Shown here: in pieces, positions 1 through 64,000 of the stretch
How the letters are laid out: every line of letters starts with the position of its first letter
Position numbering within the stretch: the stretch's first letter is position 1
Origin: Methanomassiliicoccaceae archaeon
Lineage (GTDB): Archaea > Thermoplasmatota > Thermoplasmata > Methanomassiliicoccales > Methanomassiliicoccaceae
Reading direction: 5' to 3'
NCBI GenBank assembly: GCA_963728405.1
Contig: CAVSJV010000013.1
Location: 64,001-128,000 of the forward strand
DNA length: 64,000 nucleotides
The notes under the pieces: generated by a model
The model's input: the letters and a program-made list of their open reading frames with translations, nothing else
Databases searched by the model: none
Told to the model about the DNA's origin: nothing
Translations under genes and position numbers: made by a program

Positions 1-1113
1 GCGGTGCTCCCTTTGTCCGCCCGATGAGATCTCCTGGCCCTTGTAATCGAGGTCAAAAGAGTAGGAGTATGGGGTCCCGTCCTTTTCCATGATATAGAAC
101 GGCTTCGCTTCTTCGGGGTACTCGATAATCCAGTACATGTCGTACCCCCTTTCCTTCATGACCTCACCAAGTGCTTTCTCGCCCTCGGTCCCCAGGTCGT
201 CGCCCAGCTTGATATTCATGCCGGTGCCTTGGACCATCTCCACCGCGTCCTTGTACTCGATAACCGGGTAGGGTGCCTTAGGCACCGATATGGTGGTGTT
301 AAGTATCTCCAGTTGCGCCTTGGCCTTTGTCTCTACGCCCTTAATGACCGACATGGTACACCGTTCGATGACGTCCAGCACATCACTCATCGATTCGATG
401 AAGGCCATCTCGCCATCAAAGGAGATGAACTCCGAGACATGCCGGGCCGTATCGGACGGTTCGGCCCGGAATGCAGGGCCGATCTCGAACACGCGGTCCA
501 GTCCGGTTGACATGAGCATCTGCTTGTACAGCTGGGGGGACTGTGCCAAGTAAGCGGTCTTGTCAAAATATTTCACCTTGAACAGGGTCGCGCCGCCCTC
601 GGCGCCGGAAGCAACGATCTTGGGGGTGAACACCTCGGAGAAGCCTTCATCCACCAGGAACTGATCTATCAGGCCGAGGGTCAAGGACTTGATCTCGAAT
701 ACCGCGCGGATCTCCGGCTTGCGCAGGTCCATGAACCGGTGATCGAACCGTGTGTCCGCTTCTACGTTGACCTTGTCCACCACACCCATGAGCAGCGGGG
801 ATGCCGCAACGCTGAGGACCTCGATGGTAGAGGGAATTATCTCCACACCGCCCTTGACCTGGTTGGCGCTCTTGGCCGTGCCGGTCACCTTAACCACCGA
901 CTCGCGGGCCAACGATGTCAGGGTGGTCATGACCTCGGGGGCGATCTTCTTCTTAGGAGCAGTGATTTGAACGGTCCCATAACGGTCCCTGATGATGAGG
1001 AACGATATCCCACCCAGGTTCCTGATCTCCTGGGCCCAGCCCTTCACCACAACCTCCTTCTCCGCGTCGGCCGGGGAGAGGGACCTGGAATTGCGCAGCG
1101 TCGATTCGCTCAT
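1..1113 (-). CDS. aspS: Aspartyl-tRNA synthetase, archaeal type (runs off window start)
   Basis: Manual translation MSESTLRNSR..GWAQEIRNLGGISF..FTPKIVASGAEGGATLF..YLAQSPQLYKQMLM..RVFEIGPAFRAE shows the OB domain and class II motifs. Confidence 0.95.
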   Translation of the reverse strand, partial: MSESTLRNSRSLSPADAEKEVVVKGWAQEIRNLGGISFLIIRDRYGTVQITAPKKKIAPEVMTTLTSLARESVVKVTGTAKSANQVKGGVEIIPSTIEVLSVAASPLLMGVVDKVNVEADTRFDHRFMDLRKPEIRAVFEIKSLTLGLIDQFLVDEGFSEVFTPKIVASGAEGGATLFKVKYFDKTAYLAQSPQLYKQMLMSTGLDRVFEIGPAFRAEPSDTARHVSEFISFDGEMAFIESMSDVLDVIERCTMSVIKGVETKAKAQLEILNTTISVPKAPYPVIEYKDAVEMVQGTGMNIKLGDDLGTEGEKALGEVMKERGYDMYWIIEYPEEAKPFYIMEKDGTPYSYSFDLDYKGQEISSGGQREHR

Positions 1114-1391
1114 TCGATTACCGGGCCGTGGATGGCCTGGGGCACTATAAAACTGATGTCGCGTAACATCGGTAGCTTCTAGCGGGATCGATCGGTGAGC
1201 TTGTTCGATCAGATTCGTGTAAGGCATTGTATGTCCATGGTCCCGGACGAACGACCGTACTGGTCATCGAAGGCACTGCACCACGGCCCTACACCTAGCC
1301 CTTTGGTAATGATGGTCAGGCGAGAGATGTAGGGGCAGGAAAACCATCGACCAAAATTAATATAGTCGGTCGATTGCCAATAGTCGATACC

Positions 1392-1621
1392 ATGTCCGTC
1401 AACGTCGAGATCGACCAGGATGCTTGCATCCAGTGTGGGAGATGTTATAATGATGAATGTCCAAATGTGTTCAAGGAGGGCGAGGACGGTACATCGGAGG
1501 TCGTAGAGCAATATCGAGATGGAGGAAGCTCGGGAAGGGTAAGGTACCGGACGACTTGTTCGATTGCGCGAGCAAGGGTGCCGAGGCCTGCCCCGTAACG
1601 TGCATCACGGTCAGCAAATAG
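1392..1621 (+). CDS. Monocluster ferredoxin (one-base frameshift near 1535)
   Basis: CIQCGRCYNDECP; the shifted frame continues KVPDDLFDCASKGAEACPVTCITVSK*. Confidence 0.85.
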
Positions 1622-1740
1622 GTTGAAAATCGATACATGCTGGAATCTGAACGGTCCCATCGGGTGGAAAGCTATGATGGAACCCTACTAACTATTTATA
1701 TGGAAAGCAATATTTCGAGCGTATACTGAGGGGAAAGTAA

Positions 1741-2883
1741 ATGTCAGACAGGGTAACTGTATCAGTTATCAAGGCCGACGTCGGTTCGGTCGGCGGCCAC
1801 GCCCGCCCTCATCCGCTGATGATGACCAAGTGCGAGGAACGCCTCGCTGACGGCCTGAAGGCCGGAACGATCGATGATTTCTATGTCACCCGGGTAGGTG
1901 ATGATATCAACCTGTTCCTCGCCCACACCCGTGGGGAGAACAACCGCGACATTCACGGCCTCTGTTGGGAAGCGTTCATGGACGCTACCAAGGAAGCCAA
2001 GCGAATGAAGCTCTACGCGGCCGGTCAGGACCTATTGACCGATGCATTCTCGGGCAACGTCCGTGGTGCGGGGCCCGGAGCTGCGGAGATGGAGTTCAAG
2101 GAAAGAGGAGCCGAGCCGATCGTGTTCTTCATGGCTGACAAGACCGAGCCATCGTCCTACTCTCTTCCGTTGTGCAGGACCTACATGGACCCGTTCACGA
2201 CCACCGGGTTGGTAATCGACCCGCGGGCCCACGAGGGCTTCAAGTTCGAGATAGTGGATGTCTGCGACTCCAAGAAAGTGATAATGACCACTCCCGACGA
2301 GACGTATGATATCCTGACCCTACTGGGCGATACCACCAGGTATGCCATAAAGAAGATATGGTCCAAGGACCCGTCCATCGGTCTCGGTGCTGTGGTCTCG
2401 ACCGAGAAGCTCAACATCTCTGCTGGCAAGTATGTCGGCAAGGACGACCCGGTCTGCGTATGCCGTGCTCAGAGCGGCCTACCTGCGGTCGGAGAGATCC
2501 TGCAGCCCTACATGTTCCCGGCATTGGTCTCCGGCTGGATGAGGGGCTCCCACTATGGTGGCTGGTATCCCTGCTCGGTGGCCGATTCCGATCCGACCTA
2601 CTTCGACGGCCCCCCACGCATCTGCGCGGTCGGCCTGCACATGAGCAACGGCAAGTTCCAGGGTCTCGAGAACCCCGGCTCACCGCCCGGATTCCATACT
2701 CCATTGGACTATTTTGCCGGCAGCTGCTGGGACGAGGCCAGGAAGGGAGCAGTAAAGGCTTCTATCTACATGCGCCGCCACGGTCCGTTCATGCCTGCCG
2801 TGCTCGGTCCTGAGGAGATGGAATACACCACTCGCCCGGCCGTGCTCAAGAAGCTGAAGGAAAGGATGGAAAAACTTGACTAG
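1741..2883 (+). CDS. fbp: Bifunctional fructose-1,6-bisphosphate aldolase/phosphatase (class V)
   Basis: IKADVGS, GDD, LYAAGQDLL, GKYVGKDDP, GWMRGSH, FDGPPR and MEYTT motifs. Confidence 0.95.
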   Translation: MSDRVTVSVIKADVGSVGGHARPHPLMMTKCEERLADGLKAGTIDDFYVTRVGDDINLFLAHTRGENNRDIHGLCWEAFMDATKEAKRMKLYAAGQDLLTDAFSGNVRGAGPGAAEMEFKERGAEPIVFFMADKTEPSSYSLPLCRTYMDPFTTTGLVIDPRAHEGFKFEIVDVCDSKKVIMTTPDETYDILTLLGDTTRYAIKKIWSKDPSIGLGAVVSTEKLNISAGKYVGKDDPVCVCRAQSGLPAVGEILQPYMFPALVSGWMRGSHYGGWYPCSVADSDPTYFDGPPRICAVGLHMSNGKFQGLENPGSPPGFHTPLDYFAGSCWDEARKGAVKASIYMRRHGPFMPAVLGPEEMEYTTRPAVLKKLKERMEKLD

Positions 2884-3554
2884 ACTGCGAACGCCGGTGG
2901 TCATGGTCAACTTCAAGGCCTATGCCGAGGTCGAGGGCCCCCGATCCGTGGCCCTGGCCGAAGCGTGCCAAGAAGTGTCCGATGACACCGGCATAATTAT
3001 CGCGGTCTGCCCGCCCACTACGGAGCTGGCCGCCGTGGCGAAAGCGGTCACCGTTCCGGTCTTTGCTCAGCATGTCGATGCCCGGAAACCCGGCCCGGCC
3101 ACTGGGTGGACGACCCCGGAGCTGGTAAAGGCCTCCGGTGCGGCAGGCACAGTTGCTCAATCACTCGGAACATCGCATGGTCCTAGCCGATCTGTCTTTG
3201 GCCATCGAATTGTGCAAGGCATCGGGCCTGGGCACCTGCGTGTGCACTGATACTGAGGCCACTTCGGCCGCAGCAGCCTCATTGGACCCGGATTTCATCG
3301 CCGTCGAGCCTCCCGAGCTCATCGGCGGGGACATATCGGTAACTGACGCCCAACCGGAGATCATATCTAATGTGGTCATGGCGGTACGACGGATCGATGA
3401 GGGCATAGGGGTCCTATGCGGGGCCGGAGTGAAGAATGGCAAGGACGTCAAGAAGGCTATAGAGCTTGGCGCGTCCGGGGTCCTGTTGGCCTCTGGAGTG
3501 GTCAAGTCTAAGGAGCCCAGAAAGGTCCTGGCCGATCTGGTACAATATCTTTGA
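2876..3554 (+). CDS. tpiA: Triosephosphate isomerase, archaeal type (frameshift near 3142)
   Basis: VNFKAY and AQHVD in one frame; LLNHSE, AVEPPELIG, GAGV and GVLLASG in the next. Confidence 0.93.
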
Positions 3555-3617
3555 TAATCTTTTCGGTCTAACTGTAGTGGATCATTCTATCCCGTCGCCT
3601 CGCCGGTATCGTGGTCG

Positions 3618-5624
3618 ATGAGGGGTCTGTCCATCTTGGTCCTGCTGGTGCTCATTCTCCCCATAACCCAGCCTGGCCCCTCATCCCTCTCAGGTATCGG
3701 GACCTCCATTCCCTCTCTGGCGGGCGAGATCGCTTTAGATCAGCCACCCTCTGATGTTAGATTAATATTGACAGAGATATGCCCCGGTCATCCGACCGAA
3801 TACATGATCATCACCAATGAGGGGGAGGACATTTCCGTCCGGGGAGTGACCGTTACTGATGGAGAGGGCAACATCACCATTCTTACCGAGATAGTCCTAC
3901 CAAGGGGCGGCTCGTTAGCCTTGGCATGCGACCGGTCCGTTTTCCAGACATTATACCCGGAGATGATGTGTCTGGAAGAGGGGAACACGAATCTCTCCTG
4001 GGGTGGACGCTTCACCCTGGCCGATGCGGGGGATGAGGTGATTTTGTCCTATGCCGACGGCACGATCCTTGATGTGGCGGTCTACGGTGGCTCTCAATAC
4101 TCTGGTCCTGGATGGAGTGGACTGGCGATCGAAGGGGCCGCTAAATCCCACGCCCTGGTGAGGTCCGGTCCCGATACCAACACGGCATCGGACTGGAGCG
4201 TCGAACCGCCTGGACGGTCTGATTTCTTGAAGATGACCTTTGAGGCGATAGTCGAGCCGTTCTCGATCCCAGAAAATGCCGCTGAACGACTACTACGCGA
4301 GCTTGACATGGCCTCACGGAGCGTGAAGTGTTCGGTCTATGAGCTAACCGACCCGGCGATCGTTAATGCTCTCGCCAGGTGCTCCCGCCGCGGTCTTGAT
4401 GTTAACGTGCTCATCGAAGGGCAGCCCGTGGGCGGTCTATCGAACGCATCTCTCAGTGCCATATCGACCCTGCGAGCTGCCAATGCGGAGGTCAAGGAGC
4501 TGCGATCCACCGACTCGTACAAGCGCTACGATTACCTCCATGCCAAGTATATGGTCCTGGACGGCCGGCGGGTCGTGGTTATGTCGGAGAACTGGGGAAG
4601 AGGCCTCTACAACAACCGGGGGTGGGGAGCATGCCTGGACGGCGTGGGAATCGCTGGATACTACAATAGTGTGTTCGAAGCCGACTTCTTCGGTCCTCTC
4701 GACATATGTCAACCAGAGGTCAATGCCCCTACATTGGCATCGGTCGAAACGGAATCTAGTGGTTCCGAAGAACTCGTTCGTTATCGTTGTCAGGTCACAA
4801 CCATCCTATCCCCGGACTATTCGGGTGGAGCGCTACATGAACTGATTGCCACCGCCAAGGAAACAATCCTGGTCGAACAAATGTCAGTCGATAAACTCTG
4901 GTTATCCGGTCCGAGCCTCGTGGCCGATCTGATATCTGCGGCTGCCCGAGGGGTAAAGGTCCGTGTGTTGCTGGACACCTCCTGGGGAGGCGGCGACAAT
5001 GGACTGGTGGCCGAAACCCTTAACGATCTTGCGGCGAGGAACGGCCTGGACCTGGAGGTTCGGTTGATATCCGAGTATCATGGTCTGTCGGTGATGCATA
5101 ACAAGGGGCTGATCGTTGATGACCGGACGGTCATTTCTTCTATCAACTGGGGAGACTGTGCCGTCTACCAGAACCGTGAGGCTGGGGTAATCATTGCATC
5201 TCTTCCGATAACCGATTATTTCGCGAACCTGTTCTGGATGGATTGGAACATCGATCCGATCCCGCCCAGGGCGATACTGCCGTGGACCTATCTGCAGGTC
5301 AACTCGGGGGAACCCGTTTTCATGGATGCCAGCGGCTCGACCGATAATGGCGGAAAGCTATTCTTCGAGTGGGATGTCAACGGGGATGGGTCCTCCGAGA
5401 ACGCCTCATCGTCCTGGGTGGCCCTCCTGCCTGAAGGGAACAATACCATCGTCCTGACCGTACGAGATAGGGGCAACAATACGGCCACAGCGATGTGCTG
5501 GGTGGAGGTGCTGCCCGTCACGAACGACAGCTCCTCGTTCCCACTTTTGCTCATGGCATTGCCCATCTTAGTGCTGGTGTCGATAATCATATTGAAAAAG
5601 ATTATCCGGGAGAAGAGATATTGA
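3618..5624 (+). CDS. Membrane-anchored phospholipase D-family protein (lamin-tail-like, two HKD motifs, PKD-like domain)
   Basis: Signal peptide, HAKYMVLD and HNKGLIVD motifs, DASGSTD..FEWD PKD-like segment, C-terminal TM helix. Confidence 0.85.
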   Translation: MRGLSILVLLVLILPITQPGPSSLSGIGTSIPSLAGEIALDQPPSDVRLILTEICPGHPTEYMIITNEGEDISVRGVTVTDGEGNITILTEIVLPRGGSLALACDRSVFQTLYPEMMCLEEGNTNLSWGGRFTLADAGDEVILSYADGTILDVAVYGGSQYSGPGWSGLAIEGAAKSHALVRSGPDTNTASDWSVEPPGRSDFLKMTFEAIVEPFSIPENAAERLLRELDMASRSVKCSVYELTDPAIVNALARCSRRGLDVNVLIEGQPVGGLSNASLSAISTLRAANAEVKELRSTDSYKRYDYLHAKYMVLDGRRVVVMSENWGRGLYNNRGWGACLDGVGIAGYYNSVFEADFFGPLDICQPEVNAPTLASVETESSGSEELVRYRCQVTTILSPDYSGGALHELIATAKETILVEQMSVDKLWLSGPSLVADLISAAARGVKVRVLLDTSWGGGDNGLVAETLNDLAARNGLDLEVRLISEYHGLSVMHNKGLIVDDRTVISSINWGDCAVYQNREAGVIIASLPITDYFANLFWMDWNIDPIPPRAILPWTYLQVNSGEPVFMDASGSTDNGGKLFFEWDVNGDGSSENASSSWVALLPEGNNTIVLTVRDRGNNTATAMCWVEVLPVTNDSSSFPLLLMALPILVLVSIIILKKIIREKRY

Positions 5625-5631
5625 TTAGCCG

Positions 5632-6066
5632 TTGTATCTGAGAGGATTCTCCGCTAGCGACCTTACTTCGGTCTACGATCTAGCCTGTTACACTTTGAGC
5701 GAGAGATACGATCCAAACATCTTCACCTCGATATCTGCAGCATGGCCGGAAGGATTCACAGTGGTAGAGAGCCCCTGGGGAATCAAAGCGTTCCTTCTGG
5801 GGGTCATGACCTCCTCGGTCCATTCCCGGGTCCTGATGCTGACGGTGGCGCCGGAAATGAGGAGGAAAGGGGTCGGGACCATGCTAATGAATCGCTTCAT
5901 GGAGGAGAGCATCAAAAAGGGGGCCAAGGTCCTGACTCTGGAGGTCCGGAGAGGTAACGTCATAGCGATGGAGTTCTACAAGAAGTTCGGGTTCCAACCA
6001 ATCGATGTGATAAAGGGTTATTACAACGATGGTGAGGACGCTTACCAGATGCAGATGTTCATCTGA
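5632..6066 (+). CDS. rimI: RimI/Ard1-like N-acetyltransferase
   Basis: RRKGVG, LEVRRGN..AMEFYKKFGF, YYNDGEDA. Confidence 0.85.
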   Translation: MYLRGFSASDLTSVYDLACYTLSERYDPNIFTSISAAWPEGFTVVESPWGIKAFLLGVMTSSVHSRVLMLTVAPEMRRKGVGTMLMNRFMEESIKKGAKVLTLEVRRGNVIAMEFYKKFGFQPIDVIKGYYNDGEDAYQMQMFI

Positions 6067-6067
6067 C

Positions 6068-7601
6068 CTAGTGGTAGGCCTGGTCGTCCCGAATATGTTC
6101 GTTCCAGAAATAGTACGGGGAGCGCTCCTTCTGTGCTGAAGATATGTCCGTTCCCAGCCCTTTCATGTACTGTACCATACCGCTCGCGAATCTGCTCCTC
6201 TGCGGTCCGGCTCCGCTTCTGGGCGGCCGCCACGTGCCGTTCATCTATGACCGTGTCGCCGAGGGAGATGGCCAGATCGCCCGCCGTGCGGATGAGGCCT
6301 CCGAGCTCACGCAGTCTGAGGGTCAGGGCGTTTTCCTTGCCATCGGAGAGCCTGGCGCGGACCTTGGCCTCCTTGATGATCGCGTCGACCGCCGACCGGG
6401 TAGCATGTGGTATCTTCCCATCGGTAATGATCTCTTGAGCGATGAACTGGGCGATACGGGCGCGGTTAAGATCGTTGTCCTCCATGAAGGTCTCGACCAG
6501 GACCTCGTACCCGTCCCCGTTGATCCTCGACCTCAGGGGTGAGAGCACCTGCTCTAGATCTTGTATGTTGCACGCTCCGACCAGGATGAAATTGGCCGGG
6601 ACCGCGTCGACCTTGACCGATGCGCCAGCCGACTGGGGATTGCGTCCAGAGATCGGCGCGCGTTTCTCCTGCATTGCAGTAAGGATCAGACGCTGTATGG
6701 GGCCCAGATGGGAGATCTCGTCCAGGAATAGGACGCCCTCATGGGCCTCGTGAATGGCACCGGGGATAACTCGTTCGTAAGGCTGTGTGCCCAATGAAAG
6801 ATGGCCACCGAAGGGGTCATGCCGGACATCACCGAGAAGCTCCGTTTCTGAGGCCCCGGTCGCAAGCACGAACGGGTTGCGTTCTAAGGGCACCAGGACC
6901 TTGCGGGGGCGTTGCTTTTCGAATTCTCGTCGCCGTTCCAACGCACCCTGGTCCAACACCCGGATCATCTCGCCGGCCCGTTCGAAGACCACCACCTCTT
7001 CCTTGTCAAAGCGCTTGCGGGTGGTGGTGACCTTCTCTTTACCGGCATTGAGACCGGGAGCGGCCCCTGCCATCGATTCCATAAGATTGCCCAGCAGGTC
7101 GCCGAACGGATTTCCTGGCTGGACCCCGGTATCGATCTTGGGCTTTTCGCACTTGGGACAGATACGTTCCTGCGGGGATGAATAGGTCCCACAGTTGCGG
7201 CAGCGGTAGGCGAGCCGCTCGGCCACGTTGGCCGGGGCGGCCTGGGGCTCGATAAGCTCGCCTTCCGCTGATCCCCGGGTCTCCCGTTCCCTAAGGATCT
7301 CATCCTCGCGCTTTACCTCCACCAGCGGCCGCTCGGGGTTCTCCGGATTATGGACGATCCGGATCTCCTCACGGGGTTTGGGAAGGTAAAGAGCGAGGGC
7401 CTGAGCGATCATGGACTTTCCAGTACCCGGCGGGCCGACCAGCAGGAGATGTCTCCTTTGCTTGGCAGCGATCCGCGCGAGCTCCACCGCTTCATCCTGT
7501 CCGATGACTCTCCTGAGGGGGTCCTTCGGTATGGCGATATCTGCGGTTGTGGTGATGGACCTGAGGTCCATCTCCTTCTGGATGTCCACTTTTTCGCTCA
7601 T
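6068..7601 (-). CDS. LonB-related AAA+ ATPase with Zn ribbon and no protease domain (frameshift near 6170)
   Basis: [55 protein letters not shown]; corrected C-terminus [12 protein letters not shown]. Confidence 0.85.
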
Positions 7602-9125
7602 TCGTTCAGGTCTTCCTTGGTCCAGATCTCCACCGCAGCGGGCTGCTTGGTGATGTTGCCCATCTTGGTGCCCACGATGGTGGTGATCTTGTTGTCGGCT
7701 GCGATGTCCAGGATCCTCTGGGTGATTATCCCATCGAAAACGACCGCGCTCACTCCCTTCCCATTGGCCTTCAGAGTGTTGACCAATTCTCTGACCGGAA
7801 CCTCCTTGATGACCTCGCCGGCCGTATCCATTATTCTGGCCTTGGAGGTGGCGGAAAGATCGTTGATGATTGCCTTATAGCGCACCTGGGCCTCGGACAG
7901 CTTCTTGGTAGGCTCGATCTCGACCGGCTCCGGCTCGTAGGATTGTTCTACGCTCTTCTCGGGTAGGGCAGCGACCGGCTCGACGACGGGTAGCTCCTTC
8001 ACCGGTTCGCGCGGTTCCTTGGGTTCGCGGGATTCGCGCGGTTCACGGCGTTCCTTGCGGTCCCGGGGCTCGCGGTGGGGGCGCTCAGAAGGCTTCTCTT
8101 GAGGTCGTTCCTGGGGACGTTCTTGAGTACGCTCCGAAGGCCTCTCCTGGGCCCGTTCCTGGGAACGCTGCTCCACGGGAACCTCCTCCCTAGGCTCACG
8201 GAACTCCCTCTCCCGCTGCTGTTCGCCGCGGGGTTGCTCCTTGGGGGCGCGCTCCTCGCGGGGCTCGGCGACGGGCTTTCCGTTCTCCGTGGACATCCCA
8301 TACATCTCCATGAACTGCTCGCCGGGGATCTTATTCCGGAGGCATTTCATGATCTGTTTCTGGGTCAGCTCCTCGACCTCCATACCGCGCGGGGCGCGGG
8401 CGACGAAGTCCACTTCGGCCACCTGGAACAGCTCACGCAGGATGAGCTCTCCGCCCCTGTCGCCGTCGACGAAGGCAGTAATGACCCTCTCCTTGCTGAG
8501 ATCCATGACGGTCTTCGGGACATTAGTACCCTCAACGGCGATGGCGTTCTTGATGCCCGACTTGAGCAGGTTCAGGACGGTCCGACCTTCCTTCCACAAT
8601 GATGATAGCGTCGCTGTCGGTGACGTTCGGACCAGCAGGCAAGCGCTCCTTGCCATAGTGAATGATCTCCTCGGTCTGAACGCTCTGACGGACACTTTCG
8701 GTCAGATCGATGCCGGAGGTCTTGGACTGCTTTATCAGCTCGGTGAGCAGTTCCTTGGCCCTCTCGATGATCTTGGACCTCTTGGTGATCCGGACATCCT
8801 CGATGCTCAGGACGTTTATCTTGGCCTTGCACGGCCCCACGCGGTCGATAGTCTCTAGCGCGGAAGCCAGAATAACGGTCTCAACTTGATCAAGACTTGA
8901 CGGTATGAGGACCTCACCGTCGGACTTGCCCTGCTTGGAGCTTACATCGACCTCGATGCGGCCGATACGGCCACTCTTCTGTAGGTCTCTTAGGTCCAGC
9001 TCGTCGCCCAGCAATCCTTCGGTCTGTCCAAAAATTGCACCTACCACGTCCGGCTTCTCGACGATACCGTCGGCCTGAAGCCTGGCTTTGATCATGTACT
9101 TGGTAGTGCTAGGATCGATGTTCAT
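7598..9125 (-). CDS. dnaG: Archaeal DnaG (TOPRIM protein; frameshift near 8580)
   Basis: [55 protein letters not shown]. Confidence 0.95.
8020..8260 (-). repeat. Low-complexity QERP/EPRE coding repeats in the DnaG linker
   Basis: [43 protein letters not shown]. Confidence 0.7.
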
Positions 9126-9418
9126 AGGGTTACACCTCTTATATCTCGAAAACGGCGTCCATACGACCAAAGATCACGCTGGTCTATCGAATTTCTTTGC
9201 CAGGTGAACTGTCCAGTATCGACTGTACAGAACCCGACCTTGTTTTATTACAACTCGCATTCGTGCGAGATGTGATGATGATAGTGAGCATGAAATCAGT
9301 CTAGTGAGGAAGTCGTTTCGACCCCGATAGGGTCCAATGTTGCTTATAAACCTTTCTGGGGCAGTATGACCTTTTAGATTACTGATATCCGTTCAGATAG
9401 GCATGAGCCAGATATCAA

Positions 9419-9619
9419 TCAACCACCCGATGCTACCTTGATGATCTTGATCGATTCTCCGTCGATAAGTTTCTCATCGACCGGTATTGGCATTCGACCC
9501 CTCAGAACGATATGGGCATCCGGCAAAAGTCTTAGCATGTCCAAAACGTTCTGAGGTGTAGAATTGTCGCCTAGTTCGATGACCTCGTCGCTTTTCGCCA
9601 TCAGCACGCGGACCCTCAT
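9419..9619 (-). CDS. ThiS/MoaD/SAMP ubiquitin-like protein
   Basis: 66 aa, ends IKVASGG. Confidence 0.85.
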   Translation of the reverse strand: MRVRVLMAKSDEVIELGDNSTPQNVLDMLRLLPDAHIVLRGRMPIPVDEKLIDGESIKIIKVASGG

Positions 9620-9788
9620 TGGCCCTTGCACGCACCGGTAGGACATGATTCTTTCCCCATCATTTAGGTCGTTCGATGCTCCCTGAGTCCCCCGATCTTC
9701 AATCGGCACCGGGCCAGAGGCGTGGATGGGGGCGATAGCTTCCCCTAACAGTTAATATCATGGACTGGCAGGATGACCGGGGTAATAA

Positions 9789-9974
9789 ATGGCCGATGCT
9801 AAACAAATCACATGTTCATGTGGGTGGACGTTGATCTCCCCATTGGGAGAGGACGACGCCCACAAGTGTGCTGAGATGCACGCGAACGAACACCACTCCG
9901 AAATGAATCTGAGCCGGGACCAGTTAAAGAATTTGATCAGATCCGTTCAGTTACTCCAGGCAAGGTCGATGTGA
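9789..9974 (+). CDS. DUF1059-like small metal-binding protein
   Basis: CSCGW..HANEHH pattern, 61 aa. Confidence 0.65.
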   Translation: MADAKQITCSCGWTLISPLGEDDAHKCAEMHANEHHSEMNLSRDQLKNLIRSVQLLQARSM

Positions 9975-10317
9975 CCTGGTATCTGTAATGGGGAAAACTG
10001 CCTTGTATGGGGACGAGGGTCGGTTCGCTTTCGCCATTATTATATGGCACGAAAGTAGGCGAACAATTAAAGGGCCCTGCATTGGAACACGAAGGCCGTG
10101 GTCTACCTACTTCTACACAAAGGGAAACAATCGCCCCAGCATTAACGGATCCACTCGGCTGCCGGTCTGCCGTTACTGGACCAAGTGGAAAGATTTCCGA
10201 TGGGACTCGAACTCGCTGTGTCGATCTTTCCGACATGATGCCCTTGGAGGCCCCCAAAGAGAAGAAGGGGTGGTCAGCAAATGGTTTATATGTGGTCAGG
10301 GTTTTGCCATATCCGAC

Positions 10318-10428
10318 GCCGAGGTAGTCTAGCCCGGTAAGGCGGTGGCCTCGAATTAACCATCGAGGTTACCGAGCAAGCCACTGACGGTCTCCGTCAC
10401 GGGAGTTCGAATCTCTCCCTCGGCGCCA
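10318..10428 (+). tRNA. tRNA-Ser(CGA) with a 23-nt intron (10356-10378) at position 37/38 and encoded CCA
   Basis: Acceptor GCCGAGG/CCTCGGC, anticodon stem GTGGC/GCCAC, long variable arm, GTTCGAATC T-loop, upstream TTTATA box. Confidence 0.93.
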
Positions 10429-10549
10429 ATTTTCTCCTTTAACATTGGCCCAACCGCTGCTTTTGCGCTGATCCTTTCGCCAGCTGCCTCTGGGCTACAA
10501 GGGCCGCCTGAGGGCCGTCCTGAGATGGTTCGTTGGAACGGGCATAGGG

Positions 10550-11110
10550 TCACCTGGTGAGGGTGTACTTCACCACGCCCTTTCCCCATACGGTCTCTTG
10601 CAGCCGATTGGCGAACTCCTCCATCTTCTGAGGGTAATCCTCACCAAAATCCCTCTTCACGAAGGTCTGGGCCTGATCGAAGAGGGCCAGGTCCCGATCT
10701 GAGTCCATAATGTTCTCTATGGCTGGGAACACGAAATCCTCTTCCTTTATGATATGGTCACGCATGTGCGCCACCAGGTCGATGCAGTTCTGGGCCAGCG
10801 GTTCTCGGTCCCAGGATGCCACGTTGCTGGCGATGGCTTCAGCGAACGACCTAGCCTGGCGATGTTCGGCGACGAGATCGGGGATCATGGCCTTGATCCG
10901 GTCCGGTCCGTCGGCAGCGACCGGGAAAATGAAGCGTTCCTCCTTACCATGATGATAGTTGTCCATGAACTTCAGGAAGAAATCTGCTACCTCGGGCATG
11001 ATGCCCTTGTGTTGGTCCAGATTCCCGCTCACGGCCATGTCGGAAACCACGTCCAGGACCTGCCTGAGGATCCCATGGTCGTAGGATAGAATGGTGATGG
11101 TGACGCGCAT
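10550..11110 (-). CDS. Hemerythrin HHE domain protein
   Basis: DH..HHGKEE..EH..HIIKEE pattern. Confidence 0.85.
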   Translation of the reverse strand: MRVTITILSYDHGILRQVLDVVSDMAVSGNLDQHKGIMPEVADFFLKFMDNYHHGKEERFIFPVAADGPDRIKAMIPDLVAEHRQARSFAEAIASNVASWDREPLAQNCIDLVAHMRDHIIKEEDFVFPAIENIMDSDRDLALFDQAQTFVKRDFGEDYPQKMEEFANRLQETVWGKGVVKYTLTR

Positions 11111-11265
11111 GAGTAACAATATCACAGCGCACAGTATCTAGTTCTTCTCCCTGCTAGCCACGGTGAAAGGTCTGGAGTCAAATGGGTTTTATAATTGCTC
11201 TGTAGATTGATTAGCATGGGATCGCCCTTGACGAGCAATATCGCCGAGGGGCCCGAGGTGATCGG

Positions 11266-12705
11266 ATGGAAGGACAGATGCTGAAGGAGCTGGTCGAACT
11301 AGCCTTGTCCAAAGGAGCCACCTATGCGGAGATCAGATATCAGAAGGATGCCTATGATTCCAACCTTCTTAAGAACGGTATCGCGGAGGTCTCGTCGTTC
11401 GATACCGACCGTGGCGTGTCCATGCGGGCCGTGGTCAACGGCGGTCTTGGGTTTGGCGCTTCATCCTCCATCGGTCGGCGGGAGCTCAAGGGCCTGGTCG
11501 AGCGGACCGTCAAGGCGGCCCGGGCCGCTTCGAGGCTAAGGGACGCACCGGTCCGGATGGGCGAAGCGGACATGGCAGTAGGGTCGTCGGAGATACGGGT
11601 AAGGGTCAGGCCGGAGAACATCTCCTTGGAGGATCGTCTTGCTTTCCTAAAAGAGGTGGACCAGGCGGCCATCGAGGCCGCCACGTCCAATGCCATCTCT
11701 CTTCCCGGTCGATATCTTAATCTCGATACATTCGTCACCGAGAAACACATCGTCAATTCCGATGGGGCAGACTTCCGTTCGGTAGTGCCACGGGCCGAGG
11801 TCCATGCTGTGCTTACAGCAAAAATGGATTCAAACAGCTCGGTCCAGAGGATGTTCTCGCTGGGTGAGGCCTCAGGTTGGGAGGCCGTGGAGAGATGGGA
11901 CCTGGTCCGAAGGATGGGCGAAGAGGTGACGATCCTCGGAAGAGATCCTGAAGAAGGCCGATAGGTTCCTAGGCGAACGCATGGACGTGGTGCTGGGGCC
12001 GGAGGTTGTGGGGATAATCGCCCACGAGTCGGCCGGACATCCAGGAGAGGCGGACCGGATGCTCGGCCGGGAGGCCGCTCAGGCCGGTGAGACCTACCTG
12101 AACCGACAGGACCGGGGACGGAAGGTAGGCACGGAGCTGGTGAACGTGGTCGACGATCCAACGCTCAAAGGCTCGTTCGGTTTCTATCTCAGCGATGACG
12201 AAGGAGTGAGGGCCGCCAGGAGATATTTGATAAAAGGGGGGATGATCCAGGATTTCTTGCAAAATCGGGAGACCTCGGCCTTAATGGGGGTGCCCAGTAA
12301 CGGCTCCTCCCGTGCGGTCTCATACGATCGGGAACCTATCGTCAGGATGGCCAACACCTTCGTGGAACCGGGTGATCATGAGGAGGAAGAGATGTTCGAG
12401 GGGGTGAAGAAAGGCGTGTACATGCGCAACTTCATGGAATGGAACATCGACGACCGGCGGTTCAACCAGCGCTATGTCGGGCTGGAAGCCTACCTCATCG
12501 AGGACGGCAACCTTGGTCCGATGGTCCGCAACCCTGTTCTGGAGATAACCACTCCGGCACTTTGGTCGGCGGTCGATGCGATTGGCAAGAAGGTCGAGTT
12601 CTCTTCCGCCCACTGCGGCAAGGGCGACCCCATGCAGGCGATCCCAGTTTGGACCGGCGGGCCGCACATTCGCCTCCGCAATATCAAGATGGGGAATCGG
12701 CCTGA
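11266..12705 (+). CDS. tldD: TldD metalloprotease (frameshifts near 11942 and 12692)
   Basis: HESAGHPGEAD (HExxGH), VRMANT, CGKGDPMQ. Confidence 0.9.
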
Positions 12706-14032
12706 AGAACGAAGAGATCTGCCAACGATTGGTGGAACTATGTCTGTTCGAGGGGGCATCGGATGCCACCGCGGCGGTGAGCGAAGGAGGACAGTGCATG
12801 GTCCGATTCTCCAACAACGAGATCACGGTCGTCGATACTCTGATGCACCGTTCAGGTTCGATCTTCATCAACGTCGAGGGAAGGAAGGCGAGCACCAACC
12901 TAGTGGAGCTGGATCTAGCATCGCTCAAGAAGGCGGCCAAGAAGGCGGTGGCCATCGCCCGGGCCTCTCCTCCCGCCGACCTGTACGTGCCCTTGCCCGA
13001 AGGGCCGTTCAGCTACGATCCGAAACTGTTAAAGTCCCCCCGCGTCGACCTGGACCCCGATGGGCCTGTCACCTGGGTCCAGGAGGCCGTGACCGCTGGG
13101 ATCAAAGAGGGGGCAGAGAGGATGGCCGGCTCCCTTATTGTCCATGACGGCGAGTATTCCTTGGCCACTTCCGGTGGGGTTCTTGCCACCACCGAGGGAG
13201 GCTCGCTCGAACTGTCGTTACGGGCGTTCGGAAGGGGCAGGCATCGGGAGCCTCGGTTTCCTTAGCCATCGATGAAAATAGCCTCCACCCCGCTGCGACC
13301 GGGGCCGAGGCGGGGCGGGACGCTAAGATGGCCGCGGAGCCGGCGCAGATCGAACCAGGGGAGATGGATGCGGTGCTCGGCCCCATGGTGATGGCTCAGG
13401 TGATGAATCAGGTCGGACGGATGGCCTCAGCCTTCTACATCGACACCGGGATGTCTTTCCTGGCCAATAAGCTGGAACAGGACCTGGGTTCCCCAACCTT
13501 CTCTTTGATCGACGATCCGACCCTGGCCGATACCTTTGGCTCCTCTGCCTTCGATGCGGAGGGCCTGCCGACCCAGCGGACGGTCATCTTCGATCAAGGC
13601 GTGTTCAAGAGCTACCTCCATAACTCCACGACGGCGAGGAGGCATGGCACGGTGTCCACTGCCAACGCCGGCCTGATCGCGCCCCGGCCGTTCAATCTGG
13701 TCCTAGCTCCGGGGCGGGACGACCTGGAGTCATTGATCCGCTCGGTCGACCACGGGGTCTATGTCACCAACAACTGGTATCTGAGATACCAGAACTACGG
13801 GACGGGGGAGTTCTCCACCATCCCTAGGGATGCCATGTTCTTGATCAGGAACGGAGAGATGGCCGGCTCGGTCCGGGACCTCAGATTGTCGGATAACATG
13901 CTCAGGCTGATCAAGAACGTCGAATCTCTATCCGCGGCCCGACAATGGGTCAAATGGTGGGAGGTGTCCACGCCGGCCTTGGCCCCCCACGCGCTCATCA
14001 AGGGAGCGAAGTTCACCCGCTCCTCCCAGTGA
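12702..14032 (+). CDS. pmbA: PmbA/TldE partner subunit (frameshift near 13240; start uncertain)
   Basis: VRFSNNEI, FDAEGLPT, YLHN, STANAG; no HExxH; adjacent to tldD. Confidence 0.85.
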
Positions 14033-14164
14033 TGCCGTACCGTCATTCCTGTGGTGGGGTCCAAGGGCATGAGAGCCTCTCCTGTACCGGGTCACACAGG
14101 TTGAACGATAAAAATTAACATAATCAAATGATAATAAAAAGCTAGGGAGCGGCTCCCCAAAGTT

Positions 14165-14489
14165 ATGAAAGATTCCCGCCGATAAAGGTCCTGTACACCC
14201 TGATCGAGAACATTTTCGGCACGGCGGGCAGGCGACCGAGATCACCCCCAGCAACCGGATGGTGGAGGGTGGCCAGGAGCTTATCATCGAGGATGATGAG
14301 ATGGACATAGTGCCCTGTGATAAGTACCGCATCTTCGAGATAGGCCTTGGCAAAGGCATCGGTCTCGGCCTTTTCTTGACCAAGGAGATATTGGCGATAA
14401 CCGGGGCCACCATTCGGGAGACCGGAACGGGGGGCCAGGGGGTGCGGTTCGAGATCTTCCTCCGGGACGGGAACTGGAGACCGCGCTGA
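14165..14489 (+). pseudogene. Histidine kinase C-terminal (HATPase) remnant
   Basis: IIEDD..KYRIFEIGLGKGIGLGLFLTKEILAITGATIRETG..GVRFEI with no sensor or HisKA part. Confidence 0.75.
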
Positions 14490-14496
14490 GCTCTGC

Positions 14497-15318
14497 TCAT
14501 GGCCACTTGGATGCCAGTTCTTCTGACATGCTGCCGGATCGGAACCCCTGCAGGTCCAGAACGACATACACGAATCCTATCTTCTTAAGATCGGAGACAA
14601 CATCCTCCCGATGGGCGACGACCAGGGTGAGGTCCGCCGGCAGCACTTCGATACGGGCGATGGCGCCGTGGTGGCGGACCCTGACCTCTTTGATGCCAAG
14701 CTCGCGGACCGCCCTCTCGGCCTGGTCGATCTGCTTCAGCTTCTCCAAGGTGATCTGTTGGTGGAACGGGATGCGGGTGGCCAGGCATGGGTTGGCCGGC
14801 TTGTCCGCGGTCCCTATGCCAAGCTGTTTTGACAATCGACGTACATCGGCCTTATTGAGCCCGGCCTCTGACAGCGGAGAACGAACGCCCAGCTCTCGGA
14901 GGGCGCGTTTGCCCGGCCGGTCGCTGTCTAGGTCTTCGGCATGACTGCCGTCGATGATCACTGAATAGCCTCTCGCTTTGGCCGTGGCCGCGATGGCAGA
15001 GAAGATGGCCCGCTTGCAGATGTAACAGCGGTCCGGGGAATTGTTCCGAAAGTCCGCCATGGCCAGAACATCGACGATCAGGATGGAGGGCTCGATCCCC
15101 ATGGTCCGGGCGTTGGTCAGGGCGCATTCTAGCTCCGAGGAAGGCATCAAATCGCAAGAGACGGTGATGGCCAAGACCTTCTCCACCAGCTCGTCCCGAG
15201 CTACCCTGAGGATCAGGGAGCTGTCCGCGCCTCCGGAGTAGGCGATAGCGACCTTACCCATGGACTTTAATATGGCCCGCAGGCGGTCCAGCCCCTCGTC
15301 GCGGTCGATCACGCCCAT
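14497..15318 (-). CDS. larE: LarE-family ATP-dependent sulfur transferase
   Basis: AYSGGADS PP-loop, RCYICK, RPG, CLATRIP, VRVRHHG, DLQGFRSGSM. Confidence 0.9.
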   Translation of the reverse strand: MGVIDRDEGLDRLRAILKSMGKVAIAYSGGADSSLILRVARDELVEKVLAITVSCDLMPSSELECALTNARTMGIEPSILIVDVLAMADFRNNSPDRCYICKRAIFSAIAATAKARGYSVIIDGSHAEDLDSDRPGKRALRELGVRSPLSEAGLNKADVRRLSKQLGIGTADKPANPCLATRIPFHQQITLEKLKQIDQAERAVRELGIKEVRVRHHGAIARIEVLPADLTLVVAHREDVVSDLKKIGFVYVVLDLQGFRSGSMSEELASKWP

Positions 15319-15396
15319 CAATCACGCCTCATAACTATATCTTTTCCCGCCTTACCGGGCAGAAGCCAAAAATAGGCCCTGGCCTATGTTGGAGCA

Positions 15397-16197
15397 ATGA
15401 CCGTCCGGGACGTTCTGGAACGACACAAGAGAGGAGAGCTTGACATCGCCGAGGCGGAGCGCCTGATGCGTCTGGATTATGTCCAACGGATCGGGGATCA
15501 TACTCTATTCGATACCCGCCGGTCCGAACGGAAGGATGTGCCCGAGATCATATATGGTCAGACCAAGACCCCTCAGGTGGTGGCCGAGCTCGTGAGGGAG
15601 ATCCTGAAGGACAAGGACAATCTCCTCATATCGCGGGCCGGTCAAGAGCACTACGAGGCGGTCAAGAATGCAGTAGGGGCCGAGAACGTACGATTTGTAG
15701 AGAAGGCCGGCATGATCGTGGTCGACCTTCGAAATGAGGTAAAATATCGCGGAAGGATTGGCATCCTGACCGCAGGGACATCGGACATCCGGGTCGCTGA
15801 GGAGGCTAGAGTGGTGGCCGAAGCGATGAGCGTTGAATCGATGATCGCTTATGATGTGGGAATAGCTGCGTTCCATCGTTTCCTCGACCCTTTGGTGAAC
15901 ATGCTCGACTCAGGAGCGGATGCCCTCATTGTTGTTGCGGGCATGGAAGGCGCGCTGGCCTCGGTGGTCTCCTCCCTAGTGGATGTACCTGTCATCGGCG
16001 TTCCGACCTCGGTAGGTTATGGGGCGGGACGCGAGGGGAAGGCCGCCCTGATGTCCATGCTCCAATCCTGCTCCCCCGGGCTGGCGGTCGTTAATATCGA
16101 TAACGGGGTGGGGGCTGGTGCTACAGCCGCCCTCATAAGCTTAAGATGCAGGCGTTCTAAATATTACAAGGATGGCAATGCGGGTCATGATGGGTAG
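15397..16197 (+). CDS. larB: LarB (nickel pincer cofactor biosynthesis, AIR carboxylase family)
   Basis: PEIIYGQTK, TAGTSD..VAEEA, AGMEGAL, VPTSVGYG, VVNIDNG. Confidence 0.92.
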   Translation: MTVRDVLERHKRGELDIAEAERLMRLDYVQRIGDHTLFDTRRSERKDVPEIIYGQTKTPQVVAELVREILKDKDNLLISRAGQEHYEAVKNAVGAENVRFVEKAGMIVVDLRNEVKYRGRIGILTAGTSDIRVAEEARVVAEAMSVESMIAYDVGIAAFHRFLDPLVNMLDSGADALIVVAGMEGALASVVSSLVDVPVIGVPTSVGYGAGREGKAALMSMLQSCSPGLAVVNIDNGVGAGATAALISLRCRRSKYYKDGNAGHDG

Positions 16198-17863
16198 GGC
16201 GGAAAACCGGAAAGCGGCGGAGCAGTTCTACGATCTCGCCTTGGCTATGGAGATTCAGGGAGAGCGATGGAGAGCCAATTCGTATCTGAAGGCAGCCCGA
16301 GCTATTGAGGGCCTAGGGGAACATCTGCGTTCCATCAGTGAACGGAGGGAGCTCCGTAACATCGAAGGGGTCGGAGAGAGCATCGAGTCCAAGCTCGAGG
16401 AGTACCTGACCACGGGCAAGATCGAAGCATTGGAGGCGGTCAGGGACGTGCTTCCGGAGGACCTGCCTTTTTTCCGCGATGCTCCCACCCTAGGCACTAC
16501 GCGAGTGGCCGATCTTGATCAACTGCTGGGCATTCGGTCGGTGGACGAGCTGCTGCGGGCCATCCATGAGGACGGGCTGGCCGAACTGCCTGATTTTGGC
16601 GAGGAAGTGCAGAGGAAGACCCTAGAATGGTTGAATTGGAAGAGGGAAGAATCGGCCGAGGTGCCGACCCCCTATGCCATCAGGTCGGCCAATCGCATCA
16701 TCGACCACCTGCGAGCCTCAGGGGAGGTCGAACGGATCGAACTGGCCGGACCTGTCAGGAGGAAGACCTCAACTGTGGCGAACATAATTCTGCTCTTCAC
16801 CTCCGATTCACCCGACCTGGTGATCGCCCGGTTCGGGCTCTGTCCAGAGGTGCTCGAACTGACCCTAGTAGAAAGGGACCAAGCGGTGGGCAAGACCACT
16901 TCGGGGGCGGCCTGCATGGTCCGTGAGGTCAAAGAGGATGCCTTCGCCCTCGAGCTGCTTCGTTCCACCGGCCCGGAGGCCCACATCAAGGAACTGATCG
17001 CGGTGGCCAAAGACCATGGGAAGAGGCTGTCATCCGGCCTACCTGGAAAGGGCAAACATGCCCGTACCGAAGAGGACATCTACGCTGCCCTGGACCTCAG
17101 CTACATCCCTCCCGAGTTGAGGGAAGGGCGCGTTTCCCACGATGGACCGCCGGTCAAGGACGGCGATCTGCTGGGTGACCTGCACGTCCGCTCGGCCTCG
17201 CTGGACGGGAGCCTTCGTGTTGCCGAGATGGTCCGGACCGCCAAGGAGATGGGGCATCATTACCTCTGTATATGCGATCGCCTGGGGGGCAGGCGTATGA
17301 ACATAGAGAACCTGAACCGACGGAACGCCATGATCGACGAGGTCCAGGAGACCATGGAACTCCCCATCCTGAAAGGAGCGGAAGTAGATATAACTCCAGA
17401 CGGCCGGCTGGATGCTCCCTCGGACGTCCTCGGCGATCTGGATCTGGTCATCGCATCAGTGAACACCAAGCTATCCATGTCACCCGGGGAGATGCTCGCC
17501 CGAGTGCTTCGGGCGATGGAAGATCCCAATATGGACATCCTGGGCCATCCGACCAACCGGGTCATCGGTCTGCGAGAGCGTTCCGGCCTGGACCTGCTGC
17601 GGGTCGCCGAGCGCGCCGTCGAGAGGAGGGTGGCGTTGGAGATGAACGTCTACCCTGACCGGCTGGACCTCAGCGATGAGGATGCCTACAAGCTCCAAGG
17701 GACCGGTGCCTACTTCTCCCTGGGCAGCGATGCCGCCTACCCTAACGAGTTGGACCACTGGAAGTGGGCGATGACCATGGCAAGGAAGGCCTACCTTCCC
17801 AAGACCCGAGTGTTGAACTCGATGCCGGTGGAACTGCTGAGGAAGAGAGCTTGGAGGAAGTGA
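16172..17863 (+). CDS. polX: PolX-PHP fusion with degenerate active sites
   Basis: N-terminal HhH (IEGVGESI), EEDIY..YIPPELRE, GDLH, GAEVDI, GHPTNR, RLDL. Confidence 0.88.
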   Translation: MAMRVMMGRAENRKAAEQFYDLALAMEIQGERWRANSYLKAARAIEGLGEHLRSISERRELRNIEGVGESIESKLEEYLTTGKIEALEAVRDVLPEDLPFFRDAPTLGTTRVADLDQLLGIRSVDELLRAIHEDGLAELPDFGEEVQRKTLEWLNWKREESAEVPTPYAIRSANRIIDHLRASGEVERIELAGPVRRKTSTVANIILLFTSDSPDLVIARFGLCPEVLELTLVERDQAVGKTTSGAACMVREVKEDAFALELLRSTGPEAHIKELIAVAKDHGKRLSSGLPGKGKHARTEEDIYAALDLSYIPPELREGRVSHDGPPVKDGDLLGDLHVRSASLDGSLRVAEMVRTAKEMGHHYLCICDRLGGRRMNIENLNRRNAMIDEVQETMELPILKGAEVDITPDGRLDAPSDVLGDLDLVIASVNTKLSMSPGEMLARVLRAMEDPNMDILGHPTNRVIGLRERSGLDLLRVAERAVERRVALEMNVYPDRLDLSDEDAYKLQGTGAYFSLGSDAAYPNELDHWKWAMTMARKAYLPKTRVLNSMPVELLRKRAWRK

Positions 17864-17869
17864 GCAGCA

Positions 17870-18835
17870 ATGAGCCTATTCGCCCGTAAGGACCGTACCG
17901 CCAGGTTGAGGCCTATGACCTCGGAGGACATCGAGGAGGTCAGAGAGGTCGGCCAGATCGCCTGGTCCGACCTGGCCATGCATGATATCGGCCGCAAGTT
18001 CAAATATCCCAAACGGTCGGAGAAGATCGTCGATGCCTACCTCTGGAAGGACCCAGGCGGCTGCCTGGTCGCCGAGGAGGATGGCAAGATAGTGGGATCG
18101 GCCTTCTGTCATGTATGGGGCCGGGTCGGTTGGGTCGGCCCCTTGGAGGTCCTGCCCACTTATCAGGACCATGGCATCGGCAAGGCTCTGCTCAACAAAT
18201 GCGAGGCTCATCTCGAGTCAAGGGGATGCACGGTCATGGGCCTGGAGACCATGGCCCACCTGCCCAAACATCTTCACTTCTATATGTCCTCAGGATATCG
18301 TCCCGGGGCGACCACCCTGATCATGGAGAACATACTGGGCCTCGAGGGGAAGACCGGCGGGGAGACCGATGAACTGACCTTGGAGGGTCTTCCGTCCGGC
18401 TTCCGGTCAATAGCTGCCCTGAGCGAGAAAGTGAACACCCAGCTGGACTATTCGAAGGAGGCCGAGGTCATCGTTCGGAAACGCCTGGGTCATGTGTACT
18501 TCACAAAGGATGATCGGGGATTGACGGGATTTGCCCTTCTGCATACTTATCAACGTGGGGATGAGGCCACCTACTCATCGATCAAGGCTCTGCTCATCGA
18601 TCCTGATGCCCTCGATCCGCAGGCGACATTCACCAGCCTCATGTCCAAGTGTGAGCAGGTCTCCCTGGAACAGGGAAAGAGCAGACTGCTGACCCGTTTC
18701 CCGGCGGGGGACCTGCGGCTCTACGGTCAAATGCTCGAACGGGGCTTCGTGCTGAAAGGCGCCAATCTCCGGATGATCAAGACGGGCGATTACAATGAGC
18801 GGGGCAGCTATAACATCGCCTCCTGGGCGGGATGA
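17870..18835 (+). CDS. GNAT N-acetyltransferase
   Basis: VGPLEVLPTYQDHGIGKAL acetyl-CoA motif. Confidence 0.8.
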   Translation: MSLFARKDRTARLRPMTSEDIEEVREVGQIAWSDLAMHDIGRKFKYPKRSEKIVDAYLWKDPGGCLVAEEDGKIVGSAFCHVWGRVGWVGPLEVLPTYQDHGIGKALLNKCEAHLESRGCTVMGLETMAHLPKHLHFYMSSGYRPGATTLIMENILGLEGKTGGETDELTLEGLPSGFRSIAALSEKVNTQLDYSKEAEVIVRKRLGHVYFTKDDRGLTGFALLHTYQRGDEATYSSIKALLIDPDALDPQATFTSLMSKCEQVSLEQGKSRLLTRFPAGDLRLYGQMLERGFVLKGANLRMIKTGDYNERGSYNIASWAG

Positions 18836-18870
18836 GCCGATATCGGAAGAACTGAGAACCTGTTGTCCAG

Positions 18871-19265
18871 TTAGGTGGGGCTGACCTTTCTCCTCCTGAC
18901 CCACCGATATGCCAGGAAGAGAAGGAGCGGCAGCAAGGCGATGGCAGCGATCACCAGGTCGTACTGGTCCACGATCTCTACCGCGGACTCCCAGGCCGGG
19001 CCATCAGGGCAGAGACCGCCACGATGAACAGGCCCATGATCATGAATCGTTTCACCCCCACGCGGTCCGAAGCCAGACCCGCAGGGATGTCGAGGAAAAC
19101 CCGGGCAAGGGAGGTGGAGGCGATCAGGAGACCGACCATGGCGATGGTCACCCCGAAGCTGAGGGCGTACAGTGGCAAGACGGGAGATATCAGGGCCTGC
19201 CCGAGGCTGACGATAAAACCGATGATCGATAGGATCAGTGTATCCTTCAGCTCATCCCTGACCAT
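18871..19265 (-). pseudogene. MFS transporter N-terminus joined out of frame to a DedA-like C-terminus
   Basis: MFS motif A GLASDRVGVK, then GPAWESAVEIVDQYDLVIAAIALLPLLLFLAYRWVRRRK* in another frame. Confidence 0.6.
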
Positions 19266-19498
19266 CTGCCTTCCTGGAGAACCCATTTATTGAAGCAGGC
19301 TCGCCATTTGAGGTTGGTCGCCTACAGTATTTCTGATTTCCTCGCACATGGTGGATCCCCACGGAAAGAAATATGGTTCGAGCGTCCTAGGAAATGCTTA
19401 CATCTAGGCAGGACCGGCCTGAAGTTAAGTTAATGAAAGTGGAGAGCCCATAAAAACCAGCAAGCGTGGTATTTACCTCTGCTGGAGGATGAGAAAGG

Positions 19499-20467
19499 GT
19501 GAAGATCGCAATAGCTGGCGCGGGGATGGCAGGATCGTATCTGTACAGGATCCTGAAGGAGGAAGGTTTTGGGACCATCGATATCTATGACCAGAAGAAG
19601 AGCAATAGCTGCGGGCACCGACCCTGCGCCTGGGGGTTCGCGCCCTCTTCCGAGTACTCTCGCCTAGTGTCCCGGTTCACCGATCCCGAAGGATTGGTGC
19701 TCAAGGCCTCGCGGTCCATCCGCATCGACGACATCGAGATGGGCGCCGACCTGTTGACGGTGGACAAGCCCGCCCTCAACAAAGCCATCCTGGATGGCGC
19801 GCCGGTCCATTATGGGCCGCTCGATCCAGGCGGCTATGATCGGGTGATCGATGCGACCGGTGTAGAGCGGGCCTATCTCGGACCGGTCGAGGGGGATGAT
19901 TTCGTGGCCGACCTCGCCCAGTACAGGGTCCGGACAAGCGAGGACCTAGGCCTGTGGATCAACACCTCCTCGATCGGCTATGAATGGTGCTTCCCTCTGA
20001 GGGAGAACGAGTACCACATTGGCTTCGGTAACCTCAAGGCCAAGGCTGAATCCTACGTTCCCACGTTCGCCAACGAGACCAAAGCTACGATCCTCTGCAA
20101 GTGCCATAGCCGGTTGCGCATGTCCTCACCCTACCACTCCAAACCTTTCTTTGCGAACAACAATATCGTTGGTGTCGGCGAGTGCATCGGCACGGTGGCA
20201 CCCCTGGGTGGCGACGGCAATCTGTACGCCATGCAGTGCGCGGAGATGCTTGTGGAACACTGGGACGACCTGAACAAGTATACAATGACGGTCCTAAAGA
20301 AATTCGATTGGATGAGGCGAGAGCGCGAATGTCTTGAGCGACTGATGGGGGGTCAGATGCCCTCTATTAGCGATGTCAGGACCTTTGTCCAGCACGCGCG
20401 CCGGGCAGGTTTCGAAATGAGCACGGTCAGCGCTCTCCGGTACTTCAAGAATGCCCTGCAAGGATGA
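19499..20467 (+). CDS. Geranylgeranyl reductase-like FAD oxidoreductase
   Basis: GAGMAG, PCAWG, DATG, GYEWCFP (YxWxFP), GECIGTVAPLGGDG. Confidence 0.75.
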   Translation: MKIAIAGAGMAGSYLYRILKEEGFGTIDIYDQKKSNSCGHRPCAWGFAPSSEYSRLVSRFTDPEGLVLKASRSIRIDDIEMGADLLTVDKPALNKAILDGAPVHYGPLDPGGYDRVIDATGVERAYLGPVEGDDFVADLAQYRVRTSEDLGLWINTSSIGYEWCFPLRENEYHIGFGNLKAKAESYVPTFANETKATILCKCHSRLRMSSPYHSKPFFANNNIVGVGECIGTVAPLGGDGNLYAMQCAEMLVEHWDDLNKYTMTVLKKFDWMRRERECLERLMGGQMPSISDVRTFVQHARRAGFEMSTVSALRYFKNALQG

Positions 20468-20471
20468 GCCC

Positions 20472-21194
20472 ATGGCCTTCCACCCGAACGGTCCAGGGAC
20501 CTCTACCGAGGAACGGAAGGTGATGCGAGGACGGCATCTCGAATGGTACTGGCCACTGGTCCATAATCAGACAGTGCTGGGAAGTTTGTTCACGCTCATA
20601 CATTTGCCCTTCATGCTCGCCTTCTTAGGCATGGTGGTCGTGGGCACATTCACCCTGGGGGTTCTCAACTGGACGGTGCTTCTCCTTTCTTTAGGTGCTG
20701 TCGGCCTCACTCTATATGGTGAACATATGCTGGACGATACCGGCAGGGTGGGCAAGCCCTGGGACACCGTATTCAGCGATCGAACTCTTGGGGCCATGGC
20801 CATTATTGCCTTCATCGGAGCATTTGCCTTGGGAGTCTACGGTTCTCTCTATCTGGCCTCCCCGATCCCGGCCATCGGTGTGCTTATCGGAATAGCGTTC
20901 TCCATTGTGTACAGTCTAGAATTCTGGCGATTCCATTCGATCGCCTTCGGCGGATTCGGATTGGGGGCGGTGGCACCCTTTTCCTACATCGCTCAGACAA
21001 TTTCTTTGGGCTCTTCGTTCGACCTTCTGCTCGCTGGGCTTCTTCTCCTCTTCGGTTTTACTGTTGGATCAGTCCTGTTGGCCCTGTACGAGAATACCAA
21101 GACCGACAACTACGTTCAGGCCTGGAAGCTGCTTGGTTTGCAATTCCTAATGATCTACTCTCTAGCCATCCTTGCGCTCATTAAAGCAGGCTAA
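20472..21194 (+). CDS. UbiA-superfamily-like membrane protein (divergent)
   Basis: Multiple TM helices; EHMLDD acidic motif after TM2. Confidence 0.5.
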   Translation: MAFHPNGPGTSTEERKVMRGRHLEWYWPLVHNQTVLGSLFTLIHLPFMLAFLGMVVVGTFTLGVLNWTVLLLSLGAVGLTLYGEHMLDDTGRVGKPWDTVFSDRTLGAMAIIAFIGAFALGVYGSLYLASPIPAIGVLIGIAFSIVYSLEFWRFHSIAFGGFGLGAVAPFSYIAQTISLGSSFDLLLAGLLLLFGFTVGSVLLALYENTKTDNYVQAWKLLGLQFLMIYSLAILALIKAG

Positions 21195-21298
21195 TAAAAA
21201 ATGGATCATGATATGGCCGAACGGAAGGATCGTCCCATCGGTGTTCCTACACAATATTAATACTCCTGTAGTACCCAGGGAGATAAGGTGGCTTACTT

Positions 21299-22240
21299 TT
21301 GGACCCGCGCTCCCTCTTCGAGTTCGCCCGGATTAAGCCATTGGCCGCTTGGAGCTTGAGCGGAGCACTCCTCGGCACCGGACTAGCTATCTATCTTTCG
21401 AGCGGCCAGCTGCTCGCCCCTTTATCGATGGCCCTCGCCATCGGATGCGTCGTCATCATGCAATATGTGGCTCATCCTATGAACGACATCATGGACTATG
21501 AGCTTGATCGACAGGCTCCTATCGGCGCTACTGGTAGGTTCAAACCCATCGTGGATGGGGAGATATCGATCAAGGAGGCAAGGCACCTAAGTTTGTTACT
21601 GGTCACGGTCGTTCTGGTGATGATGTCCTACCTGATCGTGCTCCAACCCGTTCTGGTCCTTCCGGCGGCCTATGGGATGGTGGCGCTCATCGGTTACAAC
21701 CACTCGTCGTTGCGGTGGGCATACAAACCCTTCACCGAGCTGTATCTGAGCATGCCCATCAATGCCATCTCCGTCCTGGTCATCTCGTTCATCGGCTCCG
21801 GTCAAATAAGCGGGGTCTCCATCATCATCAGCCTAGCCTTCGGCTTCGCATCCAGTTCGTTCTTTGTCAGCATGATGAGCATGGATTTCCCCATCGATCG
21901 GACTAATGGAAAAAGGACCACCGTGGTCACCTTCCCGCGACTGAGGTGGTGCACCTATTATCCTATGATCGGCCTGGCGGTCGCTCTCTTGGGCTCTCCG
22001 CTACTAATGGCGACGGGGGGACCGGCCTTCACCACTGTGTTCGTTCTCATCTCCGTCGCCGTGTTCCTGGCACTGTCCTGGTATGGGGCCAGGGTGGACG
22101 CCTTACGGTTCCGATACCTCGAGGGTAGGGAAAAGGACCCTGAAGGTCGCTCCGGCTACATCCGCCTACGTCAGCTCTACCTCTCCCTGGCCTATGCCAT
22201 CCTGCTGTCCGGGTTGTTCGTTCTTTTCAGGGGTGCATGA
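21299..22240 (+). CDS. MenA/UbiA-family prenyltransferase
   Basis: NDIMDYELD and DFPIDRTNGKRT motifs; multiple TM helices. Confidence 0.8.
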   Translation: MDPRSLFEFARIKPLAAWSLSGALLGTGLAIYLSSGQLLAPLSMALAIGCVVIMQYVAHPMNDIMDYELDRQAPIGATGRFKPIVDGEISIKEARHLSLLLVTVVLVMMSYLIVLQPVLVLPAAYGMVALIGYNHSSLRWAYKPFTELYLSMPINAISVLVISFIGSGQISGVSIIISLAFGFASSSFFVSMMSMDFPIDRTNGKRTTVVTFPRLRWCTYYPMIGLAVALLGSPLLMATGGPAFTTVFVLISVAVFLALSWYGARVDALRFRYLEGREKDPEGRSGYIRLRQLYLSLAYAILLSGLFVLFRGA

Positions 22241-23226
22241 TGGTCTCAAGGATCCAGGACGAGGTCACCGCCCTCCAAGATATCGGGGCCAATGGCCATT
22301 TCTACCGATACCTCGACAGGGTCCGGCCGGAGGTGAACGCCCGAATTAAGGCACACCTCACGACCTATTCCCGATCAGGCATGGCTCGAGAGGAGGTCCT
22401 TAGGCTCTTTTCTCAAGGAAAAAGGCTGAGGGCCGGGCTGGCGATCCTTACATACGATCTTTTCGCCGATCGTTACGATCGCCGCGACGCGGTCCTTGAC
22501 ATGGCTGCGGCCATTGAGATCGCCCACTCGGCCAGCCTGATCCTCGACGATATGTTGGACGGGGATGAGGAACGACGAGGCCAGCGCAGCCTTCACCTCA
22601 CCAACGGGAGGAAGAAAGCGCTCCTCGAGATGGTGGGCAGTTTATCCATCCCCTATGCCATCGCCGCCCGGCACGGACCAGTCTTCGTCGCGGAGCTTGC
22701 CCAGACCCACCGGGCCATGGTTGATGGGGCTTTGATGGAGATCCAGGAAGCGGAGCAGTCCTCATCCTATGGGGTCTATGAGCGCATCATCACCGAGAAG
22801 ACGGCAGAACTGTTCTCCCTGGCCGCCCGCCATGGAGCAACGATGGCGGGCGAAGAAGAAGACCTCATCGACACGATCGCCCAGTTCGGCCTCGAGGTGG
22901 GCAGGGTGATGCAGCTGGCCGATGATATCGCAGACCTGAGACGGCCGGAAGAAGACATTTCCGAGAACGGTTCGGAAAAAATCCTTTACCGATATGTGCA
23001 TGGACTGACCCAGGAGCGGCTCGGAACGGACCGACCTGAACGTGATACCGCCGATCAGGAGATGGACCGGTACCTGGCCATGGTGGAGGATAGGGTCCAC
23101 TCCGCCCGCGCTCTGGTTCAACCGTACCTTAAAAGACCATCATTGACCCTAGAGAGAGGGGCGCTAGTACGCTGTCTTCTCGATGCCCCATGGGAGATCG
23201 CGGACATGATGTTACGGGGCCTTTGA
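22237..23226 (+). CDS. trans-Polyprenyl diphosphate synthase
   Basis: GKRLR, FARM DDMLDGDEERRG, KTAELF, SARM QLADDIAD. Confidence 0.88.
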   Translation: MMVSRIQDEVTALQDIGANGHFYRYLDRVRPEVNARIKAHLTTYSRSGMAREEVLRLFSQGKRLRAGLAILTYDLFADRYDRRDAVLDMAAAIEIAHSASLILDDMLDGDEERRGQRSLHLTNGRKKALLEMVGSLSIPYAIAARHGPVFVAELAQTHRAMVDGALMEIQEAEQSSSYGVYERIITEKTAELFSLAARHGATMAGEEEDLIDTIAQFGLEVGRVMQLADDIADLRRPEEDISENGSEKILYRYVHGLTQERLGTDRPERDTADQEMDRYLAMVEDRVHSARALVQPYLKRPSLTLERGALVRCLLDAPWEIADMMLRGL

Positions 23227-23298
23227 CCCCCTGCTCCCGACACTTTCGGGCAGCTCTTGAAAAGACCTAAATAGGCCTGTGCTGGTGCGAAACAGGAC

Positions 23299-24595
23299 AT
23301 GTTCGAACAGGCCCCAGGCTCCTTCGACACCAATGTGCGCTCGTTGTCATCAGCGGGAGCGCTCCAGGTACCGGCGGGGTCACCCTGCGTCATTTGCAAA
23401 GGGTCACGGAACCTGTGTGGGAAGGACCGCTGCCCACTGATGATAAAGTTCTACTCTCATTCCCGTACCAAGACTCTCATCGACTCGCTGGACCTGGCGG
23501 GGATGTCTCCCCCAGGCATCTTTGTCGGCCGGTATGGTTATCCGAAGGTCGACGTCGGACCCCTGGTCCCTCCGATGATGGGCGACACATCGATAATGGA
23601 CACGCCTGAGCGGTGGGTGGGTAAGTCGATCGACGAGATCGTGGATTTCCGATTCAACCTGGTCCGAGGAAAGCATCGCATCGATGCTACCGACTTCGAT
23701 AAGTTCGGCCGCATCGTTGATTACACCAGAGACCTGGCCTTATCCACCAATCCCCTGGAGGTGGAGGCAAAATTCCAGAAGAAGCCGTCTGGCCGCCTGG
23801 TCCTGGACGATGAGGTCCAGCCCTTTGGTCCGTCTGCTCGTCTGAAGGATATGACCATCGGGAATCCCCGTTATGATCAAAGGGTCGAGAAGGCGTTCTA
23901 CGACACTGACCTAAAAGCGACCGAAGCCGTGAAAGGGCTTTACCGGAACGGTGTGCTGATATCAAAGATCCAGAAGGCTTTCTCTGTCGGAGCGTTCGGC
24001 ATAAACAAGAACCGTCGTTTCGTGCCCACCCGATGGTCCATCACCGCGGTCGACGATATCCTGGGCAAGGACCTGCTGAAGGTGACCAAGCGGAACCCGC
24101 TCATCGAGGACTGGCGCGTCTACAGCTGGGAGATGCTGGACAACCGTTGGAACATCCTCCTAATGCCCACCACCTGGAAGTACGAGCTGATCGAGGCGTG
24201 GTACCCCAATACGACCTGGAATCCCATGGGGCAGGGCATTGAGATCATCAGCTCGCATGAGTTCTACGAGGGGCGTAAGGAGTACGCGGAGATCGGGGGA
24301 TGCTATTACGCGGCCAGGCTGGCGGTGAATGAACTGCTGACCGCCGAGCGACGCCAGGCCGGGGCGGTCATCTTCCGGGAGGCGCACCCTGGTTACGTCA
24401 TGCCGGTGGGAGTTTGGAACTGTCCGTGAGAACGTCAGAGCGGCATTGAAGACCGTTCCCCGGCGTTTCGAATGCCTGAACCAGGCATTGCAGCACGTCA
24501 CCTCCCACATGGATATCCCGCTGGAGACGTGGATCAGGAACTCTGGGGTACTGATGGATATGTTCACCCAGCGGAGGTTGGATGACTATGTCTGA
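23299..24595 (+). CDS. nreA: Nre-family DNA repair protein (frameshift near 24420)
   Basis: CVICKG..LCG..RCP, SPPGIFVGRYGYPKV, VPTRWSITAVD, GGCYYAARL, C-terminal PIP box QRRLDDY. Confidence 0.9.
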
Positions 24596-25424
24596 TCTGG
24601 ATGCCTTCCTGACCGATGAAGGATGTAAGATCAAGGTCATCAGGAAGGAATGTTCCAGTGCGCTATCCTCTTCCAATCTGCCAGGTCTCGACCTTGCCCT
24701 TAATCCCTACACCCGGTGCGGACACGGCTGCGTCTATTGTTACGCCCCCTATGTCATGAGGACGACCCCGGACGAGTGGTCAAAGAATATCATGGCCAAG
24801 GTGAACATCCCTCAGCTGCTGGCCAAGGAGCTTCTGCGGAAGAAGGGCGTGATCGGCCTGGGTACGGTCACCGATCCTTACCAACCGGTAGAGAAAGAGC
24901 TTAGGATCACTCGCAAATGCCTGGAAGTGATGACAAAGGTCAACTGCCAGGTCTCCATCCTCACCAAGTCCGATCTGGTCACCAGGGACATCGACCTGCT
25001 GAAACATATCAAAAAAGTGGAGGTTGGCCTTAGCATCAACACGATTTCGGATGATGCCGCCTCCATCTTCGAACCTTGCGCACCGCCTCCGTCCGTGAGG
25101 CTGGCGGCCGTGCAGGAACTGACCTCGGCCGGCATCAACGCGTATGTATTCCTAGGACCGATCATACCGACGATAACCGACCAAGATCTGCGAGGATTAA
25201 TTGAGGCGATCCGCGCTTCCGGAGTAGGCCGCATCATGGTGGACCGGCTCAACCTTCGACCAGGAATGCGCTCAAGAATGGAGGAGACCATGTTTCGGAA
25301 GGCTCCAGATATGCTGCCCGACTTCCAGGAGAATGTGGCCTCGAGCGAGTATTATGACAAGATAATAAGCTCGATAAGTAGAGTCTGTACCGACTCAGAT
25401 ATAATGTGCCAGAACGCTTTCTGA
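24588..25424 (+). CDS. Spore photoproduct lyase-like radical SAM protein
   Basis: [28 protein letters not shown]. Confidence 0.85.
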
Positions 25425-25575
25425 GCTATGGGGGGAGTAGGGTCGCGGCGAAGGGCAGATACCTTCGCCCTCGAAGCGTGCCACTGTCGCCCATTCGCCT
25501 CTCGCTAGGGAGGGGAAAACAGATACTCTTATATAGAAGCGATAAAATATCGGACCCAACGAAAGGAGGATAACT

Positions 25576-27237
25576 ATGGCATATTCCCTAGGACAAAGCC
25601 AGCCTATCATCGTGCTGAGAGAAGGCACAGAGCGCACCAAGAACAAGGACGCGCAGGCGAACAACATTGCAGCTGCCCGTGCCATCGCTGACGCGGTCCG
25701 CTCCACTTTGGGACCGAAGGGCATGGACAAGATGCTCGTCGATTCCATCGGCGATGTAGTGATCACCAATGACGGTGTCACCATACTGAAGACCATCGAT
25801 GTCCAGCACCCCGCGGCCAAGATGGTCGTCGAGGTCGCTAAGACCCAGGACTCCGAGTGCGGCGACGGCACCACCACCTCTGTGGTCGTGGCTGGCGAAC
25901 TGCTCAAGAAGGCCGAGGACCTCATCGACAAGAACGTTCACCCCACCATCATCGCCAACGGGTACAAGCTCGCGGCGGCCGAGGCTATCAAGATCCTCAA
26001 CGTCATCGCCGTGGATGTCAAGGGCGATGAGATCCTGAGAAAGGTCGCCATGACCGCCATGACCGGTAAGTCCGTCGGCGGCCAGAGGGACTACCTTGCT
26101 GATCTCTCTGTAAAGGCGATCAAGTCTGTTTCCGAGAAGCAGAACGGCAAGAACAAAGTGGATGTGGAGAACATTAAGGTAGAGAAGAAGACGGGCGGCT
26201 CTGTGGCTGATACCGAGCTCATCAACGGCCTGGTCGTTGACAAGGAGAAGGTCCACCCCCGCATGCCCAAGGCCGTCAAGAACGCCAAGATCGCCATCTT
26301 ATCTGCCGCCCTCGAGATCAAGAAGACTGAGGTAGAGGCAAAGATCCAGATCCGTGACCCGGCCTCCATGCAGCGCTTCCTTGACGAAGAAGAGAACCAG
26401 CTGAAGGGCATGGTCGACAAGATCAAGGCTGCCGGAGCGAACGTCGTGTTCTGCCAGAAGGGCATGGATGACCTGGTCCAGCATTATCTGGCCAAGGCCG
26501 GCATCTACGCCTGCAGGAGGCTCAAGGAGTCGGACATGGAGAAGTTGGCCAAGGCCACCGGCGGCAATGTCGTCGGCAACCTGGATTCCATAAACAAGTC
26601 TGACCTTGGGATCGCTGAGATGGTCGAGGAGAAGAAGATCGGTGAGGAGGATATGACCTTCGTCACCGGCTGCAAGAACCCCAAGGCCATCAGCATCATC
26701 ATCCGCGGCGGTACCGAGCACGTCATCGACGAGGTCGAGCGTGCGCTGCACGACGCCCTCAGGGTAGTCGGAGTCGCTCTGGAAGACGGCAAGGTCGTCG
26801 CCGGCGGCGGAGCTCCCGAGATCGAGCTCGCTCTCAGGCTGGCCGACTATGCCTCGACCGTAGGTGGACGCGAGCAGCTGGCCATCGAGGCCTTCGCCGA
26901 GGCCATGGAAGTAATCCCCTGGGCCCTCGCCGAGAACGCTGGTCTGGACCCCATCGACCTGGTCATCAAGCTGAAGACCGCCCATGAGGGTAAGAAGAAC
27001 GCCGTATACATGGGCATAAACCTTGAGACTGGTGAGCCGGCCAACATGCTGGACGCCAATGTCATCGAGCCCCTGAGGGTAAAGACCCAGGTCATCGAGT
27101 CCGCGACCGAGGTCGCCGGAATGATCCTGAGGATCGACGATGTCATTGCCTCCAAGAAGGGACCCGGCGCGGGCGGACCGGGCGGAATGCCTGGCGGTAT
27201 GCCTCCCGGAATGGGCGGAATGCCCGGCATGATGTAA
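25576..27237 (+). CDS. ths: Thermosome subunit (group II chaperonin)
   Basis: [27 protein letters not shown]-terminal GGM repeats. Confidence 0.97.
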
Positions 27238-27387
27238 TTCGGGGTCAAGGTATCCTCCTTTCCCAAACCACTTCCTTTTCACATTTTTCTCATACCTCGT
27301 TAACATGGTGCCAGCTTCGGTGAAAAACGACGGTACTTACAAATAGCGAACATCATGTTCTCCGCAATAATTTGCATTAGGAGGGAT

Positions 27388-28755
27388 ATGATGAGCAAGA
27401 TTACATCTGCAGCCGCGGTGATGATCATGGGCATGTTCATGGTCGGCATCTTTGCCGCTCCGGTGAATGCGTTGATCGCCACTGCCCCTACGTGGGAGGT
27501 AGACGATCCTTGGGCCATGGGAAAAGAGGTCGACCTGGGGGCCGATCTGACCGACTATATCGACAATAACAGCGACCTGAACGACCTGTTAATGTATTCT
27601 AATATGACCATTGACGATCTCAACATCGACAGCATGGCCAGCGCCTATGTCATTTTCACTGTGGTCAGCGAGACGGACACCACTTACACCCTGACGGCCA
27701 AGATGGCGGTCAAGCTCGCTACTCAGGCCAATATGAAGATCACCGGCATGCTGCCGGCGGCAGGAACCTATGATGCGGACCAGAACCTATGGTTTGGATC
27801 AGATGTTCCCAAGGAGACCAAGATCATCAGTGCAGAACTCACCGAGAAGCTCGGCATTGTGATCGGAGCCACGGCCATAGTCGACAAATCGAGCTACGCG
27901 GTTAATAAGATAGATTGGACCCTGAAGTGCGCGATGGTGCTGGAAGCCAAAGCCAAGAACATACCTCAGATAAACTCCACCGAGAACCAACAGATCGTCA
28001 GCTATAAGGATTATGATCTTGGAATGAGCCTGGTGGCCGGGGCCAACCTGTCCATGTTGTTCACCCCTGCTCTGGACCTCTATCAGTTCCCGTTCTCTAC
28101 TAATGATGCCTGGTACACCAACAACAGCATGGTGACCGTCACTGGAGATATCAGCGGGTCCTTCAACGCTCACGGGTTGACCGCCGAGCAGGAGGAGCAG
28201 ATATTCACCGGTGATCTGAAGAACGCCACGGGTTCGACGAAGTTCCCGATCGAGTTTGATCACCTCACCTCGCCGGACGGCGAGATCACCGATGGCAACT
28301 TCGGCCCCTATTATGGCAATATCACTACCATGGAAATGGAATGCCTTAGTGGGGACAACGAGACCATCAATGGAGTGGATTTAGATGTATTCAACATCCA
28401 GATAGATGGTGGAGCTCAGATGTTATACGCATCCGGTTTCAAGGTTCTTGGCCTGTCGGCAAACATCGATAGTCTACCCATGGACCTACCCTCTGAGGTC
28501 AGCTCCATAATGGCGATGATGGGCAACCAGGACATAGCAATGGACCCCGTCCCCGTGGATACCGCCACCGCCAAAATCGCTTCGATCGAGACCTACACCG
28601 ATAGCGTCGCGTCTCAGGCCGGAGCTAATGGAGCTAGCAGCAGCCTAGCTGACTTCTTCCTGAAGGCCCCCTTTACGGGCATCATTATGGCGGTCCTTGC
28701 AGCGGTCATCATAACGGCCCTGTTGGCGATAGGGCTGAAGTCACGGAAGCACTGA
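27388..28755 (+). CDS. Secreted acidic protein with C-terminal TM anchor, unknown function
   Basis: Signal peptide, D/T/S-rich body, TM helix plus KSRKH tail. Confidence 0.75.
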   Translation: MMSKITSAAAVMIMGMFMVGIFAAPVNALIATAPTWEVDDPWAMGKEVDLGADLTDYIDNNSDLNDLLMYSNMTIDDLNIDSMASAYVIFTVVSETDTTYTLTAKMAVKLATQANMKITGMLPAAGTYDADQNLWFGSDVPKETKIISAELTEKLGIVIGATAIVDKSSYAVNKIDWTLKCAMVLEAKAKNIPQINSTENQQIVSYKDYDLGMSLVAGANLSMLFTPALDLYQFPFSTNDAWYTNNSMVTVTGDISGSFNAHGLTAEQEEQIFTGDLKNATGSTKFPIEFDHLTSPDGEITDGNFGPYYGNITTMEMECLSGDNETINGVDLDVFNIQIDGGAQMLYASGFKVLGLSANIDSLPMDLPSEVSSIMAMMGNQDIAMDPVPVDTATAKIASIETYTDSVASQAGANGASSSLADFFLKAPFTGIIMAVLAAVIITALLAIGLKSRKH

Positions 28756-28760
28756 TCTTC

Positions 28761-28780
28761 AAACCTTTTTTCTTTTTTTT
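28761..28780 (+). terminator. Oligo-T terminator
   Basis: AAACCTTTTTTCTTTTTTTT just after the stop codon. Confidence 0.6.
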
Positions 28781-29099
28781 ATAATAATCAACGATCGGAT
28801 TATCTTGAAAAATGATTGATCCTATCACAAGATCTAGCGGATAGTTTTGGAGGAGCCCGAAGGTCATTTTCGAAAATTCTTACAAAAAAGTATCATCATC
28901 TGTGCCATTGAACAGAAATTTCACTTACATTTGCTGGCAACGAATGAGCTCTCGATCCATTATGTAATTTCATTAATGCATATATAATTACAAAGATAAT
29001 TGTAAATTTACATGAGCCAGTAGAAAATGGAGAAAAAATATATTCCTACTTATCGTATAAGTAATAAATAAAAATATGATAAAGAGAGAAGCTTTACTA

Positions 29100-29516
29100 T
29101 TATTGCTTCTCTATTTTTCCTTTCTTCCCTTTTGAAATATCTAAACCATAGTCCGATTGTTTTGCATAACAATCAGTAAGGACTAATTGTGTGCCTATCT
29201 TGACATCGAGCTTTTCGGGGAGCTCGATATCATCATCCCAGAGGGTCAAACGGCACGTACCGGTCTCATCCTCAACATCCAAGTTCCTGACCTTGCCCTG
29301 CCCACCGGTCCGCTTATTGAATGTCTTAGCTTCGTTTATCTTAGTGACCTTCACCACTGCAGAGGCCTCTTCCCGGTCTTTGAGATCGGCGATTTTCTTT
29401 GTTACCATATTAACTCCTCCTTTTTCCAGAACCAAGCGGCGTATGGTGGCGTCATCCACCAGCCCCCCGAACTCTTCACGGAGCCTAGCCATCTTTGATT
29501 CTAGACTTTCATTCAT
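29100..29516 (-). CDS. Single OB-fold ssDNA-binding protein (RPA/SSB-like)
   Basis: KTFNKRTGGQGKVRNLDVEDETGTCRLTLWDD; N-terminal EEFGGLVDD helical segment. Confidence 0.85.
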   Translation of the reverse strand: MNESLESKMARLREEFGGLVDDATIRRLVLEKGGVNMVTKKIADLKDREEASAVVKVTKINEAKTFNKRTGGQGKVRNLDVEDETGTCRLTLWDDDIELPEKLDVKIGTQLVLTDCYAKQSDYGLDISKGKKGKIEKQ

Positions 29517-29734
29517 TCAAGGAACTCATAAACTATGTGCCATTAAACTGTTGGTTATGTAATGCAGGGAAATATAATAGCAAGATACGTAAACAGCTAT
29601 ATATTATAAGTATATTACAATATTGTACCATAATGTACAACCAAGGTAACACTAAATTTTAACTCCTGGTGATGATTCGAGTATGGGATGCACTCGAGGG
29701 AACGTCACCTCGTCCACATTCGTAGTGTGTACAA

Positions 29735-30553
29735 ATGCGCGCCGCCATATATGCACGGGTTTCCACGGATGATCAGGCTAAAGAAGGCTTTAGCATACCG
29801 GCCCAGCTAAAGCGCCTTCAGGCGTATTGCAAGGCCAAAGGCTGGGATATCTGCTCTGAATATGTTGATGAGGGTTTTTCAGGCCGTGATACCAATAGGC
29901 CAGCATATCAAAGGATGATGGGCGAGAGAGAACGTTGGGATGTGATATTGGTGCTAAAGATGGACCGTATCCACCGTAACTCCAAGAACTTCACTCAAAT
30001 GATGGATGACCTGAACAGTTGGAAGAGGCAGTTCAATTCCATGCAGGAGAAATTCGATACCACCTCGGCGATGGGGAGGTTCGTGATGGACATTATCCAA
30101 CGTATTGCTCAGCTGGAATCGGAGCAGATCGGTGAACGGGTAAAGGTAGGCATGACTCAGAAGGCCAAAAGGGGCAGTGGCTACCTTGGCTCACCCGATC
30201 CCTATGGCTACGAGGTCGAGAACGGTCAACTAAAGATCATGGACAAGGAGGCCGGGGTTGTCCCGTCCATCTACCACGCCTATATGATGGGCTTCTCGCT
30301 CGATGAGATCGCAAGGAAGCTCAACGAGAGGGGCATCCCGGCGAAAAAAGGTGGCCCCTGGAGCAAGCAGATGATCAGTAAAGTTCTCCGAAATCCAATT
30401 TACTGTGGATATGTCCAGTGGGATGGTCATCTTATCAAACTGGATTACTTCACTCTGATATCTGCCGGAGGCTACAATCTGATCCAAGATCTTATGCAAG
30501 AACGGCGCCGCAACCGGTCAGGTAATCCTCATCGCCATCTGGAGGCCGTATAG
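29735..30553 (+). CDS. Serine recombinase 1 (resolvase + recombinase domain, 272 aa)
   Basis: YARVST, DEGFSG..RP, KMDRIHRN, AQLESE, PYGY, LRNPIYCG. Confidence 0.92.
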   Translation: MRAAIYARVSTDDQAKEGFSIPAQLKRLQAYCKAKGWDICSEYVDEGFSGRDTNRPAYQRMMGERERWDVILVLKMDRIHRNSKNFTQMMDDLNSWKRQFNSMQEKFDTTSAMGRFVMDIIQRIAQLESEQIGERVKVGMTQKAKRGSGYLGSPDPYGYEVENGQLKIMDKEAGVVPSIYHAYMMGFSLDEIARKLNERGIPAKKGGPWSKQMISKVLRNPIYCGYVQWDGHLIKLDYFTLISAGGYNLIQDLMQERRRNRSGNPHRHLEAV

Positions 30554-30554
30554 G

Positions 30555-31373
30555 ATGGTTAGGGCGGCCGTTTATATCAGGGTCTCTACTGAGGAGCAGG
30601 CGGAGGAGGGTTTCTCCCTGGAAGCGCAGGAAGATCGGTTGCTGGCCTACTGTGAGGCTCAGGGCTGGGATGTGGCTGGAGTTTATGCCGATAAGGGCCA
30701 TACTGGCCGCAAGATCAACACCCGTGACGCTTACAAAAAGATGCTGGATGATAGGGGTCTTTGGGATACGATTCTGGTGATGAAGATGGACCGTATCCAC
30801 CGTAACTCCAAGAACTTCATGATCATGATGGAGGACCTGGAGAAATGGGGCAAGAAGTTCACCTCCATGCAGGAAGAGCTGGACACATCCACATCCATCG
30901 GCCGATTTGTGGTGGACATGATCCAGCGTATCGCTCAGCTAGAATCTGAGCAGATCGGTGAGCGAACGTACATGGGGATGGCCCAGAAAGCTGAGACCGG
31001 CGGGCTCCTGGGATTCAACCCACCATTCGGCTATGAGATCGCCAATAACGATCTGAGTATCATCGAGGGCGAAGCCTCGGTGGTCAAGGAGATATTCGAA
31101 CTGTACAGCTCGGGCGGATCAATGAATGCCATTGCTATTTATCTCAATGGCCGCTCGATTTCCACCCGGAGGGGCGGTCGGTGGACCCTGTATTCGATCA
31201 GACAGATATTGCACAACCCGGCCTACGCAGGCTACCGGCGTTGGGATGGCTTTCTGGTCCCCAGCAACCATGTGTCCATCGTGGACCTGGCCGCCTTCAA
31301 CTATGTTCAGGAGTTATCCGCGAAACGGACAAAAGACCCCCGAAAGAGGACGGTCAAGAAACTGATCCCTTAG
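30555..31373 (+). CDS. Serine recombinase 2 (paralog, 272 aa)
   Basis: YIRVST, KMDRIHRN, AQLESE, PFGY, LHNPAYAG. Confidence 0.92.
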   Translation: MVRAAVYIRVSTEEQAEEGFSLEAQEDRLLAYCEAQGWDVAGVYADKGHTGRKINTRDAYKKMLDDRGLWDTILVMKMDRIHRNSKNFMIMMEDLEKWGKKFTSMQEELDTSTSIGRFVVDMIQRIAQLESEQIGERTYMGMAQKAETGGLLGFNPPFGYEIANNDLSIIEGEASVVKEIFELYSSGGSMNAIAIYLNGRSISTRRGGRWTLYSIRQILHNPAYAGYRRWDGFLVPSNHVSIVDLAAFNYVQELSAKRTKDPRKRTVKKLIP

Positions 31374-31415
31374 CCGACCTAACCTTTTTGTTATGTCCCG
31401 GGAATATAGGGGCAT

Positions 31416-32213
31416 ATGCCGGAACGATGGGCCCTTCAAAACAAGGACGCCGCATTTATGTGGTGCGAACACCGGAACGAGCTAGGGATCCGATGCATCC
31501 TGGATATCCTGGGTGGATATGGTCGCGAGGAGGAGCATGCCAAACTGTCCTACAATGCCTACATTGATCTGGCCAAAGAAATCGCCCGCCGGAAGCTCAA
31601 GGCATCTATATCGGTGAAGCCGTCCACCTTTGGCGGAACTATCAATCGGGACCTGACCAAGCGATTGGTCGAACAGCTGGGCGTTAACGTCCATAAACTG
31701 GGGGTAGGGTTCGAACTGGATATGGAAGGCCAACGAACCGTCGATCTCACGTTGCTTTTAGCGGAGGAATGCGCGCGCTCCGGCCTGCCCGTTACAATCG
31801 CTCTGCAGGCATATCTGAACCGTACTCCGCGGGACATCGAAAGGATGATGGACGCTGGGGTAAAGGTCCGTCTGGTCAAGGGTGCTTACACTGGTGATCT
31901 ATCTGATTACAATATGATTGCTGAGATCTACAAAGATCTGGTCGAGCTGGTCATATCTTACGATGTGCCATTCTGTGTGGCCACTCATGACCCAGACATT
32001 CTTGAATGGGTTAAGAACCGCATTAGGGACAGGGACATACTGGAGTTTGGCTTCCTGAAGGGCCTGGCCGATGTGACAAAGGAACGGTTAGTGGTGGAAG
32101 GATGGAGTGTGGCCGAATATGTCCCCTTCGGATCGAACAGAGAAGGATATGAGGCCAGACGTAAGACATATCTCAATAAACTGGACGAATTGGGCCGTCT
32201 TCCCGCCCCTTGA
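31416..32213 (+). CDS. Monofunctional proline dehydrogenase
   Basis: SVKPS, LDMEG, LQAYLNRT, VRLVKGAY, ATHD, YVPFG. Confidence 0.9.
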   Translation: MPERWALQNKDAAFMWCEHRNELGIRCILDILGGYGREEEHAKLSYNAYIDLAKEIARRKLKASISVKPSTFGGTINRDLTKRLVEQLGVNVHKLGVGFELDMEGQRTVDLTLLLAEECARSGLPVTIALQAYLNRTPRDIERMMDAGVKVRLVKGAYTGDLSDYNMIAEIYKDLVELVISYDVPFCVATHDPDILEWVKNRIRDRDILEFGFLKGLADVTKERLVVEGWSVAEYVPFGSNREGYEARRKTYLNKLDELGRLPAP

Positions 32214-32452
32214 TATGATTTCATGAGGAAGCCTTATCTAGATATTCATTACAATTTATTCATAAAGCGGTTATGCGGCCCCTTACGTTAAAAAAGGAAA
32301 GAAGGAATTATGCGTAAGGATGGAATATCTGATTCTAGCTATATATACATTATAAATAGATTCTATATAATAAATTCCAATAAGTTCTCAAACTGGTATT
32401 AACGGACTATATGGATAATAAACGCTTTATTATACTAACTCAATATAGGATT

Positions 32453-32590
32453 AGGAATTCCTTGGCAAACAAGGGATCCGCAATTAGGAGGAAACTCGTG
32501 AAGCTCGTGCGTGATGGGCAGGTGGTCATTTGATTCCATTTGTGCAGGAGCGCATTAAAGGGCTTCACTCCAAGGTAAAAAATTAGGAGG
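32453..32590 (+). promoter_or_regulatory. Candidate structured 5' leader RNA of the acetate-uptake-family gene
   Basis: TTTATTAT box at 32426 followed by nested stems and alternative pairings (see findings). Confidence 0.5.
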
Positions 32591-32600
32591 AATAAGAAAA

Positions 32601-33143
32601 ATGGCGGATGAAACGAACGTACACGTAAAGGTAGCAATGGCTGAGGTGTTGGGGCTTATATCGATTGCCTTCTTCACCATAACCGTAGGCTTCTTTGGGA
32701 TCAAGGCATACGACTCGCTCGCAGTAGTAGTGGCAGTATCGGTGCCCTGTGGATTAACCATCCTGTTGGCGGCCTACATCGGCTTCCTCAACGAGAACAT
32801 CCTGGTGACGGCCATATTTGGTCTCCTCGGAATGTTCTTCCTTGCAATAGGGAGCATACCGGCAGACGTAGCCGGCGCGTGCGCCATTGGCTTCATTGCA
32901 GTTGTGTTCTTCGTCTACACCCTGATCTCGCTGGCTCAGCCGGTGAAGATGCTACCCGTTATCCTTGTAGTAGCGGCTGTCGCCTTCGTGGTGACCGCCC
33001 TGTTCTACAATGATGGCTCCAACAGGGAGCTTATGGGCTGGCTATGGATCATCGTCGCGGCAATCGCTGTCTACATGGCTGCCGCGATCATGATGCTGGT
33101 CCTGAAGGGCAAGCAGGTACTCCCGCTCCTGATAAAGGCCTAG
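32601..33143 (+). CDS. GPR1/FUN34/YaaH (SatP-like) acetate uptake family protein
   Basis: Six hydrophobic helices; AMAEVLGL resembles the ANPAPLGL signature; AIAVYMAAA. Confidence 0.65.
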   Translation: MADETNVHVKVAMAEVLGLISIAFFTITVGFFGIKAYDSLAVVVAVSVPCGLTILLAAYIGFLNENILVTAIFGLLGMFFLAIGSIPADVAGACAIGFIAVVFFVYTLISLAQPVKMLPVILVVAAVAFVVTALFYNDGSNRELMGWLWIIVAAIAVYMAAAIMMLVLKGKQVLPLLIKA

Positions 33144-33783
33144 ACGGCACAGGTGAGGTAGGACGAAACAAACCCTTTCCCAGTTTTCATTCTTTTGAAT
33201 TGTATTGCTCTCATTAACTCAAGAACATTAGGTTGCTAGATTCCACATTAGTTGAGGAGTACTCGACTGGTACAGAGAGCCCTATAGTATGTAGGATCTA
33301 GAGTTAAGAGCGGGGCCCTCTCCGATACGAGTCATATCATTTATTCTCGCCCCCTTAATTAAGGGAGTCTTCTCTTTGACACAACTGCCGGGTCAGAACT
33401 AGGGGGCCAAAGACTCTGGAAATGAAACCGGAAATTGATGAAAATATCCCTGACTTATTGTATTAAATCCGCCCACATTAGGGGGCAATTATGCATATCG
33501 ATGCCTCATGCTATGAGTAAAATGCATCCAATATGCGGCGGTACGAAATAGGGAGTATCGGTATACGATAGTCTACTATTCTACATTATATCGAAAAGAA
33601 CGCCATTTCAATTTGATATTCGGGAGACCGTTGTTGACTATATTCCACATATTAGTATCATTTTGCTATGTATTGCATCTATTGCTATTATGATATGTAA
33701 TCAAATGATAACTATAATTATAATAGAACGAATGATATCAATAGTCGGGTTGAGGCTATGGCCGAAACCGGAAGAGGGATGAG

Positions 33784-33957
33784 ATGCAAGAGGAACAAGA
33801 TATCGAGAGAAGAACGAGCATACAGATATCGCCGTCGACAAGGGACAGACTGTTCAAATTAAAGTTCCGCAGGACATATGATCAGTTCTTGAACGAGCTC
33901 TGTGATTCCTATGAAAATGCCGTCGAATCTAAGGAAAAAATACGCAATAATCCTTAG
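33784..33957 (+). CDS. Small ribbon-helix-helix-like DNA-binding protein (not in ORF track)
   Basis: MQEEQDIERRTSIQISPSTRDRLFKLKFRRTYDQFLNELCDSYE; purine-rich upstream region. Confidence 0.65.
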   Translation: MQEEQDIERRTSIQISPSTRDRLFKLKFRRTYDQFLNELCDSYENAVESKEKIRNNP

Positions 33958-34116
33958 CTTTTATCCCATTTTTCTTATTGTCTAGCACATAGCTATATAT
34001 TGAAATGTTATAGCGTATAGAGAAGAACAATAATAGCTACTACATATATTGCATTTTTACAACACCTTGAGGCCGCCCCCTGACCCTAATTATGCCCGGA
34101 AACAGGACGTAGCTGA

Positions 34117-34485
34117 TCATATTCGTGATGCCGTTCGAGCATTCGATATTCCCGGCGTTATGATTTTTGAATCGTTGATGGGCGACCTATAGACGCTCTC
34201 CACGACTACGGGTTCCTCTTCATCTAGTGTTGACAGGAAATGTTTAGGCACTAGTTCTTCAAATGTCGACCTGTCAGGAACGATATGGTATCTGAGGGCG
34301 GTCCTCGGAGTCTCGGGATATTCCTTGAGCTCAACAATTACTCTGATAGGCAGGCGTTCGAAAGCACCAACGGTCGGAGCGAACATTGTGTACGGCCCCG
34401 AATCTTTCAAAAAGTCAATGGGGCCGGCCGTTTCAAGGGATTTGTTTAAAATAAGTAATCCTCCAGATTCCCTGGTCGTCTCCAA
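34117..34485 (-). pseudogene. Degenerate fasciclin (FAS1) domain gene
   Basis: GPYTMFAPT..AF and LRYHIVP motifs; C-terminus lost. Confidence 0.65.
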
Positions 34486-34561
34486 GATCGTTCTCGTCCT
34501 TTCCCCTTTAATTCAACGGTGCCACGGATCAGATACTGGCCAGTTAGGATTGTCGAAATAA

Positions 34562-34900
34562 CTATTTTTCCGGCGGGATATCCCTAATGACCGTGACCTC
34601 GTCTAGAGTGATGAGGCCATCCTTAACAATCGCGCTCAACCGGGGCAGCACTGCCATGATTTTCTTCTCGGAATCAACTGCATCGATTACCATGGGCAGA
34701 TCGGTTGAAAGGCGCAACGGTGAAGTGGCGTGCACGAGGCTTCGCTTGCCATAGCCATAAACCCCCTTGGTTACTGTTGCTCCCCATATGCCCTCCTTTC
34801 GAAGAAAATGAACTAATGCCTTGTAGGTAGGTATTCCTTCGAACTGGTCCAGCTCTCCGACGTAGATCTTCAAACGAAGTGCCTTTTCCTGGAACTGCAT
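34562..34900 (-). CDS. DUF190 PII-like protein
   Basis: LKIYVGE, GATVTKGVYGYG, LSTDLP; downstream of crcB. Confidence 0.88.
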   Translation of the reverse strand: MQFQEKALRLKIYVGELDQFEGIPTYKALVHFLRKEGIWGATVTKGVYGYGKRSLVHATSPLRLSTDLPMVIDAVDSEKKIMAVLPRLSAIVKDGLITLDEVTVIRDIPPEK

Positions 34901-35291
34901 CAATGACCCCCCAATAACAGACCGGCTGCCCTTCCGGCGAACGCGCCGATCACACAAAGTCCGCCATTAAGAGTAATATTCCCGGCAGCCCATAACAATT
35001 GTCCCTCCTCCACGAGATTTACTGTCTCCAAGGAAAATGACGACAGTGTGGTAAAGCCTCCAAAGAGGCCTATGAAGAGGAACGCTCTGAACTGGGGAGA
35101 GATATCCTGCCCCTGGACCCAATAGAAGAACAAAAGGGCGATTAGAAAGCTTCCGACGACATGTTTACGACGAAGGTGCCCCAAGGAAAATCCCCCTTGG
35201 TCACATACCCTTGAACGAGGTAGCGTAGAACGCTGCCAATGGCGCCACCGGCCGCCACCAGGAGAACGAGCTTAATCTCCTCGGCTTCCAT
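34900..35291 (-). CDS. crcB: Fluoride channel Fluc/CrcB (frameshift near 35162)
   Basis: GGAIGSVLRY, FPWGTFVVN, GGFTTLSSF. Confidence 0.92.
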
Positions 35292-35864
35292 GCTGGGACC
35301 ATAGATTTATATGATTTATCCTTTGCCGATACCAAATTCTTAGGCAAATAAGTAGGCAGAATAATAATATTATGTAGTAGCTATACGAGCTTGTATTATA
35401 ATCATATGTGCTGATATGTCTAAGATTAGACATTTATTTTTGCGCCATTAAACGCGAAGGGAGGTGGCTCGGCCGTTATAGGGGTCAATAATCGCATTGA
35501 ACCTGCGCCAAAGAATCGTTTCCGGTGTCAAAATGGCGATGACCTTGGTAAGATCTCGGGACCCCGCCATGCAGCAATGATCTCGGACCATCATTCGGTG
35601 TGTTGGAGACCATTGTATATTGCCTAGACCTCGGTAACGAGCACGCCGAGCCGTCCCACATTCGAAGCCCTACGACTGCCGCCGAGATGTGCCGCAAATA
35701 TGCGGCATCAGGCACAGCGGTGGCGGATATTGAGATCCTTTGGTCAATGGCATGGCCGCTCCATCGGTTGGGATGGTGAATGGGGAGATGAGATTGCAGT
35801 GGGCCTAAGGTCCTAACGGCTGTGGGGGGAACATATTAAGCTCTCCAAATCTTCTCCACGGTCC

Positions 35865-37385
35865 GTGAGGACGTTCTCGTTCATCGCCCGAATGCCTGAC
35901 GATCCCGGCGCACTGCACCGGGCCGCCGAGATAATAAAGAGCCACGGTGGCAACATTCATCGCGTCGATTATGATCGGAGGATCGACCCGCACATCGTTT
36001 TCTTCCAGGTAAATGCTGAAGAGGATGCGCCGGAAAAGATCACTCACGATCTGCAGGCCATCGGGTATCTTCAGACATCCCTCGCCACCTTACGGTTCCT
36101 CAAGTTCTCAGTATACCTTCCTGACGAGCCAGGTATGCTTTTTGAGTTCCTCGGCCTCACTACTGGGGCGGCCGCCAACATCGCGTTCCTGGACTTCGAT
36201 GATAAGGGCAAGTACCCCGGCCGTTTGACCGTGGCCCTGACCCTCGACAACGACGTTGTCGCCGACCACCTGCTCCAACAGCTCAAGCTTCGTTGGCGGT
36301 TGGAGATCCTGGAGTATGATGCTACAGGCAAGAAGCTGGACGATACGGTCTTCTACATTCGCTTCGCCCAAGAACTTCGTGAGATCATCAGCCAAGAGGA
36401 TGAGGACTTCCTGATCCGGCTTCTCCACGATACCAACCATATCGCTCAGGAGCTGACCTCGCAGGGACGCGACCCTCACATGGTCTTCGAATCCATCCTC
36501 CGTACCGGGAGGACGCTCCGTCAGACTACTGGGGGTGGCTATTATGCCGACGTACAGGAGGTGCCCCTCAACAACGGCGGGACGTTGTTCTGCTTCCAAC
36601 TTCCCTGCGGAGGATCGGTCTACATCCTGCGCAACGGAGGGAAGCTTGCAATGTTCGATACGGGGTTCGGTATCTATCATCGCGAGATCGTGGAGATGCT
36701 GGCCCACTTTGGCCTGGACCCCCGGGAGATAGAGGGGTTGTACATCACCCACGCAGATGCAGATCATTCCGGAGGGGGCGCGTTCTTCGATGTTCCAGCC
36801 CTCATGCACCCCGGCTCGGTTGAGATCATCCGCTCCGCCAACCGCGCCTATGGATCCCAGATGCAGGGCTCGATACTGGGAGAGGTGTACACGAAGCTGA
36901 TCAACCTCTTTTCCGAGTTCAATCCGCCAACCAATGTCCGGCTCCTTTCTGGGGAGCAGTTGGGCTCTCGTAACGGGCTGCCTGTCCTGGACACCATTGA
37001 GGTCTGCGGCATGAATTTCGAGGTCCTGGAATCCCTGGGGGGGCACCTGCACGGTCACGTCTTCTTCCTTTGCTCGGAAGTGGGCCTGCTGTTCACTGGT
37101 GACTGCCTGATCAACTTCGACTCTCTGAGCGGGGACCGCGAGGACTTTGCCACCCTGGCCAAGAACCTGATGACCACGGTCAACGTCGATTCCGAGCGAG
37201 CCCGCAAGGAGAGGAAGGCCCTGTTGGAGATCGGCGGCGGGCTGGATGCCCAAATGTGGACCAAAGGACAGCGGCTGTTAGTATGCGGAGGCCACGGGGC
37301 CATCTCCACCATCGAGACAGAAGGTCTTCGGACGTATGGAGATATCAAAAGGTACGATGTGGCCGATCACTATTCGGTCAAGTGA
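35865..37385 (+). CDS. Tandem ACT domains fused to a metallo-beta-lactamase-fold hydrolase
   Basis: PDDPGAL and PDEPGML ACT starts; FDTGFG, THADADHSGG, GGHLHG, FTGD, GGHG. Confidence 0.8.
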   Translation: MRTFSFIARMPDDPGALHRAAEIIKSHGGNIHRVDYDRRIDPHIVFFQVNAEEDAPEKITHDLQAIGYLQTSLATLRFLKFSVYLPDEPGMLFEFLGLTTGAAANIAFLDFDDKGKYPGRLTVALTLDNDVVADHLLQQLKLRWRLEILEYDATGKKLDDTVFYIRFAQELREIISQEDEDFLIRLLHDTNHIAQELTSQGRDPHMVFESILRTGRTLRQTTGGGYYADVQEVPLNNGGTLFCFQLPCGGSVYILRNGGKLAMFDTGFGIYHREIVEMLAHFGLDPREIEGLYITHADADHSGGGAFFDVPALMHPGSVEIIRSANRAYGSQMQGSILGEVYTKLINLFSEFNPPTNVRLLSGEQLGSRNGLPVLDTIEVCGMNFEVLESLGGHLHGHVFFLCSEVGLLFTGDCLINFDSLSGDREDFATLAKNLMTTVNVDSERARKERKALLEIGGGLDAQMWTKGQRLLVCGGHGAISTIETEGLRTYGDIKRYDVADHYSVK

Positions 37386-37648
37386 CCTATGGTGGCCAGA
37401 GATATCCACCCCGTCGGACCTCAGTACATATGTCAAATGGTTTTCCCCTCTTTGTCGAGAATCAACGTCCAACATCCATTATCGCAGCGGTGGCGCAAAA
37501 ATTGAATGGCCTAAACTTGATCGCTCCTTTTGATCGGTGTCCATGAATCATTAAATAATGTGCTGGTGATTAAAAGTCGACCACACATAGCGACCAAGGT
37601 AGCCGTTCTCGGTCTCGGGGGATCAGGATAAGACTGCACCGTAAGACC

Positions 37649-38028
37649 ATGCTCACAGTGGCCGTGATATTGGCGGTAATGACCACCGCGATAATGGTCA
37701 TCGCTTCTAGCCTGGTCATGGAGAGCGCTCTAAGCCAGGAGAAGCGGCATGTCCAGAATGATCTGGAGAGGGTGAAGGCCGTCCTATGCTCCTTTCAGAG
37801 CACCCAGGGGAGAACGGTACTGGATTGGGCAGGCTGGGATTATGCCTATGAGTTCATTCAAGATCTCAACCAGCAATATATCGATTCGAACCTGGCAGAT
37901 ACGGACTGTTCCTGGCCCGGGAAATCCTGGGAGCTACGGGGATGAGCATCAGCGAGACCGGGAGGCCAGGTCAGGGAGCACGGTTCGAGGTCCTGATACC
38001 GCCGGGCAGATTTAGATCGATCCCGTAG
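37649..38028 (+). pseudogene. CHASE4 histidine kinase with most of the gene deleted
   Basis: DWAGWDYAYEFIQD..YIDSNL (CHASE4 start) abuts GLFLAREILGATGMSISETGRPGQGARFEV* (HATPase end). Confidence 0.75.
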
Positions 38029-38041
38029 ATCGGCCCTGAGC

Positions 38042-38566
38042 TCAGGGTACCCAGAGCCGAAAATCGCCCCGCACCCCGCTCCTGACCGCCCGTTTGAACG
38101 ATGCCTCGATTCCTAGGCGCCGGCGGTTCGTCCAGTAGTAGAATGTTAGGAAGAACAAGGCGGCATCGATGAAGTAGACGGAACGGCGGGGGCCGATCAC
38201 GGAGCGGGCCTGGGTGCGCTCCATGAACGGGTGGACGAAACGGCTCTTTCCGAGGGTGCATCCCGATAGGCAGACGGTCTTGTTCTTGAAGCATCCTTCG
38301 GGAAACTCCGAGGCGTTGATCGAACCGCGGGGCAGCAGGAAGTTTGGCTCCTCCTCATCGCCGTGGCCGGACAGGTGGACGATCTTGAACCGCCGCATGA
38401 ACGGGCGGTCCTCCAGCATGTCCAGGAGATCATTCTTGTTACATACTGTATGGGGCTCGAAATAGTCGTAGCTTGCCATCTCCAGCAGTTTGGCCAGCAT
38501 GTCCCCTTCGTTCGGTTCCTGGTACTGGGGAATGCTCTCAACGATGAGCACGCTCCGGCGGGGCAT
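38042..38566 (-). CDS. Stand-alone CHAT/caspase-like domain protein
   Basis: IVHLSGHG and LSGC His/Cys dyad motifs. Confidence 0.6.
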   Translation of the reverse strand: MPRRSVLIVESIPQYQEPNEGDMLAKLLEMASYDYFEPHTVCNKNDLLDMLEDRPFMRRFKIVHLSGHGDEEEPNFLLPRGSINASEFPEGCFKNKTVCLSGCTLGKSRFVHPFMERTQARSVIGPRRSVYFIDAALFFLTFYYWTNRRRLGIEASFKRAVRSGVRGDFRLWVP

Positions 38567-38602
38567 CCTTTTCGATACTGCGCAGTGATTAAATCAAGGT
38601 AC

Positions 38603-39037
38603 CTATAGGGGCTGCAGACCAAGGTCGCGAGCCATCTTGCCGGTGTCCAGGGCGTCCCAGTGTTCGACGATCATCCCTTCCTTCATGCGAAACTCGTCGA
38701 ACTCGGCGATCTCGAATCGCTTGCCGTTGGGAGCCTTGCCCATCCACTCGCCTTTCCAGGTGCCTGATGTAACTGCTCTGAGGAAAACCCTGTCCCCTTC
38801 CGCCACGACCTCTCGGACGTCAATTCTCAGGTCAGGGAAAGAAATGGTGAACGCTTTGAAGAACGACCGCACGCCCTCCCTTCCTTGTGGTGCTCCCAAT
38901 ATGCTATGCTGTTCATATTCCTCGGCCACCAGCTCATCGAGGATGGAGAAGTTGCCCTGATCCAGTTCCTCGAAGAACCGCCTTATGGCGATCTTATTGC
39001 CTTCCTGCACAGAGATCTCACTGCTGAACGTGGTCAT
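38603..39037 (-). CDS. SnoaL-like ester cyclase family protein
   Basis: FPDLR..VAEGDRV..GTWKGEWMG..PNGK..IVEHW. Confidence 0.85.
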   Translation of the reverse strand: MTTFSSEISVQEGNKIAIRRFFEELDQGNFSILDELVAEEYEQHSILGAPQGREGVRSFFKAFTISFPDLRIDVREVVAEGDRVFLRAVTSGTWKGEWMGKAPNGKRFEIAEFDEFRMKEGMIVEHWDALDTGKMARDLGLQPL

Positions 39038-39187
39038 GATGCTGCCTCATATATCGTTCTCGTTCCGGGCCTACATATCATTTGTTCCTGTCGGACCAGG
39101 GCGTCGCGGCCCTCACAGGGGAAGCGGTCCAACAAAGAAATAAAATAGGAACCGTGTCATTTCGTGTCAATCTACCTGGGTGATCAC

Positions 39188-40489
39188 TTGAGATACTGGG
39201 ACCCCCGCATCGAAGAGATGTCCAAGTCAGACCTGAAGGCCTTGCAGTTCAAGTTGCTTAAGACACTGGTCTACAGACTATACTCCTTCTCCGACTTCTA
39301 TCACGCGCGTATGAAGGAAGCCAATGTCCACCCAGATGATATTCGCTCCCTGGAAGACATCCGCAAGTTGCCGTTCATGTATAAGAAGGACCTGCGGGAC
39401 AACTATCCGGACAAGTTGTTCATGGGCGGACAGGAGGACCTGGTGCGTTATCACGTTTCATCGGGGACGACCGGAAAGCCTACTGTCGTAGGTTATACCC
39501 AAAAGGACCTCGAATGCTGGTCCACCTCTGTGGCCAGGGCGCTCACTTCGGTAGGGCTGGGCCGCCGCGACGTCATCCAGGTCAGCTACGGTTACGGCCT
39601 GTTCACCGGGGGACTGGGCCTTCACTATGGGGCTGAGAAGATCGGCGCCACCGTGGTCCCCGCCTCGGTGGGCAACACCGAACGACAGATCGAACTTATC
39701 CAGGACCTGAGGGTCACTGCCATCGCCTGTACACCTTCGTACATGCTGCATATGGCCGAGGTGGCCCAGAAGATGGGGATCGACCTCCACAGGGATACTC
39801 TGCTACGCACCGCCATCCTAGGGGCGGAACCGTGGTCGGAGAAGATGAGGGCTCGCATTCAAGAAGGAACTGGCATCAAGGCCTACGATATCTATGGCAC
39901 ATCCGAGCTGTCCGGGCCACTGTTCACCGAGTGCACCGAGCAGAACGGCATCCATATATGGGGAGACCTGGCGTACGTAGAGGTGATCGACCCAGATACC
40001 GGAGAGCCGCTGGGTCCCGGACAGGATGGGGAACTGGTGATCACCATGCTCCAGAAGGAAGCGCTGCCCATGATCCGCTATCGTATCGGTGACATAACCT
40101 CGTACGAGGACGAAACCTGCGCCTGTGGCCGCTCCCATGTCCGCATTTCCCGAATCAAGGGCCGGGTTGACGATATGTTGATCATCCGCGGGATCAATGT
40201 ATTCCCATCTCAGATCGAGCACTCTCTCATGTCCCTTCCCGAGCTGGGAGAACACTTCCAGATCGTGGTCGAGCGTAAGGGGGCGCTGGACACCATGCTG
40301 GTGAAGGTCGAGCTGAAGAACGCCGCTTTCTCTGACAAGCTGGACGACTTTATCAACCTGAAGAACAAGGTCGCCCACATATTGCGGAACAACCTGAACG
40401 TGGCGGTCGACGTGGACCTGGTATCCCCCGGCACGTTGACCCGGTTCGAGGGCAAGGCCAAGAGGGTCATCGACAGGAGGGAGCTGTGA
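39188..40489 (+). CDS. paaK: Phenylacetate-CoA ligase family protein
   Basis: SSGTTGKP, YGLFTGGLG, DIYGTSE, RYRIGD, GRVDDM. Confidence 0.92.
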   Translation: MRYWDPRIEEMSKSDLKALQFKLLKTLVYRLYSFSDFYHARMKEANVHPDDIRSLEDIRKLPFMYKKDLRDNYPDKLFMGGQEDLVRYHVSSGTTGKPTVVGYTQKDLECWSTSVARALTSVGLGRRDVIQVSYGYGLFTGGLGLHYGAEKIGATVVPASVGNTERQIELIQDLRVTAIACTPSYMLHMAEVAQKMGIDLHRDTLLRTAILGAEPWSEKMRARIQEGTGIKAYDIYGTSELSGPLFTECTEQNGIHIWGDLAYVEVIDPDTGEPLGPGQDGELVITMLQKEALPMIRYRIGDITSYEDETCACGRSHVRISRIKGRVDDMLIIRGINVFPSQIEHSLMSLPELGEHFQIVVERKGALDTMLVKVELKNAAFSDKLDDFINLKNKVAHILRNNLNVAVDVDLVSPGTLTRFEGKAKRVIDRREL

Positions 40490-40914
40490 TGAGCTACACC
40501 ATAAAGCAGATCTCTGTGTTCGCGGAGAACAAGCCTGGCCGCCTGGCGGCCATCGCCGAGGTCCTGGAGTCAGACAACGTCAACATCCTGGCATTCTCCA
40601 TCGCGGAAGCGAGCGGCTTCGGCGTGGTGAGGGCCCTGGTCGACCATCCGGACAAGGCTCACGAAAAGCTAACCGAGCTGGGATATGTGGTCTCGACGAC
40701 CGACGTCATCGGGGTCAAGATGAGGGACCGGCCCGGTGGGTTGAGGGAGATAGCCAAAATGCTGGGCGATGCCGGGATCAATATCGAGTACGCCTACGCC
40801 TACTCCGGACGGCCGGCGGCAGTTCTCATCCTGCGGGTGGACCATGTCGAGGAGGCCATCCGGACCATCCTGACGAGCGGCGGCACGCTCCTGGAAGAGA
40901 AGGAACTGGCCTGA
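40489..40914 (+). CDS. Tandem ACT domain protein
   Basis: QISVFAENKPGRL, DRPGGL, NIEYAY. Confidence 0.9.
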   Translation: MSYTIKQISVFAENKPGRLAAIAEVLESDNVNILAFSIAEASGFGVVRALVDHPDKAHEKLTELGYVVSTTDVIGVKMRDRPGGLREIAKMLGDAGINIEYAYAYSGRPAAVLILRVDHVEEAIRTILTSGGTLLEEKELA

Positions 40915-40944
40915 TCGCGTGCTGCGACCCACCCGGTTGGGCAT

Positions 40945-41954
40945 ATGGGGAGCGTCGTGGCCATCGTCTCCCCTTCCTGGGGTGGTCCGCATGCTTTCCC
41001 CAAGGTATACGAGAAAGGGCTGGAGGTCCTGAGAGAGGAATTCGGGCTGGAGGTCCGGGAGATGGACCACGCCCGGGCTCACCAGAGCTACCTTCATCGC
41101 TTTCCCCAGATGCGTGCTAAGGACCTCAACGACGCCTTCCTTGACCCGGAGGTGGATGCGATCATCGCCTCGGTGGGAGGGGACGATTCGGTCCGGGTGC
41201 TCAAGTTCCTGGGCATCAGGAGGATCGTGGACAATCCCAAGGTACTGATGGGCTTCTCCGATACCACCACATTGCTATCGTATATTTCGCTGAAGGGCAT
41301 GGTCACCTACCATGGTCCGACGGTCATGGCTGGCATCGCCCAGATGCGTAACTATCCCCTCCAGCTCGAACATCTCCGGGACATGTTCTTTCGACCACAG
41401 GAGAGGTATGTCTACCGACCGGCCGCCACATATAACGAGGGCTACCCGGATTGGGCCGTGGATGAGACCGTCGGGCGGGTGCTTCGCAAGAAACGAAGTG
41501 GAGGCTGGGTCTGTCTGCAAGGTGAAGAGAAGGCGCGAGGACACCTCTTCGGAAGCTGCATCGAGGTCCTGGAAATGATGAAAGCCACTCGCTACTGGCC
41601 CCCGCCTGATTTTTGGAACGGAAAGATCCTGTTCCTGGAGACCTCGAAGATGGAACCGTCTCCGGACTCGGTCAAGTTCATACTGCGCAATTATGGGATG
41701 ATCGGCGCCCTAGATGGCCTGAGCGCCCTGCTGCTGGGAAGGCCCCGAGGTTATTCCCGTGAGGAGAAGGAGCAGCTGGAGAGGAACGTGATTGACGTGG
41801 TGGCGGGCGAGTTCGGTCGGTCCGACCTGCCGATAATCGCGAACATGGATATGGGGCACACCGACCCCCAGAGATGGTGCTGCCGCTCGGCATTATGGCG
41901 GAGATCGAGCCGGACGCCCCTTCCTTGACCCTCCTCGAACCACCGGTCGGCTGA
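40945..41954 (+). CDS. S66 peptidase (MccF/LD-carboxypeptidase family; frameshift near 41872)
   Basis: GGDDS, GFSDTT, FLETS, GHTDPQ (Ser-Glu-His triad). Confidence 0.88.
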
Positions 41955-41990
41955 AGAGAACGAATTTATACTGCGGACTGGGAAATCAAT

Positions 41991-42536
41991 ATGGAGTCAA
42001 CGGGAGGTCACTGGTTGAAAAGGATCGAGGAGCAGGTCGCTCACATGCCCCGTGAGAAGGGGCTGGATGTTGCTGTGGAATCTGGCGTACTTACCATTGA
42101 TGAGGTTTGCGAGGGAATGCAGTATTCCCCCCAGATCGTGGTGGGGAACCTGCGGGCCCCATTCATGGCGGTCATCATGGAAGATCTCGACGTCCCCCAG
42201 GGAGCTTTTGTTCACTGGCTGCTGTGGAATGTTGAAAAGGCTGAGAGCATTCCCCGAAACCTTCCAAAGAAGGAAGAGATCGAAAGCCCTATAAGGGGAA
42301 GACAGGGTCGCAACTCGTTCGGGGACATCGGATATACCGCTCCCTGCCCCCCGCAAGGAGCTAAACATCGATACCGGTTCCGTGTGCTAGGCGTGGGGGA
42401 GGAACTGGACCTTCCGGGCGGCTCGACCGGCCGGGACCTGGAGCGAGCCATGGAAGGGAATATCATGCAATATGGTGAAGTGTTCCAGACTTACGAGCGA
42501 CCAGTCAGCGGCAATGTACTTGGCAAGGCTCCATGA
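41991..42536 (+). CDS. YbhB/YbcL (PEBP) family protein 1
   Basis: EDLDVP..FVHW, PCPP, HRYRF. Confidence 0.88.
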   Translation: MESTGGHWLKRIEEQVAHMPREKGLDVAVESGVLTIDEVCEGMQYSPQIVVGNLRAPFMAVIMEDLDVPQGAFVHWLLWNVEKAESIPRNLPKKEEIESPIRGRQGRNSFGDIGYTAPCPPQGAKHRYRFRVLGVGEELDLPGGSTGRDLERAMEGNIMQYGEVFQTYERPVSGNVLGKAP

Positions 42537-42545
42537 GGCGATAGC

Positions 42546-43010
42546 ATGAGATCGGAGATGGAAGAGCTGAGCATCGCATTGAACTTCGAGACCTATCCTT
42601 CCAAGCATACCTGCGAAGGTGAGGGCGTTTCCCCGAGGGTGAGCATCAGAGGGCTTAACTCGCCCTATCTGGCCATCATCCTGGATGATCCAGACGCTCC
42701 CGGCGGCACCTTTACGCATTGGACCATATGGAACATCAATGCCTCGGAGGTCATACCGGAGAACATATCGACGAAGGGGCACCCAGACGAGCTTCCCGGG
42801 GCAGTACAAGGTGTGAACTCATCGGGCGAGCTGGGCTACACTGGCCCCTGCCCACCGAGGGGAAGCGTGCATCGCTATTACCTTAAGGTATACGGTCTAG
42901 ACGCTCCACTCGACCTTGAACCGGGAGCAAGCAAGAAGGTGCTGGAGGCCGCCCTGCGTGGGCACGTCCGACAACACGGAGAGACCATGGCGACTTTTGG
43001 CCGGCGATAA
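42546..43010 (+). CDS. YbhB/YbcL (PEBP) family protein 2
   Basis: DDPDAP..FTHW, GPCPP, HRYY. Confidence 0.9.
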   Translation: MRSEMEELSIALNFETYPSKHTCEGEGVSPRVSIRGLNSPYLAIILDDPDAPGGTFTHWTIWNINASEVIPENISTKGHPDELPGAVQGVNSSGELGYTGPCPPRGSVHRYYLKVYGLDAPLDLEPGASKKVLEAALRGHVRQHGETMATFGRR

Positions 43011-43049
43011 GGAAAGCTATCATATGGGGCCATGTCCTTTCTTTGAACG

Positions 43050-43586
43050 ATGTTACCGGCCGGCCCGCTGATGATCGAGCACCGTCTCATCGAGAGGATG
43101 GTCTTTGAGCTGAACAGGGAAAGAAAAAGGATCGAACAGGGCGGCTCGCCTGATGTCCAGTTCCTGGAGACCGCCATCGATTTCTTCCGCATCTACGCGG
43201 ACCGGTGCCACCATGGCAAGGAGGAGGACATCCTTTTCGTCAAACTGGCCTCCAAATCGATGACTCCGCCCATGAGGCAGGCGATGGAGCGCCTAAAGGA
43301 GGAACATGCCCTGTCCCGCAGTCTGATCGGGCAGCTTCAACAACAGAAGGAGCAGTTCCGTTCCGGGGACGCTACCGCCGCCCATGGGATCGTCAGGACC
43401 TTTTCCGAGCTTTCTCGCCTGTATCCTGACCACATTGCTCGGGAGGACAAGGAATTCTTCCCCACCGCGATGACCTATCTAGAACAGAACGAGCGCGAGG
43501 AGATGCTCCGAAATTTCGATGATTTCGATAAGAGATTGATCCACGAAAAATACAAGGCAGTGGTGGAAGGAGCGGAGAGACGATGA
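43050..43586 (+). CDS. Hemerythrin HHE domain protein
   Basis: EHRLI, HHGKEE, EEH, HIARED. Confidence 0.88.
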
Positions 43587-43741
43587 GAAAATGGCGTTGT
43601 ATGGTCTGCGGTTATGAGTATGATCCGGCGGTAGGGGACCCCCTGGGCAATATACCACCGGGGACGGCCTTCGAATTGCTTCCAGACGATTGGGTCTGCC
43701 CAATGTGCGGCGCTTTGAAGTCCGAGTTCGAGCCCATATAG
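43583..43741 (+). CDS. Rubredoxin (not in ORF track)
   Basis: [32 protein letters not shown]. Confidence 0.93.
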
Positions 43742-43801
43742 CTGGGAACGGCGGATTTTATCTGCCCCTGCCCATATACCCTCGAATAATGGAGAGTTAC
43801 C

Positions 43802-44617
43802 ATGGGTAAACTGAGTAATGGATGGTCCATGACCAAGATGAGCTTGAGGGTCATCGCCCGGAACAAGCGTCTACTGCTTTTCCCGGTGATCTCGGGTGTG
43901 TTCATATTGGCCATTCTTGCCTCGTTCGTTGGAGTAATGCTCCTTAACGGCACGCTGTTCAATCCGAGCATCAATGTCCTGTTCATCGCTTTCTGGGTGG
44001 CGTTCTATTTCGTGTCCTTTTTCATCTCCATATTCTTCAACGTAGCGCTGATCTCCTGCGCTATGAAGGAGCTGGACGGGGAGAGTACGACGATCTCCTA
44101 CGGCATAGCCCAAGCCCGTGCGCGCATCAGGCCGATCCTCGGCTGGGCGCTGCTTTCGGCCACCGTAGGCCTAATACTGAAATCGATCCAGGAGCGCTCT
44201 GGAATGATCGGCCGGATCATCGTGGGGCTTATCGGCGCAGCCTGGGCGATCACGACGTACTTCGTGGTCCCGGTCATCGCCTTCGAGGGTCTCGGGCCGT
44301 TCGCTTCTATCAAGCGCAGCCTCGGATTGCTCAAGGGCACTTGGGGAGAGGCGGCCATCTCCAACATCGGCATAGGTCTGATCTTTGGACTGGCAGCCCT
44401 GGCCGGGCTGATACCGGTCATCCTGGCCTTCGTACTGGGGGATGTCGGTATCGGCCTGATGGTCCTACTGGTGGTTATTGTCTATTGGGTGGTCCTGGGC
44501 GTTCTGGCATCCGCGGCGAGCGGTGTCCTCCGGGCATCCCTGTATCGCTTTGCAACCACGGGTAAGGTGGTCGAAGGGTTCCCCGAGCAGGTCTTGAGGA
44601 ACCCCGGTGCTCCTTAG
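43802..44617 (+). CDS. Membrane protein, DUF6159-like
   Basis: Multiple TM helices; W..TTYFVVP, KRS..LLKGTWGE. Confidence 0.7.
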   Translation: MGKLSNGWSMTKMSLRVIARNKRLLLFPVISGVFILAILASFVGVMLLNGTLFNPSINVLFIAFWVAFYFVSFFISIFFNVALISCAMKELDGESTTISYGIAQARARIRPILGWALLSATVGLILKSIQERSGMIGRIIVGLIGAAWAITTYFVVPVIAFEGLGPFASIKRSLGLLKGTWGEAAISNIGIGLIFGLAALAGLIPVILAFVLGDVGIGLMVLLVVIVYWVVLGVLASAASGVLRASLYRFATTGKVVEGFPEQVLRNPGAP

Positions 44618-44643
44618 GCTCGGGGAACCAAACTATTTCTTTT

Positions 44644-47178
44644 TTAATTTATACGGTAACTGCCTTTGGGCACTGTTATCTCGAAACGGGCCCCCTTTCT
44701 GGGCGAGGTCTCATCGATGCTCATGCCAGTCATCTTGAGGACCTCTTTGACCAGATATAGGCCGTGACCGAACCGGTCGTCGAACATCTCCCTCCGCTTG
44801 GCCGGAGGCACACCCTCGCCATCGTCCTGGCATATGATCTTCAGATCATCACCTTTCTTCTCAAGGAAGAATCTAACCTGAGTGGCCTTGCCATGACGGA
44901 CGGCGTTGTCGGTAAGGTTATGGAACACCTTCTCCACCATACGATCGGCCAGTATCTCGACCCCGTCCAGTTCGAGGTCGATTTTGACCTCATGGGCCTG
45001 GGTCTCGGCGATCCCCTTTTCGGCGACCTCCTGTACACGGAACCAATCTGGCCTCTGAGTGCCCATGCGTTCGTAGTCACGGGAGAAATCTAGGATCTTG
45101 CGCATGTTTTCGCCGGACAGCGCGGCCTTTTGCACATAGTCCTTGATGGCCTTTTGATCTTGCTTATACTGAGCTATGCCCAGATAGCCATTGAGCGCCG
45201 TAAGTTGGTTGAGGAGGTCATGCCTGGTGATCGAGCCGAGGAGGTATAATTTCTTTCTCGCAAGTTCAAGCTCCTCTTCCATCATCTTACGCCTGGTGAT
45301 GTCCAGGGTGAAGGTGATGACCCCCATCACTTTACCGTTTTCGTCGACGTACGGTAAAGAGTCCACCAGGCCCCAGCGCTTGTCATCGTTCCGGGCCAGG
45401 TAGGCTTTTTCTATAGAGATCTGAGGTTTTCCGGTCCGGAGGATCTCGAGGTCTTCGGCATGGGTCTCTTCCCAGCCTTCGGTCATCAACTTGCTCATGT
45501 GCATGCCGATCATACTTTCGGCCGGTATGCCCATGCGTTCGGCATAGGCCTTGTTGGCCCTGAGTATCTTGCCCTCCATGTCCCGTATCACGATCATGGC
45601 CGGCGTAGTATTGAACACCATCTCGTGGTCCCGGCGCTGGCGATTGAGAAAGTCCTCCATGGCCTTTTTATCGGTGATGTCGAAGTTCAGGTCGAGGATG
45701 AGCCTCTTGCCATCGATCTCCAGGACCGTCAGGTAAAGCTCCACATCCCTCAATTCACCTGACGCTAGGCGATGTTTGGCCCGCATGGGCTTCCGGAAGC
45801 TCCTGCTGCCATTGACCAGGTCGCTCACGGCGGCATGATCCCCTCGAGGGCTGATATTCGAAATGTTCATGCCGATCAATTGCTCGCGAGGATAGCCATA
45901 GAAGTCGATGGCGGCCTGATTAGCGTCGACGATGTTCCTGGTCTCGTTATCCACCAGGAACATGGTAGCGTAACTGCCGTGGAACAGGGCGCTGTAACGC
46001 GCCTCCCTCTCCCTGACCGCTCCCTCCAGTTCGTTCCTTTCGGTGATGTCGTAGCAGGAACCCAAGAACCCGATGTAGCTGTTGTAGGTGTCGAAGATGG
46101 GGTGACCATGATCAATGATGGTGCGGTATCCGCCGTCCTTGGACCTCAGGCGGTACTCGGCCCTGAAGGGCTGCCGGGACATCAGCGCCTTATGGAATAT
46201 CTCACTGGCCCTCTCCCTATCCTCAGGATGGATACCATGTTCCCATGGTAGTTTCTTCTCTTCGTCGACGGTCCGACCGGTCAGATCGAGCCAGGCCTTG
46301 TTGAAGTAGATGCATCGACCGTCCGGTTCGGCCACCCAGATCGGATTGGGCAGCTCATCGAACATCTTCATGTAGTAGTCTGCATCGCGCTTCAAGCGCT
46401 CCTCCATCTTCTTCTGAGCGGTGATGTCCGTAAGAATGGTGACAAAATGGCCCGGTTCCGGAACGTAGATGGCAACGGAATACCAGCAGTCCAAGGGTTT
46501 GGAGCGCTGCACGAACCGTACTTCCTTTCCAGTGGTAATGATCTCGTTGAACGCATTGAGCAGTTCGTGTTCGAACCCGTCGACGTCGTTGATCAGCTGC
46601 CGCACATCTCGGCCCAGCACCGATTCGGTTGGCTGGGCGAATATCTGTTCGAAGGCATCATTGACATCGATGATCATCGAGCTAACGGGCTTGCCTGCTT
46701 CGTCATAGATGATGCGGTGGTAGGCGAACCCGTCATGCATCCTCATCAACAGCGAATGATATGCCGCTTCGTTCCGGCGCTCCTTCTCCTCATCCACTCG
46801 CTTTTGCCTCTTCTGCAATATCGAACGGATGAGCGCCATATCTTGAGAGGCCTTTCCGGTCTTGGGGAGATAGTGGTCCGCGCCGTTCAGTATGGCGTCC
46901 AGCGCAACCTCCTCGTCCCCTTTTCCGGTGAAGATGAGGAAGGTGTTCAGGTAGCCTGCGGCCCGGGCGTTGCGTAGGAGGTCGATGCCGTCCATGCCCG
47001 GCATCATGTATTCACTGACCACCGCATCATACTGGGCAGTTCCCAGCTTGTCCAGGGCGGCTTGCCCGGACGGAACGGTGTCTACAGAGATGTCGCCCTC
47101 TGCAGCTAGCATGCTAGCGGCCAGTTCTCGCACCGCAAGATCATCATCGACGAGAAGGACCCGAATCGTTAAATCCAC
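44644..47178 (-). CDS. Hybrid REC-multiPAS-histidine kinase
   Basis: LLVDDD receiver, four PAS/PAC repeats, TRHDLLNQL H-box, NLTDNAVRHG, DDGEG. Confidence 0.92.
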   Translation of the reverse strand: MDLTIRVLLVDDDLAVRELAASMLAAEGDISVDTVPSGQAALDKLGTAQYDAVVSEYMMPGMDGIDLLRNARAAGYLNTFLIFTGKGDEEVALDAILNGADHYLPKTGKASQDMALIRSILQKRQKRVDEEKERRNEAAYHSLLMRMHDGFAYHRIIYDEAGKPVSSMIIDVNDAFEQIFAQPTESVLGRDVRQLINDVDGFEHELLNAFNEIITTGKEVRFVQRSKPLDCWYSVAIYVPEPGHFVTILTDITAQKKMEERLKRDADYYMKMFDELPNPIWVAEPDGRCIYFNKAWLDLTGRTVDEEKKLPWEHGIHPEDRERASEIFHKALMSRQPFRAEYRLRSKDGGYRTIIDHGHPIFDTYNSYIGFLGSCYDITERNELEGAVREREARYSALFHGSYATMFLVDNETRNIVDANQAAIDFYGYPREQLIGMNISNISPRGDHAAVSDLVNGSRSFRKPMRAKHRLASGELRDVELYLTVLEIDGKRLILDLNFDITDKKAMEDFLNRQRRDHEMVFNTTPAMIVIRDMEGKILRANKAYAERMGIPAESMIGMHMSKLMTEGWEETHAEDLEILRTGKPQISIEKAYLARNDDKRWGLVDSLPYVDENGKVMGVITFTLDITRRKMMEEELELARKKLYLLGSITRHDLLNQLTALNGYLGIAQYKQDQKAIKDYVQKAALSGENMRKILDFSRDYERMGTQRPDWFRVQEVAEKGIAETQAHEVKIDLELDGVEILADRMVEKVFHNLTDNAVRHGKATQVRFFLEKKGDDLKIICQDDGEGVPPAKRREMFDDRFGHGLYLVKEVLKMTGMSIDETSPRKGARFEITVPKGSYRIN

Positions 47179-47230
47179 CTCTGGAACCGAGCAAGCATCG
47201 ACGCGCTGGATTATCTATTTTCGTATTATA

Positions 47231-48257
47231 TTATTGGCGGAATGCCAACAATAGACCGCTCAGCATGGTGAACAGGATTACGGCATATCCAACGACAGTG
47301 AAGAACCAGTGCCCGCCCCGCGCATCCTCACTCCCGCGCACTAGATAGAAGCCGGAGATGAGCCCCAGCAGTACCAGTATGGTGGCGGTAAGGGCCAACA
47401 GCCCGTGCGCCGTATAGAAGATATTGCTCCGGAGAGAGAACTGTCTCCAGGGCCCACCAGCTGAAGATGATCAACACCAGCACCGAGAAGACGTAACCGG
47501 CCGCTTGATGAAATTGCGGGGGAATGAGCAGTGGCTTCCCCATTCTTCTACGGCGACCATTGATACCTCCGGTGATCCCGGCGAATCCCCCGATCACCGC
47601 TGCCAGCGAAAGACCGAGAGCGTGCCACCACCAGTCGGACCGGAGGCTGAGATAGGCATTATCGGCCCAGCCCCGACTCTCCCAATAGCCTTTATAATCG
47701 TTGTCAACAACCTCGATATGAGTGACCCATTTAGCCCACTTGTATCCCCATTGTTCGGGAACCACTAGTTTAACCGGATAGCCCTGGTTGGCAGGCAAGG
47801 TCTCATTGTTCATGGAATATGCCAGCAGGACATCATCGAGGAGAGCGTCCTCCAACCTCAGGTCGGTGGAGTAGCCGTCGGGAGATCGAAAGATCACTTT
47901 CTGGGAACTGTTCTGCACTCCCGCCCGTTCTAAGATGTAGCTGAGAGGCACCCCCGTGTATACCGCTCTCCCGCTCGGACCGTCCACACAGCGCAAGGTG
48001 GCCGTTTCGGTCCGATTGGGCATGGCAAGGAGCTGTTCGTAGGTGATGGTATAGGGATGGTCGACCGTTCCATTCACCACTAGGGTCCAGTCGGATGCGT
48101 TGATCTGAATGGGATCGGAGAGGGAGACATAGAAGAAATCCTGGTTGGGCGTGATGTCCTGGGTACTTTTTTGCTGGGCGTAGATAAGAGCAGCGGAAAC
48201 GAGGATCAGGGCAATGATCAAGGTCAAGACCAGCCCTCTTCGCCAGCTCATGCTCAT
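47231..48257 (-). CDS. Sulfite oxidase-family molybdopterin protein with C-terminal TM domain (frameshift near 47435)
   Basis: LRCVDG, DGYST, GYPVKL, GYKWAKW, GYWESRGW. Confidence 0.85.
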
Positions 48258-48347
48258 TAATGGGTCAGGAAAGTAAATAATCTCTCTGCAGAGAACGGTG
48301 CAAGGATTTTAAGGGGTCCTCGGCATAACTAGGCTCGAGGTAGGTAC

Positions 48348-49266
48348 ATGGAACCATCCAGCATGCATGAGTTGGTCGAGAGCAGAAAATTCCTCTTCTT
48401 CGGAGGAAAGGGAGGGGTGGGCAAGACCACTATGGCTGCGGCCACCGCAACCTGGCTGGCCGATCAAGGTTACAGGACGTTGATCGTCGCGACCGACCCG
48501 ACCGTCTCCCTGTCGTCCATATATGAGCAGGAGATCAGCGAGACCGAGATCACCCATATTGGCAAGGAAAAGAACCTATGTGGGCTGAACATCAATCCCA
48601 AGAAGGCCATGGGTGTGTTCCAGAACCGCATGAACAGCATGATGGAAGGATTCTCTACGATGTTTGGTTCGGAGCTGCTGTCCACTCCCTGCACAGAGGA
48701 GATCGCCGCCTTCGACCAGTTCGTATCATTTATGGCAGACACAACCCATGACAAGGTGGTTTTCGACACTGCACCCACTGGGCATACCCTTCGCGAACTG
48801 AGCATGCCCTTCGACTGGTCCGGCTACATATCGAACCAGATCGAGAATAGGAAGGATCTGTCCGATCTGTTGGGCTTCGTCTATGATGAGGGCATGATCT
48901 CCGACCTGAAAAAGGAGAAGGAGCGCTATGATATGGCCATCAAGGCCCTTTCTGATCAGGTGACATCGTCCTTCAACCTAGTGCTCCTGCCAGAAAAGCT
49001 GCCGGTGGACGAGACCGAGCGAGCGGTCCACGACCTCGGGGGATTCGGGATTAACTGTGCCGGCGATAATCATCAACGAGGTCATTCCCCGCGAGGTCCT
49101 CAAAGGTAACTGGTTCCTGGAGAGGCGGCGCGCCACTCAGGACAAGTACCTTAAGGACATCGATGTGAAGTTCAAGGACATGATACGGAAGGAGGTGCCC
49201 CTATTCGAGACGGACATATATGGGCTGGAGAGCCTGCGACAGGTCGGGAAGGTGCTTTATGGCTAA
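48348..49266 (+). CDS. arsA: Single-domain ArsA/GET3 ATPase (frameshift near 49055)
   Basis: GKGGVGKTT, TDP, STPCTEE, FDTAPTGHT. Confidence 0.88.
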
Positions 49267-49594
49267 GCTGCACCTAACGATACTCTCCTTCGCCTGCTGC
49301 AACCCCAAGCTTGCCCCGTATGATCAGCAGTATGCGGAACGGATCAAGGAGGCAGGCGCCAAGGCCGAGGTGGAATATGAGATCGATCTTGTTCATGCCA
49401 CCGAGGCCAGGATGTCGCCGAAGTATTCCTACCTAGGCGAGATAATGCCCATGATCAACAAGTATGGCTCCTCCGTTACGCCAGCCTTGTTCATCAACAA
49501 GCATCTATCTCTGTATGGTGGAGTGCCCACGCTCGACAAGCTGGTCGAGACCTTCGAGAAGGCCAAGCTTGCGATCGAACAGGGTCGGCTCTAG
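49259..49594 (+). CDS. ArsD-like/thioredoxin-fold protein with vicinal Cys-Cys
   Basis: FACCNP, TPALFIN..GGVP; overlaps the arsA stop. Confidence 0.55.
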   Translation: MAKLHLTILSFACCNPKLAPYDQQYAERIKEAGAKAEVEYEIDLVHATEARMSPKYSYLGEIMPMINKYGSSVTPALFINKHLSLYGGVPTLDKLVETFEKAKLAIEQGRL

Positions 49595-49730
49595 GGCCCA
49601 CCATCTTAGGTCAAGAATCTACGGTCAGGTCAACAGCCTGCACGGGGGCCATCTACTAGGTTGGGCAGCATCAGGAAGCGCCGGTCATCCTCTTGGCGAT
49701 ATTGCGGGGAGTTCTCTAGGGCCAAGGCTA

Positions 49731-50003
49731 CTATGTGGGGAGCTTGGTGCCGATGTCCGCCTCTTCCGTGGTGAGTTCCTCGTAGCCGTGAACCGCAAGG
49801 AGAAGTATACCCAGCTCGCCGAACCATTTCCCTATGACGTCAACTTCGATCATACGCATTCTGGCAAGGGGCTCTGCACTTGTAAAGAGGCGCGGAAGCC
49901 CCCGGTCGACCATGGATGTGTAACAGGTCGTTCCGGAGAGCACGTTCATCAGGTCATGGCACTATTCATTGTCTATTTGGCTAAACCTGTCAGTATGTTC
50001 CAT
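49731..50003 (-). pseudogene. Degenerate histidine kinase-like fragment
   Basis: CAGGAGG RBS, ATG, in-frame TAG, then HDLMNVLSG H-box-like motif. Confidence 0.35.
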
Positions 50004-50087
50004 CCTCCTGTCCTCGATAGGCGCTTCTATCCCGATGGTAAAATAGAATGTTCATGGCCTCTTTGAGGCCACTAAAAGGTTGCCCGT

Positions 50088-50312
50088 TCAGGAACTCCTT
50101 CTGGAACCCATCGCCCCGCCGAACATCGAGCCTAACGTAATGATCGCAGCTGCGAGCACGGCCCAGTTCACACTGATCGCTTCCGAGAATACAATGTCCG
50201 CTGCGGCTTTCACCACGAACAGAGTGATCACGAAATAGATGATACTCAGTATGATCAGTATAATGGTCCCGACGATCGCAGCTACAAGTCCTCCGCCCAT
50301 TCCTTTCATCAT
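50088..50312 (-). CDS. Small two-TM membrane protein
   Basis: GGAGGT RBS; 74 aa hydrophobic ORF. Confidence 0.65.
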   Translation of the reverse strand: MMKGMGGGLVAAIVGTIILIILSIIYFVITLFVVKAAADIVFSEAISVNWAVLAAAIITLGSMFGGAMGSRRSS

Positions 50313-50449
50313 TTTCTATACCTCCGTTTTACTGCTAAGGTACTTGTGGAAGCCCGGCCATCATAAGACTTTCGGGTCAAAAAAAATGACAAATGGGTGG
50401 GTAGAAAACGTAGCCAGGCTAACTGGCCACGTTCATTGCTCCACTCTGT

Positions 50450-51013
50450 TCATTGAATGAACGTTTTAACCTCGTCCACCAATTTTTGGGCCACTACTAG
50501 GTCCATGATGTTCATCGAGGGCTGGATACCGGGTACGATGTAGGATCGGACCTCCTTAACGCCGGCCAGGCTCAGCCAGGAGTAAGAGCGGTCGTTCATG
50601 AAGGAGTAGACCTTATCTCCCTGGGGGTTACCACAAGTGAAGATGGTCACGGCCTTCTTGCCTGCGGTGAGCTTGGTCTGATATCCGGGTCCGGTGGGGT
50701 TCTGGGCCAGGAACGCATACATCCGGTCGATGGCTCCCTTGAGCCAGGCCGTCTCCGCCCCCATGTATATCGGTGACCCGAGGACGATGACGTCGGCATC
50801 CTCGACCGCCTTATAGATCTTGTTCATGTCGTCCTTGATGGAACATAGCGGATGGGTCTTGCAGTACATGCAGGAAATGCAGGGTTTTATCTTCATGTCC
50901 ACGAGGTCGAAGTACTTGAGGTCGACCTCGGCGTGGTCCTCGGTCGCTTTCTTCAATAATGCTGCGGTATTCCCGTCCTTGCGGGGGCTTCCGTTGAGAA
51001 CAACAATCTTCAT
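50450..51013 (-). CDS. Iron-sulfur flavoprotein / flavodoxin family
   Basis: NGSPRKDGNT, CISCMYC..C, GSPIY. Confidence 0.9.
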   Translation of the reverse strand: MKIVVLNGSPRKDGNTAALLKKATEDHAEVDLKYFDLVDMKIKPCISCMYCKTHPLCSIKDDMNKIYKAVEDADVIVLGSPIYMGAETAWLKGAIDRMYAFLAQNPTGPGYQTKLTAGKKAVTIFTCGNPQGDKVYSFMNDRSYSWLSLAGVKEVRSYIVPGIQPSMNIMDLVVAQKLVDEVKTFIQ

Positions 51014-51289
51014 GATCATTACCTGCCGGATCCATGGGGTCGTTACACCAAGGTCCGGCCATTAAGCGGCAGACGAGGATAAAGCCTTTACTTGGCCATT
51101 CGCGGGAGGGAGCGACGTGCCCAGTTCCTGGTCGATCGGAAGGCTCTCGTTCCAGGGTGCTCCGGGACCGATAGGTTTGCGGAGGAGGGGGGCAAGGTCG
51201 AGGAAATGGTGTCTCGCGAATTAATAGCATGCGGACAGTTCAAGGAACTGGTGGACCCCAATGGTCCCCGAAAAATGGAGAGGAGGAAA

Positions 51290-51436
51290 ATGGGACAGAC
51301 CATGCAGGACCTGAAGAAGAAGGTCGAGAACGAAGGAAAGGACCAGAGCGAGAATGTGAAGGAGCAGGCCCAGGAGAAAGGCCCCGACATGGCCAAGGAG
51401 AAGAGCGAAGAGGTCCGTAAGAAGATGGGCATCTGA
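51290..51436 (+). CDS. Small hydrophilic LEA-like protein
   Basis: AGGAGG RBS; MGQTMQDLKKKVENEGKDQSENVKEQAQEK..; T-rich tract after the stop. Confidence 0.55.
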   Translation: MGQTMQDLKKKVENEGKDQSENVKEQAQEKGPDMAKEKSEEVRKKMGI

Positions 51437-52182
51437 ACGAATCGGTCAAAGAGCACGACCAATCTCTTCTTTTTTATTGAACCCTCCCCCACAGCACATC
51501 CCTTTGGTACGATTTCCTTGCCCCGGTCTGCGGTTTAGTTACTTGCTACCATGCCTGTATGTTGGGCCTCATCGAATTCATTGAAGGCCTGGCCGATGAC
51601 ATCGCGTTCTATCGGATCATCACATCGTTCCAGATGGGCCATGTGATGAAGATCATCGCTTTGCTCACCGCATTGACGACGACCCCGACATCGTCGGAGG
51701 CATGCTCAGAATGAACATCGTGGGAACACCGTGGTGGTCTACCTGGACAAGCCAGTCGCCGCCATTGCGGTGATCATGCTGTTCACGTCGTGGATCTATC
51801 TCCCGATCTGTAGGTTGAAAGACCGAATGCCATAAAGGCGCCCTAAGGCGATAAACCTCATCTTTAATTAGTACGTTCTAATATCATAGAAATAAATATA
51901 AACAAGTGAGTGCAATAAAAAGTCGAGGATGCGAGAGACTTCCTCCACGATACTTGTGGACAGACAACCACCGATCATGTCTCGCCCCCTCGGCCGGTCG
52001 GGGAGCTAACCTGGAGGTTCATCGACCTAGGTCACTACTTCAGACTCCCCCGGCCGGTATTAATCACCCTATAATGGTAAAGATCGGCCGCATTTGGTCC
52101 GTCTTCCCAGCAATCCTGAAACATATGGATGTGCGAAATAACTGAACGGCCCCATCGAAAGAGAATATATTTTTAGACATGC

Positions 52183-52534
52183 AAAGGTTGCCCGCTCTTT
52201 CGCACCATCTCTTGGCTATCTACGATTATTGGCTCCGATCAAGGGCATCCGATTGGAGTCATCATGTGATGGCCTGGACTACTCCACCTCAACAGGGCGA
52301 TTGATGGGAAACATCCTGGCGTCCGTGGTGGAGTTCGAGGGTCAGATCATGGTTGAGCGAACGAAAGAAGAGCGGGCATAGTCAGCAAAGGATGGACACT
52401 TTCCAGGAAGACCAAATGTGGAAGTTGATCTTGAGAAGTTCTTGGAACTTCTGAAGCAGCCGGGCATGACCAGGGCCAAGGCTTGTAAGTTACGTCGTCC
52501 AAAAAGTCCTATACAGACCGATCGAAAAGAGTGA
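52183..52534 (+). pseudogene. Serine resolvase/invertase remnant
   Basis: GLDYSTSTGRLMGNILASVVEFEGQIMVERTKE..GRP and HTH-like end; N-terminus missing, internal stop. Confidence 0.75.
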
Positions 52535-52987
52535 AAAAGAGGTCCCTACTGGAGCTAGTAAAGAAAGTGCCTCTAACTCACCTGCATTGAAACAGGGAGG
52601 GCAGGAACTGGAAAAAGAAATGAAAGAGATCATCGAAAGACTAGACAAAATCGAACGTCTCCTGGTTACGGTCACGGTCGAGAATATTAAAAAAGACCAG
52701 TGACGGCAGTGGGATCAGAAAGAATGATAAGCCGTGGGTCCGACCATTGGCAGGGGGAGGAGTGATCATTTGGATCGATCCATCTGAGCGTCCAGTCTTT
52801 GTAATCTTTACATGGCCCCAAAGTAAGTGGAGCGAGGGCATGAGTATGTGGATTAGAAACCGGACTCCCGTAGGCAACGGCCACGCCCGACCCCAACTCA
52901 AGGGCGGAACAAATCCCCCTGCTCCTTCGTAAGTCAAATAAAATTGGAGGGTAAGTGGTTTGGTGAGTTATGGCTTGGGCACGAGCT

Positions 52988-53515
52988 TTACCTGCTGGCC
53001 AAAGCTGGTAACGCCTCACCGATGCGCATGAAGAGCTCCGGTCTCAGCATACCCTGGACGACGATCCCGTTGGAATCCATTACCGCTTGCTTGAGGTCTT
53101 TGGCCCACAGGTGCTCGATGATGGCGAAGAGGGCGGAAGTGTTGTTGGGGAACGAATCAACGATCTCGTCAATATCATCCTGCGAGAGGCCGTAGGTCCT
53201 ATCGTTCGCCATTTCCATCTCCCTGGCCCTTTCCGCACCGGCTTCGGCTCCCCTCCTCGCCCCTTCTGCTCCACCGGCTCCGAGACCTATGAGGGCACCG
53301 ACGGCGGCTCCCAGTTCTTCGACCTCTCCGGGTCCGAGGTCAGTACCTTCGACCGCGAGCATGTTTCCGTCCGCGTCCTTTATAACGAAGGCATAGTCGA
53401 TCACGCGAATGAGCCCCTTCTCCTTCACATCTCTAATGGCCGGCAGAACCTCGCCAGAGAACTCATTCCCGGGAAATCCAACCGCTATCAACTGCATTGG
53501 TCCGTACATTACCAT
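52988..53515 (-). CDS. DUF1269/DUF6325-like protein
   Basis: GPMQLIAVGFPG..GLIRVID..KDADG, EHLWA. Confidence 0.75.
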   Translation of the reverse strand: MVMYGPMQLIAVGFPGNEFSGEVLPAIRDVKEKGLIRVIDYAFVIKDADGNMLAVEGTDLGPGEVEELGAAVGALIGLGAGGAEGARRGAEAGAERAREMEMANDRTYGLSQDDIDEIVDSFPNNTSALFAIIEHLWAKDLKQAVMDSNGIVVQGMLRPELFMRIGEALPALASR

Positions 53516-53792
53516 ATCTAGTTCTCCCATGCTTGATGATCCACCGAATAGACCTCCGACGGGAGCTATCAATGAATCGGACGGACCGGTCCACGTCCGA
53601 TTTATGATGTTCTCGTCATTTAGGTTATTTCCGAAGACCAGTGCCATGTTGAAGTGTCTGGTTTTTAATACATGCCCGTTAAATGGACGGCGGCCTCCCA
53701 GTCGTCATTGAAGAACGGTGATGAAAGTGTTAAAGACTGACCCGTCCCAAGCATCATCCAGGGTGTGTATCATACAGAAATCTGAAACGACA

Positions 53793-54104
53793 ATGACCCA
53801 AACCATGGAACCGACATACTGGAAGGCCACAGGGGCGAAGGAAGTTTATACTGACGATGGAAAGTTGCTGGGGACTCTGGATGGGATCATGGTAGACCCG
53901 AAGGGTTGGACGGTTTCCTATTTCGTCATAGAAGTGCACAAGGACATCTCGGAGGAGCTGAACATCAAGAAACCGATGTTCGGCGCCGCAATGGTGAACA
54001 TCCCCGCTTCCTTTGTGAAGGACGTCGCCGACGTAATGCAGCTCAATTCCAACTTTGCCTCCATTAAGGGCGCTGTCAAGGTACACAATCCAAAAGGAAC
54101 CTGA
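53793..54104 (+). CDS. PRC-barrel domain protein
   Basis: KEVYTDDGKLLGTLDGIMVDPKGW. Confidence 0.8.
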   Translation: MTQTMEPTYWKATGAKEVYTDDGKLLGTLDGIMVDPKGWTVSYFVIEVHKDISEELNIKKPMFGAAMVNIPASFVKDVADVMQLNSNFASIKGAVKVHNPKGT

Positions 54105-54207
54105 ACGGCCGGAGCCTCCGGTCACTTTCCTTTTATTTACACTTTCAAGCGTGCCATTTTCCTAAAGCAAACCGAGCTATGGATTATATACCTTCGATAA
54201 GAAACAT

Positions 54208-54909
54208 ATGCCCAATCTGATGTTCGGTCTAACTCACTGGATGAGAATGCAATCGGAAAAGTATCTCGATCCGGTCGATAGATTGCCCGAGGTGGTCCTT
54301 GGCCTCATTCTGGTCTTAGGGGTCACTGGGACACTCAGAATAAGTATCTCCCAAAATGGGTTCTCTGTAGTAAATCTATTATTGGCTGTGATCGGGGTCA
54401 ACATCGCTTGGGGTATCGTCGATGGGGTGATGTATGTCATTGGCAGCTATTTTACTCGAAATAGATATGCGACGATCTCCAAGGTCCTAAATGAAGACCG
54501 AGATAATGCGAAAGCGAAAGAGGCCATCGTGGACGACCTCGACAATACGATCATTCATACTATGAACTCAAGCGATCGAGAACGCATCGTCGCTATTGTG
54601 GCTGATGCCGTGCCCTCCATTCATGATAGAAAGGCTTTCTTCAAGGACTTCGGCGACGATCTGATCGGTGGTCTTTGGATATTCATTACTGTCTTTCTTA
54701 CGCTGTTTCCGGTCATCATCCCATTTATTGTTTTTCCGAGCGAGCCGATCCTGGCATTGAACATCTCGAACCTAATCGCTCTGGTAATGATGTTCGTCAT
54801 TGGGGTAGAGTGGGGTAGCTATGCTGGCATTAGGAGATTAGGGCCCGGAATTGGTTTTCTTGTAATTGGTACGGCCATTATGTTGACAACACTCTACCTG
54901 GGGGGATGA
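54208..54909 (+). CDS. VIT1/CCC1-like membrane protein
   Basis: LDPVDRL.EVVLGLI, NIAWGIVDGVMY, PVIIPF. Confidence 0.7.
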   Translation: MPNLMFGLTHWMRMQSEKYLDPVDRLPEVVLGLILVLGVTGTLRISISQNGFSVVNLLLAVIGVNIAWGIVDGVMYVIGSYFTRNRYATISKVLNEDRDNAKAKEAIVDDLDNTIIHTMNSSDRERIVAIVADAVPSIHDRKAFFKDFGDDLIGGLWIFITVFLTLFPVIIPFIVFPSEPILALNISNLIALVMMFVIGVEWGSYAGIRRLGPGIGFLVIGTAIMLTTLYLGG

Positions 54910-55703
54910 CAACCTACGGAAAAGAAGGGCTGGCCACGTCGACGATCCAAAAACAATCGATATAGTAAATCGCTGATATTTTGACCAAGGAGGCCTTTAG
55001 AATCAGATGGATGGTGTCGAATTTGTATTTCTTTCAGCAGGACCATATATCATCCAATGGCGATTCGTCGATCTCATTGTCTAGTCATATCGCCGGTATA
55101 CATTGCCTAGGCCATTATCGTTTTCCTATCGGCTTTTCTCCAGCTCGCCATGCCGAGTAACGATGCCTTTCCGATTATTTCGCTTGTCGTCACTATTGTT
55201 CTCTTCTTTATCGGCCTCGCAGGCCTCTTTGTAAAGAGTTCTTCGGCAGAAGTGGAATTTCTTACCATTCCACATCCCTACCAAGACATCGGATCGCATA
55301 GAGGGATATATAATGCATGTACGATATTATGTTCTATTTGGAATGCTAGGCACCCACCGAAGGGGTGTTCTGCAAAATTTATCGAAATGTTCGGGAGATG
55401 AAATCAGGTGCCATTGTTAGGTGAACAGAGCAGGATTTGTGTCAACTGAACCGCTTGGATGGCACCAAAATATTTCCGGGAATCCAAAAATCTTGCCGAG
55501 GGACGAACAAAACAATCAAACCCTTCCAACTATGATTATGTAATTGGTCTGGGTTATCGGGTGTCGAGATTTAGCCGGGCTTCGAGTTTGGTGTAACTAT
55601 CGTCACTTTTTAACCGCACCCAACAACCGCACTAGTCGCTGATATTTCTTAGCTGTGATATATTTATTATAAATGCTCTCCCCTTTCACAGGGGGAACAT
55701 AAC

Positions 55704-56618
55704 ATGAAAACGCCATCGGCCGATTTCAAAGAAAACATCCTCCAGACGATCGGCAATACCCCCTTGGTCAGGATAAACAAGCTTAATCCGAACAAGAACA
55801 CGACGATATATGCCAAAGTAGAGGGATTCAATCCTACTGGCAGTATCAAAGACCGGATTGCCTTGAGCATGATCCAGCAGGCTGAAGATGAGGGCACGCT
55901 GACCAAAGGTAAAACTATCATCGAACCAACGTCGGGGAATACCGGGGTGGCTTTAGCGATGATCGGTGCGATCAAAGGGTATGAAGTAGAGATCGTTATG
56001 AGTGAGTCCGTCTCGGTAGAGAGACGGCAGATGATCAAAGCGTTCGGCGGAATCGTCACCTTAAGCGAGGGGAAATACGGCACCGACGGCGCCATTAGAA
56101 AAGCACGGGAATTGGTCAAGGCAAATCCTCAAAAGTACTTCATGCCGGACCAGTTTTCCAACCAGTATAACCAGCTTGCGCATTATAAGACGACCGGGGA
56201 TAAGATCTGGAAGCAAACTGGAGGCAAAGTAGACTATTTTGTGTCGGCGTTAGGCACTTCTGGCACGATAATGGGCGTAGGTAAAGCGTTAAAGGAACAT
56301 AATCCGCAAATAAAGATAGTCAGCGCTCATCCTGTTAAAGGGCACTATATCCAGGGATTAAAGAACATGGAAGAAGCCATTGTCCCGGCGATATATGACC
56401 CCACCCAGATCGACGCCACCATCATGGTCGAGACGGAAATAGCCTATGAGATGACCCGTCAGATCGTTAAACAGGAAGGGATCTTCGTTGGTATGAGCAG
56501 CGGTGCCGCAATGTATGCTGCCATCGAGATAGCCAAGCAGATAGAGTCCGGCGTTATTGTAACTATTTTACCTGACCGGGGAGAGAAATACCTAAGCACC
56601 AAGCTATTTTCAGTTTAG
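55704..56618 (+). CDS. cysM: Cysteine synthase (O-acetylserine sulfhydrylase family)
   Basis: IGNTPLV, NPTGSIKDR, TSGNTG, GTSGT, GMSSGA, PDRGEKYLS. Confidence 0.92.
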   Translation: MKTPSADFKENILQTIGNTPLVRINKLNPNKNTTIYAKVEGFNPTGSIKDRIALSMIQQAEDEGTLTKGKTIIEPTSGNTGVALAMIGAIKGYEVEIVMSESVSVERRQMIKAFGGIVTLSEGKYGTDGAIRKARELVKANPQKYFMPDQFSNQYNQLAHYKTTGDKIWKQTGGKVDYFVSALGTSGTIMGVGKALKEHNPQIKIVSAHPVKGHYIQGLKNMEEAIVPAIYDPTQIDATIMVETEIAYEMTRQIVKQEGIFVGMSSGAAMYAAIEIAKQIESGVIVTILPDRGEKYLSTKLFSV

Positions 56619-56940
56619 ATGGTTTTTCATAATGCCACTGTTCCCGGGGATTGCCTAATTCCCCCCTTTCCACCACAAGCAGGGGGCGCGTCTCCGGAAC
56701 TGACATAGAGGTACTAGCAAGTGCAAGCGGTCCTGGCGGGGGGTTGTGTTCAGGCGGCCGCACATCGGGCCCGGCTACCAGTTCGTTGACAATACCCCAA
56801 TCTTCGGGCCCTTCGACACTAAGATGGCCATTAGCCATCTGGGCTTGGACGTGGACAATATGACGACGCGATGGGGCGGCTTGGTTTATATTAGGCCAGC
56901 ATCTATTTTCCGTAAACGGAAACTAACATATTGAGCCAGG

Positions 56941-57240
56941 ATGATGGTGGACAGAGCGGATTTCTGCCCACGAAATCGTCTGGCCAAATTGACGACCCTG
57001 AATGGATCGTCAATAACCGAGGTATCCACCATGCTGGGTCATGCCGATACCAGGACGACCATGATCTATCTAGGATTGACCCTTGATTATCTCGCCAAGG
57101 TCCAGGAGAAGAGGGACGACTATCTGGACCTGATAAGAATGAAGATGAGGGCGAACCCTCAGGCCTTCCAGGAAAAACATAATGCCGATGTTGTTCGCAA
57201 TGTAAGGGCGTTTCCCAACACTATTGGGGAAAACGAGTGA
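56941..57240 (+). pseudogene. Tyrosine integrase C-terminal remnant
   Basis: VSTMLGHADTRTTMIYL box II; ends just before the att repeat. Confidence 0.8.
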
Positions 57241-57252
57241 AGCCAGAAGAAT

Positions 57253-57278
57253 TAGTGGGCCCGAAGAGATTTGAACTC
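57253..57278. repeat. att copy: 26-bp duplicate of the tRNA-Ile 3' end
   Basis: TAGTGGGCCCGAAGAGATTTGAACTC is identical to 62930-62955. Confidence 0.9.
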
Positions 57279-57780
57279 ATTATTATTATCTGGCCAACCC
57301 TCGAAAATTTCAAAATTCTGTGACCGTATTGGAGGGCGTTAGCATTCACGATGCTCCGGTGGAATGGATGGTCCTCTGGAGTTCTTACCATCGACCAGTG
57401 AAAACGAAGCCCCCTCAACGGTGCCTAGTTCCAAGAACTGCCATGATGTATATTCTCTAGAAGTTGGGGCGGTTGGGCTGGACTTATTACTGGCTATCGA
57501 AATATTCCTCCACAACCTCTATTTGGGAAGCCGTTGGGACACAAGATGGGATCATTGTAATGAATTGATGGGCCGAGCGGGATTTTAAACCGCCAAACTG
57601 TCTGGCTGACCCCTCAATTGTACCGTCCTCGGTACAGAGCGCTTGTTCGAGGCTATGAAAAATAGTCCTAAACCACTTCCTTTCTTTGCCTCAACTATCT
57701 TAACTAATTTAACTTTCAGTTCCAATCACCAATCATCTGGCTCGGGGATTGCGATCAAGTTAGCTTATAGATCAAGGTGG

Positions 57781-58898
57781 TTAAGCATGGGGGTCTGAGC
57801 CCCTCGGTGCTTCTTTGTTAGCATATAATTTCATGGTACGGTCGACCAAGGCTTGGATGTAGACAGGAACGATAATCGCACAGGGGATCCCTAGGGCAAC
57901 CACCAAGATCGGCGCAGCCCCCGGGGCTCACGCTCGCCCCCAGGACCGCGAACAGCGTGAGGAAGTAGATGTGGAAGAGGTATATCGAATAGGTTGACGG
58001 GCCGACTCTTTTAACCACCCTGGCGATTAAGCCGGTAGCATATCTTTTGAACAAGTTGACGAAGAAGATGGAGACGGAGACACCGATCACGCCGATTAGG
58101 GCGAGTGCGATGGTTGGAATCAGGGAGGGCGGGAGCAGCTCACATACCAGCCCGAGCATGCCCCCGCCTGAGGCATATATGAGGGACAAGCCGACCCCGG
58201 AAGCCAGGCAGACTTTTAGGACCGTGGCCCCCTTTATATCCGACATATTCGCCCCCCTTCCGAGGAGAATCCCGGCGATGAAGATCCAGTAGTAGATGTA
58301 CACCTGGCTCAGTCCCACGGCACCGGTGATGAAAGAGACAACGACCAGGACTGCGAAGATGGCCAAGGCGACGAGGAAGAGGGACCTGGTGAAACCTAAT
58401 CTAGCCCTATCGGCCAAGTAGATCAGTACGGGAAAGAAGAGGTAGAAAATCACAATAACGCTGACGAACCATAGAATACCAAGGTAGGGTACCAGCTTAG
58501 GGTAGAATAGGATCTGCAGGCCGCTTACCGTGAGAAGCTGCTGCAGGGCTGTGAGGTCGGTCAGAGCGAAGAGGGACTTCACCGACTGCCCGGAAGCTAT
58601 GACGATTGTGGCGACGATCAGCGCCACCCAATAGAGCGGGTATATTCTGACAAAACGCTTCCGGAGGAAAATCAGGACTGTCGCCAGGGCGGTCGAAAGT
58701 GGGCTTCTTGAGCATCAAGGAGTACCCAGAGGTGAAGAAGAATATGCTTAGGCCGGTGACGCCGGTCCAAACGCTCAACGTCAACAACCAGCTCACACTG
58801 GCAAAGGCCGGTACCATCTCGAGCACATGGGCGACCACAATCGCCAGGATCGCCATCGCCTTCAAGATGTCGAGCTCAACGAGCCGGTTGGATCCCAT
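57781..58898 (-). CDS. Acyltransferase family 3 (OafA-like), two frameshifts
   Basis: RLVELDILKAMAILAIVVAH, FFFTSGY, LWFV, TYSIYLFH. Confidence 0.8.
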
Positions 58899-59529
58899 TA
58901 AGCGCTCCTCGTAATGGTGTTCCAACAACCCAAAGATAAATTATTTGTAGAATAAGGAGGTCCTTCCCTCCCTCAAAAATTCCAGTTCTAGGTTACTCAT
59001 CTGGATAGAAAAATGGGAGAGGGTAAAAGCCATACCCTTTTGATTGAGCCGTCATATTTGCCGGAAAGGTATAAAAGTCCTAAGTATTTGCCATCAATGA
59101 GGGCCTTTCCCTCAATGGACGACACCATCTCCCCCATAAGGCGTCAAGTAATTGTCCCCCCTTCCTTTTTGACCACATAGTTAGGTCTCATCCTAATCCA
59201 CCGCCTTGGAGCCCTGGATGGCCAGGTCCTCGTAGATGGTACATTGGCAGACCAGGGGCGAACGACTATCGCACTCCTCGCGGCCGCATGACAAGCACAA
59301 ACCTTTTTTCACACGATAGTGCTTGAGCGGCGTATTGACCCTCATCGGGTCGGGGGCTCTTTCCTCTTTCATTGGTTATCTGCATCCCGGTTGCTAGAAC
59401 GATCTGATTCCACGCGACCATGGCGGACATCATAGCCACAAAGATGAACCCCGCGGTAAGTTTCTCTACTATGATTCCACCTATACCGCCGCCTTGGAGT
59501 AACCAGGCGTCGCCCAAATCCAGTGTAGC

Positions 59530-59712
59530 TAGGCAACTCCTATCGACCTCGCCAAATCTCGCTGTTATAGGGGTTAGGGCTGGAAACAGCTATGGCCATC
59601 CGACTTCCGATACGCTATCCCGTCTGAACGCCCATAGTGTGACCATCTACCGCACCGACCTCAATGGAACAGTGACCATAACACGGATGGCACCACCTGG
59701 ACAGTCACCTGA
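59530..59712 (+). pseudogene. ComEC/Rec2-type MBL C-terminal remnant
   Basis: AVIGVRAGNSYGHPTSDTLSRL..IYRTDLNGTV. Confidence 0.7.
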
Positions 59713-60100
59713 AGGTGGTCCCGTTCATTTCCAATTCATCCGCAGATTAGGACCTACTTGGGAGCGCCCATCGGCAATCGTTGGAACTTAATTTCCTGCC
59801 CACGGCTCTCACATCTTCCCTCGACCATAATTCGATTGAAGGCAAACCTTACTTTCTGTTCATGGCCGTAGATGAGAAATGGGACCGTTCTTCGAGAATA
59901 CTCTCGGTGGGGTGGGATTGGCACGAGCTCGAGATAGGGGCAACAAGGGTAAGTGGCTTAAGGGGGGGGGAGTGCCGAAAGTGAGTAGGATACAATATAA
60001 TAATCAACAAGCCCTTCGTATTTTCCTCGTGGTGGGAATCAATCAGCGTTTACATCTAGGATGGTTGCCCATATGCACGAAGCAGCGATGGCCGGGGACC

Positions 60101-61954
60101 ATGACTGGGCCAAAGGGAGCGGACGAATCGTGGCGCCGTTCAGAGCATCATCAACGGGCTACCAGGCGCTGTTTTCTACCTCTCCTCCGACGAGTTCGAA
60201 GTAGAGTACATCAGCGACGATTCTCGCCACTTTCTTCCCGGGAGGTTCAAGAACCAAACCTCGTCGGTGTGAAGTTGGTAGACTTCGTCACAGGCGGTGA
60301 GAAGAGCCCCGTCTTACCAATTCTCCGCCGGGTCTCCGAGACCAAGGAGAAGTTGGAGATCAGAGAGTTCCGAGCCAAAAACGAGGACGGGATCGAGTTC
60401 TGGGTCAACTGGTCTGCTATCCCCATCGAGAACGGCACAGGGAGGGCGGACTTGCTGGTGATGATCCAAGAAGACGTTACCGAACGCAAGCGGGTGGAGG
60501 AAGTGCTAAAGGAAAGTGAGGAAAAGTTTTCCAGGGCCTTCCATGGTTCCTCAGCTTCGACCTACATCACGCGTTTGAGCGACGGCAAGATCATTCACGC
60601 GAATGACCAAGGCCTCAAAATGTTGGAGTATGGCAAGGGATGAGCTATTAGGTCGAACGACCACCGAACTGAACTTATGGCCTACCGAGAAGGATCGCCA
60701 AAATGTTGTTAATGAGCTAAAACAGAAAGGCTCCATTAACAACATGGAACTACGCCTTCGTAAGAAGAACGGCCAAATCTGGACCACGTTGTATTCGGCT
60801 CAGGTCATTGAATTCAAGGGGGAGGAGATAATGCTCTCCTCTCTCGTGGACATCACCGACCGCAAACGAGCGGAGGAAGCGCTCAAGGAGAGCGAGGAGC
60901 GCTCCGGACGCTCGCCGACAACATCCCTCAGTTAGCGTGGATGGCTGACGCGAACGGCTGGATCTTCTGGTATAACAGGCAGTGGTACGATTACACCGGC
61001 ACCACCCCAGAGCAGATGGGGGGCTGGGGCTGGCAGTCGGTGCACAACCCCGATGTACCGCCGAAGGTCCTCGATCAATGGAAGGGCTCGATAGCCACCG
61101 GCCAACCGTTCGACATGGTGTTCCCGCTGCGGGGCGCCGACGGAGTGTTCCGTCCCTTCCTGACGCGGGTACTGCCGGTGAAGGACGAGAGCGGCAAGGT
61201 CGCTCGCTGGTTCGGCACCAACACCGAAATAACCGAAGAGGTGGAGACGCGACGGAACCTCGAGCGCTCCAACGCCGAGCTGCAGCAGTTCGCTTACGTA
61301 GCCAGTCACGATCTTCAAGAGCCGCTCCGAATGATCATGAGCTATCTGGGTCTGCTCAACAAGAAGTATGGCGATCAGCTCAACGACCAGGCCAAAGGGT
61401 ACATGGCCTACGTGAACGCCGGTGCCGCACGCATGAGGGAGCTCATCAACGATCTGCTGCAATACTCGCGCATCGATATGCAGGGCGAAGAGTTCTCGGC
61501 CGTTGATCTGGAGCAGGTAGCGGAGAGAGCGATCGACAACCTGCATGTGGTGATCGGGGAGAGCAGGGCAGTGGTCGATCTAGGCCCCCTGCCGACCGTT
61601 TTCGGGGATGCGACGCAATTATCTCAGGTGCTCCAGAACCTCATCAGCAACGCCATCAAGTTCCACGGGCCAGAGCCGCCGAGAATAGAGATCACTTCTC
61701 AAGAGCGCGATCGAGAGTGGACCATCTCGGTCAAGGACAACGGCATCGGCATCGATCCGAAGTATCACAACAAGCTGTTCCAGATGTTCCAGAGACTGCA
61801 TACTCAAAATGAATATCCTGGCACCGGTATCGGGCTGGCCATAAGCAAGAAGATCGTGGAGCGGCACGGCGGTCGCATCTGGATCGAGTCGGAGGTCGGC
61901 AAGGGTACGACCTTCTTTTTCACCGTACCTAAGACAGGCGAGAGGGCGAGGTAG
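60101..61954 (+). CDS. Multi-PAS histidine kinase (several frameshifts; start uncertain)
   Basis: PAS/PAC repeats, FAYVASHDLQEPLR, NLISNAIKF, DNGIG, GTGIGL. Confidence 0.85.
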
Positions 61955-62364
61955 ATGAACGAAGGCCACCGGATCCTGCTCATTGAGGACAATCGGCCTG
62001 ATGCGGACATTATCAGAGAGCTGATCAAAGATACTGGGATCGTGCATGAGCTGATTTGGCTCGATAATGGGGAGAAAGCGATCAAGTTCTTCGACGATGT
62101 TGGGCAGGCCGGTCTATCATCATTGACCTCAATCTGCCCCGAGTCAGTGGTCACGAGGTCCTGGAATTCTTAAAAGAACGGGGAATAAGCAAGACCACTC
62201 CAGTGATCGTTCTGACCGGCTCCGACTCTAATCTGGACAAGGAGAAGGCCAGGAAGAACGACATGGTCTGCTACCCCATCAAGCCGATGACGGCCGAGGA
62301 GATGGAGCGGACGACCGAGAAGCTGAAGGAAATAATGCTAGGGCCGCGGTCCTGCAACTGCTAG
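61955..62364 (+). CDS. Single-domain response regulator (frameshift near 62115)
   Basis: ILLIEDN, then IIDLNLPRVSG, VIVLTGS and KP in the shifted frame. Confidence 0.82.
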
Positions 62365-62663
62365 ATGATCGGCAACCGGCACAAGCAGGGTCCTACTTCT
62401 GGAAGGGAGGGGTCCGTTCTAGAAAGAAAATGGGCTGCCGTCTCGGACGACATCCCACATGCGCTTACCGGACTGAACGCTGCGGCCTGGAGTCGCTCGC
62501 GACGGAGCGTCATTGAGACTCATGCGCCAAATTACGATATTTAGTTTGGTCGGTTTGCTGATAGGAAACTGCCTCCGATTCCATAGGAATATAATAGATT
62601 AATTTAAGATGAAAATAACTATCTGGACATCTCTATAATGCTACCTCGTACATATGTGTTAAC

Positions 62664-62834
62664 ATGCCTACGAATACGACCAACAAGAAGACCACAGTCC
62701 ACGCGTCCGTCTACCTGCCCGTACCACTCCATAAAGAGCTGATAAAGATGTCGAGGTGGACCAGGCTCGGCCGATCGGACATCATGCGAACGGGTGTCAT
62801 CAAGTACCTTGATCAGCTGTTGTTGAGAAGATGA
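62664..62834 (+). CDS. Ribbon-helix-helix (CopG-like) protein (not in ORF track)
   Basis: HASVYLPVPLHKELIKMSRWTRLGRSDIMRTGVIKYLD. Confidence 0.65.
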   Translation: MPTNTTNKKTTVHASVYLPVPLHKELIKMSRWTRLGRSDIMRTGVIKYLDQLLLRR

Positions 62835-62932
62835 AAGCGGAGCCTATGATCAAGGAAGAATTCCCGCTCTTCAGCCGGTAAAGGCGTTTACAAATGGAAT
62901 TGGGAAAATTAGGATGAGCCAGATGATAGTAG

Positions 62933-63007
62933 TGGGCCCGAAGAGATTTGAACTCTTGACCTCCCGGTTATCAGCCGGGCGCTCCAGCCAGTCTAAGCTA
63001 CGGGCCC
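62933..63007 (-). tRNA. tRNA-Ile(GAT), CCA not encoded
   Basis: GGGCCCG acceptor, CCCGG-CTGATAA-CCGGG anticodon arm, GTTCAAATC T-loop. Confidence 0.95.
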
Positions 63008-63166
63008 CTGTGCTTCATGGGAATAGTGCAATCCATTTTAAAGCTTTCCATTCGTAACGCCCTCCCAAGATAGATATGGACGTGTTTTCCAAATGCGTGA
63101 AATTTCATCTCATTATCTTGATATCTGCCATATCGTTCTAGGGAATCGCAGGGAGGGACGGATCAG

Positions 63167-64000
63167 GTGCCTGTCATTGAAAAGGGTTCGCTCAGGAAAG
63201 GCCAGTTGAACGGGGAGGTTTGCGTGGTGACCGGGGCCGGTCGTGGGATCGGCCTGGAAGCTGCTCGGTCCTTGGCCTGGCTAGGAGCAAAGGTGATCAT
63301 CGCCGAGATCGACGAACAAAATGGAAGGGCTGTTGCCGAGTCGGTAAATGCCGATTTCGGTAAGGGCTCTGCCATCTTCGTCCGGACCGACGTGGCCGAC
63401 CCCGATAGCGTAAGAGGTCTTTCCGCGTTAGCTAATGAAGTGTACGGCCATGTGGATGCCGTCATCAATAACGCCACCGCCTTCCGGATGGGACCGGTGA
63501 TCGAGGTCGGCATCGACAGCTGGGACCTGGCATACCGGGTTAACGTCGGGGCCGGTCCTAATGGCCCAGACCTTCCTTCCCGGAATGATCGAGCGTGACC
63601 ATGGCACGTTCATCTGCGTATCGTCCTCGGGGGCCGCGCCGTTCATGGGCGCCTACGAGATATTCAAGACCGCTCAGGTCGAGCTGGCCCGCGTCCTAGA
63701 CGCGGAGATGGAGGGCCGTAAGGTCAACATCCTTACCATCGGCCCAGGCCTGGCCCGCACTCCCGGATCGGAAGAAGGGATACGCGCTCTCGCTCCGCTC
63801 TACAACAAGAGCGTGGAAGAGTTCTATGCAATGAGCGAGGAGGCCCAGCTTACCGCGGAAGAAGCGGGGGCCGGTTTCGCTGCGGCGGTAGCTTTGGCCG
63901 ATAGGTTCCGCGGGCAGGAGATAAGCTCTTTTGCGGCCCTGAGCACTGTCGGGATAACCGTCGTAAAAGGCAAACCCTTGAAAGAGTGGACGTCCCAAGA
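63167..64000 (+). CDS. SDR oxidoreductase (frameshift near 63550; runs off window end)
   Basis: TGAGRGIG, NNA, then YEIFK (YxxxK) in the shifted frame. Confidence 0.85.

Follow-up and report, generated by a model that had tools for sequence, protein, structure and literature searches.

A conserved tandem pair of short serine recombinases as a candidate replacement for XerA in Methanomassiliicoccales

Two adjacent genes for short serine recombinases are fixed and vertically inherited in the archaeal order Methanomassiliicoccales, which is without XerA, and for this reason they are the best candidate to carry out the job of XerA in a new way. The comparative data are compatible with a domesticated serine-recombinase system that would have replaced XerA/dif in chromosome dimer resolution, as a single subunit in other lineages and as two subunits in this order, a reading with about as many chances of being right as of being wrong. 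Serine recombinases are not known to act in chromosome dimer resolution, so the candidate role would be without precedent. A search of the open literature returned no paper on this pair or on the loss of XerA in the order.

Two intact paralogues with a shortened architecture

The window, that is, the whole stretch of 64,000 nucleotides analysed, carries on its forward strand rec1 (29735-30553) and rec2 (30555-31373), two intact open reading frames of 272 aa each. As a previous sequence-only reading of this DNA had described, they are paralogues (51% identity over 261 aa, E 3e-100), with a single nucleotide between the rec1 stop codon and rec2 in the ORF list of the window. Both proteins show the same architecture, with a resolvase-type catalytic domain whose serine nucleophile is present (Pfam Resolvase, PF00239; E 1e-38 for rec1 and 1e-36 for rec2) and a Recombinase DNA-binding domain or RD (PF07508; E 2.5e-17 for rec1, and E 6e-20 for rec2, over positions 3-101 of 102). 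The motifs YxRVST..Q and DRxxR are retained in the two proteins, together with GRFV..IQRIAQLESEQIGER, so that the catalytic serine, the DR..R and the recombinase domain previously read in both are borne out by motifs and Pfam profiles alike. The proteins end 15-28 aa past the RD, the length of their orthologues stays at 255-298 aa in 60 out of 60 cases, and the Pfam scan gave no match to a zinc-ribbon family in either rec1 or rec2, in keeping with the earlier remark that both stop before the zinc-ribbon/coiled-coil region. In large serine recombinases, it is this zinc ribbon, with its embedded coiled coil, that governs synapsis and directionality.

The pair shares with the large serine recombinases the catalytic domain and the RD, but not the zinc ribbon and the coiled coil. 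Neither does it behave as an att-bounded mobile element of patchy distribution, as 38 of 41 related genomes carry it (7/7 families and 15/15 genera of the order), in syntenic positions and in clades that follow taxonomy. Small resolvases and invertases, with a short C-terminal HTH and some 180-200 aa, differ from these 272-aa proteins with PF07508; HTH_62 appeared only as a sub-threshold match (18 bits, cut-off 27), and the C-terminal half corresponds to PF07508. The closest solved structure is the catalytic domain of the TP901-1 integrase (E 7e-27), whereas the best NCBIfam match is CcrB (E 1.6e-44), at 152.5 bits against a cut-off of 900 and with only the model positions 8-238 of 542 aligned; CcrA scored E 5.5e-30 and 104.8 bits against a cut-off of 700. 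Neither similarity at the equivalog level nor an SCC location was found, and the cassette context is absent.

In two of the genomes with no pair (G031 and G039), the contig begins 1.9 kb and less than 1 kb away from the syntenic thermosome gene, on the flank that should carry the pair, and the third one (G006) is 67% complete, with a partial match to the neighbouring OB gene that was taken as lying at a contig end. A synteny comparison of 20 loci, 14 of them from the order, revealed that the succession Nre, radical SAM, thermosome, membrane protein, (OB), rec1, rec2 is found again, complete or in part, in the 14 order loci, which are collinear and free of inversions, so the synteny that had been proposed as a check turned out to be that of a shared housekeeping neighbourhood. 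The single-copy homologue of other families is also placed in a housekeeping context (S8e/SRP19/proteasome or TruD/RpoL/KsgA), and no mobile-element genes were detected among the scanned neighbours of the compared loci. The absence of phage, transposase or conjugation genes near the pair, reported previously, stood in a Pfam scan of most ORFs of at least 80 aa between 21.3 and 37.4 kb (except a few small ones), whereas farther away the window does contain a decayed serine-recombinase fragment, at 52184-52396, 21 kb downstream of the pair.

In the orthologue tree, rec1 and rec2 fall into separate clades, with 30 rows and SH-aLRT 91 in one and 30 rows and 94 in the other, each one mirroring the family structure; both genes stem from a single duplication predating the order. 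All 30 rec1 and all 30 rec2 orthologues keep the catalytic motifs unchanged or almost so, and dN/dS over six close pairs, another of the checks suggested beforehand, takes values of 0.02-0.10 for rec1 and 0.06-0.14 for rec2 (0.01-0.08 for the OB gene). There is, as in Xer-like systems, one conserved, vertically inherited recombinase locus per genome. If the pair were instead what is left of an old integrated element or selfish module, established before the radiation of the order and functionless today, or kept only as a DNA-binding regulator, this would fit a domain type shared with phage and ICE integrases, as well as a locus whose GC is lower than that of its flanks. However, such dN/dS values, the catalytic residues retained in the 60 orthologues, the lack of att-like repeats and element genes, and the housekeeping context conserved for the pair in the order and for the single copy elsewhere make this relic, already unlikely on present data, a reading of very small probability. 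The proposal of a domesticated chromosomal system rather than a prophage integrase is strongly supported: being order-wide, syntenic and outside att-bounded elements, the pair does not show the patchy, att-bounded occurrence that would speak for the latter.

The two genes are, moreover, tightly coupled. Their order, rec1 and then rec2, is constant in 29/29 relatives, with a spacing from the rec1 stop to the rec2 start of -8 to +11 nt in all 29, and 19 of them show an 8-nt overlap of the genes, a typical arrangement for subunits produced in fixed proportion. None of the 38 pair-bearing genomes was seen with just one intact paralogue, the apparent exceptions being contig-edge or split copies, with G027 apart as an atypical case. 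In this last genome, the second match is closer to rec1 than to rec2. Co-retention and tight gene coupling are what suggest that Rec1 and Rec2 most likely work as a hetero-oligomer. On the other hand, rec1 and rec2 could each encode a homomeric enzyme that works on its own, with a site or role distinct from that of the other (one might resolve dimers while the other regulates or acts elsewhere), as the full catalytic sets of both paralogues, the mere four alignment columns fixed differently between them, and the sufficiency of one copy in other families would allow; set against the constant order, the frequent overlap and the joint retention of the genes, this second possibility looks rather improbable.

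Distribution with respect to XerA

The XerA profile NF040815 gave no match above cut-off in any of the 41 genomes of the order (0/41), with four archaeal controls above it, and no tyrosine recombinase (PF00589) was found in 3/5 f7 genomes 99% complete (one closed), in a search where 14/14 controls matched. The class sample, of 151 genomes, divides into 46 with the recombinase only, 94 with a XerA-like protein only, four with both (G012, G234, G250 and G273) and seven with neither, counts that were made without phylogenetic correction or a species tree and in which related genomes are not independent, so that independent events of XerA loss or recombinase gain could be few, although there are hints of such switches inside f60, f24 and f27. 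In other words, XerA-like proteins are absent in 46/50 recombinase-bearing genomes and present in 94/101 recombinase-free ones, and by families of the same sample they occur in 3/11 of the recombinase-bearing versus 15/16 of the recombinase-free. When the phylum sample was examined with a lenient threshold (E<=1e-40), a XerA-like match appeared in 30 of 73 recombinase-bearing genomes, including eight of f27. The serine recombinase thus shows a phyletic distribution complementary to that of the system it would replace, and its exclusivity with XerA is near, not strict, and weaker in the phylum sample.

The role in chromosome dimer resolution, which the sequence-only reading had offered as an example, gains independent support from this near-exclusive distribution and from the origin-distal position of the pair. 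A more detailed version of the proposal, in which the serine recombinase would be the dimer resolvase of Methanomassiliicoccales and several other Thermoplasmata families, after displacing XerA/dif non-orthologously, and would then have become an obligate two-subunit enzyme, falls slightly short of an even chance. Where it coexists with XerA-like proteins, in the class and in f27, the single-copy recombinase could serve another or an extra function. It is also conceivable that the pair acts as a conserved housekeeping recombinase of the serine type with some other DNA-rearranging job, such as programmed inversion or excision at a remote locus, or promoter switching, and that the loss of XerA is unrelated. 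This alternative agrees with the coexistence of the single-copy homologue and XerA-like proteins in f27 and f53 genomes, but it leaves the 46/4 versus 7/94 pattern unexplained, and together with the evidence from the adjoining DNA (see below) it seems unlikely, although with an appreciable probability.

Chromosomal position and adjoining DNA

In the six closed genomes, the pair and the best Orc1/Cdc6 gene are 0.30-0.48 genome lengths (109-174 degrees) apart, with G138 at only 109 degrees; this evidence of position is soft, and a second Orc1/Cdc6 paralogue occurs in all six genomes, which in G012 is weak and below cut-off. Archaeal dif sites lie 122-144 degrees from oriC, with one case at 180 degrees, according to a review on Xer recombination (PMC5357621). 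Placing the locus relative to the GC-skew terminus had been recommended previously. The own genome and G008 yield nothing but noise in GC skew, and the cumulative skew over the window makes no turn at the locus. G008 also gives no polarity signal; only G098 does, and there the pair sits on the shoulder of a switch in tetramer polarity (switch peak at 891 kb, locus at 861 kb).

Divergent from rec1, the OB gene (29100-29516, reverse strand) encodes a 138-aa protein with a single OB of the RPA type, whose matches are below the model cut-offs (NF012035, E 1.7e-19; Pfam tRNA_anti-codon OB, E 3.6e-4). Among its 129 homologues, all those that bear an organism name are named from Methanomassiliicoccales or Euryarchaeota, and the gene is lineage-specific. 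Because it adjoins the pair in only 30 of the 38 pair-bearing genomes and in 4/7 families, it does not belong to the system as a constant component; the divergent single-OB SSB of the earlier description does exist as a gene, but not as a regular partner of the recombinases.

The spacers are AT-rich, as already noticed from the letters: the GC is 0.358 in the divergent intergenic region (29517-29734; 218 bp), which probably contains both promoters, and 0.294 in the non-coding spacer 3' of the OB gene (28756-29099), versus 0.548 for the whole window. The latter spacer is free of tandem repeats and has no further copy in the own genome. The divergent region is the most likely spot for the putative binding and crossover sites of the recombinases, and it holds short palindromes and one conserved block, without a demonstrable set of res subsites. 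Between the two promoters, the palindrome TTGTAC-N6-GTACAA (29623-29640), with arms of 6 bp, matches once in the window against 0.04 times expected by chance and, in an alignment of 19 relatives, is partly conserved in the closest ones (L009 and L010), as a candidate protein-binding site. The conserved block (29581-29599) has a 10-bp core in the genus, read by eye as GTAAMGATAC, and in the window it is an imperfect palindrome around TACGTA (inverted repeat I21, 29577-29600). Closer to rec1, an archaeal TATA-like element, AAATTTTAAC, and the motif GGGATGC (29685-29691), separated by ~22 nt, would constitute the promoter and transcription start region of this gene (29654-29691, forward strand), followed by a leader of 47 nt. 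GGGATGC is near-invariant across the alignments of relatives, and in other lineages the ATG within the motif is the start codon of rec1 itself.

Several interpretations of this leader were discarded. A BHB intron linking GGGATGC to the rec1 ORF was rejected, as the repeated TGC trivially produces its 4-bp central helix, while in 10/15 sequences the inner helix amounts to 0 bp. An upstream ORF starting at the ATG of GGGATG was also rejected, with 1-59 aa in all three frames and neither length nor frame conserved. A conserved RNA structure was not supported by RNAalifold, which predicted 0 pairs for 13 sequences, although single-sequence folds do give hairpins.

With regard to the recombination site, no att-like repeats were found bounding the locus, nor a conserved dif-like site at the loci compared. 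The motifs 5' of rec1 vary between families, the clearest being TGTCWGACA..GTCWGA in f3, f4 and f6, which was not established as a recombination site: it is exact only 5' of rec1 in the loci of these families, and copies with one mismatch occur upstream of unrelated genes and within a NikR-like CDS. The flanking non-coding DNA has no second copy in the own genome (blastn-short; the best match for 29517-29734 was 15 nt), as expected for a one-site system. Among 277 inverted-repeat pairs, no 10-mer was common to the arms of at least three loci and, therefore, there is no family of repeat-flanked segments. The local inversion suggested as another possible role finds no support in these collinear loci, with no second copy of the flank and no repeat-flanked family. 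The same data count against the alternative of some other DNA-rearranging job, which could invoke the family-specific repeated motifs upstream of the gene, the two inverted arrays of 27-bp repeats upstream of it in G222, and the genes located up to 1 kb from a contig start in 10/73 genomes versus 4.0 expected, an excess that could mean structural heterogeneity. The contig-end pieces, however, are merely AT-rich, and one consists of tandem repeats, both of which break assemblies anyway.

Returning to the preferred replacement of XerA/dif, the rec1/rec2 system would separate chromosome dimers, and possibly also catenanes, at only one site, placed in the half of the chromosome distal to the origin and probably within the AT-rich region adjoining the genes. 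The enzyme would be of the large-serine-recombinase type, cut down to the catalytic and Recombinase domains. Its ancestral form would have been one gene, as still in other Thermoplasmata families, and a duplication in the ancestor of the order would have resulted in two co-translated, catalytically intact paralogues, a course comparable to the origin of XerC/XerD from one Xer.

Known recombination systems and biological meaning

As with XerA/dif, the pair is chromosomal, effectively single-locus, vertically inherited and origin-distal, and its distribution is nearly complementary to that of XerA, whereas fold and chemistry are unrelated, and no dif-like conserved site was found for the rec pair. 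Serine recombinases make concerted double-strand breaks with a 2-bp stagger, whereas tyrosine recombinases proceed through a Holliday junction. Resolution selectivity without a translocase is achieved by the Tn3/gamma-delta resolvase-res systems, ParA of RK2, Sin and beta. The Tn3/gamma-delta and plasmid multimer resolvases also resemble the pair in having their gene beside an AT-rich divergent promoter region, possibly with its own site and autoregulation, but in rec1 and rec2 the DNA-binding domain is the Recombinase domain of large serine recombinases instead of a small HTH, and the substrate proposed for them is a whole chromosome. XerA, for its part, acts without FtsK, as stated in two sources (PMC8371274, PMC5357621).

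The contrast between lineages with one gene and a lineage with two intact paralogues has its counterpart in Xer, with XerS, XerH and XerA on one side and XerC/XerD on the other. The xerS and xerH genes are linked to their sites, according to the Xer review (PMC5357621), a gene-site linkage like the one proposed for the rec pair. In contrast, xerC and xerD are usually unlinked, whereas rec1 and rec2 are adjacent and overlapping, and the enzyme family is different. CcrA/CcrB of SCCmec are likewise an adjacent pair of serine recombinase genes and the best NCBIfam match of rec1/rec2, but the latter are far below the cut-offs, have neither zinc ribbon nor coiled coil and are not on a mobile cassette. 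No exception to the use of Xer tyrosine recombinases in dimer resolution is known. The Xer review describes chromosome dimer resolution only via tyrosine recombinases of this family (PMC5357621), and a 2021 review mentions archaeal serine recombinases as seen in transposons and "never fully investigated" (PMC8371274).

In any case, a whole archaeal order, gut methanogens included, is without XerA and yet keeps a strongly conserved pair, in 38/41 genomes, at a fixed chromosomal place. If the proposed role is true, the pair would become the first case of a cellular system that resolves chromosomes by serine recombinase chemistry, and the two recombinase superfamilies would be interchangeable for a core function of the cell cycle. 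The pair would also represent a natural minimal "large" serine recombinase, formed by the catalytic domain and the RD, with a directionality set without zinc ribbon and coiled coil, as well as a counterpart, in the serine family, of the passage from one to two Xer subunits. Finally, it would offer a testable answer to how archaea without XerA segregate their chromosomes.

Architecture and genomic setting of the recombinase pair

The window contains two tandem serine recombinase genes on the forward strand, rec1 (29735..30553) and rec2 (30555..31373), one base apart and each encoding 272 amino acids, together with a divergent gene for a single-OB protein (29100..29516, 138 amino acids), exactly as the sequence-only reading had described. 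Rec1 and Rec2 are 51% identical in pairwise comparison (E 3e-100), and Pfam finds in both a Resolvase domain followed by a Recombinase domain and no further domain, which bears out the earlier remark that they stop before the zinc-ribbon/coiled-coil region. Both proteins cover just the first ~238 of the 542 positions of the NCBIfam CcrB model, scoring far under any equivalog cut-off, and the closest solved structure is the catalytic domain of the TP901-1 integrase. The pair thus consists of enzymes of the large-serine-recombinase type that end after the Recombinase domain and lack both zinc ribbon and coiled coil. The non-coding spacers are AT-rich, as had also been stated (GC 0.294 and 0.358, versus 0.548 for the whole window).

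A Pfam scan of the neighbours between 21.3 and 37.4 kb, minus a few small ORFs, gave housekeeping functions: UbiA, polyprenyl synthase, Nre, radical SAM and thermosome, a protein resembling proline dehydrogenase, DUF190, and one with an MBL fold. The archaeal Nre gene (23299-24429, forward strand; Nre_N, E 8.6e-101) is an upstream neighbour of the thermosome/recombinase block that is conserved across the order. The sole mobile-looking remnant is a decayed small serine recombinase fragment (52184-52396, forward strand), 21 kb from the pair, which corresponds to the C-terminal part of the catalytic domain, contains stop codons including TAG and has no relation to the conserved pair.

Inheritance, selection and coupling within the order

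The tandem pair is present in 38 of 41 related genomes, covering 7/7 families and 15/15 genera of the order, and the nearest proteins carry the source names Methanomassiliicoccus or Methanomassiliicoccales. The identity of Rec1 declines with kinship, from 89% within the genus to about 55-60% order-wide. Assembly gaps seem to account for the three genomes without the pair: G006, 67% complete, keeps a partial match to the OB gene, taken as sitting at a contig end, and in G031 and G039, where a search for Resolvase gave no match at all, the syntenic thermosome orthologue lies 1.9 kb and <1 kb, respectively, from the start of a contig, and the pair would be expected on that side. In a set of 20 loci, the arrangement Nre, radical SAM, thermosome, membrane protein, rec1, rec2 was seen whole or in part in the 14 from Methanomassiliicoccales, recurring in families f1, f2, f3, f4, f6 and f7, and rec1 lies ahead of rec2 in 29/29 relatives. 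In a maximum-likelihood tree built from 66 sequences by a quick search, excluding four loci that duplicate others of the same genomes, 30 rec1 orthologues form one clade (SH-aLRT 91) and 30 rec2 orthologues another (94). The family structure is repeated inside each of them, which indicates that a single duplication giving rise to rec1 and rec2 predates the radiation of the order. Order-wide, syntenic and vertically inherited, the pair is not mobile, which lends good support to the earlier proposal of a domesticated system rather than a prophage integrase. One relative (G011, 77% complete) contains, besides an intact OB-rec1-rec2 copy on contig C38, a second, degraded locus (G011:C54:2058-4294) with two TGA stops and split in pieces, which could reflect a duplication or strain mixture.

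The catalytic motifs are all invariant or nearly so in 30/30 rec1 and 30/30 rec2 sequences, whose lengths range from 255 to 298 aa, and the paralogue alignment shows 89 columns identically conserved in both and 4 fixed differently. Pairwise dN/dS values for six close pairs are 0.02-0.10 (rec1), 0.06-0.14 (rec2) and 0.01-0.08 (OB gene); at greater distance, two pairs were saturated for rec1. The rec1 stop is followed by the rec2 start at -8 to +11 nt in 29/29 relatives, with an 8-nt overlap in 19 of them. Constant co-retention and overlap are the pattern expected for subunits made together, and Rec1 and Rec2 may form a heteromer.

The OB gene encodes an RPA-type single OB (NF012035, E 1.7e-19, under the cut-off) and is a lineage-restricted RPA-like paralogue: every one of its 129 homologues with an organism name belongs to this order or to generic Euryarchaeota, and a larger RPA-like gene is found elsewhere in the genome. 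It adjoins rec1 divergently in 30 of the 38 pair-bearing genomes (families f1, f2, f4 and f6), its position being occupied by DUF2124 in f3 and by PIN, glyoxalase or other genes in f7. The association with this gene, formerly read as an SSB, is therefore that of a frequent neighbour, not of a defining part of the system.

Distribution of the recombinase and XerA

With the archaeal XerA model NF040815 (cut-off 220 bits), 0/41 genomes of the order and 4/4 archaeal controls scored over the cut-off; in the source genome of the window, the best XerA-model score is 63 bits and the best general tyrosine-recombinase-model score 42 bits. Weaker matches are patchy in the order, and no tyrosine recombinase of any kind was found in 3 of 5 f7 genomes 99% complete (one closed), with 14/14 controls positive. 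A class sample of 151 Thermoplasmata genomes at least 85% complete, the same set being searched for both genes, has the recombinase (E<=1e-40) in 50 and a XerA-like gene (E<=1e-50) in 98: 46 genomes show only the former, 94 only the latter, 7 neither and 4 both (G012, G234, G250, G273). By family, the XerA-like gene occurs in only 3 of 11 recombinase-bearing families (f1, 1/2 genomes; f53, 2/2; f60, 2/4) and in 15 of 16 recombinase-free ones, the exception being f61, with one genome. G293, flagged as unpublished, was counted within f8, and the pattern stands regardless of it. This near-exclusive distribution is a new result; its counts, like those of the phylum, come from related, non-independent genomes, and the separate switches behind them may be few. 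In the phylum sample of 201 genomes, the recombinase (E<=1e-30) is found in 73, XerA over the cut-off in 42, and both in only 4 (G165, G166, G171, G226). When the threshold is a lenient E<=1e-40, some XerA-like match turns up in 30 of the 73 genomes with the recombinase, including 8 of f27, which counts against a strict either/or; some of these matches are present in several copies and resemble element integrases, and others may be true XerA.

In the class families f12, f54 and f56, many XerA-like matches span just model positions ~88-263, in frames of about 186-286 aa, which looks like a catalytic-domain-only form recurring within each family. Elsewhere in the source genome, away from the window, an inverted repeat with perfect 69-bp identity spans 299 bp (G000:C5:500705-501003) and directly adjoins a 964-aa open frame with a tyrosine-recombinase domain match (C5:501095-501592); the segment could be invertible.

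Beyond Methanomassiliicoccales, the recombinase is for the most part a single-copy gene, here too with housekeeping neighbours (S8e, SRP19 and proteasome alpha in one context; TruD, RpoL and KsgA in another) and with flanks conserved within family f27. Directly after the single-copy recombinase of G208 (f24), a 253-aa gene (L052:9794-10555; PF01844, E 3.4e-9; PF07508, E 6.7e-21) carries an HNH endonuclease domain in place of the resolvase catalytic domain, before the Recombinase domain. In G222 (f47), from another class, two 27-bp tandem-repeat arrays (L117:1-411 and 500-690; 7.4 and 5.7 copies), oppositely oriented by eye and the first reaching the contig end, lie upstream of a tandem recombinase pair; a small ORF after them is AbrB-like by eye, and a similar one lies ahead of the recombinase in f27. 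The recombinase sits <=1 kb from a contig's first base in 10 of 73 phylum genomes, where contig counts would predict 4.0 (P about 0.005-0.008, with rounded genome sizes). These contig-end pieces are AT-rich (GC 0.26-0.37 in 9/10, 0.51 in G228) or, in one case, tandem repeats, and the excess could come from assembly difficulty or structural heterogeneity.

Candidate site, chromosome position and proposed function

The 218-bp region between rec1 and the OB gene shows a conserved TATA-like element and, about 22 nt past it, a GGGATGC that is near-invariant in the leader of the window (29685-29737) and the homologous leaders of loci L009-L027 and presumably marks the rec1 transcript start, as well as a block conserved at the level of the genus, with GTAAMGATAC as its core, and a unique palindrome, TTGTAC-N6-GTACAA. 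In genus g3 and family f7, rec1 is translated from the ATG inside GGGATG; elsewhere, 32-55 nt are inserted between GGGATGC and the ORF. In the window's genus the leader is 39-48 nt and rec1 starts after it with ATG, GTG or TTG, and CTG appears to be used in three more distant relatives. The non-ATG starts and the leader suggest that expression may be low and controlled. Families f3, f4 and f6 have TGTCWGACA-type repeats upstream, but similar sites are also present ahead of unrelated genes.

Comparison of the non-coding flanks with the rest of the genome found no similar sequence, and a search for a family of inverted-repeat-flanked segments found none, both of which agree with a single-site system and argue against an invertase regulon. 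Of the two roles first suggested for the pair, local inversion found no support, and dimer resolution is the one favoured by XerA complementarity and position. Measured from the best Orc1/Cdc6 gene in six closed genomes, each with a second paralogue (weak, under cut-off, in G012) and non-independent because of their shared synteny, the pair lies at 0.448 genome length (161 degrees) in G012, 0.477 (172) in G008, 0.389 (140) in G143, 0.484 (174) in G098, 0.302 (109) in G138 and 0.425 (153) in G184. Archaeal dif sites are placed 122-144 degrees from oriC, with one case at 180 degrees, in a review (PMC5357621). GC skew was noise in the source genome and in 400 kb around the G008 locus; the tetramer-polarity switch of G098 (including GTTG and GTTC) gives a broad peak at 830-950 kb, with its maximum at 891 kb, and the recombinase locus, at 861 kb, is on its shoulder.

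In the literature covered, with subscription journals outside it, no description was found of the pair, of XerA loss in the order or of chromosome dimers being resolved by a serine recombinase. With architecture, inheritance, selection, coupling, phyletic complementarity and approximate position established, a pathway may be proposed in which Rec1 and Rec2 would form a hetero-oligomer binding a site within, or close to, the AT-rich stretch that adjoins the genes, the candidate location of the crossover. The hetero-oligomer would synapse both site copies of a chromosome dimer and resolve it as serine recombinases typically do, by concerted double-strand cleavage and subunit rotation. As zinc ribbon and coiled coil are lacking, accessory binding sites or DNA topology would have to make the reaction selective for resolution, as they do in small resolvases. 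Chromosome dimer resolution is the best-supported function of the pair, with chances that we put at about even.
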